Origin: Curvularia clavata
Taxonomy: Eukaryota
Direction: 5' to 3'
DNA length: 64,000 bases
Assembly (NCBI GenBank): GCA_023920165.1
Contig: CP089277.1
Span: 3,348,001-3,412,000, forward strand
Shown here: positions 1 through 64,000 of the stretch, in pieces
Layout of the letters: every line of letters begins with the position of its first letter
Position numbering within the stretch: position 1 is the first letter of the stretch
Made by a program: the position numbers and the translations under genes
The notes under the pieces: generated by a model
Seen by the model: the letters and a program-made list of their open reading frames with translations, nothing else
Told to the model about the DNA's origin: nothing
Databases searched by the model: none

Positions 1-258
1 CATGGAGATGGGCCTGGCGCCGCTGTTGCCGTAAAAGGACGAGCCGAGCATGCTGATGGAGGGGTGGCGCTCGCTGATGCTGGGACGGCCATGTGTGAAA
101 TCAAAGTTTGTCGGGTTGAGCAGGCCGGGCGTGGTGGCCAGGTCTGGCTGGGCCTCTGCCTGCTTGAGGGCCGACGTCAGGTTGGACGTCTGGTTGGGGG
201 GAGAATTGGAACCATAGCGCGGGGGCGTCTGGATGTCGATGGGCGAGGCGGTTGCCAT
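1..258 (-). CDS. SFP1: 5' end of Sfp1-type C2H2 transcription factor (ribosome-biogenesis regulator); runs off the window
   Basis: Hand translation from ATG at 258: MATASPIDIQTPPRYGSNSPPNQTSNLTSALKQ...SFYGNSGARPISM. The SPIDI, TSNLTSAL and ARPISM motifs match my recollection of filamentous-fungal Sfp1 N-termini. The zinc fingers lie outside the window. Confidence 0.7.
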   Translation of the reverse strand, partial: MATASPIDIQTPPRYGSNSPPNQTSNLTSALKQAEAQPDLATTPGLLNPTNFDFTHGRPSISERHPSISMLGSSFYGNSGARPISM

Positions 259-1228
259 GTCTGCGAAGCCGGTGTGGACCTGCGTGTCTTGGGGGAACAG
301 CGAGAAGCTGCAGTCGCCCGCGTCCTCGAACAGCACGTCCGAGTCGGGCTGGCGGCTAGCTGCAAGCTCGTGGGGCTTGCGGTGCCAGAGATTGACGAGG
401 GAGGCGGCCGAGTCGTTTGTGGCACGACCAAAGTGTGGCGACGAGGGGTGGTCGACCGGGGTGGTGATGGGGGTGCTCGCAGCGGTGGATTCGCGCGGCG
501 AGTGGGTGAGGGGAGGCGGATGCTCGTAGGAATCCAGCTTCGCGGTGGGCGAAGTCAATGGAAGGTAAGCAGTGGGGGGGGACAGGCGAGGCGTTTGGGC
601 GCGGTCCCGGATGACTGTGCGGCGTGGGTGGGTGTGGCGTGTTGCAGCAGCGGTGGAGCGTGCGAGGGTGGAGTGTATAGTAGTGTGTAGTGATTTGAGT
701 GCTGGTGCTGGGCACAGGAGCAGAAGGATGCAATGCAAGCAGCAACAGAGATGCGCCGGCAATGGTTGTGTCTGTGTATAAAAAAAATATATACCGATGG
801 GCGTGGGAACAGCCGGGGCCTTGGGGGGGCTATATGTTGGCGTGGAAGCGGTGACGAGGTTAGAATGGACAAGCGGCCGACTGCTGGGCGGGCCTGGAGG
901 ATCCCTGGCGATGGGTGGGTGGGTGCGGCCAATTGCGGGCTGGCGCTACTGTAGCCTGTATGCGTCGCCGGCAGTAAAGGTGCAACTCTGACGAAGAGTG
1001 CATGACGAAATGAGCGGCGACACAGCAGCCCCAGCGGCCAAGCCTCGACAGGGCCTGGTGGACGAGCGACAGGCACCGCGCCCGTTGCGGATGAAGCGAT
1101 GCTGTGGCGCGGAGTGGCAGCGAGCAGGGCATGCCGTGTGGGAGAGGAGGGTATGGCGGCACCGCCGGCCGAGGCACAATTGTCGTCGACACTACCACGA
1201 TCCATTGAACGAGCACATGCACGGCCAC

Positions 1229-1318
1229 ACGGCTGGTTGGATGGTTGCTTGGGTGGTTGACTGGCCGGCTGGCTGGGCGGCTGCTTGGTTGGCTGGCTGG
1301 CGGGCTGGCGGGCGGGCT
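1229..1318. repeat. Imperfect (GGCT/GGTT/GGCG)n tetranucleotide microsatellite
   Basis: ggctggttggatggttgcttgggtggttgactggccggctggctgggcggctgcttggttggctggctggcgggctggcgggcgggct. Confidence 0.8.
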
Positions 1319-4300
1319 CTTGGGACGCGCCCCAGCTAGAGCCGGAGCTGCTCAGCGCTGCGGTTTGCCATTGCCCTCAGCAGGCCATCCTTGCCTCTGC
1401 GCTCGTCTCGATTTTCTAGAAGGCCTGTATGGCAACTCCCGTCGAGTCGCTGTCAAGTGTCGGTGTCGGTGCGTGGGTGTCTCGCTCGCTCGGTGCTTCG
1501 GGCCCTCGATGCCTCTCCTCCACGTGGCGCAGAGCCATATCCGAGGAAATTCCGCCCGCGCCATGCTGGCTCTGGCTGCTACCGTCGTACTCGACAATAG
1601 GACGGGCAAAGAATAGGTACTGACTGGTACCTCGCACAAGGCTGCCCTGCGAACCGCCGCTGACGCTGACGCTGACGGCCTCTGCATGTGCTGTCGGACT
1701 AGGCCGCAAACCGCCAGCCGCCCTGGCCGCGTCCAAGAGAGGGGTAGTCCAAGTAGACAGCGCTTCACGCTGCGAGCAAGACGTTTCAACACGAGTGGCA
1801 TAGTAGGAGCGAGCCATGAGCCAGTCTCGCGGCCAGGTCGGCGCGTTGCATCTGCCCGGCCTCGTCTCGGCTGTTTGCCCCTCTTGGGTCTGCTCTTACA
1901 CAACCACGACGACTAACACCAACACGGCCCTTTCACGTGAGACGCCGCCGCCACTCTGCTGAGCCTACCACTGCTTACTACCTACCACTACCACGGCTGC
2001 TGTCACAGCTGCTGCCACAACCACTACCGCTGTTCGCATCCATCTCGACAGGCACAGAGCACTACCAGAGTCCGCCCGAGAATCGCACCTTGGCCTGCTG
2101 CCCCTCGTCCCCAAGGCCACCAGCCTGCTCGTGTGCTACTACATACATACATACACTACTACCCATGCCGTCGCCTGCTTACGTGCAGTGCTGGCCCTGG
2201 CTACGATCGCCATTAGCCCACGACCCGCAATGTCGTGCTCATGGCTCCCACCTCTCTCAAACTCCCACTCCGCGCCTTAAAGCGTCCCCCACGCCCGTGG
2301 CTCGCAAAATTACATAGTCGACTCCTGCCTGCCTCAGCACCATATCCGAAACATGTCCTCCCGTCCAGCTGACTTTGATTCCACCGCCTGCCTCTCTGTC
2401 TGCTGTCCGCCGCTCCATCCCTGTCCTGCTGCCTTCATTGGACCCTGCAGTTGCTCCATCCGGCAATGCCCTTCACAACCCCAACCCCGTCCCGACTGCG
2501 ACACGTATCTCGTCCATCCCTCGTGCCATCCAATGTGCCCGACTGCACTTACATAGTCCTAGCACATTACATACACCCGCTTACACCAACGCGCCCAATC
2601 ACGGCCATTCTCGGTCCACGCGCGTTTCGTTGGGGCGCGGGCCTCCCGTTGTGTCGCCTGTTGCTGCTCTGCTCGAATCCGCCCGGCCCTGCTTCCGACC
2701 TGGCTCACTGGCCCGCGTCACCTCTACTACCACTCGCCGCCCATCTGTCGTTCATGCAAGTCGCATCGCAAACGGCGACTCAGTAAACCTTAGCCTTACG
2801 CCCTCTGGCCAACCTCGCGGCGACTTTTGCCAATGTCCATGTCCATCAATCTCACCTGAGTCGCCGCACTCACGCCAGCGTCAACCCTTCTCGTGCAGCA
2901 GGTGTGGCGAGCCGCCCCTCGCTCTCGTATACAACAACAACCCACTCCCTTGTGCCATAGCACTGCCCACCCTGGCTAGCCCACTCGCCGCTAACCGCAC
3001 AATCGGATGCAAGATGCAACGTATTTATCGATGTATTGCACAGAGATGGCCCTTGGCCGTCCAAATCTAGTGTACCGGCAAGGGTGCATCGACTAGATCG
3101 GAGATTGGCGTGCCATGCATCAGCCTTGTTGACGTACTGTGCACTCGACCAGACGTGCTTGCCATCGACGCCGTTTCACCGTCCCATGGAAACGGTAGTC
3201 TGGGGTTACTACCACTACTACCCTCGCTCCCACAGAAACTATGCATCTAGTGCTGGGCGTGTACAAAAGTAAGCACCAGCCATACACACACTACTCACCT
3301 ATGACAGCACCGGTCCCAGCAATATCGTCGACGGCGCTACACCAACCCGTCTTCATGTGCCGTTCTTGACCATGTAATTCCATGCCACTCAAGAAGCAAA
3401 GCCCCATCGCCTGAATCACTTGCTTATGCCACGCCTCTACCTCCTCATCCACTCTCACCCCCCTCCCCGCAACGTCATCAAGCATGGGCACCTGGCACGG
3501 CTACGGCCATGCGACAATCATTGATGAAAAGAGAGTGTTTGCCAATGCCTGCCCTCTCACGCTCAAGCACCCGATCTGATGCTCACCTTTGAACTGTGCT
3601 CTGCCCCACTGCTGTGTATACATTCGATCGTGCAATCCTAATACCTCGAGACGGTTCACACGCAGTCACCGGGGACCTCCTGCCCTGCTGTCCAGCTCGA
3701 GAACGCTTCCGACACTCACTGTACGCCTTCTCCACTCTTTGGCTGTCCCCAATATGCACTAAGCATTTCATGCTTCTGCACTAAACCTGCTTGTGTAGGT
3801 CGGTCCGATATCTACATATCCACAGTCACGTGCACACGACGCTAGCACTCCCTCTCTACATGGGGAAATGTCAGAGGCCATGTTCGTCCCATTGATGCGC
3901 AGCCAGGATCCAGAGCGGTACAGCCAAAGACGGCCTTCCGACTGCCCACTATAGGATTCGTCCCTTGACAGCTGAAGTAACATGATGTAAAGCTCGGTCG
4001 AATTGGATGCCTTCGGCCCTTCATCCATGAGGTGCACTAACACCCCATCGGCCTCTGACGTCAGTTCCGATACCGCGACCTCGCTTGCCTATGCTCACGA
4101 CTCGAACAATGGTGTTGAGCTGAAGAGCTGAAGAGCTGCAAACAGGGCACGCATCGATTCATTTCCAGCTTCGTGCTCCCCCATCTGCAGGTGCTATGCG
4201 TGTCATGGCACCAAGTCCCTGCAAGAGGCATGCAGTGTCACCACGTGTGAATCCACGTGTGAATCCGCCATCACCATCGTGATAACCGCCACTCGAGGGG

Positions 4301-4929
4301 GAAACGCGTTGCCATTACGACATGCCATTGTCGTAAGCGACGCCGTCGCGGTATGCCTTCCCGCTACCTTCGCGGAGCCGCAGCATGACGACAAATACAG
4401 AACCACCTTGCTCAAATAGGGACGTTGCGTAGCCTGGTCTCGGCGATCGCTGCACCTCCAATCAACCCAACACATTTCGGAACATGTTTAGCCGGTTTTG
4501 TCTGCACAACTGGCTTGACAGTGTCGGATGCTTGCTATCACTCTTGTCGTAGTCCATCGCCTCACCTTGCTTTGGAGACATTGCAATCGCGTTTCCATGA
4601 CTAACAGTTGCAGAGGGTCTCTTGATAGCTTCGGCATTTGGATTGCCGCTATTCTCTCCAGGTAGGGATACCCCAATGGCTAGTCTTGGCCATGCGGAAT
4701 GCACGAACCTAGCGTCATGCCGTTGTGCTAGCTCTACAACGTCTCCCCAGATAAGAGCAACACATGAAATCATAGCAGAAATGAAATCATAGTCCTCTGG
4801 AATTGTAGAAGCGCGCGTCAGACAGATTACACTGATCGTCACGGGGTACGTCAGCGCCTACGGTAGGTATCTCAACATGGCGATCATTTGGCGGCTACTC
4901 GATAACAGAATACCTTCTGTCAAGCACTA

Positions 4930-5314
4930 CTCTTATCTAGCAATCACTCCGGGCTCTTCACCTCGCTCACTTTGTCATTTTTGACATCGATAAACTTTCT
5001 CAAAAAACGTTTCGGTACTCTCCGCGTCTACCGCCAAAGATGCTCAATTCTCCATCTTTCGTCATTGGTCTTCCCTGTTTAACCACCTTCGCCGTCAATA
5101 CTAGCATCCTGTCCATTTCTGCAGCGGCAGCTTCGATCAAAGGACGAAGGCTAGTCACCTGCAGCGATGGTCCAAACGATGCCCCACAGTCTCTCCTCAC
5201 AATGCATACGTAGTATTCGTAGTCGTCAGTTTCGAAATCCAGGTCGTAGTCGGCGTTGCTGCCTCAGATGACGTTACAGTCGTCCTCGATACCTTAGCCT
5301 CGGGCGATAGTCAT
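4930..5314 (-). pseudogene. Decayed copy of a small fungal hypothetical-protein gene
   Basis: The frame from ATG 5314 reads MTIARG*GIEDDCNVI*GSNADYDLDFETDDYEYYVCIVRRDCGASFGPSL...EMDRML...GRPMTKDGELSIFGG. It has in-frame TAA (5296-5294) and TGA (5266-5264) and a probable frameshift in the T6 run near 5002-5007. Confidence 0.55.
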
Positions 5315-5831
5315 TGTTGCTATTGGTCAAGTATCTGACAGGTTGGGTATGGGCTAAAGCTCATGTTGGCTAACAACTTAGGCGTCAGATTCTGTTTGGA
5401 CAACCTTTTGAAACTGCTACCAATCGAGGTTAAAGACCGGTTGACAATAGAAACCAGGTTAGTTGGAGGAACAACAGCAAGGGATGTCTCACTTATGCCT
5501 CATGATTAATGACAAAAACAATGCTGTGCAACGTCCTCCTGCTTGAGATGATTGTCTCGAGCACGCGGGAGAGCTGCGCCAATGTGGCACTGATACTTCT
5601 GGCACAGTGATGGTTAACATGGTGTTACAGGTATTCACCCGACAAATCAGCTTCGCCTCCTTTGCAGGGTTGCTAGCGCTTACAATCAGCCTTGCGAGAC
5701 TACAAAAAACAGTTACCATCATTGTTAACAACATGACCACAATCGTTTTAACTCATATCAGAAGTTCTAAAAACTAACTCTTCAATAATTTTCCAATCCC
5801 TTCGCTGCTTCCCCTAGATAGATACAACGTC

Positions 5832-6646
5832 ATGGAAGAGCTGAAGCCAAACGAGGCTGAAAAGCCCAAGCTCTCACAGTGTGTTGTTCATACCGCCTCA
5901 TGTGTAGTCCTATATTTATTTCGCATAGACTTCTTACCTCTCCTATCATAACCGTCACCATTGCCAAGTCGAGGACGTTCTACCTCCATTCCGGCCTTCT
6001 TATTGCCGAATCGGACAGATTCGCCAAGGACCTGACGGGCGGGTTCAAGGAAGCAGAGGAGAAGACCATTGAACTGGAGGAAGAAGACCCTGAGCTTTTT
6101 GGATTCTTTGTCGAATATATTTACCGCGATCGTTCGATTCTGTCCCGCGAGATTCAGCATTATACCGAATATGTGACGCTAGCGCGCCTATATGCCATGG
6201 GAGAACGCCTTTTGGCACCGAAATTCAAGGCCTACTCTTTGTGGAGATTCGTTCAGTCGCTAGGTACCTTTACGGTTATATCAGATGAGAGCACTTGTGA
6301 ACTCCTCCGGATTGCGTGTATGGAGATTACGGAAAGAGTCGTAGAGGATCCTATGAGGGCTCATATATTCTGGTATGCAGGGGTCAAAATCGCCAATCTT
6401 CAAAAATCCGACATGTTCCGCCAACTGTTATGCGATATTCCGGATGTGGGCAGCCACCTATGCTTATGGCTAGGTCAGAATCAACCAACAAGACCAGACA
6501 AGCCAAATGAGCTTCGATATCAGAAGTTTGCGCCCGAAAGCGAGTACCCCCTACAACGCTCCTCTGAGGCCTTTTTGAAGGCTGAGCAATCTGCAGCTAA
6601 ATTAGGTTGTAATGGCTTAGCAGGAAAAGGAAAACCCCCAAAATAG
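5832..6646 (+). CDS. BTB/POZ domain protein (intron 5879-5928)
   Basis: ATG 5832 with a GT..AG intron, then ITVTIAKSRTFYLHSGLLIAESDRF...GGFKEAEEKTIELEEEDPELFGFFVEYIY...LARLYAMGERL, a typical fungal BTB pattern. Confidence 0.85.
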
Positions 6647-7030
6647 CTTGTCGCGTTATGAAGGTTGATGTTGGAAATGGACTGCTCAATTTGGATTACT
6701 TCAAATGCTCTCTATCTTTACCCATTGCCCACCCATTTGCCCACCCACGTGCTCACACTCTCTCAAAAATCCATGCTCCTCCTTCTCAAACCTTGTGCTT
6801 CCACGCACTCCACATGCTTCCAGTCCCTCAAATACGCCATCACGTCTCCAGAGCAACGATTTGCGTTAACGCACCATTACGGTCTCTTACTCTTCAAACA
6901 ACTACCTCTCGGTCTTGCTCAACAAGAAAACCAACATGCTAAGAGCTACAAAAAACAAGTCTATCCTTCAAACCATATCTCCCATCTCTCTATCGTTCCA
7001 TTCCACATAATCCCACGACCCTGAAAGAAT

Positions 7031-8429
7031 TCAGAAACTGTCCAACATATCCTTACGCATCCACAAGCTTTGATCCATCATCATCACCGCTGCCACCGCA
7101 ATCTGCAACAAACGCAGCAACACACAATCCAGCTCACGATATGGATTCTCATGCATCAGCGCCAGGAACGGCGTGAGATGCGCCACCAGCTCAGTCAGGA
7201 TGCCCTGAATAAGGGGGTGGATATCAGGCATTAGCTTTGTCCCGTTGGACGTAAAGTACCATATCATATCCGCGAGTTCTGCGTTTGTGATGTCTGCAAG
7301 GTACGTATTAGTATGCATTGAGTCTTCCAGACACAAAACAAGATGGAAAGGAGGAAAAAAACGTTAACTCACCTTTTTCTCCCTCTCCCTCTCCCTCTCC
7401 CTCTCCCTCTCCCTCTCCCTCTCCCTCTCCCTCTCCCTCTCCCTCTCCCTCTCCCTCTCCCTCTCCCTCTCCCTCTTTCTCTTCTTTCCCATTCCTCTCC
7501 CCACCCCAACGAGTCCCAAATACCCAACCCTCTAAAACATCCCAAATGGCCTTCTCTACCAAAACCTTCCTCTTATCCTCATCCGCCCATAAATCCTGCC
7601 ATTTTACCTCTTCGTCATCACCATCCCCACCAACACCACTGCTTACAAACGCCAGTGCCTCGGGACTCTTTGCCCAGAAAAAAGACGCACAGAGTACTCT
7701 GGCCTTCTCCTTCTCACTCTCGGGATCCACGACTGTGCCTCCGGTGAAGAAATCCCTGCTGAAAGACTGGACAAGCTTCCCAACTTCACAGAACAAGCAT
7801 AAAAGTTCAGTGGCGTCCGTGGGACAGGGTGACTGTGCTTCAGTAGTGCAAGGAGCGGTATGAAGAGTATCCGTGTGGCTGAGCGGCTGTGCTGAAGCAG
7901 TGGTAGACGCGGTACGAGGAACACTGGAAGAGGAAAAAGGTATGTCAGGTCTACAGGAATGGGCGCGGACGCTGCGGGAGCGCGGGCGGGTGGTAGCGGG
8001 GGTAGGAGTAGGAGCGGTGCGGGTACGGACGCCGCCAGAAGGAGTTTTAGTTCCCCAATAGATCCTACGAGTACCTTGACATGCCTTGTAGCTGCTAGAA
8101 GGTCGCTGGATTCCAGACGTCGAAGACGTTCGTGTTGTACGTCGCCCAGTCGAAACCCTCACTTTCTTACCACTTCGTTCGGATTGTATCTTCTCCGCGC
8201 GCAATATCATACTCTGTGCTTGGCGTCGTAACCCCGCGGCTGCGCGGCGTGCTTCCGGGGTGCCGGGTTGGAGGTTTTTGGTAATTGGGTACTGTTGGGG
8301 GCGTGGTGTAGCGCGCTTAGCTGGTGTCTGTGGTTGTGATTGTGATGGTGTCTTTTCCGTCTGCGCATCGCCAGTTATTGACTTAGGCGCTGGCGAGCTA
8401 AAAGGCCACATGGATTTGAGGATGCTCAT
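7031..8429 (-). CDS. Lineage-specific hypothetical protein with (EG)16 tract; intron 7372-7294; possibly decaying
   Basis: ORF 8429-7373 joins ORF 7293-7031 in frame through GTGAGT...CTAAT...CAG (G|AC = Asp). No recognised domain. Confidence 0.55.
7381..7476. repeat. Perfect (CCCTCT)16 hexanucleotide microsatellite in coding sequence
   Basis: 16 exact units counted. It encodes Glu-Gly repeats on the minus strand. Confidence 0.97.
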
Positions 8430-8975
8430 CTTGAGTTTCTACGTATATTGTGAATATTGAGTGGTTCAAGCAGATGAATATAATTTCTTCTGTCTCGTCG
8501 AGATCACAGCGTGCGAGACATTGTTTTTTGTCTCTCTTGCCCGCTTTGTCTGTCGAATTTGTGCCGCATCCGGGCGTCGACTGTGAGAGGCTGGTATTGG
8601 GATTGTTCTGTTGAAGAACAATAAAGCGACGTTTGTGAAGGACAAAGAGGAACGTGTTTTCTTTTCTCTCCCCAACGGTCAAAGAAGAAGAAAACGCATC
8701 AGCCACATGTTCAGCAAGACGCAGGGTTCATATGGCCAATGTACGAACAGCCGTTCAACTGGTAGATAGATACACAAAAGGAATACATATTTCTATACCT
8801 GGTAATCCAAACATGATGCGCCGCCGTCAACCCAAGTCAGGACAAGGAAAAGAGATGATGTCGCTATGCTAATGTTATGCAGTAAAAGTGACAAGGAAAA
8901 GTGACAAAAGAAATTAATAATATACAATAAGGTTATAAATGCATGTAGTAGAATTGCTTTTAGTCTGGACAACTA

Positions 8976-10307
8976 CTATTTTGGAGTCCAATTCTTGTAG
9001 AGACATGAACATAGCGTGCCCGCGTCTTGAGCTTTGAGGCTCACATCGTCGCCAGATGAACTCTTGCAAGAGGGTATGCCCTCGCCGCCAGCTACGGCTT
9101 GCTCAATGCGTACGGCTGGACGTGATGTTAGCATGTGGTTTTTGAAGCCAGAAGATGACTGGACTTACCAAACGGCCATTGAGTATTTGGGGTGTTCTTG
9201 ACAGCGATGGTGTCATCGGGATAAGTACGCAGCATCTTGGTGTAAAGGAAGGCCTGGATGTTTGTTGCGCTGTAATCGCACTCGAAGCTACCCTTGCTGT
9301 CCCCAAGGCTACCAGTCATGTTCACAGCTTTTGACCGAGAAATCTGAAATCGATAGCGCTCCGTCTCCTGCCCTTTATCCAACAGGTCTAGACTCTCGTT
9401 TTGAAAGGTCGTATCAAACGTATCGTCGTGTCCTTTGGATGAGATCTTGTATGAGCCCGCTGAGCCGGCGATTTCCCAGTTCAGCACAGTAAGAGCCTTT
9501 TGCGGATCCGAGTAGTAATCGGTGTTTGGCGCGCATGTCCAGGTGTTTGAGTTGGCAGTGCACTCTGGTGTAACGGTATCGAGGAAAACAACAAGAGAGT
9601 AGGCGCCAGCCGGGAAGTTTGCCGGGACCGAGGGTTTTGGGGCTGCAGAAGATGGAGTAGGAGGTTGGTCGGTTGTTGTAGGAGAGTTGGAGCCATTGTT
9701 TTGGTGGCTGTTGGTGGTGGTGCTGGACCCAGTGGCTGCCGACTGGGTTGCGCTGTGGCTTGAGACATGTTAGTACAAACTCTCTGGACCGTGAATCTGT
9801 GGTGACCGACCTAGAGTGCTTCTTCAGGCCAACTGACAATCCAACGGCCAAGGCCACAATCAGAAGAACGAGAATGCCCAGAACCAAAGCAATCTTCTTC
9901 CTTCCCCAGGCAAAGATGCCCCTCCGTCTCTGCCTCACATGACCAAATTTTTCGTCGTCCTTGTCGCTCCATACACTGACACTCAAATTGCTGGCATTAT
10001 TGGCTTGGTCTCCGTTTTCGCTGGGCGCGTTTGACCTGCCACCAGTCAAGACAGACAATACACCTCCCTTCTTCCTCTCATTCTTGTGGACATGCATCAC
10101 TGGTCCTACATGCTGATGCGACGGGTCGTTGCAGAATGTGCTCTCGGTGGTCACGTTGATCTTGGCTGTGTTGGCCTCGGCCTTGGATCGTCTGTTGTCG
10201 AGAATGACGGATAGGCGCTGGCCAGCAGGCGTCGAGATGCGCTTTGCTGGGCGGTCATCTTCGATGGGGAAGTGTGATTTTGAACGATTAGAGCGGAAGA
10301 GGTTCAT
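8976..10307 (-). CDS. Type II single-pass membrane protein of unknown function (2 introns, ~9810-9760 and ~9168-9117)
   Basis: Basic stretch followed by a TM helix (KKIALVLGILVLLIVALAVGLSVGL), a S/T linker and a Cys-containing domain ending WPFAVRIEQ...CSCLYKNWTPK*. Both introns have canonical signals. Confidence 0.8.
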
Positions 10308-11412
10308 CGCATTGGAATCAGTGGATACGTGGGCAGAAGGGAGTCTAGGTCAGGCAGATCCAGCGGCCGGGTCTTTGGTCGAGGGAAATGGATCGAGAGA
10401 GTGATGTTGTGGCCGCCCCTTTGACTTCCTTGCCACTAGATATCGCACTATAGCCTGGGGACAGAGGCATGCGGAGGACGAGCAGGACGAGGAGAGTTGG
10501 GTAGAAGTGAGCAAGGAGATCCCGAGCCCTCGAAAGACGCAGCCTCGGCTAGACCATGGGGACATTGGGGACAAGCGAAAGCTTAAGCGGCCTCATCACG
10601 TTCGACTTGACCCCAAACGAGACTCGAAACTGATGAGCCTTGCAGCCCATCACGCGCTAGGGGCCGTTGGAGTATCGAAGCAAGCCATGTGCGGTTAGCG
10701 CCTCAGGCCATGGCGTGTTTATCGTCGAAGCATGGATGTTAGTGGATCTGCACGGTGCTGCTTAGGGAACGGGTGCTTGCGCATCACAGACGGCTCTATA
10801 TTGAGGCTCACGCTGACAGCGGCCTGCATCTGTGCGCGAGCAGTTGAGCCGGCGAGGATAGCATGTACAGAGGGCGTGCAGTGATATATAACGGGTCGTT
10901 GGCTCCACGCGACGAATGTAGCTGGTGGTTGAGTTGTCGTCGAGGTTGAGTCGTGGTCTTCGTGTGTTTCGGCGATAACGCGAAAAGGGGGCCGACTCGC
11001 TAAAACCCGTGTTCCTGCATTATGGACGCACGGACCATACTCGTTGGTGATTCCGCCAAGACATGCATCTTCACCTCTGCCATCACATTACATACATGCT
11101 ATGTCTACGCATCCCTCGCATCCTTAGCGCTCGCCTTCGCCATGCGTCTTGGGATTGCTGTAACCGAGAAAACATGCATGAAGGCGTGGTGACACGCACG
11201 TGCTTTGCTCTTGCCTCGCGCTCCGCGCCTGTCTTCTTCACGTGGCGTTGCAAGCTACCCGGCTATTCTTGCCTTTGCAGCGTCCAACCTTCTCTCCACA
11301 CTCCCCAATCAGCTTGCTCTTCCACACACCAACCCAATCAGAGCCAGCTGAATTAACCATACAGGCAATTTGACGCCGTCCGGTGATCCCTCTCTAAACA
11401 GAGTTCACTATC

Positions 11413-13524
11413 ATGCGCGGCCGTGTCGTCGTGCGTCTGATACCTGGCTGTTCGGACGGAGATCCCTTGCATGCCCCTCCGCCAGGCTACAGCCAAATCA
11501 CCCCACCGACGCTTTACCTTGAAAAGATTGCTCAACAATGGGTAACGCAGCGTGGAGAGGCACAACCAGGCGTGCAATACATCCTCGAAGCTCTGCCTGC
11601 AGGCTACACCATGTGGCATAGGCCACGGCCTTCTGACCCCAACTGCTTCGATAAGTATTTGTTTGGCCATCCCAGCCACAGGAAATTCGATTCCCCGAAT
11701 CGCTTCTTCCCTCATTTCCAATACTTGATGGATAATGGTGGCAACAGCCTAGGGTGTCCCTGTACTGTTTGTCAAGGCAGCTCAGGTTTACTTCCTCGCG
11801 CTGCACCTAACAGCTCTCGCGTTAGAAGCTCTAGTACAGCTTTATCAAGGCGCTCGTCAAACGCTTCTGCCCCAACGCCTCTCGCGAGCCGCCCTGACAG
11901 CGCCCATTGTGCTGCACAAGAAAGACCCAAGAAGCTGAGTCCAGGTCTGGATACTAGCAGTGTCGATCAAGACGGTACGCCTGACGTATATCGGAACTTG
12001 ATCGAGAAGCTCCGAAGCCACAAACATGTTGATGAAGACATTTGTGAACCTCTTAGCCCTGACTGGCGAGCTGAACAGAGTAAATTGTCTAAGCTGCTGC
12101 GCATTCTTAAGTCCCAAGAGCAGTGGATCCCGCGAAATGGAGACATAGTCCTATTTGTCCGCAATTTGTCCGATAGAATCACCATTGCCAGATATGACAC
12201 CACCGGCGAGCTCCGGTTGTATGATGAGCAGAGCGACGAGTTTCTTGACGTTCCACGTTGGGAGGCTGGCCTGGTGACCGAGGCGGCTCCGGGATCAAAC
12301 ACTGACGCTGATTTGTTGGAGTCAGACACAAATTCGAGTGCGGACGCATCATGCTCGGGCATACGAGTAGAACCTGTTCCTGATCCAAACAGCACTGATA
12401 AGTCCTTGTCGAAGCGATACAAGTACATCTCATTGCGACAAAGCCGCCCATTCTTCCTATGGAAAGAGATGCTACGCCAAGTAGACCAAGAACAGTGGCA
12501 TCCCAGCGTTAGGAATGCTTTGGCTTTGACGTCGACGGTTTCACTCATGGGAAAGTATCGTTTTCGCGGAACGTGGCCTGAGGCGACCATCTACTGTCAG
12601 GGAATCTTCGTCGGCCCAGAGATGCTGGTCGTTGGCGACACCATCCGTCTTCTTCCCAAGTCCGACCAGACTGTCTGCACTGACATCATGAGTATCAAGT
12701 CTATCCGACTGAAGTGGACCAACCTGGACAAGGCCTCGAATAACGATTATGATGAAGGACGTCCCTTTAATTCGACGATTTGGTTCTATGGTGCTGCGTA
12801 CACTAGCGATATTTCCCGATCGAACGAGCAATGGGTGTCAGACCAGACTGCTCAGCCTCGGGCAGCCAGCGATTATGGACACTTCTATCCTCTTCACCCA
12901 CCAGACAAGGAGTTTGCCATTCCCTTCGCTCGTACTGCAGGCCGCTTGTATGAGCGTAATGCCTTGGCCTACTTTCTCGGATTTGATGTGAATGACTCAA
13001 TAACTCTTGATCTTAGTAGACAAGCACTAACCAGCGCGCGTACCTTTTCCCAACTTAATGACGTACGCATTGCGGAAAGTCCCGATGCTACATGGTACTG
13101 GGGTGACGACCGAGCTGACGCGCTGAACCTTCACACACTCAACGGCCTGGACGTTTCTAGGTTCGATCCAGGACGTGATGCCAAGGCTCTTCGAAAGCAA
13201 TGCCGAATCATCGATACAGCAGATCAAAACAGAGATAATCGACGTGCAGAGAATCAGGATGTGAGACCCGCCCTTGACACGGCGCATATCGGGAGATTGA
13301 GCCGCTTCTTGGCCCCGAAACTCCCAGTTCAGCCACACAATGGAAAGAAACCAAGTGCCAATCAAGGTCGGGATAGCGCTCCAGCAATGGTGGGAAGAAG
13401 GCGAAGTCGCAGTATAAATATAGACAGCGACGAAAACGAAGATGAGATTCGACAGCATACTCGAATCATCGAAAATCATGGCCCTACCAGCAAGAAGCCA
13501 AAAGTAATGATTGTTGTCGACTGA
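11413..13524 (+). CDS. CLR2: Cryptic loci regulator 2 (Clr2, SHREC-type silencing protein)
   Basis: 703-aa ORF with SDGD, LPAGY..W.RPR, DKYLFGHPSHRKFDSPNRFFPHF...CPC..C (Clr2 N-terminal domain) and the C-terminal GIFVGPEMLVVGDTIRL. Confidence 0.88.
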   Translation: MRGRVVVRLIPGCSDGDPLHAPPPGYSQITPPTLYLEKIAQQWVTQRGEAQPGVQYILEALPAGYTMWHRPRPSDPNCFDKYLFGHPSHRKFDSPNRFFPHFQYLMDNGGNSLGCPCTVCQGSSGLLPRAAPNSSRVRSSSTALSRRSSNASAPTPLASRPDSAHCAAQERPKKLSPGLDTSSVDQDGTPDVYRNLIEKLRSHKHVDEDICEPLSPDWRAEQSKLSKLLRILKSQEQWIPRNGDIVLFVRNLSDRITIARYDTTGELRLYDEQSDEFLDVPRWEAGLVTEAAPGSNTDADLLESDTNSSADASCSGIRVEPVPDPNSTDKSLSKRYKYISLRQSRPFFLWKEMLRQVDQEQWHPSVRNALALTSTVSLMGKYRFRGTWPEATIYCQGIFVGPEMLVVGDTIRLLPKSDQTVCTDIMSIKSIRLKWTNLDKASNNDYDEGRPFNSTIWFYGAAYTSDISRSNEQWVSDQTAQPRAASDYGHFYPLHPPDKEFAIPFARTAGRLYERNALAYFLGFDVNDSITLDLSRQALTSARTFSQLNDVRIAESPDATWYWGDDRADALNLHTLNGLDVSRFDPGRDAKALRKQCRIIDTADQNRDNRRAENQDVRPALDTAHIGRLSRFLAPKLPVQPHNGKKPSANQGRDSAPAMVGRRRSRSINIDSDENEDEIRQHTRIIENHGPTSKKPKVMIVVD

Positions 13525-14413
13525 AGCTCAACACCTGAGATGGCAAAAAAGAAGCTACGGGTGCCGTGGCAGACGCAGAGATGGATAAGTCGCTGCTTGA
13601 CGTAGGTTGGTTTGTAATATTACCAAAAACATCTCGGATTCACCCAGGCGCATACACAAAGACACGAAGAACATGATGGAAGGAAAATCCGGAGTACAGG
13701 GGTATTCGATGAGATATGCACAGCACGCAGTGAGTGTTTACTGCGCTCTTACCAAAATACAGACTCAGAAATATGGGTAGCAACATGTACGAATAGTTGA
13801 TAGTAGTACATAATGATAATGCTATGATGCAAAAAGATGTCTCGCAAAGAATTCGTAAAAAGATTTCACCTTCTCGCTGCAATCACATTGAATCTTCTTC
13901 ATGTCAGATACATGCTTACGTCATGCCCAACTCCACTAGAATGTTGTTCTCCACATTCACTCATCAATACCCATGTCACAAGAAGCTGGGAAGCAAACGT
14001 TCAATTCACCATGTCATCCATGGTATATCTCATCAATTCCATTGTGATTGTATGGGTATCAATTTCTCTGCTTCTTCTCTCTGTGTCGTTTCCATAAAAT
14101 CTCGTCATCAAGCCATACCCCATTCATTGCCATTCAACATCTGCCCAAGCCCAACATGCCCAAGAGGACGAGAGCGAGCGGGAGTGCGTGTGTCTGTATA
14201 TTCGACAACACGTCGAGAAAACCCAAAAGAAAAAGAAAAAAGAAAACGCCGGTGATGATGCAGTCTATCGCGATGTGTTGTGATGTGATGTGTGTATGCG
14301 CAAGCAAAATAAAAGAGAAACGAGATGAGACGTGGCTAAAGATGAAGAATAAGATGCGTCATATCGTGACGTCGCTGAATGAATGAACAATCAAAAAAAG
14401 AGGAATAGGCAGA

Positions 14414-16776
14414 TCATTTCTCAGTCTCAGCGAGAGCCTCACCAAGCGCTTCCGCGTCGTAGTCTTGCACCACTACCTTTGCAGGTGCGTCAGGCACATT
14501 GTCAAAGACGCCCCAGATGGGCCCGTCCTGGTTGACACCACTGGCTCTCGGCTTGGCCTTTTCTTTGCCCTTCTTCGAGCCCTCTGCGCTTTCCTTGGAG
14601 CATGCAGTCTCTGCGCTTGACTGAGTTTGCTGGCTCTGGACCGATGGGGGTCGTGTCGCAGTCTCCGAGGGAGGAGCTGGGGTAGCGCCCCACTTTCCAA
14701 AGACCCAGCCGCCCACTTTCTTCGTAAGACCAGGGCTGCTGGAGGGTTGGTGGCCATCGCTCTTGCGAGGGCCCCGCTTCTGGTTCGCGATGCTAGAGTA
14801 GAGCATGGATCGACTCAGCATGCTGCTCTCAGACACTTGGTTCGATAGTGTGCCATACGCAGTGGCGTTCCATGTGACTTCTGGTCCGACGGAGCCAGCA
14901 AGACCAACATCAGCTAAGCGTGGGGACGAGTAGAGGAGTTGCGAGGGCCGTGATTGTAGCGTGTGGATATCCATGCCAGATATGGAGATGAGAGAGTCAT
15001 GAGAGGCGTGGCGTCGCAGTGAGGGGCGTATGGCGGTTATGGGTGAAACGAGTTCATCAGGTCCATACTCTGCAGAGTTGGCGATAGATGGCTCGGCCGT
15101 GGAAAGAGAACCATCTTCACACTCCTCGGGTATCGCAGCCTGAGGCTCCGCCTGCAGAGCAGGCGAGAGCGTGAAACTATCGTTTGAGAAAGAGTTGGCA
15201 GGGCTGACGGCTGAGATAATGGCGCTGGCGGGACTGCTCTTGGTAGTAAAAGCAATCGGCGTGCTGGAACTGCGCATGTTGGAAAGGGTGGGAGGCATAA
15301 GACCACGGGTCTTACGACGCGGGTGTCTCACACCAATCTTGCTTGCATCGAGCGTCTCCGAGCGTCTCCGCACAATAGAAGGCGTGGCATCGTGGTCTGA
15401 GCTGTAACCCTGTGATTGGGTGGAACCCAGCATGGGAGAGTGGAAATCAATGGAATCTGGAGGACTTGTTGGGCGTGAGGAGTCATAAGCCTCACTGAAG
15501 ACGCGATCATAGACGGATCCACGGTGTGAATCAGATACCGGCGAGCCTGCAAATGAGCCTGGACCCAGGGTCGAGGCCTGGGACCATCGATGCGAGTTGG
15601 GAACCGTGACAGCAGTCTGATTCAGGATGGCAGCTGTGGAAGAGCGCTCGAGCGTCGGGGGCGGATCGAAGTGAGTTGGGGTAAGAGTGAATCGCTTCTT
15701 CTTGGACCGGCCTCGAGCAGGTCCCTTTGACAAATTCCTGGGAGTTTTGGGGGCGTGGAAATGGTGGTGGATGTGAAGCTCTTGACTCAGTGATTCATGT
15801 TCCATTTCCAGTTCCTTTTGTAGCGATGGACTTGTGACATCTCCGGATTGCGAGGGTGATACTGGCCGATGGTCCCTGAGCTGGTCCCGGAGACGCTCCA
15901 CCTCTTCATTCGAGTTGCCGAGCATTTCCCGTAGTTCCATTATACCGTGTTGTAAGTTTGCGTTGTCGAGTAGAATGTCCTTTACAAAGTGAGATACAAC
16001 CGTAGTGCCGCCCTTGTCGTGCCCTGCCTTGGCCTTGAGCCTGCTTGCAGCAGCATTGAGTTCGGTTTCGACAGCCATTCTGCGTTCCATACGGGCGACA
16101 ACCTCATGGTGTCGCTGGCGTTCGGCTCGCGATTCGTTCTCGATACGGTCAATCTGGTCCTGGAGGTCTCCTATGGTGCGCTCTGCAGCCTTCCATCGCT
16201 GAACGGCCGTTCGCTCGTCGACGACTTTAGCGTCGAGGCTGCGTTGGAGGTTGGATTGTTCCCTCTCGAGGTCGATCAGCTGCTTTTCGAGTAACTGGGT
16301 TCGTGCTGCCAGGCTACCCAGGCGGCCAATTTCGTCTTCGGTTGATCGCAGTGTATCCTCTAGGGCCTGGATGTGGGCATCTGAATCGGCGACAGTGGTG
16401 TTCAATTGCTCCAGCTGGTCCAAGAGATCGCGGTTGGTCTTGATGGACTGAGCATTCTGGATCTCAAGTTGGCGCTTGTCTCGCTCGAGATTTTCAATGG
16501 TGGCGATCATTTCTTTTCGTTCGCGCTCCGAGTCCGCGACATAGGCTTCGTGACGAACGAGGAGAGCCTGCAGGGGACTTGTTAGCGGCAGGCGCAAACC
16601 TCGGTCAGCGACTTGATGTGGGGACGTACTTGGCCGAGTTGTGCTGCCTTGGAAACATCTCTCTCTAGACCTTCGAGGAGACGGCCATTGTGGGCCAAGA
16701 AAGCGCAATCATGGTTTCCACAGCAGCACCGAGGCGGGCCTGATATACCACTCAGGCCAAGGCCAATAGCGTCCAT
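14414..16776 (-). CDS. Conserved fungal coiled-coil protein of unknown function (intron 16629-16568)
   Basis: Exon 1 (MDAIG...RCCCGNHDCAFLAHN...DVSKAAQLGQ) splices in frame to ALLVRHEAY..., followed by a long heptad region and an S/P-rich tail. Confidence 0.82.
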
Positions 16777-17507
16777 GTGAACGACCCCTCCTCTTATCGC
16801 GTAAACAAGCAAGGCGTGGACGATCCAAATACCGGCGGGTTAATAATAGCGGAGCCGGGGCAATAGGAGTTGGCAGCGCCACTGGCACGCCGAGATTATA
16901 TGGGCGGCAGGGACAGTGGAGAGCGACAAAGGGGGAGCAAAAACAAAGGATATGGATAGGGAATGGAGGGACTGGCGGCACGGCGCGTGGTATTATTGTG
17001 TTCCTGACTATCGGCGACGGTCCCACTAGTCCAGGTGTCCCTGCCAGCAAAGCATTCCCCGCCCAAGGCCAGCCACCGCCTTTTGCCTCGCATGCTTTCC
17101 GCCTCACCGTCTCGGCTTCTTGTGCACGCAGCATCAAGAGTTCGCGCCCGTGGCGATCCGCCGTCGCAGCAAGACCGTCATCGTCGTCATCGTCGCAGAG
17201 TGGGCAGCACGGCACCGCCAATGACGCTAGAGCACGCCAATGCTTACCCTTGCGCAAACTCTGAGATTACCTCCGCCAATGCCAGTCCAATAGTCTATTC
17301 ATGCTCGCAAAATTAAGCCCAAAACAAACATTCTGAGTCTTGGCGGCTGCCTCCCCAGAACATGGACAGAAACAGTCGTTAACGGGCGAAGAAGCTGAAT
17401 ATCTGAGGCAGAAGGGCAGGATAAAAGCAGGCCATGGAAGTGAAGGGTTACAAAAACATGTAGTTTATCTTGGTTGTCGAGTTATTACTCTGCTTCAACA
17501 CCACCCG

Positions 17508-18041
17508 ATGAATATGGCGCCTCTGCGACTCGCCCACCAACTTGCCACAGGCAAACTGCCCACCACTTCAGCATTCAAAGCGTTTCAGCATTCGCTAGAA
17601 AGAGCAGGGGCCTGGCTCATCAAGGCGCGGCCCCTTCAACATTCAGCCACTCCAGTGAGGAACGCACATACAAAGCCCACACCGCCGTTCCCCACGCCAG
17701 GCCAACAATCCGGGAACCCTTCTCTCCCGTCGTTCAACCTGTTCCATCATCTTCAAGAGGCCCACCCTGGAATACGCTACACCGTGTATGCTGGCCTCGG
17801 GCTGATGGTAACTGTCGAGTCCACTTTTTGGTTTCACGTTCTGCGAGCCAAGTTCTTCCCACGAGCACTCGAGGCAGACCGACAGCAGGATGATGAACTA
17901 CTGAATCGGTTGAAAAGTGCCGTAGCAGGCTATAGAGTGGTGTGGATGAAGAACTATCAACGTTATTACGGAGCGCATATGTGGGGGCTTGACTACGGAG
18001 GACTCGACGGCCTGGAAGATGTTAACAGTTCCTTACTCTGA
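17508..18041 (+). CDS. Small membrane protein, possibly mitochondrial
   Basis: First ATGs at 17508/17514. Basic presequence-like N-terminus and one hydrophobic segment (TVYAGLGLMVTVESTFWF). Confidence 0.65.
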   Translation: MNMAPLRLAHQLATGKLPTTSAFKAFQHSLERAGAWLIKARPLQHSATPVRNAHTKPTPPFPTPGQQSGNPSLPSFNLFHHLQEAHPGIRYTVYAGLGLMVTVESTFWFHVLRAKFFPRALEADRQQDDELLNRLKSAVAGYRVVWMKNYQRYYGAHMWGLDYGGLDGLEDVNSSLL

Positions 18042-18932
18042 CGTCCGCTATCTCACAAATAGGATGGAATGTTTAAGTTATCCATCCCATGTGTATATCG
18101 ATAGGCAGGTATCTGACTGCACGCGAAACGCTAGAATTTCCTGTGTACTTTTTTTTCTTCTTAAGTCAGCTTGTTGGAGTTCATCGCTAGGAAGTCCTTC
18201 AGAATATCCCAACTCCGTCATTTCTAAATTGCACAAACATATGTCTATCAGTTTCTGACACACATCACCCGCTGTCAAATCTTTATGCCAGATTTTTCCC
18301 AATCTGTGCGTCATTCAATACCCACCCACTATCTTCCACGCCAACCGCCCTCCCGCTTCCCCTCCACAGCACTCACTCACCCCACTCTACCCAAAGCACC
18401 ACCTAGTCCGTCCCTCTATTCCAGCATAACACCTTCCGTCCTTTCACCGCATCCCCAAAAGGCATAGCCTGCCGGCAGAACCCTCGCCTCGCTGTACCAT
18501 GTCTCCTCCAGCTCAAGCCTGACGTGTATCCAACGCTAGCACGTAAAAAGAGACCGAGGCGCTTGATGCCGACGCAGCCGACGGAGTCTAGACAGCGTGG
18601 AGCTGCCACCACCTATACTTGTGTTTCAGAACAGCATTGCAATGTGCTCCACTGTGACGACGATGATGGACGTGTTTTGGGCACGCGACAATGTAGCCTG
18701 CGTATATGCGCATGTGTGGCCTTATGGTGGTGTTTTCTGAAACGTCAGTCTACGTGTTTCAATGTCTGTGACTGAGCAAAAATGGTGGAGAACAAGAGAG
18801 TCTTAGATTGCATTTCCTTCGCAAGGTGTTGTTGACCTGCGTTACGTACGGTGGTACGATGTTGAATCTTCTTATTTGTATTTTTTTGCTATTCATTTTG
18901 GTGTAGAATAGGCTTCACACCTTTGTGAACAT

Positions 18933-20722
18933 TTATTCCTCTGGCTCAAGATTAACGTCTGTGCCGTACTCGTCCACCACCCAAGCGCAAAACTTCTCCC
19001 ACTTACTAACCCACTCTTTCAAGCGCTGTGCGCGAATACCCTTGCCGAACATACCGTCCTTGATATCCTGCGTCCAGTCTTTTGCACTGTAGTCATCGAG
19101 ACTGGCCCAGCGTACACTATTCTCCGCTAGAGAGCCCAATCCTTCCAGCCCGAGATTCTCCCAGCCCTGAAGTGCCTGCCAAAAGTCATGCGACATGCCG
19201 GACACGCCCTGACCCAAGATGGTTGGGTCGTCGTTGCACAGCGAACATGGGACGCCGCGGGCAAGAAGCGCCGGTAATGGATGTGACATGATGCTCCCAC
19301 AGAGTCTCAACACTTCATTGGAGACCGGGCAGCTTTCCACCAGAATTCGCTTCTCTTTAACCATGTCGATTAGCAGCGGGTGCTTGTACAGACTGAAGCC
19401 GTGGCCGATGCGCCGGGTACCGAGGATGATAGCGTCGAAGAGGTTCTCGTCTACCGAGTCGCCGTCGCCAAGCGTCTCGCCCGCATGGAAGAAGAAAGGA
19501 ATGTCGACACCTTCCTGTGCGCATGCTTTGCGGAACCAGAAGAGCTCAGGTGCCATGTCCGAGAGAGAACGGCCGAGATCTTCTTGGCCGACAAGGTCGT
19601 AACCCGCGATGATTTCGGGGAATTCAATCTTCATTTCTATGCATTGCTTCATGCTCTCAATGACTTGCTTCGTGCCAAACTGCCGGATCGTAGTCCAGAT
19701 CATTCTTGCACCCCAAAACTCTTTACCTTCTTCGCTTGCTTTGAATTTTTCAATCTCATCAGCCAAGTGCTCGAGCATGTGGAACCAATCCTTGTCCCAA
19801 TCTTCCTTCCCTGCACTGCGATAAGGCGTGTAGAAAGCAGACCGCATGTCTACATAGTAGACTCCATCATCTAACAATTGCTGACACATTTTACGGATGA
19901 ACTTGCGGAAAATGGGCTCGTAGTAGATAAGTGAGCCAAGGATAGGGAAACAGGACATGAATTTTCGCCACACTTCGTTGGGGCCTTCGTGATGGGATAG
20001 GTGCTCAGAAGGAGTGATTGTGACGCGGGAACGAATCCATTCTATGAAAGCCTTCTTGCCTCCATCTGGGAAGCTGTCGGCAGCTTGGTTGACAGGTACG
20101 GGGGTGTCAGCAGTGTACTCCTTGTTCCAGATCGAGCTGTCAGTCTTGACATCCTTTGCATATGTGAATGAAAACCCAGTCTTTCGCCGTGTCTGATCGT
20201 CCACAATGGGACCCTGAGCTACTACACACACTCCTTCGGTGATGAAGGCTTCTTCAAGCGCCCAATCAAGATCAACCATGGCTTCAAGGTGACAGTGCAA
20301 CAGCGTGCCTTTGGGCATCTTTTTTACAATCTGCCATAATTTGCTCTTCTCCATGCGCTCCTTGGCAAGCGAGAACATCATACCAGGGAATACGTCGACG
20401 TGTTCGGTCAACAAACTGTCTTCATATTCCTTGGTCCACAGGGTTTGCTGCTCCTCGAATCGGATCTGGGAGACAATAGCACATGCCTCCTGTGCCATAG
20501 GCGAGAGATTCTGGCGAAACAGATAGTCTGAGAGTTGTCAGACCCAAGGGATCAGAGCGTGGGAATATCGGTATTGGTCCACAAACCGCTTCGCTGTCTC
20601 TTCTCCTGCTGCACGAGCGCATCCCTCCCCTGCAGATACTGCTGGATGAATGGATCGCTTAGGCTCGGAACACCTTCCGCCTGCGCCCACTCCTCGTCGT
20701 TTACAGGCTCTTTGGTCGCCAT
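18933..20722 (-). CDS. Adenosine deaminase, ADGF/CECR1 (ADA2) type (intron 20586-20528)
   Basis: MPKGTLLHCH, GYDLVGQED, FFFHAGET, RRIGHG, ESCPVSNE and NDDP catalytic/metal motifs. No signal peptide visible. Confidence 0.93.
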
Positions 20723-21529
20723 GGCGGTGTTTGTCCAAGTAGGGAGGGGTCAAGTAGAAGTCGAGGCCGAAAAGCACCCGATGAGAAAAACAACGAGCGA
20801 GACGGCTGCCTTGGTGTTTTCCGCTACTTCCTTCCCAAATTGCGCTAGCGTGTGCTGACGTAATATCCCCCGGCTTTACCCCAAAGGGCACACCCCAACC
20901 GGACGCATGCTGCGATGGCTGTTACAGCGAACATGCAGGGCAAGTTAGAGCGGCAAAGACGATGCTGCTTAGCTCCACAAAGCTTTTGAAGACGCTTGTG
21001 TGCTCGTCATCCCGCGGCGTTGTCAATCCTACGCGTTATCACGCGCCTGGGGCTTATCGATTGCCTAGTGCGGCGCCGACGCACGCGCGGGGCGCCGCAG
21101 CGGTGCGAGTGATGCTGTGCACGGCCGCCTGCGACCTCATAGCGCATCATCTGCATCCATATGCACCTGAACCTGAACCCTAAACCCCCAGCCTCTGTCT
21201 TGTGACTCGCCGACACGCACTAACAACTTCTGCTCGCCATACAAGCACACAGCCTTGCAAATCCTGCTCTGTGTGCCCGTACTATCCCACTACAACTCCC
21301 TACAGTCAAGCAGCCGCCGCCTCCAAACCACCGGGACTTGGCAGGCACAACTCTGCACAACCTCACTCATAGACGTGTAAAAGCGCCTGACGCTCTACGT
21401 TTCCTGCTAGGGCTACCCAGTACCGCCGTCTACCACTTATGGAGCTCTTTCGCTCCCAGCGATAGGCGCTTGAGTTGCCTACAGTGAACGGGTCCGGCAG
21501 CCAGGTCCACCGCCAGCCTCTCAACTATT

Positions 21530-24500
21530 ATGGCTTTCTTCTCTGGACTCTCGAGCTCCATCGGCAGGAAGCTTCTGCTCTACGGGCTGCGCCAAATCGA
21601 CATCCTCGACAAGGATCCTGCCGATTTTGTTAGCGTTGATGTAGGAAAGCGGACGACACTCGAGGTCCGCGATGTCGGACTACATGTCAAGGTAGGTTGT
21701 GCAGAGGCAAGGCTTCCTCTATTTCTATGCTAAAGTATTTGAAGAAACTCGTCGCACTTTTGCACATCAAGTTGCCCCATGAGATCCACCTGTCGAAAGC
21801 CCAAGCCTCGCTCCTCCGAGTTACCTTCGTCCTCGACTTCGGCGTACCCCAAATATCCATAGAGGTGGATGGCATACAAATACAGGCTAAGCTTTTGGAG
21901 GATGCTGGCGAGGACGTCCCGTCTCGTCTCGCTGAAGAGCCGGTTTCATCACAATCCTCGCCACCTCGGCGGCGGGCCTCACCCCCGCCCACCCGAGATG
22001 ATTCGAGCGATCCTGGTTCGGACGACGACGAGTATGTGCCAACTGTGGACGAGCTAGCCAATTCTTTCATACGGGCGGAACCTGCGGAGGAGATACGCGA
22101 GCTCCAAGAAGAGTTGGCATCTCAGGCATCATACATGCAAGATTCAATCGCATCAAGCGACGATGGTGACGATGGCTCTGCAGGCATGGGAGCACCACTG
22201 GCACTTCCGGCGTACTTCCGAAACATCTTAAACACCGCGTTGGACCGCCTTAGCATCACGGTTAACGATGTCAAAATCGAGCTGGAGGATCAATCTTCAA
22301 AGGACGCTACGGACTCTCTGAGATCGAACCAAAGCTCGCCTGCTACCCTTAGCTTCCATGTAGAACGCGTTACCATAGATTCGATAACCTCCAAGGATCT
22401 GCGTGTAAATGTGGGCTCGGCAACTGCACTCGACACTACTAAGTTAGGTAAACGGAGAATGCGTGTCGAAAACATCTGCGCACGTCTTGTGTCTGATGTG
22501 GAGAATTTCGTTTCTCTATCGAGGTTTTCGCAACCGCCTTCGCCACTCATGACACGATCAGAGGTCTCGACTAGCCAAAGGGCCGCTAGCGAACTGTCAG
22601 CAAGCCACATGTCCAGTTACTCTGTACGTGAAGGACCTAGTCACTCTGTACATGAAGAAGAGGTAAAATCACCAGAATCACCACCATCACCAGAGCCAAC
22701 AGAGTTGCCTGAGCTATCAGAACCAACAGAACCATTGGCAGATGAGATTGAAACTAATCCGGTTTCTTCGCCTATGCAAGCGCCCGTGAGCCCGCGGCAA
22801 GAATCGATTTCGCCGCTCCCTCCCCCATCACCTGAGCCACTCCAACTAGACCTGTCCGTACACACTGTAGACGATGATCGTTTTGCAGATGCAAGCTCTG
22901 ATGATGGGCCAGATGGCCGTTCGGTAGATGGCTCACCTAGCCGATCTCGCCACTCTTTAGCTGCTCGTGATCTTAGTGAGAGCAACCTGCTTTACGATGA
23001 CGAAGGTTTGCTTGATTATGCAGTGCAGAACGGTATGCTCAACTTCCAGCTCGAGGACGAGCCGATCATTCACACACCCGCCGAGGTCCCGGATACTTGG
23101 GGACCGAATGACGCAACTTCAAGCCAACACACTCGAATATCCGAACCTGCCAGTGACGCCTCGACATCCGATCTTCCGACTGTATCTGCCTTGGGACGCT
23201 CGTTCCAGCCTCCAATTACCACCGATTCGCCCTCGCAGTCGAGATATTCAGAGACAGTACGGCGATCTACGGACAACCTAGTTGCAACACACCAGCAACC
23301 AGCGGAACATGCACCCAGTCCCGCCAGTAGCACACATTCAATTCCACAGTCGCCACCTCCAGGGGAGGACCTATCCGAATCAAAGTTTTTCACTCATGAT
23401 GAGGCTGAGAGCATGTACATGAGCGCGGTGAGTGCAGCTCAAGCGAGCTCAGTACAGGAAGGGCATGTTCCCGGGGGTTGGGAATCTTCCTCGGCCTCAA
23501 GCAAAGACTCTACTTCGGACCAATCTGGATCGATACCCGAGGAAATGGTCTCTGCTAGCATATTAGCACCAGCTATAGAGGTTGAAGATGGTTGCGAAAC
23601 ACCACGCCCACAAAGTCGCCAGAGCTCGCCATCTGCTTCACATGCTGGGCGCGTACAGACCCCCACTCCAACTACCCCAGGCGCCCAAAAGCAGGCAAAG
23701 AGACTCTTGACAATCGACGAAATCACAGTCTGGTTTCCGATGGGTCTTGATGACGGGCAAGGTGAAAACGAGAAGGAGGAAGATGCCAGCGATGCGGTAG
23801 CCTTTGAGTTCAAGCCATCCAACCTGGGAGAAGACTCGATATTCGCCGATATGCCTGGGTCATTCTCCAATTACGCCTACTCTTCATATCACCGAAACAA
23901 GCCATCGTTGGACGCTTCTAGTCGGATGCGGACCACATCGAAGCCAGCCCAACCATCCAACCCGCCAAAGCAGCCTAAGAAATCACCTCCACCATCTATC
24001 AGCGTTGAAGTGGGATCTGTGACAGGGCATATGGACTTATCCACCGGTCGCATTATGTTTGGAATGTTTAATCGGATGATGCAAGCCCTCGGCAGTGATT
24101 CGCATCAGCAAGAAAACAACCCTTCGGTATCAGAAGAATCTACTGCAAGCTCGAAGGAGAGTCCCGTCGATCTGGATTTGTCAGTCAAGCAAATAGCCTT
24201 CGCATGGCTTGAAGCTGTTGTTACAGAACCTGTTCAAGAAGCATATATCCCGAGCTGGCAACTTGACTCTAAGCCGATGGAAGCTATCTTGAGAGTCAAT
24301 TTGTCGAAGATCGTCATCAATCAGCGCAATGTCGCAAAAGAGTTGCGATCTCAGATACATGTCGGAAAATTTGTTGTTGCATCCTTGGATCAAGACATCA
24401 TTTCCTTCCAAAGCTCGCGGCCGAAATCCAAGCGATTGAGTAGTACTATGGCCGAGCAACTAAGTAACGACGTGGAAGTTGACTTTTCGAGAGGGAAAGA

Positions 24501-27500
24501 AGATCGCATTACGGTCGTGACGCGCCCAGTCAAGGTCATATTTGACATGCAAAAGTTGGACGATGCGCTTGGCTCTTTTGGAGGCTTCAGCGGTATGCTA
24601 GAGTTGAGCAACTCCTTCAGCTCTGCTAGTACCGTGCAAAGTCCTGTCATGTCTCCATCGCGCCATCGGCCCCGAGGTGTCCATTTTGGCAATGGACTGC
24701 CACCTCCAGTCAAAGAACTTGCACCACCTGCTCCGGTCGTCAATGGTCCAAAGGTTCAGCTTCAGTTTGGCGAAGTTTCTTTCACCCTCAAAGGAAAAGC
24801 ATGTTCCGTACAATTGCAGACAACATCGGTTCGGATTGCTATACGCCAGAGCAACGTCCGTCTCAAGGTCTCTGAGCTCCAGCTTATAGGGCCCTACACA
24901 GAGGCTGGTCAAGTCAATGCGCCTTTCATCGCAGAGGTGAAAGGAACTACCCTTAACTTCCTGTTTGCCCCGGAAGAAGCTGATTTAACAAGACTGATCT
25001 CCATGATAACACCGTCGAAGGATCCATACGAGAATGATGACGACATCCTGATTGAGACGCTATTACGCCAACGCAGAAAGGGCTCAGTCCTCCGCGTTGA
25101 GTTTGCTGGAATAGGGGTCCGCGTCTCCGACCTACAGCAAATGAAAACCTTCGAGGCTCTGGGTGCCGAATTGGCGCGATTGTCCAAGGTAGCCAAGTAT
25201 TTGCCAGATGATGATCGACCTGGCCTGCTTAGTCTGGTGTCAGTCAAGACGCTAGACGTACGGGTAGTCGTGAACGAGAGGCTTGGAGACATCTCTGTTA
25301 CTCTACAAGACACTGCTCTGGCTCACGTAGGAGTTCCAGCCTTGCTGGCTACTGAAGTTGGCAAGGCAATCGTCCGTCGGGATGACGAAGTTCTCGTTCA
25401 TGAAGTCGTCAAGATGCGCCCATCAGAACAGTTGCCTGCAATCATGTTAAGGATGGTGGGAGATGAGATGGAGCCTGTGGCGAAGGCAAAGTTCTTCAAT
25501 GTCTGCCTCGAATATCGAGTGACAACTATCATGGCTGCATTGGGTGTCTCAGAAGATGGTACGGTTGATGATATTGCACTGGGCATCGCATCCAGCGTTG
25601 CGACCATCACGGGTGCACAATCGCCTCAAACACTTAGCCGTCAATCCTCAGAAGTCAACTCACTATCAGGTCCAACCGCTAAGCCACTCCAGCTCGATCT
25701 TCTAATGAGAAACTGCGCGATTGGACTCAATCCTCGAAAAACAACGTCAAAAGGGCTTTTTGTGCTCACAGAAGCACACATTGCTGGCAAGCAGGCAAAG
25801 AACGATTATTCAGTCACTGTGGAGCTTCGCAAAGCTTCGATGCATGCTATCGACGACGTGGCTCGGTTAGAAGACGAACATCAACCAGCCTCACCAGTTT
25901 CAACTACAAATCGTCAACTCCAGGAACTCAGCGAGTTGGGATATGTGTCTCTTAGTTCAATCTCAGCTGCCAAAGTGTACGTCAACATCGCAGGCGACGG
26001 GAACGAACAGCCACGGCTGGTCGAAATCGAGTTCAAAAACGAGCTTTTTGTCATCGAATCATGCGCAGATTCTACGCAGACTCTCATAGCGATCCTCAAT
26101 GGGCTTCAACCGCCATCACCACCTTCCACAGCAGAGCAATATCGAACCGTTGTACCTCTACAGCAAATGATGGAATCTTTCACTGGAGACGCGCTAGTGC
26201 AAGACGAGGATGTGGAGGCTGATGACTTCATGAGCAATGCTGATCTTGTGGAAGACGATCTCCCAACCAATCTTGAGTTTGTCGGAAGCATCTACAACTC
26301 ACAGTCTTTGCCTACTGAAGAGGAAATGGGAGATAGCCTGCTTGGTGAGGATGATCTTGGTGCATTGGCGACGCCCCCGACTACTCGTCAACGTGGCGAC
26401 CGAGCACTACTGGAAAGCTTCCAAGAAAAGTACGAGATTACCCAAGGCGAGGAAGAGTTTGATTTTAGCGAAGAGTACTTCAGAGATGCAGACGCAGAAC
26501 AGAAGGGGAAAGCTCGAAAGTGGGATTCCACCAAGAACCAGTATCATCTGTCGAACGAGTTTAAAGTCCCGGATGCACCGCTCAAAGTCCGCGTTCGCGA
26601 TGTCAATGTGATTTGGAACCTCTACGATGGCTACGATTGGCCACGAACGCGCAGCATCATCAGTCAGGCTGTGGATGACGTCGAGGCTCGTGCAGAAGAG
26701 CGACGACGAAGAGCCAGAGAAGAAGAAGAGGATGATGACTTCGTCGAAGAGGACTTCTTGTTCAATTCTGTATGGATTGGTGTTCCCGTGAAAGACGAGA
26801 AGGGAGCACTCGCCCGGCGTATTAACCACGATATTGACGACCTGGCCAGCGAAACAGGTAGCTACGCCACCTCGACAGCGACACGCTCTACAGGGGCTAC
26901 TGCTCGGCCACGTAGCACAACCAAGTCTAAACGTCGACTCAAGCTTGAGCGAAGCAAGCACAAGAAGATTGCATTTTCCCTCATGGGCGTTGCGGTGGAC
27001 CACATTATCTTCCCACCGGACTCTGGAGAGACGATCAATTCGACCAATGTGCGCGTCCAAGACCTCGAGGTTTTCGACCATGTACCCACCTCGACCTGGA
27101 AGAAGTTTGTTACGTGCGCGATTGACCCGAACATGCGAGAGCTTACTCGACCCATGATCAACCTCGAGCTCGTCACAGTCAAGCCAGTCACAGACTTGGC
27201 TGCATCTGAGCTCGTTATCAAAGTAAGTTTGAAGTAGGTTAGGAAAAACTTTACGTACTAACTAGGCTGCCAGGTCACTGTACTCCCACTTCGCCTGCAT
27301 GTGGACCAAGACGCGCTGGATTTCATCACACGCTTCTTCGAGTTCAAGGACGATTCTGTGCCAGCTAGTCCGCCAGCCGCAGAGCAGCCATTCATTCAAC
27401 GACTTGAGGTCATGGCTGTCCATATGAAGCTCGATTACAAACCAAAGCGTGTGGACTATCGCGGTCTTCGGTCTGGCCACACTACCGAGTTTATGAACTT

Positions 27501-28290
27501 CTTGATCCTCGATGGTTCTGACATTATCCTACGACACGCAATCGTTTACGGTATTACTTCGTTCGACAAGCTACACAAAACGCTGAACGATGTCTGGATG
27601 CCGGACGTCAAAGACAATCAGCTTCCAGGAGTCCTTTCTGGACTGGCGGCCGTGCGACCTCTTGTAAATGTGGGCTCGGGACTCAAGGACCTCGTTGTTG
27701 TGCCCATGCGGGAGTACAAGAAGGACGGTCGCATTGTCCGTAGTCTACAGAAGGGCGTCTACGCCTTTGCCAAGAACACAACCTCGGAGGTCGCACGCTT
27801 GGGTGCAAAGGTAGCCATCGGAACCCAGAACCTGCTTGAAGGGGCAGAAGTTTTTCTCAACCCCCAAACAGCCTCGCCTGGCCGCCACCAAGCCCACGAG
27901 TGGGATGGCGAAGATCCTCATTCCGACTCTGACGAACCGCGCGCAGTGTCAAACTATGCTAATCAACCAATTGGCGTGCGCGCCGGTCTACGCAGCGCAG
28001 CTAGACACCTTGAGCGCGACTTGCTCACTGCACGCGACGCGGTAATAGCTATACCCGCGGAGGTGATGGAAGAGGGCAGCGGTACAGGTGTAGCGAGAGC
28101 ACTTGCCAGGCATGCCCCAACGGTTGTACTGCGACCTGCACTTGGCGCGACCAAAGCGTTGAGTAATGCCCTGCTTGGTGTGGGCAACGCACTCGATGCA
28201 GGATCCAGACGCAAGATTGAAGATGTAAGCATCAGTCTTTTCTTTGGTACAACCATCGCTAACAGTCAACAGAAATACAAATCATACTAG
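21530..28290 (+). CDS. ATG2: Autophagy lipid-transfer protein Atg2 (introns 21692-21744, 27223-27273, 28225-28272)
   Basis: Chorein-N-like start, [55 protein letters not shown] and C-terminal ATG_C helices. Confidence 0.95.
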
Positions 28291-29256
28291 ACCGTTGGTT
28301 GATACCATATCACTCTCCTCCATTTTTTTCTTCACGATCAGACATTGACACTTTTCTTTGACCACGACGTACTATTCCACATTGTATCTTTGTTTCTCTT
28401 CTCTCTTTGGTTAGATTGCGTGCATAGCGACGGAATGGAGTTTTGCTAAATTGGTGTCTGTGCGCGGGCAAATTGGGGGACTTATACGGCGTCATCTTTT
28501 CAGACTTGGCTTTTCTTTTTTGACGGACCTCATTTGTAGTATGGAGTGTAGCTGACCATTATGCCATGATATTGTTTGTGCGTCGCACTGTCTTAATTTT
28601 TATCCTCCTTCTGACACGCTTTGTATCGTTGGACATGTCACACTCTAGAGCTTTCTTTTTTCTCACAGGGAATAGAATGCGAGGGGCATGGATGTGCACT
28701 TTGGTTTGGTTCTGAGAAAACACTGGCTAGCTAGACTATACTGTACATCTTTCTTCCTCTCTTTTAATCTGGGGGTGTTGATGAGATATGTTTCCTTCCT
28801 CATTCTTCTCGCTTGTTTGATAGGTAGATAGGGGGGTCGTGGTTACGTCAATGGCTGATTCTCCAACTTCCCCTCTTACCCTCTGCCCCTCCTGCTTACA
28901 CTCACGTGCGCCTTCACATGCCAACCCATCGCAGTACCGAACGGGCGTAAGACAAACGGGGGATCTGATTACTGATCTCGAATCAGAGGGATGATTACTA
29001 TTTGGGCCGAGGCAATATCAACGCCGAAAACGGTCATACTAAGGTGCGTATATAAATGTTAGCACTTGTAGGGGTGTCGGATGTGATAAGATTGTTTGAT
29101 CACGAAGAGGAAGAATATGTGAATGAAGTTGGTCATAATCATCATTAACTATTTAGAGGATGAATAGAAGCACACCATGGAGCTTTGGGGATGATAACCC
29201 TCATTTCATGAATGTTACAGTCCTGTGTAAAAGACACCATGTCAAGATACCATGAC

Positions 29257-31093
29257 TTAGTAAGTGTACCTGAAACCCTTCTGGTCGCCGTCCTGTTGAG
29301 AAATTTATTAACCTCTGTGTAGATACAAAGCCAAAAGGAGGTGGGGAACTTACGTCGTTGTACTCGAGCTCCAGCTCGCCGCGGTCGGCACGCTTGTTCA
29401 GGTTCCATGACCTCAAGGTGATGAGGCAGACAATGACCATAGTCAGAAGGCAGCACGCAATGCATGCGTACAGTCCTGGCTCGTATCCGGGCTTGTCTTG
29501 TTCTCGGAATACGAGACCTCCGGCAATACCGCCTACTCCGCCCATACCGACAAGGATGGCCGAGCAGAAAGCACGCTTCCATTGGCCTCTGATGTTGTTG
29601 GCCTGGTACGCCATGGTGGCTGGGATGTTGCTGTTCGCTCCGGCAGTGGTGAGGAAGACACCAAAGTACCTGTATAGGCGTCAGTCTAAAACTCAAACAA
29701 GACCTGGTTGCAACGAGACATACCTGATGTTGGGGTTGCTGTGCCAGCCCATGATGGGAAGTCCGATGAGGCAGAGAACCATGTTGCAGATGATGATGGG
29801 TCCACGGAGGTGGTACTTGTCGCCAAGATAGCCAGTGGTGTACATGACGATAGCGGCCAAGGCATACGGAGGAGCAACCAGACATTGAGCAGCACCGACA
29901 GAGAAGCCCATGTTACCTGTCAGAATAATGGGAAGGAAGTATGCAAGAGCATAGGTAACGGTAGTGGTGTTGAAGAAGATCTAGGTGGGTTAGTGCGTGA
30001 AACCATGGGTTTACTGTAAGTTTGTGTGACATACCATTGCGAAACCCCAAATCTTGATATCTGCGCCACCCTTCAAGAATTTGGCGATCGAAAACGGTTC
30101 CGGCTTGGCATCACCACGGTCCTTGTTGACACGATCGATGATGAACATGGCTTCTCTCTCGGTCAGGAAATTCCAGCTCTTGTGGGCCTTGTCCGGGAAG
30201 TCGACGAGGGCCCAGTAACCGACGATACCAAGGAAGCAGGTGAGCGCTCCTTCAATGATGAAGATCCCTGAATGATTGATTGTTAGCGTCTTCTTTTGGT
30301 AATGCGCATATGCAGGGAAACTCACAGCGCCAGCCGTTCAGACCCTCGCGTCCCTTTAGTTGCATCAGTCCATATGCAAGGATACCGGCGCAAGCAGAAG
30401 CCAGACTGCCCAAGATGTAAAAGCACGAGTATCGCTTTCCGATATCGTATCGGGTGTCTAAGATCAATTAGTATCATACCAAGCATTGAAGATGGTGGGA
30501 ATTCTTACACCACGTTGAGAGCAGGTAGACACAGCTAGGGAAGAAACCAGCTTCTAGCACACCGAGGAGCACTCGCAGGCCAGCCATAGTGCCGTAGCTA
30601 TCGGCAAATCCCATACCAATCATAACCGCACCCCATGCTATGACGATGACAGAGAGGAAGTTGCGTGGTCCGAGGTAGCGGCAGATGACGGTGGCTGGGG
30701 GCTGGAAGATGATGTAGGACGCGAAGAAGACAATGGTTACGACGGAGTAGCGGGAGATTGTGCCCTCAAGAACGCCAAGCTTCAATTCCACAGTCATTCT
30801 AAACGACGTTAGCTTTAGCTACGCGCAAGAGTAGCAGACAGGGGGTGTACGGACCCAGCAATTGCGGCAGCACTCAGATTGGTACGGTCCATCAGACTGA
30901 TGCAGTACAGCACACCAACGGTCACGACAAGACGGCGATCAATGCGGTGGATGATCTTTCTCTGCTCGCGCTCGCTGAACTCGCACTCGTAGGAAGGGGA
31001 GGAGCCATCCTGGGAGCCTTCGATGTTTTCCTGGAGGGTGACCTCTTGCTTCTGGTAGATGTCGTCGGACATGACTTTTTCGTGGGAAGCCAT
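29257..31093 (-). CDS. MFS transporter, allantoate/anion:cation symporter (Dal5-like) family, multi-intron
   Basis: IDRRL...SLMDRTNL, LRVLLGVLEAGFFP..YLLSTWY, GWRWIFIIEG, NNIRGQWKRA and C-terminal GFRYTY* (TAA 29259-29257). About 6 introns. Confidence 0.92.
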
Positions 31094-33651
31094 GGTGAAT
31101 TGCGGGGCAGAGGCTTTAGGGCGAGAGAGAAGATGAAGGGCCTGAAAGAAAAAAAAGAAGGAGAGGGTCTATGGTATACATGTTATATGTCAGACAGGCC
31201 TCCCTGAGCATCCTCGCCTCCGCCCCGCCATGACAGAGCGCCCAGACCCACCGGCGTATGGGAAATCCATCAGCAGTAAAGTACCGAGGCACAGGGCAGC
31301 ATTTGGACCAATTCGCCCGCTTGTTTGGAGTTGGCGGCCAAAGGAGAAGGAAAGCCGCGCAGAGACAAAAGGACCAAAGCTGGGGGAGGCTTGGCATGTG
31401 GGGACCCCGCATGCTGGGTCATGCCAAGCCCTGGCCGGGGTTCCGACGACAAGACTCTCCAAGCACGCCCGAAGCCGTCTCGTCCCTGTCTGCTGGCATC
31501 TTGTCGTGCGCTACGTCCCATGCCATCTACGGGGACCAGCCGGGTGCACTGCGGCGCGCTGCCATCCATATCGTTTGCTTGTCCTTCATCTCTCGACGCT
31601 GTGCAACCGCCGTAAGACGCCTGCCCATGGCCAACGACGAGTTTCGAATCCACGCGCGGGGTAACGTCGCGTACTGCTGCTCCACTGCGAGACTCCACAG
31701 TCCAGATCATGTCCCAAGTGGGATACTGCTCCGCGCAGCATCCAGCCATGTGTGGTCGCGAGCCGCATGCGAACAAGGGACTTTGGCGTCCATCAGCCGC
31801 CCCCCAAGCCGCCGGCTCCTTGGCATCGACTTGCTCGTGGCGTCACGTTGAGTCTTTTGCAAGTCGGTGTGCCGCCGTCTTTTCGCGTATACGTTTTGCC
31901 TACACCCGTGCGGGGCAGTGTACGCATACGAAGAGCACCCATCAACACAGTTTTCAACATGTCCGGCTCCCAGCTGCTTGGATACAAACACACAAGCACA
32001 CAATCTTGGCATGCAGACGAGTCGGACGATCGCTGCCCGGCCGTTGAGCACGCACCATACCACTCACCGAGAACAGCTGCATAACCTTCTTGCATACACC
32101 GCGCATCCACAATCTGGCCTGATTCGCTTGACGCTGTCCCTGTCGATTGATCAGCAGTCTCGACGATCCAGTCACGCATGCAAAACCTCCGGCTCGAGAG
32201 TTCCTTTGTTTTCCGTCACTATGCATACTGCCCCCAAAATAGGTGTACAGACTTCTTTGCGCCTAGATCCGTGGCGCAAATCACACCACCGCATTCTATC
32301 TACGTGGCTCTGCAAAATGCCGTATCGCCTCCAGCCCATGAATCAATCAAGCGAGGAGCCTCCTCGGCTGTCAGAGGCAAGTCAGTATCCCAGCCGTAGT
32401 AGCTCAGCCCAGCATGGCTAAGACCCCGCCTCCTGCTTAAGCGTCCCTTTCAATCGCTCCATTGGAAAAACAACACCCTAGTGTCAGAAACCCACGTGTA
32501 AACGCGGTACCGAACCTGGATTCACCCATCATACGTGACGATCCTCGCATCCTATCCTGGTGCTTGGGAGTTCCTAACGCTCCCTGCTCCGGATTCTCCC
32601 AGATCTCAGTATACCACCATCTTGGCTCTCGTCCCCACCCAATCACGCCCCAGAAGTCGTTGCACTGACCGAGGCACTCTTTCCTAGCCTTAAACATCAC
32701 AATTACATTCTGGGGAATTTGCCCCTCAAAAAAGACGCCACAATCTTTCACTGATGCCTACGGAGCCCAACCAACACTCCCATCGTATATCTAAGTTTGA
32801 AATAACCCTCCTTTGCCAATCACATCGTCCAAATAGACCGAGGTAACCTTTTTCTCAATATCTCCCATCGCGCGGCTCTCGATATTCAGCCGCTGCTTGC
32901 GGCATCGGAATCTGCGACCCCAAACATGCCAAAAGACAACCGACATTCTTGCAGGGAAACCGATATAGGGAAATGATATAAGAGAAGAACCTGTCCAATG
33001 AGATCACCATCCGCTGTTCGGGTTCCGAGGCATGCCAGCTTGAGACCCGGGTCCGCCAAGGCGGTGGGTGCATGGCTTGTACGCCACAATGGCTAGGCGT
33101 ATCGAGTACAAGTGGTTGGACGAAGAAAAGCGCCAATAAGGTAATAAGAACTAACTATGAGCTCTCGATATGCCGGTGTTTCTCGACACCCTGTTGCCTA
33201 ATGCTCACCTGGCTGGTTTCTCTCCTCGTCATAGAGATGTACTGGGAGAGGTGAGTTGAATTAGCAGCTGGTGTTTCAAGTCTTTCCTTCCAAATGCGCA
33301 TCTACTTGCTGCAGTTCGTCATGGGTGCGTACTACAACATACATGCCGTGTTCAGTTTCTGCCTCTGACTCTCCCGCAACCAGTAAAACCGGAAAACTAA
33401 AAACGAGCTATCAACAGAGTAAACGATAAACAGCTGTGGTAACTACCGCTACTCAAAGCAGTGTTGTAAATGCTAAGAATACAGCAAATAAACAACTGTA
33501 GCAACCACAGCTACTTCTGAAAGTAGTAGTTTGGCTACGATATAGGGTGATTGTGGGAGAGTTTGACTAAACTTTTCTATTCAAGTAATGCTCATGCTGC
33601 ACAAGACTAACAATGCAGCGTCTATCTCATTATATGAATATTCTCAGACCA

Positions 33652-35168
33652 CTACACCCTGAACTTCTGGCCAGCCTCCGTCGTCGGAAAGTACTCTGGG
33701 CACCTGCCCTTGTCCTCAACCATTCTGAATTCATTGATGGTAGTCGTGTGTATCAAATGCAGCAGCGCCAGCCTAGCCGTGACACTGATACCCTGCTCTT
33801 GCAGAGTATCTGATTGTCCCATCGGCGCCGTGAAGAACAGTTCTGGTTGCACCCAGCTGCTGAAGTACTCGACCCGTTTCGTTTCGCTGTGCTTGACAAT
33901 CGATCTACCGCCCATCTGCTTGGGAGTGAAGTGAATGAACATGATTTCGTCGCTGGTTATGAGGAAGCCGTACTGCGTACTGTACTCGAGCATCCAGCGG
34001 GCTATGTTGCCTGGCAGATGGTTAGGAAGCGAGATAGTTAGGATGTGACTGGCAAGCATCTGGACAGTGAGCTTACCTAACACGCAACGTAAACTACCCT
34101 ATTCGTTGGTCGATGCTTCTTTAATTGCAAGCGTCAGAGCACCGCGTCGGCCTCCCATGTACTCGACATGGCCGATGAGTCGAGTCTCGTCCTCGCCACT
34201 GGCAGACTTTGCGCGAACAACGAATGTGGGTTTGACACCCTTTGCAGCGAGTTGCTCATTTTCCGCCGCCTTCTCGATCCATATGCCTTGCGGAACGATG
34301 TCTCCACATTCCTCAGTTATTATCGTGGTGGTAAGCAGCGTGTTGTAAATCCTCTCCACCACCTCGAGCACTTCGCGTCGAAAGTAGTCTTCTAGTTTGG
34401 CGGGACCTTGCTGGTTTTCCTCAAGTGTCTCTACCAGCTCGGTGGGACGCGGATCATCGACCTGGTAACTTTCAATCTCGTTGAATGCCGCTTGGCACCC
34501 TGGTTCTTTCCAAAACTCGATTGTTTTGTAATTGAAATATTTCCAGGAGAACAGACACCCAAGGTACCAATGCCGACGTGCATCGGCTGGTAGGAAAAGT
34601 GGCGCATCTGGATTTGTGGGAGGAAGATAGTCTGTTCGAAAGGGTTGCAGCACTGCTGCCCTGGGAGTGGTACGATTCGGGTCTGTGGAGGGGGTCAAAC
34701 GTAGGAATTCTCGCGGCGGGTCTGGTGAGGCTCTCTCTCGGATTATTGGGGACGATTCGGGTTCTGAAGACGACTCGGATTCCGAAGACGACTCGTCTGG
34801 CGGTTCCGTCTCCTCGACACTCGGCGGTTCAGCGACTGGAGAACTCGCTCTCTGCCTTCTACACAAAACGATCAAAATAAACTCTACAGCAAATACAATC
34901 TAGGGCAAGAATCATGTATGCAACCCCCATACCTCGCCTCCTCTCTAGCTTTGACAATGTCGGCAATCGTCTCTTTTCCCATATGCTCATGAAGACTCTC
35001 TGCGTGTTGCGGGTTCTAGTCGCAAATGTCGAGCAACTCGTACGCTTCATGAGCGTCCTCGATCCCGGTGGCATCCATTAATATGACGAGGCGTGCTCGC
35101 CGCTCGGGGGTCAGATCGGCCAGAAAGCGACGGTTTTCGATTGACGGGACTTCTTTTTTGGGAGGCAT
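33652..35168 (-). pseudogene. Three-exon gene (UBA-like N-terminus, degenerate PD-(D/E)xK-like C-terminus) interrupted by two in-frame TAG codons; pseudogene or RNA-edited gene
   Basis: Exons 35168-34933, 34858-34077 and 34010-33652 join in frame. The only lesions are TAG at 35018-35016 (ICD*NPQHA) and 34101-34099 (NE*GSLRCVLG). Confidence 0.7.
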
Positions 35169-36206
35169 GGTAGCGGCTGGGGATGTGTTGAGATGGGGTG
35201 ATTAACGATGGATGCATAAGTATGAAGATGCGGTGGAAGTGAGAGGAAACTGTGTATTTTATCGGTCTTGTTTGGTGCATGCGTACTTGCTTTGTAGCGG
35301 TGGCATGGAAGGCTCATCGTTGGTTCTTGCGAGGTCAGAGTTCGTCATTGCCTGGTGAGGTCTTTGCAACAGGTGCGCTGAGCAGTGAAGGCATTAAGAT
35401 ATCTCATCAAATACAGGGAAGAGGATTGAGCTACACAGTATTACAAAAACAATCACTCAACGTGAGACACCAGCGGTCGATTCGACTCACCTCTGCCAGG
35501 ACGTCTCTAAATACTCGACAAGATGCTCTCTCCAGATACAAAAACTTTGTGTACAACAAGCATATCAGTGAAGAACCGGCTTTAGAGCCTGTATGATTTC
35601 AGAAGCAGAATCTTATGTCCTAGAAAGACCACGTCGAGATGCCCAGGATACATCGCGGAAGCTTACAATACGACACACTGTAAGTTCGATTGAGCCGCGC
35701 GGTCTTACGAACGAGAATATCTTGACATCAATACGTTTATCCGTAAAAAATATAGCCCCCTCATAAATCACCAGAGTCTGGTGAAAACGAAAATAGACGA
35801 ATCAATTACATAATTTGCTTTCATGTCAGCTAAAAATGGTCCTGTCTTTTACTAGCGATTTTGAATATCAGTTACAACCGCCACGCGTTTGGAAGAACAT
35901 CCTGAAGTACTTAAAATGCTGTACAATATCTAAATTATATATAGCAAGGTAAAATGTAAGCATTTGTGGAAAGTACTAGGGTAATGAGATATACGTAAAA
36001 TGGTGTTCCAACAATCATGGAGAAGATGTGGACCCTGGATCTTCCAAGCTACGTAACCGAACCGTCCCACCTCTCACGACCTATGACACCATCGTGCCGC
36101 AGCTATCCCCGACATCTTGTTTACACAACATCATGATTTCCACACACGCGCGTCCAGCGTTCCCTGCAGTCGCCATACCCAATTCCCACCCGCCAATCTA
36201 AGCGTA

Positions 36207-37037
36207 ATGTACGCATTGACACTAGCCGGAATCCCCATCGCCGTCGGTGCCAATGAAGCTGTCCATCAACAACGGCTTCTAGACGAAGAAGCTGAGTCCG
36301 AAGAGCGGCAAGAAGAGTTCTACCTAGATGTCTTCTGTGATGCGAAAAGCAGAAAGAAAGATGAAGTCCACAACGCGATTGTTGTCCTGAAAGACGGAAA
36401 AGTACGCAGCGCCCACTCACACCTCTATATAATATGGCTTTTTCTAGGAACAGCAATGCTAACTAAAACACAGGTACGCCTCTGGCCCAAAGACCCCGAA
36501 ACCAACCTCCCAAAGCGCGGTCCGCACGGGGAACCACCACCCCACCCCTTCACGGGCTTCTACCTTCCCTTTCCCTCTTCCGAGCTCCCGCATCGCCCTA
36601 TGCCCGCCGCCCCCGTCCTCGGCCTTGTTAGCACCGTTCCACCCTCAGCGCCCTCGTCACCCGAATCCTCCGCCCCCTCGACGCCCTCGCCCCTTCCCCG
36701 AAAAACCGTGTCTCGGCCCACGAAACCCAAATTGAACTGGATCTACGCACACAGCAAGACACGAGAGCTACGATACGGGCCAAGGGCAGAGGCAAAGAAA
36801 CATAAAGTCGGGCCGTGGGATTGGACAGAGGACGAGCAGGGATTGACGCTGGATGATGAGGAGTGTCTTGTTGCGGTGGAGGAAGAGAGAGGAGGGTATG
36901 GGTGGGCAGTGTACTGGGATCGCGAAGACGATTGTTTGAAGGGGGTCGGAGTGGGTGAAGAGAAGAGGGTGTTGAGGTGTAGTTTGGAGAGGAGGCTGGT
37001 GGAAAAGAAGAGGATCAAAGGGTTGGACGAGGATTGA
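36207..37037 (+). CDS. Conserved fungal hypothetical protein (intron 36402-36473)
   Basis: IPIAVGANEAV, VFCD, HPFTGFYLPFP, GLVST, LNWIY...RELRYG and GPWDWTEDEQGLTL, a recurring Pezizomycotina family of unknown function. Confidence 0.8.
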   Translation: MYALTLAGIPIAVGANEAVHQQRLLDEEAESEERQEEFYLDVFCDAKSRKKDEVHNAIVVLKDGKVRSAHSHLYIIWLFLGTAMLTKTQVRLWPKDPETNLPKRGPHGEPPPHPFTGFYLPFPSSELPHRPMPAAPVLGLVSTVPPSAPSSPESSAPSTPSPLPRKTVSRPTKPKLNWIYAHSKTRELRYGPRAEAKKHKVGPWDWTEDEQGLTLDDEECLVAVEEERGGYGWAVYWDREDDCLKGVGVGEEKRVLRCSLERRLVEKKRIKGLDED

Positions 37038-38588
37038 GCTGTTGTGGTGTAATGATTGGCTGAGAGATGGAGATTTTGTGGGCTTTGTTGCGAGATTGGT
37101 ATGAGCGGATGAGGCAGTTTTTATAACTGGGAGGGATATGGTGTTTAGTGATATTAGCGTTCATCATAATCAAGCTAGCCATGCGACATTTGGTCTAGAC
37201 AAATGGAATCTACAGCAGCAAGTCGTTCTAGTTTAGGGATTCTGTTTCCTATCCACAGGTATACAATCACGGCGTGAAGTTTGCATGGATGGTTCCACCA
37301 TTTCCGAGCCTTTGACAATCTCATCCAAAGATGGTTTACTTGGATGTGATATGTGTGCTTGTCGTTCCAGGTATCTCAAAGTTATTTTTTGGTCAGAGAC
37401 TGGGGGCCACCCGAAAGATCAATTGTTCGTAAACTTGAAGATGAAAGACGAATTAGGCTTTCACTAGAGTCGTGAGACTAGATCTCCTTAGGTCTTTGGG
37501 CAAAGAGCAGGAACAGTCAATCGCTTTGCGTGACCTTGGTTAGAACGTGCGATGATGTAGTCATGCAATTTTATAATTATATTTTCGTTGGGGCAAATTC
37601 AACTAAGTATCTAAAGCTTTACCCATAAGAATCTTAGAAGCAATGTGGATCCTACCATAAAAAACGTGTAAAGAGAACAGGTGTTCTTGTATTTGAAGGT
37701 TCTCATACTTGGGAATGGGGGTCATGTAGGGAAGTTTGATGATTCTCACCGACATCATGACAGCATGTGAAGCTATGTTGTTTGTTAGAATAGTCGAATT
37801 GCAAGAGGGAAATACAGCATTAAAATTGAATGTCAACAGTACCAGTGAGCATGGCTGTGTTATCAAGCAAAGCCACATGGACACAATCACAGCGGGCGGT
37901 ATTAGGTATATTGGCAGACAAGTAAACTCGGCCAGCCTGCCGCTATTCAAGAAACCTATGACCTCTGTTCAAAGTGGTGAACGATGATATTCGGATCCAA
38001 TCCATGCTCAACGATAGTCCGAGTCCTGAGTTCATCTCGCTCCCCTTTCTCCCACCCTGGATTGAAAACCACCGTCGACCCCTAGCAACCTGTCATCCCA
38101 GCAGATTCTTACCGTACTAAATAGTACCACAGTCGCGTCCAGGTGTACCCGGGCGCGTCGCCATTCCAGGGGCTATAGGCCCAGCTCTACGCATTGGTCG
38201 TGCGCGAATCAATCGACTTTTAGTGAGCGGGTCGTCGCGTGTGTGGACAGGGATCTTCCCACGCGACGCGCCCTTGGTTTCCCCGGCAAGAGACGCAGGG
38301 ACACGCCGCCCAAACGGATAAACACAACATCTAAAAGCAACTTTTGCGGAGCTGGCAACGCCAACCACACCGCAACTACTGCACTTACGCTCTCACCTTG
38401 ACCGACACCAGTACGAAGCGGGCGGATTTTACCTGTGGCACCTCTCTCCTTTGTCCTGAGCCTTCGGACGCCCCTACTTTCTTCTTCTCTACCGCTAGCT
38501 GGTACCCCACTGTGCACAGCATCTTCCCTCCAGGCTCGAACAACAGCAGCCAAACCTCCCTCCGCGTGTCCTACCTAACTCCAAAACC

Positions 38589-39238
38589 ATGGCCCTCTCC
38601 TCCAACGGCCGCGGAAACGGCGCCAACGCGACCGTCGCCCAGCGGTATGTACTGCCCCCACTACGCATTGCCACAACACGACCTCTAACTGGCCACACTC
38701 CAGCCTGCAAAAAGAGCTCATGGACATCATGACCAAGCCAACGCCCGGCATAACCGCCTTCCCCGACGACGAAAACATGACCAAATGGACAGCAACCATT
38801 GACGGCCCCGCCGACACACCCTACGCAAACCTCGTCTTCAAACTCTCCATGGAATTTGCTGCAAATTACCCTTACAGCCCGCCTACCGTACTCTACAAAA
38901 CACCTATTTACCACCCCAATGTCGACTTTTCCGGCAGGATTTGTCTAGATATACTAAAGGATAAGTGGAGTGCGATTTACAACATCACAACGGTGCTGCT
39001 GAGTTTGCAGAGTTTACTTGGAGAGCCCAACAAGTAAGTTGATTCATCTTGATATGTCAGGAAAACAATTGGCATACTGAAGAGTGCCATGTATGGAGAA
39101 AAGAAAATATGCTAACGGTGACGAAATAGTTCGAGTCCGCTAAACGGTCAGGCTGCTGAGCTTTGGGATAAGGATCCAGAGGAATACAAGCGTCTTGTGC
39201 TTGCTCGCCACAAGGCTCCCGAGGAACTAGATGCCTGA
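38589..39238 (+). CDS. UBC11: Ubiquitin-conjugating enzyme E2-C (UbcH10/Ubc11); introns 38645-38703, 39034-39129
   Basis: RLQKELMDIM...GITAFP...YPYSPP...YHPNVDFSGRICLDILKDKW...SLLGEPNNSSPLNGQAAELW. Confidence 0.92.
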
Positions 39239-42200
39239 ATTGGCGGGCCGTTATCTTTCGATCTCAACGTCCCGTTCATGACGCGGGTTCGGCACTGCCT
39301 CGTAGTCCTCCGGTACATGCCCGTAGTCGGTCCGGCTACTGCAGCAGCAATGCTGCCGTCGACACACGAGCTCATTGCCATCGGATGTTTTTCAGCAAAT
39401 GGTGTTTGGGGAATTAGCGGGGGGTGCAAAGCACATTGTTTGAAAAAAGAAATGGAGACTCGGTTCATTTCTTAAACGGGTGGGAGCGGCGGTTCTTGAG
39501 GCTTTTATGATTCCAATGCAAACACGAGTTATGTTTTTTTTCTTTAGTGAGATAGAAGGGAAAGAGGACTTGTGCCGCGGCATCAACGGAAACGGCTTAT
39601 CTTCGTCCATCTTGGCAGTCTTTTCCTTCCTTTCCGCTTTTCGTGTAAGATAACGTGCACAAGGCCGAACAGAGCTTGGAACAACGCATATCTATAGTGA
39701 AAAGGCATTGATGCCGTTTTTGCTGCGCCACCCACTGTTCTGTTCCCTACCCTCATAGACTTTCCGTGTCTGTGCCCGCTTCGGCAATAGAAAAGTAGGT
39801 TTTGTTTGAGGGGTAGAGAGGGTGAGAGCAACGGCAATTCTCTTTCTCTCGCGACTTTTGCGCTAATTGTTTTTACCTACCGTTTTTCGCGCAGCCATAT
39901 ATGCAAGAATATCAGCCATTCGTTTGCTAGAAACCGAATTAAGGAAATAACTAGACCTATTTGCCTTGTTTACTTTTTCCAAGGGCCCTTCGTGCTTCGT
40001 ATTGCGCTTGAGCGGAATATTGACTTTCCGTACATGTACGGTAGGCACACGTACAATACATGTACAGCATGATGCAGCCATCCCATTCCTGTAGCTATTG
40101 CTTAAACTTTCTCAAAGCAGCTAAAGTCCGTACATTCATCCACCCTCTCGCATTGGCAGCTCGGACTGGAATGCCCACCCAGAAACATGGGGGGATTTGC
40201 CGTCCTCGGCCGGCCGCGCACGCACACCCCCTCACCATTGTGGATGCAGTGCCGCTTTTTCATAGCCAAACCACCTGTTCCGTTGGAAAAAAGCAGGTGA
40301 TTAAAACACATGCGGGCAAATACGGGCGCACCACACCACATGCAAGTCTGCTGGTTAGTATCACCCCCTCTCTCTATGGTGAGCGAGCGATGGCCCTCGC
40401 TGCGGCGGGTGCTGGTGCGGACCATGTTTATTCGTCACGGACCCCACGCCCGCCACTGCCGCCGCCGACATGAGAGCAGGATCAGTGGCCGGGGGGAGGG
40501 GGCAGGTCGGAAGGGTGGGCACAAGACTGTAGGTACAATACGCGAGAAAGAGCGCCTTGACTTCTGGAAGAGAGGGTGTGTGATGGGCTGGTCACAATAC
40601 GCACGCGCGGTGCGGGCGCCATCTTTTGGCTGCCAGGGCACATCACATCAACGGCAGGGCTCAACACAGATTGGAAGGGATCGCCCCCTTTCGCGGATCA
40701 GGGCCCAACAGGTTTAGTTTGGCGCGGGGGTTTGGGTGGTCTTTTTGGTTGACTTCGTACCTGGTATTGTATGTATTTTGGATGAGGAGTATTAGAGCAA
40801 ATAGGGAAGGTGGGCGGTGTACGTACACCACAGAGCCGGTTTTGGGTCGCGGCTGTCTTCAACAAGAGTCGGGTGGATTTAGGTGTTTGACGTGGCGCCC
40901 ATGGAGGGGTAGGTGGTGCTTCGCTATAATAGCGGTGGCGGTGGTGAGCTGCTATGAGCGAGGTGGACATGGTAGGCCGGTCTGGAGAAGTCGAAATGAT
41001 TGCATCGAATTGAAACTTGTGAGATTGAGAAGGTGTATACGAATTGTGTGACGGATTTCATTTCGCAATAGCAGCGGTTCATGCATGTGGATGATGGGCC
41101 GATGTACAACGTAACGACTCCAACCGACATTAAGAATGGAATGTAAGGCGACATGATACAAGCCCCCCCCCGGGATCCAATCTCCCGAATAGTGTCGACC
41201 TCGGGGGCCGCCGCGCGCGTAGGTCACGGCACCTGGTACGGGCTTGCACTTTGTCACCTGTCAGAAACAGTCCATATTCTGGCACAGGTCTTGACGTCGA
41301 CATTGGTAGCTGCACATGGTCGGCCTTGTTCGGCCAGGCAGATGGTGAGTATAGGGGTCAGGCAATATAGGGGCCCGGATCCAGGTCAACTGTCCGCTGT
41401 AGAGGATATGGGAGCGAGTTTGAGTAGTGCAGCAACAGGGAGAGTGTAAAGTGCTTCTTGTGGAATGTCTGTCCGTTAGCCTCATTTGTCCATAGATGGT
41501 GCCGACGCACACGCGCAGACAAGCACCGCTCCGGGTTTAATCCGTCTCGGGACGTCGGGTAGCGCAAGGCAAAGAGGAAGAGAATAGAGTACACAGGCCA
41601 AGATGCGATTGTAAGGGGAGCCAGCATGGCATTGTTTGATGTAGCGCACCATGACATGTGGCACGAGAAGGCCCAAGCAGACTATGGCAGAGACATGGAG
41701 TTGATCCGATTTCAGAAGCGGGAGGTACGCACGCGACGGGCAAACTGATCGAGAAAAAGCACCCGCATTGCCATGGCTGTACTCTGCTTGGCTGGCGTGT
41801 GGGCGGTCTTGTGACGAGCGGTTGTCACACTTCATCTAAGTAGCATGCGACAGGTTTGCAAGTGTAATATCGCCAAAGGACGGGAGCAGGGGGTGTGAAT
41901 GAATATTGTAACGTTCGCCCGACAAAAAGTTTGTCCAGATTGAAGGACGTTTTGTCCAGGCCAGCGAGCAGCGAAGCCACTGCTGATCACGGATGATATG
42001 ATGGAGGGGCTGGCGCCTCGTATTTGTAGAGGGCTTACAGACTTGGTATTGCATGCAGGTCAGCGTGTGCTGGTGGTCTGGCAGCAGCGGTACATGTCGA
42101 GGTACTGCTGTACAAGGTCGAGTTCTCAGGCGATCGGTTATTGTTGCCGGCGGCCCAAGTGGATGCGAGGTTAGTGTTGGTGCGTCGCATACCGCATGAC

Positions 42201-43910
42201 GCTGCAGCCAACACGCAGTCTACGAATCATGGAAGCTTCTCTGCGTGCCGGCGCACGTTGGCTGGGATAGTTGGAGTATCGGGGAAGCTGTGGCTGACTG
42301 CTAAGAGGTGGGGGTTGTTGAGTTTAGTGGCTTGACTCGTGCCGGTCATGGAAACACGGTGGGTGTCAGCAAACACAGAGTCGGGCACGACGATGGTGGT
42401 CGAGTTGGATGCTGGCATGAGCATGTACAGCATGCCTGCGGGTGTATGCCATGGTATTGGTGTGTGAGTGGTCTGGCTGGGGATGGCATGGCATGGTAAG
42501 GTGTGGGTTGTTCCGCAGAGGTGCGGGGCTCCCGGCTGCACCAAAATAGGCAGCGCTAAGCCTGTCGTGGCGTGTCCCGATGGGTACGCCCTCCACCACC
42601 ACCGATGGCTACCCGCCATGCCGGATGACAGCGCGGGTGACGCGATGCTCCCATCCGCACGCCTGAAGCCGCACCGCAGCCCTTTTTTTTCTGTTCGTCA
42701 GGCGACGCGCCTCTTGTGCATGTCAGTCTCAGGCTGGAGGCTGCAGGCCGAGTGCAGGCCAGTACGAGGGCTCGCAGCGCCGTGGTCTCAAACATGGGCC
42801 CAGCCATGGATGCGAAACAGGTACGCCCGCAAGCGCAGGCGGCGACAACCCTGCCCGGCCTTGCGCAGGGCCCGGCTCCCAAATTCCGCCGTCGTTTTTT
42901 AAACGCAGAGCCATTTGCTGCCCGCAATGCTGCCACGAGCGACTGCGGACCTGCCCAGACTGTGCCAGACTCAGCACAGCGTGCAGCGTCGGTCAGCAGG
43001 CGTTGCATCATGGCGCCGGACAGGTGCATGGCGTGACGGGCAGCCCGCGAAGCCCGCCAGGCCGACTCAGCACAGCACAGCACAGCACAGCGGGCGGCGA
43101 GAACTGGGGCGACGGCTGCTTAAGTAGGGCGAAGGCAGCGGCGGGCCCAGAAGGCTGGCGCGGGAGTCGAGTGGACGTGGTGGTAGTCGTGGTACTGGCG
43201 TGGTGGTGTGCGGTGTGCTGCACGACGTACCTTGAAAGCGGGCCGGGGCTGGATTCGGCACCCTGGCAGGCGTAATCGTTCTATGCGCCCTTGCTCGGAC
43301 CCACCGCCGTCGAGGCATGCGGCGTCCGCTGGCTCGCTGGCTGGCTCGCTGGCTGGCTGGCTGGCGGGCTGCCTTCGTCGCCGTCCTGGCTGCCGGCCGG
43401 CGCTGACTGGACTGCCCTGCCCTGCTCTGCCACACCATTCCTCGCCCTGCACCCGCCCACCTCAACCTCTTCTCACATCACATCACATCACCCAGTGTGT
43501 GTGTGAAAACCTTGGGCCGTTTTGCTCGTCGTCGTGCTGCTGCTTGCCAGCCTAGAGTCCTGACAGCGTCACGGCCAATCGTTTCATCATCGTACCTTGA
43601 CACCCCGTGCACGCTCGTTCGCTGGAATCCGCCGCGCTATGACGGCCTAAGCTGTCTGACCTGTCTGACGGTCCTCACGGTCCTCCGAGCAACGAGCCCT
43701 TTGTTCGCTCCTCCGTCTTCTCCAAGCAAACAAACCACCGCCTCTTGCAAACGCCAGGCTTCGCAGTCACCAGGCCCACCCCAAACCCGCCTGCTCTCCG
43801 CTTGGTGCCTGGGTGCTCTCTCCATGCATTACATCTCCTAGCAACTCCCGCGTGCGAGCTTCACACCTCGTTCCGCCTCTTTACTCAGCCCGGCTACCAG
43901 CGACCTCATC

Positions 43911-46265
43911 ATGGCTGCTTCGCTGCTTCACACAGGGGGCATTGCCCTCGTCGGAGCCCCGGATGGCGACATCATACCCAAGGACGCCAAATCCACGCCG
44001 GTTCAGGCCATGCAGGTCGACATCACCCAAGACATTATCGACGAGCTCCTCGAAAGCGCCAGGGGCGGGAAGCTGCCCCAGATAATCTTTGGACGGACTC
44101 CTGTACGTGTGCAACCAAGCTCCCCCTTAAAGTCCCAGTCTGCCTGTACACTTGATGTTATGCTCGTCGTCATGGTGGTTCGACTCTCGGGGGGAAACGG
44201 GGCTAAGCACAACCTGAGCTAACCACCACAAACAGCAACTCAAGTATGGCGACAAGACGCACATGCTGCAGAGCAGCACCGAGCTTCATCGATACGAACT
44301 CTACAGGTCGAGCCGAAACAGTAGCTACGGTGACGACGACGACGACGACGACAGCCATTTCGAATTCGCGGGTTTGATCAACCATAGTCTCACGGTCCAC
44401 AAGGCGGAAGATGTGACGGCAGGCGTAGACTCAGCGCTGGAGCAGCTGAGGAACAACATGGCAGCCATTTCAGAGTTCAAGGAAGCCAACAAGTATGCCT
44501 CCCCAGTGACCCTGTGGCTGCCCTTGCCCCTTCGTCTTGTGTCGAGAAATGCGACTTGCTGTTATGCTGTGGCTATGATTTTGTGTACACCAGGACTGAC
44601 AAAGCTTGTTGCAGGACAATCGTCGCCGATGCCACACCAGGACGCGCCTCATCCCATCGCCGCTACCCTTCGGCCAGCTTTAAACCATCGCACCTTGCAC
44701 CTTCCAAGATTGGCTCCCCCCTGCTGAGCGCGCCTTCCTCCCCTATGCACAAGCGCCCACCTACCTCCCAGCCCACCAACAGCCACGACGTCGTTGTCAA
44801 CGCTCTCCGTGTTCCCGTCATCCACCTTCTTGCACGCGAGCCAGCTACTGAGGCTTCGCTCGCTGCCACATGCCGCACCTCGCTGGCCAACATTCGAGAT
44901 GTTTTGCCCAAGGTTGCCAAGCGCTCCACAACCGACACCGACAAGTGGCAGCTGACAGACAAGTCGTTCCGTGAATTGAACCCCTATAAATTCCCCTATC
45001 AGAGCCAGGAGGACCGTCAGCAGGCCATCGATAGCGCCATCAAGTCGTTTGATCGCCAACGGCTAGCAAAGGACGATAAGCTCTGGCAGATTCTCCTACC
45101 TCAGGACCAGCGGGGCCAGGGTATCTGTTTGTCGCGCTCGACTGTGAAGGCGCCCGAGGCCAAGCCCAAAGCAAGTACGCCCATGCACAAAATCTCCGAC
45201 CTCACCAAGAAGAAGCCCGTGGCTAAGAAGGCTGCCGACAAGACGACGGAGAAAAAGCCCAGGGAGACAAAGCCAAAGGCCCCCAAGGAGATTGAAATTA
45301 AGCCCAAGTCGTCCATCAAGGAAAAATACTTGGCTCGCCAGAAGTTAGCGGTGAAGGATGTAAAGGAAGTGAAAGTGCCAAAAGAGGTGAAGGAGGAGCA
45401 AACAAACGCTTCAACCCCAGCCACATCAACTCCACGTGCTGTCGCACCTCCTCTCCACAACACTCCTACTGACGCTTCGAAAAATCGCCCAAAGAAGCCA
45501 TCCACTACAGAAGGCAACGCCGCCTCCGCACGCACCAAGCCCAAGATGTCTGGCCGGGATGCACTACGGGACCGTCCTGTTCAGAGACCCTTCAAACCCA
45601 CCATGCCAGTCAACACCAAGCCGAAGAACCCGTCACCGCTCTCAGCTTCGCCGCCTATCAATGCCAGCGACTTGGACCAGTCGCACCCAGCCCACGAGGC
45701 TCTCGCGGCGTCTCCTGCCAAATCTTCAGTCAATTCTGACCGGTCGCTCAAACGCAAGGCCAATGACTTGGACAGCGACATTCACAACCACAATGTCGTG
45801 GCCAAGAAGCCGCAGATGGACCGCGCAACCCCGAAACAAACCCCCTCACACAGCAACAGCAAAGTCAATGCCTCGACGCCCTCGTCTACTAGCTCGATGA
45901 AGCGCAAATCCGACGACTCATCGTCATCCAACACGCCTTCTACGGCGCCAAAGGTCCGCAAGGTCGCCAACATTGACACTGGCCTCGCCTCACGCTACCA
46001 CCACAACAACCCTCGTGCGTCGCCAGGCGCCTCATCCTCTTCGACGACGTCACCCTCGATGCCGAGCCTGAGCTTCCGACAGACTGTTGAGCTTTCGCAA
46101 AAGTTCCAGAAGTACTACAAAAAGTACGAAGAGCTGTACTGGGAGCTGACAGAATCCGACAAGCCCCCGACCGAGGCTCAGCGCAACAATCTCCTCAAGA
46201 TGCACAAGCATCTGGAGGAGATGAAGCGCGAGATCAAGGCCGGTGCCGGCATGCACCACCGATGA
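43911..46265 (+). CDS. RNA polymerase II elongation factor ELL-like protein (introns 44103-44235, 44493-44614)
   Basis: Central ALRVPVIHLLA...WQLTDKSFRELNPYKFPY..EDRQQAI and a C-terminal occludin/ELL-like helix FQKYYKKYEELY...LLKMHKHLEEMKREI. Confidence 0.75.
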
Positions 46266-47602
46266 AGGAGCGGATCGTGTTACCGCTTATAAACTGCATT
46301 CAGAACGCGCTTGATTTTATACAGCACAGCTTTGCATATATACCCACGGCCTATCAGTCTGCCACGAATGGCGACCATCTGCATACCCCCGAAAAGGTGT
46401 TTGAAAGTTCCTTTCTGATTTTGGCGTTATACAGGGCGTTTTGGGTGTGAATGTGGATGGTGCATATGGGACATGGTGTTGATGCTTGTTTATGTTTGTT
46501 TGTTTCTTTCTTTTATACGCATACGTGCGGTTCGCCGACACCTAGCCCAACGTCCATGAACGCCATGATCATTATGCCGGTTGATACACAAAATGGGTTG
46601 TTTTCCAAGTTGGCATCAGTATAGAAAAATACCTTTGAATACGAGCAAACTCTCCATGATTCTCTCTTCTGCCTTTGGTGTGGTAGATATGGGTGTAAGC
46701 TCCCAGAGCTCTATATGGCGCGTGCAGAATGTTTCCGGAAGAATGCGCTCCACCAACAACCAGTATTGTAAAACACCCGAGCTAAAGCAGGCTAGCGCCA
46801 CAAAATCCCTCGTCTCGGAACACCATGCTGCAGCAGTGACCTGCATGCGAGTGAAGCGACGCACACCATTCTCTCGCCTACGTCATGATTCCAGAACCAT
46901 AAACTCACTCGAGTGATCAACATCCATCAAGAACCCAGATCCCCTTGATCGCCCTCTTATGTGCCGATCGCCCAGGCTTCCAGACCACAGCCGACAGAGC
47001 ACAGCACCAGGCATAGCACAGGCAAGGCTCTAGCCGACACCGTCCTCGCACTTGCGCAGACTAAGCGGATCGCCGGCAGCTCGGGGTCCGGCCCCCCTGC
47101 AACGGAGCACTCAGCCTTGTCAACCACGCTAGCCCGCCCTCGGCCTCTTCCCCCCCAATCGCGCGCCTCACCGAAAAATGTCCTGACGCCATACGTGTGC
47201 ACGTCTGGATCGAAGTACGCAACGACGACCTCAGCACTATTGTCATCACAGAATAACAGCTAACTTGTGCCTCTAACCTAATAATTTCTTTCTTTCCGGA
47301 CCTGATTGATTTTTTCTTCGCATTTCCCATATGCGTTTATTGCGGGGTTTCCTGTCAAGGTTTACTACACACGGCACTGCGAAACGAGAATACGCCCGCG
47401 TTCACGACATCAAGATTCAGTGGGATACGGCACCAGTCGGAAAACACAACGGCGACGACAATACAAAGGGTCCTAGCAGTATGGCTTTGAACGGTACGTG
47501 TGGGGAGTTTTTTGGTTGCTTTCGCCCATGGGGACAGCTCTTTCTCCCCGCAGTAGGTGGAGTAGATGCAGCACAGCGGCTTCCTCATTACTCGACACCC
47601 GC

Positions 47603-48284
47603 ATGATGATGCCCGTTATCCAAGGACCTTCTTTTTTTTCTCCCGGAAATAATGCTTTCCGGGTGAATTCGTATGACTCGCATCCCTACGCTCCTCCCTT
47701 CTCATTTCTGTGAAACGGGTTTGTTTTGCATCATGTCGAGCGTCATGTGTGTGATCGTCAGGTACGCAATGTTTCAGAGCCCTGGGCAGAACAACACAAC
47801 GGTAATGAGGGGAGGGATGGCTTGAATGTTTCAACCCTGCTACCGTCATACCTCTATCTCGTTGTGCAACTCTTACATCTTCACGTTTCTTCATTGAACC
47901 CTCAAATCTCACCCATTACTAACACCCTGGGTAGTCTTCAAACAACCTCTCGCGTTGCACTCCACACAGCCCTTGACCGGCTTCACCCGCTCAGGTTACT
48001 GCGAGGTGCCCGCTTCAGATGCTGGTAACCATGCTATCGCGGGTATCGTGTCAAAAGAGTTTCTAGACTTCTCGGCCGAGAGGGGGAATGACTTGCGCCA
48101 GGTGGGGCTTACGGATGGCTGCAAGTGGTGTCTTTGTGTAAGTAGGTGGAAGGAGGCGTTTGATGCAAGGACAGGGGATGATGATAAGAAAGTGCCGAAA
48201 GTAGTATTGAAAGCGACAAATGAGAAGGCGTTGAGGGGGGTTAAGATGGAGGAGTTGAAGATGTTTGCCGTGGATAAGGAGTAG
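47603..48284 (+). CDS. DUF2237 family protein (introns 47663-47761, 47802-47934)
   Basis: NVFKQPLALHS..LTGFTRSGYC...GNHAIAG...FLDFSAERGNDL...GCKWCLCVSRWKEA. The 5' exons were reconstructed from splice signals. Confidence 0.85.
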
Positions 48285-49481
48285 ATGTGCGTAGATTCGG
48301 ATAGGGGCTATTCATCTTAAGCACAAAACCATGTTGATTCGTAACCACAGTGTATCTTTTACACAGGGAGGCTGGTTGGCTTTCTATTGGTTTTTATTCT
48401 CGTACTTGCTCGCTGCCAATTCCAGGTGGTATAAACGGATATGCATCTTGGGATCTGAATAGATTATCCCAGCCATGGCATAGCATGTAGCATAACAGTC
48501 GCTTTCAGATCCTTGTCTAGTGTTTTTGGACTGTCCTTCCGTCTCGATGCCAATTCTCAACATAGGAAATGTCAATGAAATAATTGGACGTTTTCCATCC
48601 TACATCCACGTTACAGTTAGTATTCCGCATCTTGTCTTGACGGAGAATGAGGACTAGGATATAGAGTTGGAATGACTGCCATGAAATCTCATTTGCTTTT
48701 TTAAAACAAGTCTAGACCTTTTATAACTATTCCTATCCTTAATTGTGCTCTTGTCTCATGTCTCTACTGTTACTATCTGGATAAACAGATGGAAGTAGAA
48801 AACATGAATAAAAATAGTGGATAGATGAACCCTAACAAAGGTTGCAAATTCCAATTCACTCTTAACTAGCCTTAATAAAGGTATAATTCTTTCTGTACAT
48901 CATAGACGTCCCATACACACCTAGTTGTGCGCATTACCTTCTCTTTTTCTTCGACTTCCTTTCCACCCTCTTTACTAACCATTCGCGTGAGAAGCACTTC
49001 ATTTGCCTGAACCGACTAGCCCTACTTCCGGGTAACTATCGAAAAAAAAAACAGAAGGTTATTCACACATCTCCATCCCTGTGGCATATATCCCTCCAAA
49101 CCCCTATCCGTCTTGTGAGAAAACCATCAGGTACCGCAAATCACATCCGCATTGATGCGTTCAAAACACATTCAGACCCGTGCAAGCTTAGCAAAAACAG
49201 AAAATAACAATCATAGTAAATGAAAGTGACACGGACTATTTTATTGCTACAACGGCAGCCTCAGTGGAAAATGGAGATAGAATGCGATACACCGCGACTG
49301 TAGTCAAAAAGAAGAAGAAAGAACGCCTCTCGCTATGAATGTTGTAGCAGGCATGATCTGCCTAGAAGAATTGGCTATCAACCAAAGTATGTGTTGTGAA
49401 AAAAAAGACCCACAAGACAGATTCCCAACGCCAACGCCATCTTAGACAGAACCACCATTGCAGTCCCAGAAAAAAAAAAAA

Positions 49482-51311
49482 CTATCCAACAAGCAAACTC
49501 TTAATCCCGCCCCCAACCCAAATCAATCCTCTTGCCGCCAACAGCCCGGGTCCTGCATACGCTGGCGGCCCCATGCCCTTCAAGCTCTGTCCCACCATCA
49601 TTACTCCCACGCCGCCAGCACCACCCGCAGCCGGCACACTCTGCTTCCCCTTTTGCAGAATGGCAAACCTGAGCAAGACCTCCAGACACGTAATACAAAT
49701 ACTCAGCACGATGAGCACGATGATAATCCAGGTAATCTTTGTCATCTTGCGGTCGCTAATTGAATCAGATAAGATTTCTCCCAGGTCAAGAAAGACCTGG
49801 CAGCGTTCGTTGAGGACCTGGATGCGGGGTTTGATTTCGAGGTATTCGCGTATGGCGGTGTAAAGGGGATGCAGTGTGGGTTCTGCGTCCCAGAAGAAGG
49901 CGGGGGTGTCGAGCATGTTTGAGGCTGTAGATGAGTGATTAGTCGGGAAAAAAAAAGAGCTTCGGGGATAATAAGGAGGATGGATAGACGTACAGAGATT
50001 GACTTCGACGCGGCTGGTGAAGAGCTGGCCAATCATTTTGACTACGTCGGTTCTGCGCATGCCCAGTTTACCGGTTAGAGCGAGACGCTTGGGGACGTTT
50101 TGTGCTGCGAGCATGGTCCTGTTCATGCCTTCTTCGAATAGACTCAGTTTAGTGCTTTGGGCGATTGCGTGGCTCATGGCGAGCTTGATCATGTGGTCTC
50201 CGCTCTTCAGCGTAATCATGTCGTTGTAGACACGGGGCCGTGGGATATCGGGGTTGTATTCAAAGTGGAACTCTTCCGTCTCAAAGTCGGATTCAGTCAA
50301 GGGACGTGTTGCAAGCGAGATGCCAGTAGCCGTCGAGGAAAAGGTCAAGTCAGCGAGAATGTCCTTCTCTTGCTTTTCGGTAAAGTTCCAGAAGACGGCG
50401 ACACCGTACGAAAAGACAAACATCTCGCCAAATGTCAGTGCATTGGGCGCAACTCTTGAGTTCTCGGCAGAGTCTCTGCGGTCGTGCATGTTGCTGTAGG
50501 GCTGATCTAATTCATGCTCGTCACGCACAAAATAGGTTTCCTCGTCCCCAAAGTAGCCTTCGTGATGGTCACGTTGCTCATTGCGCTCGATTTCCTCGTC
50601 AAGGACAGTTTTTCCACCAGGACTCTTGAGCGCCGGACTGCTGCGAACCCGGTAGCCGTCGCTTCCTGGCAGCAGTGGAAGATGGTACACGGTATACAAA
50701 CAATCGTCGTACAGCTTGGTACGGGCGTGATGCTGATCCTTGACGAATTGCGCCGTGCCCTTCATCTTGTATGCTTGCGCCGTGCAGTAAGCCGTGACGC
50801 GCGACAGCTTGTCTGTCCTCCTGGCTTTTGGGAGTCGCTCCGCATAGCTCTTATCGTTTGGGCCGCCCTTTGTCGTCCGTCGCGCGAGATCCTCGTCTGT
50901 AGGCGGACCATCGTATTCGTCGTCGTCGAATTCATTCTTCTCTTCCTCTTCTTGTTCCTCCGTCTCCGGAAGGAGGACTAGCTTTTCGCTGAGCTTGCTT
51001 GATCGCGTCGGCATATGCTGGGGTATCAGGCGACCGGTTAGTCTTGGATCGAGCGGGTGTCGCCCGCTGGGGGTGCGCGTGTGCATCGTGGGTCGATTGC
51101 CAGGTGGACCTCGTCGTTGCTGGCTAGGAATGTCGGAGGCGTATTGCAGGATGTTGTCGACTGATATGAGGCGCGCGCTGGTGCCCTGCCGCTGTACCGC
51201 GCTGGGCCGCTGTGGTGGTGCTCTGGAGGCGCTGTCGCGAGCATCGGTCATGAGCACCGTGGGCCCTCTCTTGCTCTTAGCAGTTGGTCCGCTCATTTTG
51301 CTGGTCGTCAC
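49482..51311 (-). CDS. RMD8: RMD1/RMD8-family DUF155 protein, RMD8/Sif3-like (intron 49993-49925)
   Basis: RVTAYCTAQAY, LPLLPG..GYRVRS, FVFSYGVAVFWNF, SHAIAQSTKLSLFE, YLEIKPRIQVLNER and a C-terminal TM helix. The RMD8 versus RMD1 call is from memory. Confidence 0.8.
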   Translation of the reverse strand: MTTSKMSGPTAKSKRGPTVLMTDARDSASRAPPQRPSAVQRQGTSARLISVDNILQYASDIPSQQRRGPPGNRPTMHTRTPSGRHPLDPRLTGRLIPQHMPTRSSKLSEKLVLLPETEEQEEEEKNEFDDDEYDGPPTDEDLARRTTKGGPNDKSYAERLPKARRTDKLSRVTAYCTAQAYKMKGTAQFVKDQHHARTKLYDDCLYTVYHLPLLPGSDGYRVRSSPALKSPGGKTVLDEEIERNEQRDHHEGYFGDEETYFVRDEHELDQPYSNMHDRRDSAENSRVAPNALTFGEMFVFSYGVAVFWNFTEKQEKDILADLTFSSTATGISLATRPLTESDFETEEFHFEYNPDIPRPRVYNDMITLKSGDHMIKLAMSHAIAQSTKLSLFEEGMNRTMLAAQNVPKRLALTGKLGMRRTDVVKMIGQLFTSRVEVNLCTSIHPPYYPRSSFFFPTNHSSTASNMLDTPAFFWDAEPTLHPLYTAIREYLEIKPRIQVLNERCQVFLDLGEILSDSISDRKMTKITWIIIVLIVLSICITCLEVLLRFAILQKGKQSVPAAGGAGGVGVMMVGQSLKGMGPPAYAGPGLLAARGLIWVGGGIKSLLVG

Positions 51312-51979
51312 AATCCACTTTAACTAGTGGCCGCGTAGTTTGGCAATGGGTTGGCGGTTGTTGATACTCCAGTCTCAACGATTGTGGTACTGGGGAGCGC
51401 GTATGGAGATACTAGACGATATCCCGGTGGAGCCCTAGTGACCTGCAGCTGTTGCGGCGCGAGTTGCGCTGATAATTGCACGTAGAAGTGACATTGGAAG
51501 CCGTCGAGCCCGGTCCGGGTTCACGTCATTGCGCCTTGGCGTGCATGCACCCTGTCTCCACATGCCAACCGTCCGCCTACGCCAATCAGCGGTGCATCAA
51601 GCCTCACTTCACATCAGTCATAAACACGGTTTTGTTGTCACAGATGCTATGATCCATTGAATTTGCTACTTGAAAGCCTGACGCCAGCCTCAGAACGCCG
51701 AGCTCTCGATTTGGAGCCTGGGTGGCCGCCACCAGAAGATGCCATAAACAAGCCCCGAACCAAATAAACAAAGAAAAGTCCTGCTGTAGGTCGTGTGTCG
51801 ACGGAGCGAGGGGGGTATCTTATCCATCGCCCACTTGACGTACATCTGCCTATTTCTCCTTCCAGCCGCTTCCGATACCACAGCCGTTTTTGTGCAGATG
51901 CCAACGCCGAAGAATGGAAGAAAGAAACAAAGAAAAAACATTACACATTCGAAGGGAAAACCAGACGGGGCCGTCATAC

Positions 51980-53170
51980 TTACAAGCGCTTGCCTGGGAC
52001 GAAAATGAAGAGGCAGCACAGAGCAACTGTGACCACCAAGAACATGACCAGAACAGTCAAGGAGCGCCTCGCCAGCGTCTTCTTGACAAAGGGTTCCCTG
52101 ATCTTGTTGAAATCGAAGAATGTATACTCGCTGTATCCAGCAATGGCGATGATGGGATCGAGCATATATTGGTGGGTGAAAATAAAGTAAATGGCAATGG
52201 TGAAGGGAAGGATGATCTGCATCTCTTGTTAGCCGGCAGTCTGTTGTTCATTTCGCATATATCCGTACCCAGCACCGTGTCGATCTAGGCTTATCCAGGA
52301 AGATGAGGATGAAAGAGGCCCACATGGCAGCGAAAAAGCTGATCAATCCCACGATGAGTCGCAACATCATGCTCTGAGGCACAAGGTTACCGAGGCCCTT
52401 ACTCTGCAGGAAACCGGGGTATGCATCACGCTCCATCGCTTGAAAGACGTAGTCTTTAGCATGATCAAATAGTTCCGGGTCGGCGCGCTGTTCAGGTCCC
52501 TCAATGGCTTCTTGGACATCGGACAGGATGCTCTGAGGAATGATAATCTCCCTCTCTGAACCCGGAAGCAGGTAAGTGTACAGGATCTTTTCGGCCGATG
52601 CGCGCAAGTCCTCTCGCCGTGGCTGTGAGTTGTCGACGGATGAGTTCTGACCGGGAGAGCCTGAATCACCGGGTGTCCCGGGTAGGTGCGGGCTAGGCCT
52701 GGGAAAGTCACCAGTCTGGTTGCTGCCCTGGCTGTTTTGTGGCGAGTGGTTGCGGCTTCCCCGCTCCGAGCGAAGGAAAGCGGACAGACGCTGGTCGGAC
52801 ATGTTCTCGGCCTTCTCACTGGACGGACCCTCTCCTGCGTTGTCGGACGCGAAAGTTGAGTATCTATTGTCCAGATCGGGTGTTCCCTCAATCATGCTCC
52901 GATGCAGCCTACGGACATAGAGGCGGCATAGCTGGAGATGCTGCGAGACATCGAGCCTGGTTTGTCAGCCTCTCGCGACTCCCTCCAAATGCAATAGTCT
53001 TACCAAAAGTCCAGGTAATCGACCGACCGCTGCTGGTCTCGCATGTAGATGTAGAATGAGAACAGGTCTAGGGGGGCAACCGTCTTGCGGCTCAGCACCT
53101 CGAAGAGCGTCGGGAAGCGGTTGCGGGTTGGGCCATAGTCCATGGCCACCTTGTCGTCAGGGTGCGACAT
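51980..53170 (-). CDS. RAX1: RGS-domain polarity/bud-site protein Rax1 (2 introns)
   Basis: RFPTLFEVLSRKTVAPLDLFSFYIYMRDQQRSVDYLDFW, KILYTYLLPGSEREI, KDYVFQAMERDAYPGFL and three TM helices ending VPGKRL*. Confidence 0.92.
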
Positions 53171-54212
53171 GGCTGTGGATAGGTTTGGGTGGAAGTAACG
53201 AGAGGCGCGCGACAGGTGTCGCTGGTGGGCAAAGGATGGGAATTATCGATAGACGCAGGGTCTGAAGAAGGGCGCGGAGCCCGCAATGGTGGTTGCGGCT
53301 TGCTAATTACCTTTTGCTTGATCCGACAGCAGTTGCTCGACGACCGACGTAGGCTGTGCGGGTGCAGCGGGTTGAAGCCGAGTTGGTAAGAAGCAGCGCG
53401 CTGGATGTGGACGGCAGCAGCTGGGCGGCGGTGGGGTCGCCGTGGTGAAGGCGGCGGGCGTGACGGTCGCGCGTGTCAACACGTCGTTGATTCTAGCGTG
53501 AAGGATGGGAGATTAGGAGTGAGGTCGGGGCCCCGAGCTTGGCGCAACGGTTGGCAAAGCGAGCGGCAGTGGCTTGCGGTCGCTGTCGAGTCGCGCACTG
53601 CACAACGAGAATTCGCAAACGGAAAAGTTGGGTCACATGCGGGTGATGATGTATGAGGTCTGAGTCGTCCGGGCGATCTTCGTGCCTGAGTTGCAGGCGT
53701 TGAGAAATGCTGTCATGAGGCCTGAAACACGCTGGGTCCAAGCAGCTACCACGTCTCACGTGATTCCGCCCCTGCTACCCCTGTTAATCATCACCGGCGA
53801 GGTGAGCTGAGATAGCAACGGTCGTCAGGAGTAGTGAATAGTGAAAGCTGTGTCCAACCAGCTGCAAGTGTGACGGTTTCTTGGCAGGCACTGTCATTTC
53901 TTTTTCCGGGCCGCTATTAATAGACTACGGAAATGCAGAGGTTTTGGTACTCAAAAGCCCTTCATGTTGGGAGATTGTTGCCTGCAAAAACCCTACGAAA
54001 TTATATCGAGACCGACATTGCAAGGTATGCTGATGGGACACCGCCTGCGTGGCTTGAAGCCACTAGGGCTGAGGGACTGGAGCAGGCAACAGCCACTGCG
54101 CCCAGTCACAGCCTCCTCCCACTTATTTAAGCTGAGGAACACTATTCAGCTAGATTCTTTGCTTTTAAGAAACCACCGCTCTATTCAGAACAGTTACAGA
54201 AACCTAGCAACC

Positions 54213-55051
54213 ATGGCTACGAACAGTGAATCGTCTACACGTCCAGCCTTCAAACTACCCGAAGGCTTTCTCGAAGGCCCGGCTCCCAATATTACAAAAT
54301 CCAAGATTGACTTTCAGAAAGGTGGCATACCCGAATGCGCAAAATCCTGGGCCGTCGTCCTAGATGGCGTCTTGACCGAAGAAGAATGTGAAACTCTGTT
54401 GAAAGCAGCAGAGGCAACAACAGACAGCAAATGGGAACGAGCATTAGTAAATGTGGGCGGCGGAATGCAGGCCATGTATGAGGACACAAGAAAGTGTGGC
54501 CGTATCATCTGGGACACCAGGGAGATTATGGAGAAACTGTGGGCAAGAATAAACGGGGAAGTGCCCGAGATCCACACGCTGCAAAACTGGCCAGAAGTTA
54601 CCGGGAATGGTCCCGCTCGACGGGGAGAGACTTGGGTGCTGACACGATTGAACGAGCGAGGAAGATTCCTCAAATACGTTGGTGGTGAATACTTCAAACG
54701 TAGGGTTTGAACCGAGCGGAGAGACTACGTTGGCTGACTGAAATAGCTCATTGCGACGGCTCGTATGAAACGCCGGACCGGACCGAACGATCGTACTTCA
54801 CCCTGCATCTGTATCTTAATGATGCTATAGGAAAGGACGGCAAGCAACAGTTGGAAGGTGGTGCCACGACCTTCTTTAATGGGAGCATGACGCAGCGTAT
54901 AGACGTGACACCCAAAGCCGGCCGGGTTCTGCTATTCCAGCATCGTCTTCTGATCCATAGCGGAGACGATGTGGTGAAAGGAACAAAATATACACTACGG
55001 ACAGACATCATGTACAAGGTGCGTGATGGTGCGACAGAACCAGCAAAATGA
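54213..55051 (+). CDS. 2OG-Fe(II) oxygenase, prolyl-4-hydroxylase-like (intron 54700-54746)
   Basis: LNERGRFLKY..GEYFKPHCDG (HxD), TLHLYLND, GGATTF, GRVLLFQH..IHSG..V.KG.KYTLRTD. Confidence 0.9.
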
Positions 55052-55189
55052 ACTATGCCGTTAGAGAAGAGGAGAGAGTCGAGCACGTAATCGCTTGGTA
55101 CTAGCACATTGTATTTCTTTATTAGTAGTATCCTTGAACTCGTGGGTAGGTGTCAAAGGAGCAGACTTACATAAGAAAAAAAAGAAGTG

Positions 55190-55590
55190 AACGACCTGCC
55201 TCGCCAGAGTAATCAGAATCGAATGATACCCTATCCTTTTTCACCCAAAAAAGGGCTACTCAAGGTCAAGTACGCTGCGTATTGTACTACAGTGTCGCCT
55301 CTGACTCGAGAAAACGAGCCAAAGACACACAATCTTCGCACCGACTCCCATAGGGAACACCAGTTCCAACGCGCTCCGCAAGGAAACGCGCTTTTCCGGG
55401 CCCTGAGCTTTCTGATGCCGAGTGCAGACGTGAGTCACGCCAGGCTCTTACGAGCAGTACAGTCCTCTTTCGAGAACGTGATAGAAAAGGTGAAGATTAC
55501 TCCGAATTTCTCATTTGCAGGGTTGCGACTACTCAGCGAGGAGCGTCTGAATGTGTGCAAAGAAACGCAGCTTTGGCGAGGCAGGCCGTT
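55190..55590 (-). ncRNA. RPR1: Nuclear RNase P RNA
   Basis: Minus-strand RNA folds canonically. P1: AACGGCCUGCCUCGCCA/UGGCGAGGCAGGUCGUU. P2: GCUGCGU/ACGCAGC. P3: UUUGCA..UGCAAA with internal loop. CR-I GAGAAAUUCGGAG pairs (P4, bulged U) with CR-V AUUCGAUUCUGAUUAC. CR-III UUGGAAC, CR-IV AGUACAAU, and GNRA hairpins are present. Confidence 0.9.
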
Positions 55591-56641
55591 GTAGAAGTGA
55601 GAAACATTTTTGGGCGGGGTTTTGTAGCTCGCGAGCGGACGCGCTAGCGTCGCCTAAACTAGGGCAACGCCAGCGCACGTGCTCCGTCTCCACTGGGATA
55701 GCAGCAGGACAAGACTTGCGTGCGAGCGACGCTTGATGAGTACATGACAGCAAAGTCTTTTCTCAAGACCGATATTAAATGCACAACTTCTATTCTATGC
55801 GAATAAGCCTCACGGCGACAGGAAAAAGCCCTAATTTTCATAAATTCCTTATTATTCTTCATTTCGTGTACATCGACACGCCGTAACTATAAACTTCTAC
55901 TGCTCGTAATGCAGTAGAGCGTGTTGAATGACCACCCCTCTTCTACCCTCAATCTACTTCTCGAACTCGCAGTAGAAAGCCCCATCGCGCAATTTGAGTG
56001 GGCTCCTGAGATGTGTAAATCGTTCTAGGGATAAAGCAAAAAAAGAGCAGCAAACGCGCAAAAACAACAAGACAAAACGCAGTACCTCTTGGTAGAGCAT
56101 ATATAAAGCCAGGGATGCAGATAAAATCCCACAATCGCTAACGCCATGCACATATTTTTTTTGCAGTGGGAGTGAATAAAAGGAGAAGAGACCCATAAGA
56201 TTAAACGCCGATACTACCCTTAACAGTAGGGTGTGTATGCAAAATAAGGTCCAATCTCGTGGCGTAGGTAAAAGACAGATTTTTGGTGCCGCTAGAGTCG
56301 CAGCTTGGGTAATAGCGGTGTATGTTGTACATATACGGGTTTGCGAGCAATGTGTTGTAATGAGACGCATGCGAGAGAAGCCCATCAGTCGTTGAACAGG
56401 ACGTGTTGAAAAGGACGTGAGCCTAGTTAAAGGAACGACCGCTTGCAGATACGACCTGCCCTACGCGACCAGCCGTGATGGGTTGGCAGGAGTTTAGATC
56501 GAACTCTTCACCAGAAAAGCGGGCACGCACCCACGCGGCTTGCTCAACTTCTGCCAAAAGTTCGTCCAAATCATCCAAAGAAGAGAACAGATTTTGATAT
56601 AAAACAGAGAAGAAATAAAAAGCCCTACATCAACGAGCCTT

Positions 56642-59600
56642 CTACTGCTTTGGAGATCTGGTGCAAAGTCAGCGAATGCTACAACGAAAGAGATTGCCTA
56701 CAACTATGACCATGGGGAACTTACGTGGGAGAGTACGCCGGACCTGGAGAAGTCGGGCTGTATCTCGGAGAGGTTGGGGAGAAGGCCCCTGCCGGACTAG
56801 TGGGCGAGTATCGAGGTGACGTTGGGCTGTACTGAGGTGATGTGGGGGATGTAGGAGAGCGACGATCACTGCCTGCCTGGTATTGCGGGCTGGTGGGACT
56901 GTACTGTGGCGAAGTAGGGCTGTATTGTGGCGACGTCGGGCTGTACGCGGGCGAAGTAGCACCACCCATGAACGTGGGAGACGTTGGACTGTAGTTGGGT
57001 GATGTGGGCGAGTACTGAGGCGATGTCGGAGAGTAACCAGCTGGAGATGTGGGCGAGTACGAGGGCGATGTAGGCGACCCATAGCGTGGTGACGTCGGAG
57101 AGTAGTGTGGCGACGTAGGAGAGGCAACATACCCTGGCGAGGTAGCAGCAAAGCGAGGGCTGGCGAATCCAGGGGAGGTAGGCGAGTAGCCAGGGGAGGT
57201 AGGAGAGAAGCCTGGCGACACCGGGCTGGTAAAGCCTGGAGACATACCAGTGAAACCGGTGCCTGGGCTTCTGGCTCCATCGAATGGACTGAAGCCGCCA
57301 CCAGCGGCCCCGTAGGTGGATCCGTAATCTGTGAAGCCATCCCTATCGCCACTACCTCCTGCAGCAGCAATGGGCGAGAACGAAATATTGTTATAGAAGC
57401 CCATGTCCATACTACCACCTTCATAAGTAGGCGAACCCAAGTCGTACGGTGTCCTGGCACCGTCGGTATTGAGGTGGCTTGCACCCACACCAGTGCCCTT
57501 GGCGTTGTCCTCAACCATGGTGAGAAGCATAGCATTGTCCATGACAACGTCAAACTCTCCGGTACCCATTGGTGCAAGCTGGCCAAGCATGATGTTTTCG
57601 GACACACCACGGCAGTCGTCAAGCTCTCCAAAGCCAGCAGCTTCAAGAAGAATCTCGACAGTCTCTTCGAACGAACAACGCATCAAAGCTCCGGTATCAT
57701 TTCGGTTGATACCGTGACGAGTGATGGCCATGAGAAGACCACGCTGGCACATGATATCGACAAGCAATGCCATGTGGCGATGGTTGACGTATGAACCGTC
57801 GAACGACAAGACCATACCCAATTCTTTGAGCAGACCAGCTCGAGCCGCTTCGATACCAAGCACACCAAGAATTTCAATGAAAGAGTTGGAATACGTCTTT
57901 GTCGCATCCACACCCTCAATGGACAGTACGGCGGCCAAGGCAGTACCAGTGGTGTCGAGAACCCATTCAACACACGCTTTGTTGCTCCTCGAGTGCATTA
58001 GGGACCTGTCTTCCTTCTCAATCGTGACGGTGTGCTCTCGGATGAACGCACGCTCAATACCACGGACACCGCGAAGACTGACGTCGTCAAGAAGATGCTT
58101 CTCCAGCTTACGCATCCATCGCTCGTCGCGCTCATCTTCATCCTCGTCGTCCTTTTGAAGGTTCTGGTCCCAGATGAAACGGACACGTATGACCTGTTCG
58201 TCCGCGTTCTCATCGCTGAAAATGACTGCGAGATTTGGTTTGAACTCCTCCTTGATCTTACCAGCAACTTCACCGATGGTGATGCTCTTATCCAGCAACT
58301 TCTTGCGGTCGAGGATGATACGAAGCAGCCACTTCGACTGCGAATCAATAACCTCGTCCTCCTCGGGCAGGATAAAGTAGGACTCGACCATGTCCTGGTC
58401 CTCTTCGACAAGTGTTGATTGGATGTCAGGATCGTAGTAGAGCTCGACAGCCTGCGTCAGCGAACGGAGGGTGGTGTGCTCGATGGTGCTTCGCAGTTGC
58501 TTTGCCTGCAGCTGGCTTCCCTTGGAGTTTGCTTGGCGGACAAGCATAGAGGGTGTCTTGATGTTGGCAGCAATGTTCAAGATTTCCTTGAGACGTGGCA
58601 CACCAAGGGTGACGTTCTTGGAAGACACACCAGCAAAATGGAAGGTGTTGAGCGTCATCTGCGTAGCAGGTTCACCGATAGACTGGGCTGCAAGCACACC
58701 GACCATTTCACCAGGAGCAACAGCAGCCTTGAGGAAGCGGTCTTCCAGTTCTCCCAACACGTAGCTCAGCGCCTCCTTGCTCAGGCGATGTTCAACAGCA
58801 AGCTTCTTGAAAGCAAGACGCGCTCGTAGGTGAGCCTTGAAGAGGTAGGTTGCACTGTCTTGAGCCTCTCTGGACAGTTCGTCGTCGCCACGAATGACAA
58901 CAAGGCGGTCAAGTGTCTGGCGCACCTGGTTGATAGTCTCAATCGGATGAAGATTGCTGGCAGCCTTTTCTGGATTGATACCGAACCGCGCCTGGGCAGA
59001 ACGAATCATACGCGCAATGTTGAGCGGAAGCTGGAAGCTTTCCAGGTTGTCTTCGCTGGCGTTCGCACGGAGGTATTCACGGTCAGTCTTGATTGCATCA
59101 AACTCTTCGTCAAGAGCACGTTGTACGTCGACATCACCCTGGAACAGGGGAGAGCTCTCGAGTTTCCAGACCGGGATTTCTGGCTGATCAGTGGTAAGGA
59201 CATCCAGTTTATATGCGGCCTCAAAAGCAGCCTCAGAAGACATAATGATGTCCATCGACTGATTCTCGATGTGCGCGCCATCAAGACCGTCTTCACCGTA
59301 GACGAATTCGACAATATCTCCCATGGAGTTACGGACGGTACCGTCATACTTAACCATCACATCTTCGAGGGCCTTGACCAAGCGACGTTGAATGTATCCT
59401 GTTTCAGCCGTCTTGACTGCCGTGTCGATCAAACCTTCACGACCAGCCATGGCGTGAAAGAAGAACTCGGAAGGTGTAAGACCACGGAGGTAGGAGTTCT
59501 CGACGAAACCACGAGACTCGGGTGAGTAGTCGTCCTTTGAGAAATGCGGCAACGTCCTGTACTTGAAACCGTACGGAATACGCTGTCCTTCCACGGCTTG

Positions 59601-62004
59601 CTGACCTACGAGGGCAACCATCTGAGAGATGTTGACAGTAGAGCCCTTGGATCCGGAAACGACGGTCTGAACGACGTTGTTGAAATCCTTCAAACTGTTT
59701 TGAGCAGCAGTACCACCGCCCTCACGACCTTCGTTAAGGAACTTCTGAACCTTGGATTCGAAAGTACCACGAATGGTCATACCAGGCAAAGGCTCAAGCT
59801 GATCCTTTGTTGCTGTCGCAATGATTTCCTCGACCTTAACCTTGGACTTGGCAATCTCAGACGCAATCTTTTCCGAGGTACCTGGATCCGGAATGGTGTC
59901 ACCCACACCGAAAGTGAAGCCGTATTGCAGAAGCCACCAGTTGCAGATTCGCTGACAGGAGTTGAAGAATTTGACGGCGGCATCAGGTCCGAGTTCGTTG
60001 AAGATAAGATGGATAACACCACCAGCTGAAGCACCGACAATCTTCTTGGTAACTTGGCCGTAGAGGAGTTGACCGCCCTGGATAGCAAAGCTCTTGTCTT
60101 TGATATCGTTATATGGGCTTGGTGTGGAGTCACCCTCCTTCTTCTCAATGTTGACCTCACGAGGGAAAGCCATACTGACAATCTGCTTACCAGTCCAAAG
60201 CGGACGGGGTTTGAGAATGGCCGGCTCGGGCAAGATACCATCCCAGTCAGGAACCCACATCATGATGGGCATAACCTGCTCGATAGGGATGAAGTTGTCA
60301 CGACGAGTCATCTTGTAAACACCAAGAAGCGTGTCCTGCACGATACCCATCAAGGGCTGATTCTTCTGGGGCGATACAATCTGCTTGGGGACCATGCACA
60401 GGTTCTGGATTTCAGCACGGGTTTCATCGCTCTGAGGCACGTGAAGATTCATCTCGTCACCATCGAAATCAGCGTTGTAGGGAGATGTGACCGACAGATT
60501 GAGTCGGAAGGTGGAGTAAGGCATGACCTTGACGCGGTGGCCCATCATAGACTCTTTGTGCAGAGACGGTTGACGGTTGAAGATGATGACATCGTCATCG
60601 TCAATGTGACGCTCAACCTTCCATCCATATTGCAGCCGCAAATCGTCGAGGTTCTTGTTGTGCTTGAGGTCGAGACGAACACCGTCTGCCTTGATGACGT
60701 AGTTGGCACCAGGGTGCTGGTTCGGACCGTTGCGTACCAAGTTTGTCAATTTGCTGATGTTGAACTTGGTGACAACCTCGGGGTAGGTCAGAGTACGTGC
60801 AATGGAACGGGGCACACCGACTTGGTCCAACGACAGATTGGGGTCACCCGTAATGACTGTACGTGCAGAGAAATCAACACGCTTACCCATCAAGTTACCA
60901 CGAAGACGGCCTTCCTTGCCCTTTAGTCGACCACGGATCGTCTTCAGAGGACGACCAGACTTCTGCATGGCCTGTGGTACACCGTTGGCATCATTGTCCA
61001 TGTAGGTCGCAACGTGGTACTGCACAAGAGCTTCAAACTCGGCAGTGACGTGCTGTGGCGAACCCTCTTGCTGACACTCGGCTACACGTTGGTTGGCGCG
61101 AATAATGTCACCCAGCTTGTATGTCAAATCGTCCTCTCCACGCATACCTTGACCAGTACCATCGACGGAGATACTAGGTCGGACTGGTGGGGGCGGTACG
61201 GGAAGAACATCGAGAATCATCCATTCGGGGCGGGCGTAGTCGGCATTCAACCCGAGCAGGGCAAGCGTATTGTCAGACATGAGCTTGAAGATTGTCTGGG
61301 CCATTTTGGGGGTGATGACCTCTTTACGGTCGCCCTGACCATCGTCATCGTCCTTCTTGCTTGCTTTCCAGGTTCCTGTGAGCTTGAGTCCCTCCTTGCG
61401 GATGGTGTCGGGCTGTTTGCTACCGCAGCCACCATGGGGGATCTTGGGGATCTTGTTCTCCTTGCCGCTCTCCTCGACATCCTGAACACATACGTTCTTA
61501 GTCCTGGACATACGCCAGATCTTATCGAAGCGCTTCTTCGCATCCTTGGTTCTGGCGGCGGCCTGCCAATCGGGATGGTTCTAATGTTGCAGTTAGCAAA
61601 AATTGTCCAAGCGTCTGAAGTCTCTGTCTTCGCCTAGGAAGACTTACGAAGTCAGCCTTGATCATGCCACAAGTGTGGCATATGGTCTCGAGGAGCTTCT
61701 TGATCTTGACAACAAATCCGACATGGAAGACAGGCGTGTGCAGCTCAATGTGGCCAAAATGACCGGGGCAGACCTGGATGTCCTCTTTGCACGTCGCGCA
61801 CGAGTACATGCGGTCAATAGTGCCAAGCTTTGGGTCGTTGAGGCCCTGCTCGCGCGGTTTCTGCTTTTGTTCGTCCATGGTCTCCGGGTAGATGATGTGG
61901 ACGACGCTCATGGCCTTGATCTCCTCGGGAGAGAGCAGGCCGAACTGAATCTCCTTGATCGTCCGGAGCGGACATTTGGATTGGAGTGGCGCGCCTGGAG
62001 GCAT
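56642..62004 (-). CDS. RPB1: RNA polymerase II largest subunit (introns 61647-61581, 56724-56658)
   Basis: [10 protein letters not shown] zinc site, [20 protein letters not shown] active site and YSPTSP heptad CTD. The final 16-nt exon gives ...YSPTSPKQ*. Confidence 0.99.
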
Positions 62005-62635
62005 GTTGGCGATTTAGAAGGAGTGGCGTGGGTGAAAGAATCGGTGAGGACCGTTCTATCGGTCGTCGCTCGCGGTGGCCTCGGCGGGCCTTTGCCTCCG
62101 CGTATTAACTAGTAAATGGGGCTGCCGTTGTAGCTGTGTCGACTGATATCGCCGGCCAGATGTATTAGATGCGCGCTGCGCGCAAAGGGCTTTGTTGACT
62201 AGGCAGGGCGCCCAGGCAAAAGGGCTGCACGGGGTTCGGGGGCTCGCCGAGTCGCGCGTCGAGACGGGAGGCGTGCGCGCGTATTAGAAGCGCTCCGGAG
62301 AGCACTACCGGGATCGGCGAGGTGGAAGACGCGCTCTGAGAATGCAGAACGGCCGGTGGTGATGGCGGGGGGTGGGTGGTGGTGAGGGAGTCGTGCTGAG
62401 GGAGCGAGACCATGGTCAAAGCCAGAAGGCGACAACGAGGTCTTGGCGGACCCGGCACTAGTGCAAATGCGGCGCCTTATACCCACTTCACCCGTGCTGC
62501 GCGCCGCGGTCGGTCACTTTGCCAGCTGGGACGCGCCTTTCACTCTGCGCGCATGGACAACGGCTTTTGCATCGACGAAGATGCTGCCCACTGAGCACCT
62601 CATCCAGCACGCCACACTCACTGCAGTGCACCAAA
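62005..62635. promoter_or_regulatory. Divergent (bidirectional) promoter region shared by RPB1 and SWD1
   Basis: 631 bp between head-to-head ATGs. GC-rich, with several CGCG cores. Confidence 0.6.
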
Positions 62636-64000
62636 ATGAATCTGTCGCTGGTTGATCCCTTTGTCCTTGCGCAGGACTGTCCTGATGTTATCACCGGCCG
62701 CCTTCGTGAGTCTTGATCCATTCACCAGGCCGTGGGCCCGCCGTGCAAATTACTCACCACCGCACAGGCAGCGGTCACTCGACCTCAATTCGCTTTAGCC
62801 ACCGCGGCGACCTGCTTGCCTCTGGACGTGTATGTTTGTGTTTCACGTGTGCGCATGGGTTTCGCTGATTTTGTTGCAGCACGACGGCATAGTAGTCATA
62901 TTCGACATTGAGACAAACGGCGTCGCGCGTAAGCTTCGAGGCCACACGCGCCAAGTGCAGTCACTCAGCTGGTCAACCAACGATCGCTATCTTCTCAGCG
63001 CCGGGCAGGACTGGAAGTGCGTGCTATGGGATTTGAAGGATGGCTCGCGTGTGCGCACCGTCCGCTTCGAGGCAGCCATCTTCATAGCAGAGTTGCACCC
63101 AAAGAACCAGTATGCGCGCATGCCATTCTTGATTGTGCCTACAGCTGATTGTATCTAGTATGCTCTTTGTGGCTGCGCTCTTCGAAGACCAACCCGTCAT
63201 TGTGGACATGTCTGGCGACATTCCCGTTAAACACCTGCTATCGTCTGCGCCGCACCGAACGGACATTGAACGAGAGAATGCCACGGAGAAGCAAACAGCA
63301 CAGGATGCAAAGCAGACGACAACCATGACACTTTTCACGCCTACGGGGGAGCACATCATATCCGGGACGAACAAAGGGTGGCTCAACATTATTGAGACAA
63401 AGACACGCCAAGTGCGCTATTCATTCCGGGTCACCAACAACATTATTGTATACATCCGCTTGACGCCGTCTGGTCGAGACGTGGTGGTCAACTCGAGCGA
63501 CCGCATTGTCAGGACACTACATCTGCCGGATCTGAGCGACCCCAAGCTGGATTTTGACACACTGCAGCTAGAGGTTGAACACAAGTTCCAGGACTTGGTG
63601 CAAAGACTGTCATGGAACCATGTTTCCTTCAGCCCTACGGGCGAGTATGTTACTGCGTCGACTTGGATGAACCACCACATTTACGTGTGGGAACGTGGGC
63701 AGGGTAGTTTGGTCAAGATTCTTGAGGGCACCAAAGAAGAGTTGTCCGTTGTGGAGGTGAGTTTGATTGGACATGGTATTGGGAGCTGTCAAAGCTGACT
63801 GTTGTAGTGGCATCCATTCCGGCCTTTTGTTGCGGCGGTCGGCGTAGACTCGGGTCGTGTGTGGCTCTGGTCTATTCTACAGCCGCAGCGGTGGTCTGCG
63901 CTCGCGCCCGACTTCCTTGAGGTGGAAGAAAACGTCGAGTACATTGAGCGCGAGGACGAGTTTGACATTCAGCCCCTAGAGGAGCTGCACAAGCGGCGGC
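62636..64000 (+). CDS. SWD1: COMPASS/Set1C WD40 subunit Swd1 (RBBP5), 3' end beyond window; introns 62706-62767, 62830-62879, 63110-63158, 63757-63807
   Basis: MNLSLVDPFVLAQDCP, LRGHTRQVQSLSWS, EHKFQDLVQRLSW, GSLVKILEG.KEEL, WSALAPDFLEVEENVEYIEREDEFD. Confidence 0.95.

Follow-up and report, generated by a model that had tools for sequence, protein, structure and literature searches.

A three-exon gene interrupted by two TAG codons

The 64-kb window of the Curvularia clavata genome (the whole stretch of DNA analyzed here) contains a minus-strand gene of three exons, 1377 nt or 459 codons including the terminal TAG, which has no frameshift and is interrupted in frame by TAG at codon 51 (stop 1, context GAC TAG AAC, with the A at 35017) and at codon 332 (stop 2, context GAA TAG GGT, with the A at 34100). 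The features of the locus are given in Table 1. A frameshift-free gene with GT-AG introns and two in-frame TAG codons had been proposed from a sequence-only reading of the window, and it is confirmed here. The independent DNA run X4, in which one contig spans the whole gene stretch, keeps both TAG codons, shows 7 other differences in 1851 bases and carries no further lesion in the gene; run X9, which is only guessed to be RNA, keeps both TAG codons with 3 differences. Since both codons are kept in X4 and X9, an assembly error is excluded. The coding SNPs between the window and X4 (two synonymous and two non-synonymous) are too few for inference.

Table 1. Features of the stop-bearing gene in the window
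Feature	Position	Strand	Remarks
8-base element CATCGTTA	35203..35210	-	42 nt ahead of the ATG; common to distant orthologous loci
Exon 1 (codons 1-79)	34933..35168	-	carries the UBA-like domain and stop 1; colinear with the N-termini of P0093 and P0088
UBA-like three-helix domain (codons 21-63)	34980..35108	-	structure model and Pfam UBA_4
Stop 1, in-frame TAG (codon 51)	35016..35018	-	UBA_4 tryptophan position; same in L006 and L007; kept in X4 and X9
Intron 1, 74 nt, GT-AG	34859..34932	-	predicted; placed from the sequence and annotated homologues
Exon 2	34077..34858	-	acidic/Ser-rich linker, then start of the nuclease-fold domain
Restriction-endonuclease-like (PD-(D/E)XK) fold, Spok N-terminal-like	33655..34665	-	model of P0004, structure comparison and SPOK2_N
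Stop 2, in-frame TAG (codon 332)	34099..34101	-	family-wide Trp position; this species alone so far
Intron 2, 66 nt, GT-AG	34011..34076	-	predicted; CTAAC branch sites; same position in homologues
Exon 3, including terminal TAG (33652-33654)	33652..34010	-	gene model

The annotated C. clavata protein P0003 is identical to the window protein, except that its gene model splices round both stops. The gene is single copy, since neither DNA searches nor single-protein searches of the C. clavata genome revealed a paralogue. Its RIP indices are 0.67, 1.12 and -0.45, the composite index (-0.45) being similar to that found elsewhere in the window. TAG likewise serves as the terminal stop, where the proteins of Curvularia, Bipolaris and Exserohilum finish; those of Stemphylium, Alternaria, Decorospora and Neocucurbitaria extend a few residues past it. 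The terminal TAG is a possible stop-loss site.

Upstream of the gene, CATCGTTA was found 42-60 nt before the start codon in three of four loci compared (window, L003, L006 and L007), the fourth having CATCATTA, with one mismatch. The control for this 8-mer gave 75/5000, and the 64-kb window holds two copies. The element is possibly part of the promoter or 5' UTR of the gene family.

The structure model of the UBA-like domain (pLDDT 84) has helices at residues 21-34, 39-48 and 53-63, so that stop 1 falls between helices 2 and 3 and truncation there takes off helix 3. In Foldseek the top rows for this model were UBA domains, none with E<=0.001. Pfam UBA_4 matched the window protein with 13.1 bits (E 0.085), below the cut-off of 21.8, and the homologue at locus L006 with 25.5 bits (E 1.1e-5), above it. 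The UBA-like motif noticed in the sequence-only reading is thus supported by both profile and fold.

The main domain was modeled on the intact Exserohilum homologue P0004 (pLDDT 92.6). Structure comparison of this model gave the type IIG and type I HsdR endonucleases BpuSI (3s1s; Z 9.7, rmsd 3.6, 143 aligned), DrdV (7lo5; Z 8.4) and EcoR124I (2w00; Z 6.5), confirming on an intact homologue the PD-(D/E)xK-like fold that had been suspected. Foldseek against the PDB gave no match at E<=0.001 with the same model, and Pfam named nothing for the main domain among 49 family members; by language-model features the domain resembles the SPOK2_N clusters (score 0.92-0.93). The family shares the fold and the invariant Glu on the catalytic strand with the endonuclease domains, but differs from them in the other catalytic residues: of 60 sequences, 1 has the PD Asp and 0 have the Lys (positions taken from the motif, without superposition). 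Because the catalytic Asp and Lys are missing, the domain is probably a pseudo-nuclease or has an altered active site. Neither a kinase domain nor a C2H2 domain was found in the protein.

Homologue searches gave 27 and 70 matches, which were from Pleosporales wherever named, none being named from outside this order. A metagenome scan yielded 5 related loci out of 92 pattern matches, and scans of viral contigs and genome contigs yielded no relative. Searches with the exon-1 protein, which were weak (48 and 7 candidates), found only P0003 and P0100. The neighboring genes stand in the same order in the Alternaria-like locus L003 and, on the one flank covered, in L005. The order common to L003 and the window is what we take to be a ubiquitin-conjugating enzyme gene, an unknown gene, the stop-bearing gene and an MFS transporter gene. 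The window gene is a Curvularia member of a Pleosporales family that combines a UBA-like domain, a disordered linker and a Spok-like nuclease fold. The gene tags of six homologues were absent from the literature texts searched.

Conservation of the stop codons

TAG was found at the same UBA position in all three loci for which both DNA and the UBA exon were present (window, L006 and L007), and these three are the direct evidence for the site; the count omits L003 and L004, where the UBA exon is absent, and L005, which ends 146 nt before its match. L006 has TAG at codon 49 followed by 476 open codons, and L007 has TAG at codon 54 followed by 802 open codons, each with a UBA-like N-terminus in frame with the main domain. 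Aligned to the UBA_4 profile, stop 1 of the window and of L006 falls on position 27, at which P0064 carries Trp. The domains of L006 and L007 are just 34-43% identical to that of the window. In a quick tree of the domain exon alone (45 rows; P0106, which misses the motif, was left out, and P0064 was long-branched) the window fell within a Pleosporaceae clade (support 99), L007 stood beside Paraphoma, and L006 shared an 18-row clade (96) with Phaeosphaeriaceae rows.

The DNA around stop 1 has diverged among the loci. Nevertheless, L006 and L007 are the same at 5 of the 6 residues after the stop, 4 of them by different synonymous codons, a result obtained in 1 of 104,647 linker windows used as control. 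Shared residues encoded by different synonymous codons indicate that the codons behind stop 1 are selected as protein. These results show that stop 1 is ancient, spans Pleosporaceae and Phaeosphaeriaceae, and is followed by sequence under protein-level constraint. The suggestion that recent decay is as plausible as editing is hence refuted for codon 51, where TAG is conserved in distant Pleosporales.

Gene models of the family go round this site: in Exserohilum, P0088 leaves out precisely residues 33-51 of the window protein; in Bipolaris maydis, P0093 splices just ahead of site 1; and ORF calls related to L006 begin 12 codons past it. Under either editing or readthrough, the public gene models of the family are wrong at the N-terminus. 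Exceptions at site 1 are Trp in P0064 and P0102, Phe in Dothidotthia P0040 and Ser in P0100 and P0101. Alternaria panax P0018 appears stop-free, indicating that the stop is not obligatory. P0009, an off-frame ORF call on a Curvularia-like contig, keeps exon 1, and its site 1, read by hand as T-N-G, fits TAG or TGG. P0100/P0101 represent a Curvularia-like copy, and P0073 is a frame-broken piece of the domain on an equally long Logan contig (3302 bases); P0100 with P0073 is probably a decayed copy.

Stop 2 has a different history. Among 59 strict-motif records besides the query, taken from 99 protein records, the position of codon 332 is Trp in 55, Leu in 3 and Arg in 1, a set that is biased at this codon because gene callers cannot report stops. 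At the DNA level the equivalent codon is TGG in all five metagenome loci, and TAG in the two further isolates X4 and X9. The comparison of orthologous codons suggested in the sequence-only reading thus separated the two sites, giving a conserved TAG at codon 51 and TGG at codon 332. In the window protein, 3 of 44 conserved columns are altered ahead of stop 2 and 14 of 42 past it (Fisher p 0.003). Exon 3 is also diverged in a Curvularia-like relative that has Trp at codon 332 (7/24 vs 12/24, p 0.24), so that decay of exon 3 in the window copy is possible. In the same genome, inspection of 9 of the 13 listed stop-bearing matches showed decayed HET genes in which a Trp codon had become TAG three times and TGA twice. 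As Trp to TAG changes are common in decayed HET genes, TAG at a Trp position is not diagnostic, and stop 2 may be a real break. One such gene (L081, G000:C3:1838163-1838576, minus strand) has a HET domain, TAG at the motif Trp and a later frameshift, which makes it an ordinary pseudogene, and L085-L087 and L089 resemble it.

A third site was found in the Alternaria alternata-like loci L003 and L004, which are without the UBA exon and whose ATG follows the same upstream 8-mer. TAG occupies an invariant Trp position there, equivalent to window codon 176 (5229-5231 in L003, 2271-2273 in L004), in a frame without decay (deviations at conserved columns 3/43 and 0/43, respectively). None of the four NCBI models of this cluster includes the stop, 12 ORF calls have their start downstream of it, and the next Met sits within the domain. 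The Dothidotthia protein P0040, known as a gene model only, skips the same Trp. Every in-frame stop met in the family was TAG at a Trp position; by calculation, TGG to TAG would account for 7-14% of first nonsense changes arising at random.

Explanations for the conserved stop

We propose, with a probability of roughly one in two, that the UAG is repaired by A-to-I editing at some stage of the life cycle. The in-frame UAG at the UBA tryptophan would keep the single-copy gene for UBA, linker and nuclease fold off, and its reading as UGG (Trp) after A-to-I editing would switch the gene on, at one life stage that by analogy may be the sexual one, or under stress or virus infection. Once editing was present, further TGG to TAG changes, such as stop 2 and the Alternaria stop, would be tolerated. 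Editing fits best because it gives the family residue, prefers U at -1, copes with two stops and lets TGG to TAG changes persist. U at -1 is a preference of fungal editing stated in the available text of PMC11156358, and both stops, being TAG, have U at -1 of the candidate A. Recoding of the conserved premature UAG is probable and may occur by editing; the route of the bypass, its stage and its enzyme are inferred, with editing as the likeliest route. More tentatively, Pleosporales may own an A-to-I editing system, apart from the Ame1 system, that has gated this UBA plus Spok-like protein since before the split of Pleosporaceae and Phaeosphaeriaceae. The gate would be mobile, lying at the UBA Trp in most lineages, at a domain Trp in A. 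alternata and perhaps Dothidotthia, and at both kinds of site in Curvularia.

Stop-correcting editing had been suggested for both codons alike. The suggestion gained from the conservation of TAG at codon 51 in distant Pleosporales and lost at codon 332, which is TGG in the other loci and may be ordinary nonsense; the two stops differ and should not be handled as one phenomenon. Within the editing reading, it is somewhat the more probable that stop 2 is repaired too, a recent break of the C. clavata copy being the lesser but substantial chance.

The C. clavata genome contains Tad2-like and Tad3-like genes and two OTT_1508 deaminase genes. It also has two DUF726 genes, in which the MV pair was absent near the expected place, a position inferred without alignment to Ame1. 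In X9, whose three unspliced contigs (depth 2-12; RNA only by guess) are uninformative about expression and editing, no A to G change was seen at 35017 or 34100. The single T to C change of X9 inside the gene, at 34960, also occurs in the DNA run X4 and is hence a SNP. Runs X18 and X19 gave single short, near-identical pieces that stop short of both TAG codons. Hairpin context was dropped as evidence, because 4 of 5 sites were unpaired at >=0.85 versus 54% of all A as background, which is no better than background. A search for other stop-gated genes, of low power given that F. graminearum has 71 of them, revealed no second one: of 9 single-TAG kinase/WD40 matches, 8 were intronic and 1 lay at the match end, no premature stop was found in the 11 inspected of 16 listed kinase/WD40 matches with TAG, and AMA1-like and DNA-methylase matches had no stop within the match.

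Stop 1 could instead be passed by ribosomal readthrough with near-cognate Tyr, Gln or Lys, giving little full-length protein; stop 2 and the Alternaria stop would then be ordinary null alleles of lineages in which mating is rare or absent. No new editing system would be needed to account for the selection on codons past stop 1, and the UBA position is tolerant, the genome's 10 UBA_4 matches having W (5), G (4) or Y (1) there and P0040 having F; in addition, decayed genes of this genome often show Trp to TAG, and exon 3 of the window is more diverged. Known leaky contexts include UAG CAR and UGA CUA. These are absent at the stop 1 loci: TAG is followed by A or G in all three, with flanks that bear no relation to one another, and no amber-suppressor tRNA was found in 30 of 56 pattern matches (intron-less tRNAs only; below the control count). 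Readthrough also needs separate accidents that turned Trp into TAG in Curvularia and in Alternaria, each with the 7-14% chance given above, and the Alternaria frame shows no decay; we consider it unlikely. Somewhat less likely still is a locus with two products, in which translation really ends at stop 1, so that the 5' frame is a uORF of 50 residues, and an internal AUG, reached by re-initiation or on a shorter transcript, starts the nuclease-fold domain, as in zao-1C, the Curvularia copy being dead through stop 2. In favor of this arrangement, 41 of 65 records (redundant ones counted) have a Met just ahead of the domain, where many gene models begin, and an in-frame Met follows the stop by 12 codons in the window and 17 in L006. 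But the Met ahead of the domain is absent in the window, P0009 and L003, the first Met in L007 lies 72 codons on and that of A. alternata inside the domain, and there is no account of why UBA helix 3, which lies past the stop and ahead of the first Met, is conserved.

Regulated alternative splicing, with TAG as a 3' splice site or within a small intron, is what the public models assume: three annotated models bypass site 1 by splicing, and the Alternaria stop is bypassed in three. In-frame TAG codons in kinase/WD40 matches of the genome are indeed mostly intron ends, and in the available text of PMC11156358 FgBUD14 is known for stage-specific splicing around an edited stop. On the other hand, all three site 1 loci are without a CTRAY branch site before the site, whereas intron 2 has a branch site and a donor; this test is not absolute, as window intron 1 also lacks a strict CTRAY. 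No usable donor was found at site 1, the only one in the window being 28 nt away. The TAG of site 1 is therefore unlikely to be a splice acceptor, since branch site and usable donor are missing, and the models conflict with one another and delete conserved residues, the supposed intron encoding UBA helices 1-2. Splicing is thus improbable as an explanation. The least probable, by our estimate hardly credible, is an ordinary recent pseudogene with both stops as private lesions from decay or RIP. It is true that stop 2 is so far limited to C. clavata, that a decayed relative exists (P0100 with P0073) and that TGG to TAG fits CpA to TpA. However, stop 1 is common to loci with strongly diverged domains, and the recent-pseudogene reading is already refuted for stop 1 unless L006 and L007 were hit independently. 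An origin by RIP, which had been raised as an alternative, is unsupported in a single-copy gene with that composite index, of which X4 shows no further lesion.

Relation to known edited genes

In the available text of PMC7306014, PMC11156358, PMC13431901 and PMC10041177, editing is reported for Sordariomycetes and Pezizomycetes and is absent from Aspergillus nidulans and Botrytis, with pseudothecia untested, and the reviews among them (PMC7306014, PMC11156358) treat the further fungal classes that edit mRNA as an open question. In other classes, Qi et al. observed single species with a premature stop at a PSC site, editing there being "yet to be determined" (main text of PMC10776026). Dothideomycete names are absent from the text of its supplement, although its Fig. 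4 pie charts may include Dothideomycete orthologues of other genes that carry stops. Our literature search, which covered few subscription papers and no figures, found no report of mRNA editing in Dothideomycetes. The locus is real and goes beyond a private pseudogene, since its premature UAG is conserved within a family of Pleosporales genes.

The window gene resembles the PSC pseudogenes PUK1, AMD1, AMA1 and RID of the Tad2-Tad3-Ame1 system of Fusarium graminearum and Neurospora, in which, as far as PMC10776026 and PMC11156358 are available, the UAG mostly derives from TGG in an intact gene and is conserved across species, some genes have two sites, stops were repeatedly gained and lost, and models splice round the stops. 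Two sites are given for 6 of 71 PSC genes in the text portion of PMC10776026, and PUK1 has two stops in a row edited at 91% and 99% according to that of PMC11156358. The same three annotation errors as in our family were described by Zou et al. for the edited stop of CHE1 (available text of PMC11169179). Unlike these pseudogenes, which belong to Sordariomycetes and are edited in perithecial RNA, the window gene belongs to Dothideomycetes and is known from DNA, and an Ame1 with the MV pair was not recognized; the editing function of Ame1 is described as a Sordariomycete innovation in the accessible part of Feng et al. (bioRxiv 2023.10.18.562923). A UAG in an otherwise intact coding sequence and Trp in homologues at both sites were found here, with the cross-species stop and downstream constraint at site 1 only. 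The gene thus behaves like a PSC gene, but it cannot yet be filed as one before A to G is seen in mRNA.

As in OLD-ZAO and CHE1, whose UAG is corrected on virus infection or stress, one conserved premature UAG would gate the full-length protein outside the sexual stage, and OTT_1508 genes are present in the genome (available text of PMC12754623 and PMC11169179). The window protein differs from the OLD-ZAO target in having no C2H2 domain, and no deaminase adjoins the gene, which lies on contig C4, the two PF14441 matches being on C5 and C3. Eurotiomycetes, Sordariomycetes and a single basidiomycete are the groups named in the OLD-ZAO commentary, Dothideomycetes being absent from its available text (PMC12754623). 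The same source argues for PSC genes and ZAO that the product is costly outside one stage; by analogy, a ubiquitin-binding module and a nuclease fold held off by a stop suggest such a product here. The OTT_1508-like deaminase genes lie at 4900-5970 of L010 (minus strand) and 4197-5174 of L011 (plus strand), with a HET gene beside the L010 pair. The gene directly after each of them presumably encodes a MYND-like Cys motif.

Language-model features and the structure model liken the main domain to the N-terminal nuclease region of Spok spore killers (available text of PMC9972908). Unlike Spok, the family has no kinase resistance domain and no catalytic Lys, and the window gene is single copy in a conserved gene order with a UBA-like domain in front; as judged from sequence, killing or drive by this gene is unsupported by the evidence here. 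The fungal drivers rfk-1 and SKC1 are reportedly controlled by edited stop codons.

The locus turns the question of which classes edit into a one-codon test in the orthologue (model BM1_03455 / COCC4DRAFT_62065) of the crossable species B. maydis. If editing is true, the largest class of plant-associated ascomycetes has hidden stop-gated genes that annotation removes by false introns, and a Dothideomycete activator of editing is still to be found; if readthrough occurs instead, the family holds a long-conserved recoding site within a fungal protein domain. Elsewhere in the window, at 18933-20537 on the minus strand, lies an adenosine-deaminase-like gene, 13 kb from the stop-bearing gene. By its motifs we take it to be of the free-nucleoside type and not of the RNA deaminase family.

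Follow-up and report, generated by a model that had tools for sequence, protein, structure and literature searches.

Behind a predicted nuclear RNase P RNA gene of Curvularia clavata, we detected a cassette consisting of a consensus 5' splice site and an extended branch-site box, which is maintained at nearly constant distances from the RNA in related fungal loci and is not followed by a conserved 3' splice site. The best explanation of this arrangement, and one that we consider rather probable given the sequence comparison, is that transcription, probably by RNA polymerase II (Pol II), reads through the U-tract behind the RNA, that the spliceosome cuts the transcript by the first splicing step alone, and that the released RNA is trimmed to its terminal helix, P1. 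RNase P is the enzyme that trims tRNAs, and its RNA subunit is catalytic. The window, that is, the whole stretch of DNA that was analyzed, comprises 64,000 nt (positions 3,348,001-3,412,000 of the forward strand of contig CP089277.1, assembly GCA_023920165.1); the positions of the relevant features within it are collected in the table.

An Rfam scan of the window at the gathering threshold gave no match, the curated cut-off of RF00009 being 28 bits, whereas a permissive cmscan run aligned the whole model (1-301) with positions 55577-55203 of the minus strand (25.7 bits, E 1.8e-5), in agreement with the sequence-only reading that had recognized an RNase P RNA here. Because 10 of the 18 related loci that were scanned reach at least 28 bits (28-41), the sub-threshold score of the window appears to reflect divergence rather than a different RNA; the RNA is 62-84% identical to the related RNase P RNAs. 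In the cmscan alignment, P4 pairing is possible for CR-I with CR-V, through five pairs of which one is G-U. The P1 helix, which joins the 5' and 3' ends of the RNA, consists of 17 bp (55590-55574 with 55206-55190), and its outer pairs covary (C-G in the window, G-C in L034 and L045, with compensatory changes also in L015 and others), as judged by eye and with a simple pairing score. By its sequence and predicted structure, this locus is an ascomycete gene for nuclear RNase P RNA.

Table. Features of the RNase P RNA locus and its surroundings in the window
Feature	Position	Strand	Basis or remark
CACGTG box	55676..55681	-	conserved in a subset of the aligned loci
Conserved upstream element CTAGCGC	55641..55647	-	present in most of 19 aligned loci
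Conserved upstream box GCTACAAAACCCC	55616..55628	-	nearly invariant alignment columns
Predicted mature nuclear RNase P RNA, ~401 nt	55190..55590	-	RF00009 full-length match; bounded by 17-bp P1
P1 5' strand	55574..55590	-	pairs with 55206-55190; three bases before GG invariant in 19/19 aligned loci
CR-I / P4 5' strand	55500..55512	-	cmscan alignment; same 13-mer upstream of the matched motifs in relatives
CR-IV	55281..55288	-	cmscan alignment
Internal T6, variable hairpin between CR-IV and CR-V	55247..55252	-	lineage-specific
CR-V / P4 3' strand	55207..55219	-	cmscan alignment
P1 3' strand	55190..55206	-	strands located by pairing score
3' trailer, 19 nt, U-rich, with U8 at 55183-55176	55171..55189	-	window sequence
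GTAAGT donor (5' splice site), cut predicted at the 55171/55170 bond	55165..55170	-	conserved in 23/23 versions
Variable spacer, donor to branch box	55134..55164	-	identity 0.32, 0.45 bits per column
Branch-site box GGATACTACTAAT, branch A 55122	55121..55133	-	identity 0.89 among versions
A-rich, AG-poor zone past the branch point	55080..55120	-	no conserved 3' splice site
Convergent 2OG-Fe(II) oxygenase, last exon and 3' UTR	54747..55191	+	PF13640, E 8.9e-9; X9 contig

Related loci were collected in one metagenome scan, using a search pattern that demanded identical CR-IV and CR-V, so that the sample represents one clade. Among the 71 pattern matches, 33 were RNase P RNA genes; the remaining 38 were rejected as unrelated sequences without CR-I and P1. 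The cassette was judged in the 30 loci with at least 100 nt of 3' flank, the other three being too short (L040 and L043 stop at P1, and L058 stops 22 nt past its own GTAAGT). In the alignment of these orthologous loci, a GTAAGT-type donor and a CTAAY-type branch box are both kept in 28 of the 30. The cassette-bearing set comprises 23 non-identical versions including the window, or 20 clusters (lineages) at 95% identity. Of the two loci without the cassette, L019 diverges within P1 and has a permuted junction, and L046, whose RNA body is 91% identical to that of L048, has an unrelated 5' UTR after P1, followed by a same-strand 300-codon ORF, without resemblance to any of the other loci; both are treated as chimeric or RNA-derived contigs.

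All the motifs that the sequence-only reading had listed on the minus strand were found at the positions given there (T6 at 55252-55247, T8 at 55183-55176, GTAAGT at 55170-55165 and TACTAAT at 55127-55121). The donor is GTAAGT in 19 of the 23 versions, GTCAGT in two, GTGAGT in one and GTATGT in one; GTCAGT occurs in two divergent lineages and three loci (the identical L034 and L062, and L045). A TACTAAY-type branch site is embedded in a conserved 13-nt box, GGAT[AC]CT[AG]CT[AG]A[CT], in 22 of the 23 versions, L045 having a shorter GCTAAT site instead; the argument from complementarity of the box GGATACTACTAAT to U2 relies on what we take the U2 sequence to be. Splice signals tolerate all of these variants (GTRAGT, GTCAGT and GTATGT in the donor; CTAAC, CTAAT and CTGAC in the branch site). 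Mean pairwise identity is 0.94 in the donor and 0.89 in the branch box, as opposed to 0.32 in the spacer between them and 0.36 in the 30 nt past the box. The donor lies 33-37 nt from CR-V (sd 1.2) and 42-51 nt from the branch A (sd 2.8; 48 nt in the window), whereas the distance from the branch A to the stop codon of the convergent oxygenase gene varies from 35 to 105 nt (sd 19, n=21). The position of the cassette is tied to the RNase P RNA and not to the convergent neighbor. The comparison shows that the cassette signals are under purifying selection in about 20 lineages and are placed relative to the RNA. Folding of the U6 hairpin region and the cassette yielded uninformative z-scores of -1.09, 0.58 and 0.22.

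According to excerpts of two reviews (PMC6797745, PMC4287351), Pol III typically transcribes the RNase P RNA of eukaryotes. This locus could be an ordinary Pol III gene that ends in the T-run behind P1, with the cassette acting as a fail-safe or decay signal on rare read-through transcripts or in some other role. The sequence-only reading had put the U8 tract 20 nt past P1; given the 17-bp P1 (3' strand 55206-55190), it is the donor that lies at 20 nt, and U8 begins only 7 nt after the helix. In 22 of the 23 versions, a T-run of at least four begins 3-9 nt behind P1 (length 4-9; only T2 in L031); it looks like a Pol III terminator and counts against transcription by Pol II. Furthermore, RNA contigs from two studies are confined to 55197-55534 (X10) and 55201-55520 (X11), and their ends upstream of the T-run are a weak hint in the same direction and at the predicted 3' boundary of the mature RNA. 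Nevertheless, T-runs of the trailer reach six or more in 14 versions, five in two and at most four in seven, so that a run of presumed terminator length, such as T8 of the window, is not conserved after the RNA; in six lineages the next T5 is at least 291 nt away or absent within 1.3-3 kb. Neither the window nor the 30 related loci contain a tRNA gene. The lineages with T8-T9, the window included, keep a perfect cassette; because such runs should stop nearly all Pol III, a fail-safe beside them would be almost unselected, and without read-through by the polymerase the cassette would bring no selective advantage. Runs of T5-T6 inside the mature RNA are not avoided either, occurring in 5 of the 22 distinct sequences compared with 4.6 +/- 1.9 in shuffled ones, that is, at chance frequency, and the zone depleted of AG that is described below would be unexpected for a mere decay signal. 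We therefore consider a Pol III gene with an accessory cassette unlikely, albeit with a small but real chance of being the correct description. The internal U6, which the sequence-only reading had taken as a pointer away from Pol III, lost that role in the comparison: the tract is lineage-specific, reads T5 in a near-identical strain (contig X1 of an RNA run), and no related locus has a T-run of five or more at that place, so that on its own it says little.

The region upstream of the RNA contains several conserved boxes. The box GCTACAAAACCCC includes a TATA-like core (55626-55620), which spans -36 to -30 relative to A55590, and a true TATAAAA is found at the same place in L008. A TATA-like box at -30 is also compatible with external Pol III promoters, such as those of S. 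pombe. Inspection of the upstream alignment by eye revealed nothing convincing as A and B boxes, only weak resemblances, and T5-T7 runs are present at -20 to -5 in L003, L015, L053 and L054. We found no sign of an insect-type intron around the RNase P RNA: there is no donor upstream of P1, where promoter-like boxes are found instead, and the X1 contig contains no joint around the RNA.

If Pol II transcribes the locus, the RNase P RNA could also be exon 1 of a longer transcript that is spliced completely, with distant, lineage-specific 3' splice sites and other nucleases freeing the mature RNA. The window has a candidate 3' splice site, CTAG (55104-55101), whose G is 21 nt from the branch A at 55122 by our re-measurement, and some AG exists further on in every locus. 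The 21-nt distance, which the sequence-only reading had flagged as longer than usual, is indeed so compared with 9 and 11 nt in two RNA-verified introns and 12-14 nt in the four other GTAAGT..CTAAY..YAG triads of the window. One of those four triads adjoins the RPB1 reading frame. Complete splicing has a precedent in TER1, the S. pombe telomerase RNA, which is fully spliced at a low level according to passages of the Burke preprint (10.1101/224170). However, the 23 versions share no 3' splice site, either by position or by sequence, and none of them has a YAG 7-20 nt past the branch A; the first AG at a distance of at least 7 nt is 7-122 nt off (median 31), and the nearest AGs are mostly RAG. 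In the real intron of the convergent oxygenase gene, used as a control in the same loci, the distance from the branch A to AG is 8-10 nt in 14 of 14 cases. The sequence past the branch box is 35% A, without a pyrimidine tract. Over the 40 nt from +6 to +45 relative to the branch A, AG occurs 25 times compared with 48.3 +/- 5.3 in shuffled sequences (0 of 1000 shuffles as low), whereas in three control zones the same comparison showed no depletion. These observations show that the sequence past the branch point avoids a 3' splice site, and the second splicing step is predicted to be disfavored. The joint 55171^55100 is absent from the assembled contigs of four RNA runs; contigs drop rare forms, so its absence carries no weight for or against cleavage and argues little against complete splicing. 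Taken together, a complete intron behind the RNA appears distinctly improbable.

The RNA data, being assembled contigs of these four runs, cannot reveal ends, strand or rare forms. The cassette is spanned by a single contig, X1, which is unspliced and includes the mRNA of the convergent oxygenase as well; upstream of P1 it extends for about 100 nt, to 55687, and X1 gives no cover at 55723-55839. The cover to 55687 would be unexpected for a transcript that begins with the mature 5' end, unless it comes from antisense read-through. The overlap of the cassette with the 3' UTR of the convergent oxygenase gene, noted in the sequence-only reading, was borne out by the X9 contig, which is spliced (54699^54747) and extends past the stop codon, which ends at 55051, as far as 55191. 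The same gene is the convergent neighbor in 26 related loci, with the cassette antisense to its 3' UTR; L034/L062 and L045 have another convergent ORF without an oxygenase match, and the cassette is still present there. It is highly improbable that the motifs are plus-strand 3' UTR or terminator elements of the convergent gene, despite its mRNA covering the entire cassette in antisense and its presence in those 26 loci, or that they are a chance resemblance, considering that their distance is fixed to the RNase P RNA and not to the oxygenase stop codon, that they persist in the three loci with a different convergent ORF, that their variants match the degeneracy of splice signals exactly, and that strict triads are rare in the window (5 on both strands, compared with 17 occurrences of GTAAGT).

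The reading that we prefer is a spliceosome-made 3' end. The sequence-only reading had proposed such an end, hence probably a Pol II transcript, and the comparison argues strongly in its favor through the conservation in 28 of the 30 loci, the depletion of AG and the dispensable T-run. We infer the use of the spliceosome, the arrest after the first step, the trimming and the identity of the polymerase from these patterns, and propose the following tentative scheme. Transcription would be driven by an external promoter, with the TATA-like box at about -30 and a pyrimidine tract, and would begin at the mature 5' end or close to it. It would then pass the U-rich trailer, and such passage through the U-tract would probably imply Pol II. 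The spliceosome would assemble on the consensus donor 20 nt past P1 and the extended consensus branch site 48 nt further on; with no usable 3' splice site following, only the first transesterification would take place, releasing a 5' exon composed of the RNase P RNA and a 19-nt trailer that ends at 55171. Finally, 3' exonucleases would trim this exon to the P1 helix, and the U-tract might provide a transient landing site for La or Lsm proteins; in the 22 of 23 versions with a U-run of at least four next to the donor, the run is devoid of Sm-type flanking purines. We lean slightly toward the broader conclusion that, in a wide clade of filamentous ascomycetes, the nuclear RNase P RNA has left Pol III, is now made by Pol II and acquires its 3' end through the first splicing step only.

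The closest known parallel is the telomerase RNA of fission yeast: the 3' end of S. pombe TER1 is reportedly made by spliceosomal cleavage, in work attributed to Box in 2008 and to Kannan in 2013. In both cases, the mature end of a non-coding RNA is followed at a short distance by a donor, a U-rich tract separates the two, the branch site matches the consensus perfectly, and the 3' splice site is distant or absent; exonucleolytic trimming is expected after the cut, as predicted here from the sequence. Unlike TER1, the RNA concerned is RNase P RNA, there is no recognizable Sm site (a purine-flanked AU-tract-G), the mature end apparently lies upstream of the U-tract, at a helix, and six additional conserved nucleotides lengthen the branch box. 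In the Discussion of Kannan 2015 (PMC4299874), perfect branch-site complementarity and a long distance from the branch to the 3' splice site are described as blocking the second step in S. pombe TER1, and GUCAGU as an unusual donor with the same effect in TER1 of S. cryophilus and S. octosporus, where the donor is 14 and 27 nt past the mature end. The two lineages with GTCAGT have this form at the same position, at about 20 nt, which is within the span of a few to about 30 nt past the mature end that a TER1-type module requires, although the window and most other versions have GTAAGT (19 of 23).

Cutting to length by the spliceosome has so far been described only for telomerase RNA, and the cassette suggests that it extends to RNase P RNA; searches of open-access papers and bioRxiv turned up no report of such signals downstream of the RNase P RNA gene in a fungus. 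The Discussion of Kannan 2015 (PMC4299874) does not decide if telomerase RNA stands alone as an oddity or is the first member of a group whose functional RNAs arise from one spliceosomal cut, and mentions that searches for further members were hampered. If our reading is correct, an essential, universally conserved ribozyme with a TER1-type module would answer this question, and RNase P RNA would join telomerase RNA as a second functional RNA class matured by cleavage in the first step only. Both TER1 tricks would have been reused, namely, a perfect branch site without a nearby acceptor and a GUCAGU donor. This would also be a second polymerase switch of RNase P RNA, besides that in insects, and would tie the tRNA processing capacity of these fungi to the activity of the spliceosome. 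A 70-nt cassette that adjoins an abundant RNA in culturable fungi should be easily tested experimentally.

In S. cerevisiae, RPR1 is transcribed by Pol III from a leader promoter with A and B boxes and ends in an oligo-T terminator. The RNA discussed here belongs to the same family, with a U-run just after P1 in the window and most relatives, but differs in that the T-run is not conserved at terminator length, there are no clear A and B boxes, a TATA-like box lies at -30 and a splice cassette follows. In insects and crustaceans, by contrast, excerpts of PMC4287351 and PMC6797745 place the RNase P RNA within a Pol II intron, a precedent for a polymerase switch and for the joint use of Pol II and the splicing machinery that we propose here; there, the RNA is freed from the intron of a host mRNA after full splicing, whereas here it would be the 5' exon upstream of the signals. 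The telomerase RNAs of Aspergillus and Neurospora, as described in parts of PMC4299874 and PMC3603654, come from filamentous ascomycetes as well and have a spliceosome-made 3' end, as proposed for this RNA, but their donor is AUAAGU, with A as the first nucleotide, whereas the present cassette has a canonical GU and lacks a 3' splice site. Finally, interrupted splicing or spliceosome-mediated decay of BDF2 and SPBC530.07c, according to passages of 10.1101/224170, involves the first step without the second, and an acceptable acceptor would likewise be missing here; those mRNAs are destroyed or down-regulated, whereas at this locus the 5' exon set free by the cut would itself be functional.

The Rfam model of nuclear RNase P RNA (RF00009) matches the minus strand at 55577-55203 over its whole length, with 25.7 bits (E-value 1.8e-5), slightly below the curated gathering threshold of 28 bits, so that no match is listed at gathering; this agrees with the gene called in the sequence-only reading. 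That reading proposed that the 3' end of the RNA is set by splicing or spliceosomal cleavage of a Pol II transcript, and all the motifs it named (T6, T8, GTAAGT, TACTAAT and CTAG) were found in place, including the 21 nt that separate the branch A from the AG of CTAG. The donor does lie 20 nt after the extended P1, but the U8 tract, which had been put at that distance, begins 7 nt past P1. Counted over both strands, the 64-kb window contains 17 GTAAGT hexamers and only five triads of the strict form GTAAGT..CTAAY..YAG; of the four besides that at the RNase P gene, one adjoins the RPB1 reading frame, so that a triad 20 nt past a non-coding RNA and on the same strand is unlikely to occur by chance; one window alone is insufficient to settle the matter.

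Features of the RNase P RNA gene and its 3' flank (window positions)
Feature	Position	Strand	Remark
CR-I	55512-55500	-	present, Rfam match alignment
CR-IV	55288-55281	-	present, Rfam match alignment
CR-V	55219-55207	-	present, Rfam match alignment
P1 helix, 17 bp	55590-55574 paired with 55206-55190	-	sets RNA ends
T6, internal	55252-55247	-	
T8	55183-55176	-	
Donor GTAAGT	55170-55165	-	
TACTAAT	55127-55121	-	branch A at 55122
CTAG	final base 55101	-	21 nt from branch A

Relatives were collected in one scan of metagenome contigs with a pattern built on CR-V and CR-IV, which returned 71 loci; 33 were identified as RNase P RNA genes by a CR-I at 190-300 nt upstream and/or by the P1 3' strand, and the remaining 38 matches are unrelated sequences. 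Among 18 loci compared with Rfam, 10 score 28-41 bits, one scores 26.6 bits, and for seven no match is listed at E <=0.001. Three loci (L040, L043 and L058) are truncated at or shortly past P1, and 28 of the 30 with at least 100 nt of 3' flank carry a cassette like that of the window, i.e., the donor followed by a 13-nt branch box; the expected conservation of GTAAGT and CTAAY in orthologous loci is thus observed. The two exceptions appear to be chimeric or RNA-derived contigs: L019 diverges within P1 and has a permuted junction, and L046, although 91% identical to L048 in the RNase P RNA body, shows no similarity to it past P1, where it continues into unrelated mRNA-like sequence. In L046 (386-1732), the RNA body runs after P1 into a 5' UTR and then a 300-codon ORF, both unrelated to it and in the same orientation; the contig is probably a chimera derived from RNA, with a break point roughly at the end of the mature RNA. 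Two short contigs have permuted junctions, where the sequence passes from the 3' part of the RNA, as far as CR-V, straight into the 5' part immediately inside P1. The junctions lie at L041:1-70 and, in L019, some 300 nt upstream of CR-IV, each with a 3-nt microhomology. They could be template-switch or assembly artefacts on an abundant RNA or a trace of circular RNase P RNA isoforms, such as those claimed in a preprint (10.1101/2025.06.30.662392).

We aligned 22 versions of the cassette with that of the window, six identical duplicates having been dropped; the versions form 20 clusters at 95% RNA identity, and identity between the window RNA and the rest is 62-84%. Mean pairwise identity is 0.94 for the donor hexamer and 0.89 for the branch box, compared with 0.51 for the trailer, 0.32 for the spacer between donor and box and 0.36 for the 30 nt past the box. 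The donor is GTAAGT in 19 sequences, GTCAGT in two, and GTGAGT and GTATGT in one each; changes in the box are confined to positions where branch sites tolerate them (A/G, C/T), save one A-to-C in its 5' part, and L045 has a shorter branch site, GCTAAT. The GGATAC 5' of the branch site (box at 55121-55133; alignment columns 91-103) is conserved like the branch site itself, with one change in 22 versions, a degree of conservation that canonical pairing at the branch site leaves unexplained; these six nucleotides and the three after them would be fully complementary to the presumed branch-binding region of U2, in a register where no A bulges out. The distance from CR-V to the donor is 33-37 nt (sd 1.2) and that from the donor to the branch A 42-51 nt (sd 2.8), whereas the branch A lies 35-105 nt (sd 19) from the stop codon of the convergent oxygenase gene (n=21 for each). 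The spacing of the cassette thus goes with the RNase P RNA.

Downstream of the branch point, there is no conserved acceptor. No YAG occurs 7-20 nt past the branch A in any of the 23 versions, and the first AG at least 7 nt past it lies at 7-122 nt (median 31), at positions that are not conserved and mostly in purine context. With one representative from each of the 20 clusters, 25 AGs were counted at +6..+45 versus 48.3 +/- 5.3 in shuffled sequences (0 of 1000 shuffles as low), and the control zones showed no depletion (+46..+85, 21 versus 20.6; +86..+125, 28 versus 26.5; spacer, 31 versus 24.9). The stretch after the box is A-rich (35% A) rather than pyrimidine-rich. In a genuine intron of these loci, that of the oxygenase gene, the branch A lies 8-10 nt from the AG in 14 of the 14 introns with a recognisable branch site, three more having none by the pattern used. 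Signals for spliceosome assembly and the first step are thus kept and those for the second step avoided. After the A-rich stretch (alignment columns 104-125), a CATGCGAA-like motif is present in L005, L026, L051, L055, L061 and L071 and partly in others.

The main alternative is a Pol III gene in which the U-tract after P1 could act as a short terminator, given acceptance of T4 by the enzyme of this clade. A run of T4 or longer begins 3-9 nt past P1 in 22 of the 23 versions, implying that the tract has some function; if cleavage does occur, it may offer La/Lsm a landing site following trimming, and yeast pre-RNase P RNA is bound by Lsm proteins. Fourteen versions, among them the window, have a trailer T-run of 6-9, and two have one of 5; the longest run is 4 in another six and 2 in L031. 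In L003, L023, L028, L031, L048 and L054, the next T5 is at least 291 nt off or there is none within 1.3-3 kb. The cassette remains perfect in lineages with T8-T9, as would be expected only of a gene whose polymerase passes through such runs, and this points to Pol II. The internal U6, also invoked in the sequence-only reading, is present in the window but not conserved in relatives, and so proves little by itself; runs of at least T5 within the mature RNA are at chance level (5 of 22 distinct sequences versus 4.6 +/- 1.9 shuffled). The tract is polymorphic: a contig of the public run X1, about 1% different from the window, has T5 in place of T6 at 55247-55252, with zero differences in 55035-55193.

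Upstream of the RNA, 19 aligned loci share a nearly invariant GCTACAAAACCCC box, with a TATA-like core at -36 to -30 from A55590 (TATAAAA in L008), a pyrimidine tract (T5-T7 in four lineages) and an invariant CAA ahead of P1; CTAGCGC lies further upstream, and CACGTG is found in a subset. At 55616-55681 of the window, the CACGTG, CTAGCGC and GCTACAAAACCCC boxes are conserved over about 19 lineages. The predicted promoter is external, transcription would start at the mature 5' end or close to it, and the boxes fit a Pol II or a TATA-dependent Pol III promoter without discriminating between them. Yeast RPR1 has a leader promoter with A and B boxes, unlike the upstream region seen here. RNA cover in X1 up to 55687 is not accounted for by such a start, unless it stems from antisense read-through.

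RPB1, the gene for the largest Pol II subunit, is the upstream neighbour, in the same orientation, in the window alone among the loci compared. A 67-nt intron close to its 3' end (56658-56724, minus strand) is confirmed by a joint in an X1 RNA contig, and cover by its transcript contig stops at about 55857, about 170 nt short of the conserved boxes in front of the RNase P RNA. A 2OG-Fe(II) oxygenase gene, with nearest protein-atlas clusters in Ascomycota, converges from the downstream side. It is the convergent neighbour in 26 loci (last exon 63-83% identical in amino acids); L034/L062 and L045 retain the cassette next to another convergent ORF with no Pfam or oxygenase match. The idea that the motifs are elements of the oxygenase 3' UTR is opposed by both the RNA-tied spacing and these other ORFs.

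The RNA data come from four public runs, as contigs throughout, by which absence cannot be shown; no 55171^55100 joint was seen in them. The X1 and X9 contigs are RNA-derived, both lacking the oxygenase intron 54700-54746 (GT..AG). The X9 oxygenase mRNA contig extends to 55191, so that the 3' UTR is antisense to the entire cassette, an overlap already anticipated as a caveat. This end is one base from the predicted RNase P RNA 3' end at 55190, so that the genes meet tail to tail; the A8/T8 tract may also be part of the oxygenase poly(A) region. The X1 contig extends without a break or splice from the oxygenase across the RNase P RNA as far as 55687, and, being unstranded, may merge convergent transcripts. 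Contigs of X10 (an oligo-dT metatranscriptome) and X11 cover only 55197-55534 and 55201-55520, respectively, a weak hint of an abundant RNA ending at P1, upstream of U8.

Strong comparative evidence thus backs a 3' end set by the spliceosome, probably on a Pol II transcript. In the mechanism that we consider likeliest, with moderate confidence, transcription, probably by Pol II, would pass the U-tract, a spliceosome would assemble at donor position 55170 and branch-point A55122, the first splicing step alone would take place, and the released RNA would be trimmed back to P1.

We found no description of a splice cassette behind fungal RNase P RNA in the open-access literature. According to PMC6797745 and PMC4287351, eukaryotic RNase P RNA is typically made by Pol III, the known exception being insects. 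Among the matches listed for 'spliceosomal cleavage' since 2015, all, judged by their abstracts, deal with telomerase RNA or use the term in a generic sense, and a spliceosome-profiling preprint (10.1101/224170) names only BDF2, TER1 (the S. pombe telomerase RNA) and SPBC530.07c as cases of interrupted splicing. Kannan et al. 2015 (PMC4299874) note that searches for other substrates were hampered, and they raise the question of whether telomerase RNA is the first member of a larger set. They describe three ways in which fungal telomerase RNAs halt splicing after the first step: perfect branch-site complementarity with a long branch-to-acceptor distance in S. pombe; an unusual GUCAGU donor in S. 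cryophilus and S. octosporus, located 14 and 27 nt past the respective mature ends, with subsequent trimming; and an AUAAGU donor in Aspergillus. The RNase P cassette matches the S. pombe design in most lineages and the GUCAGU design of S. cryophilus and S. octosporus in two.
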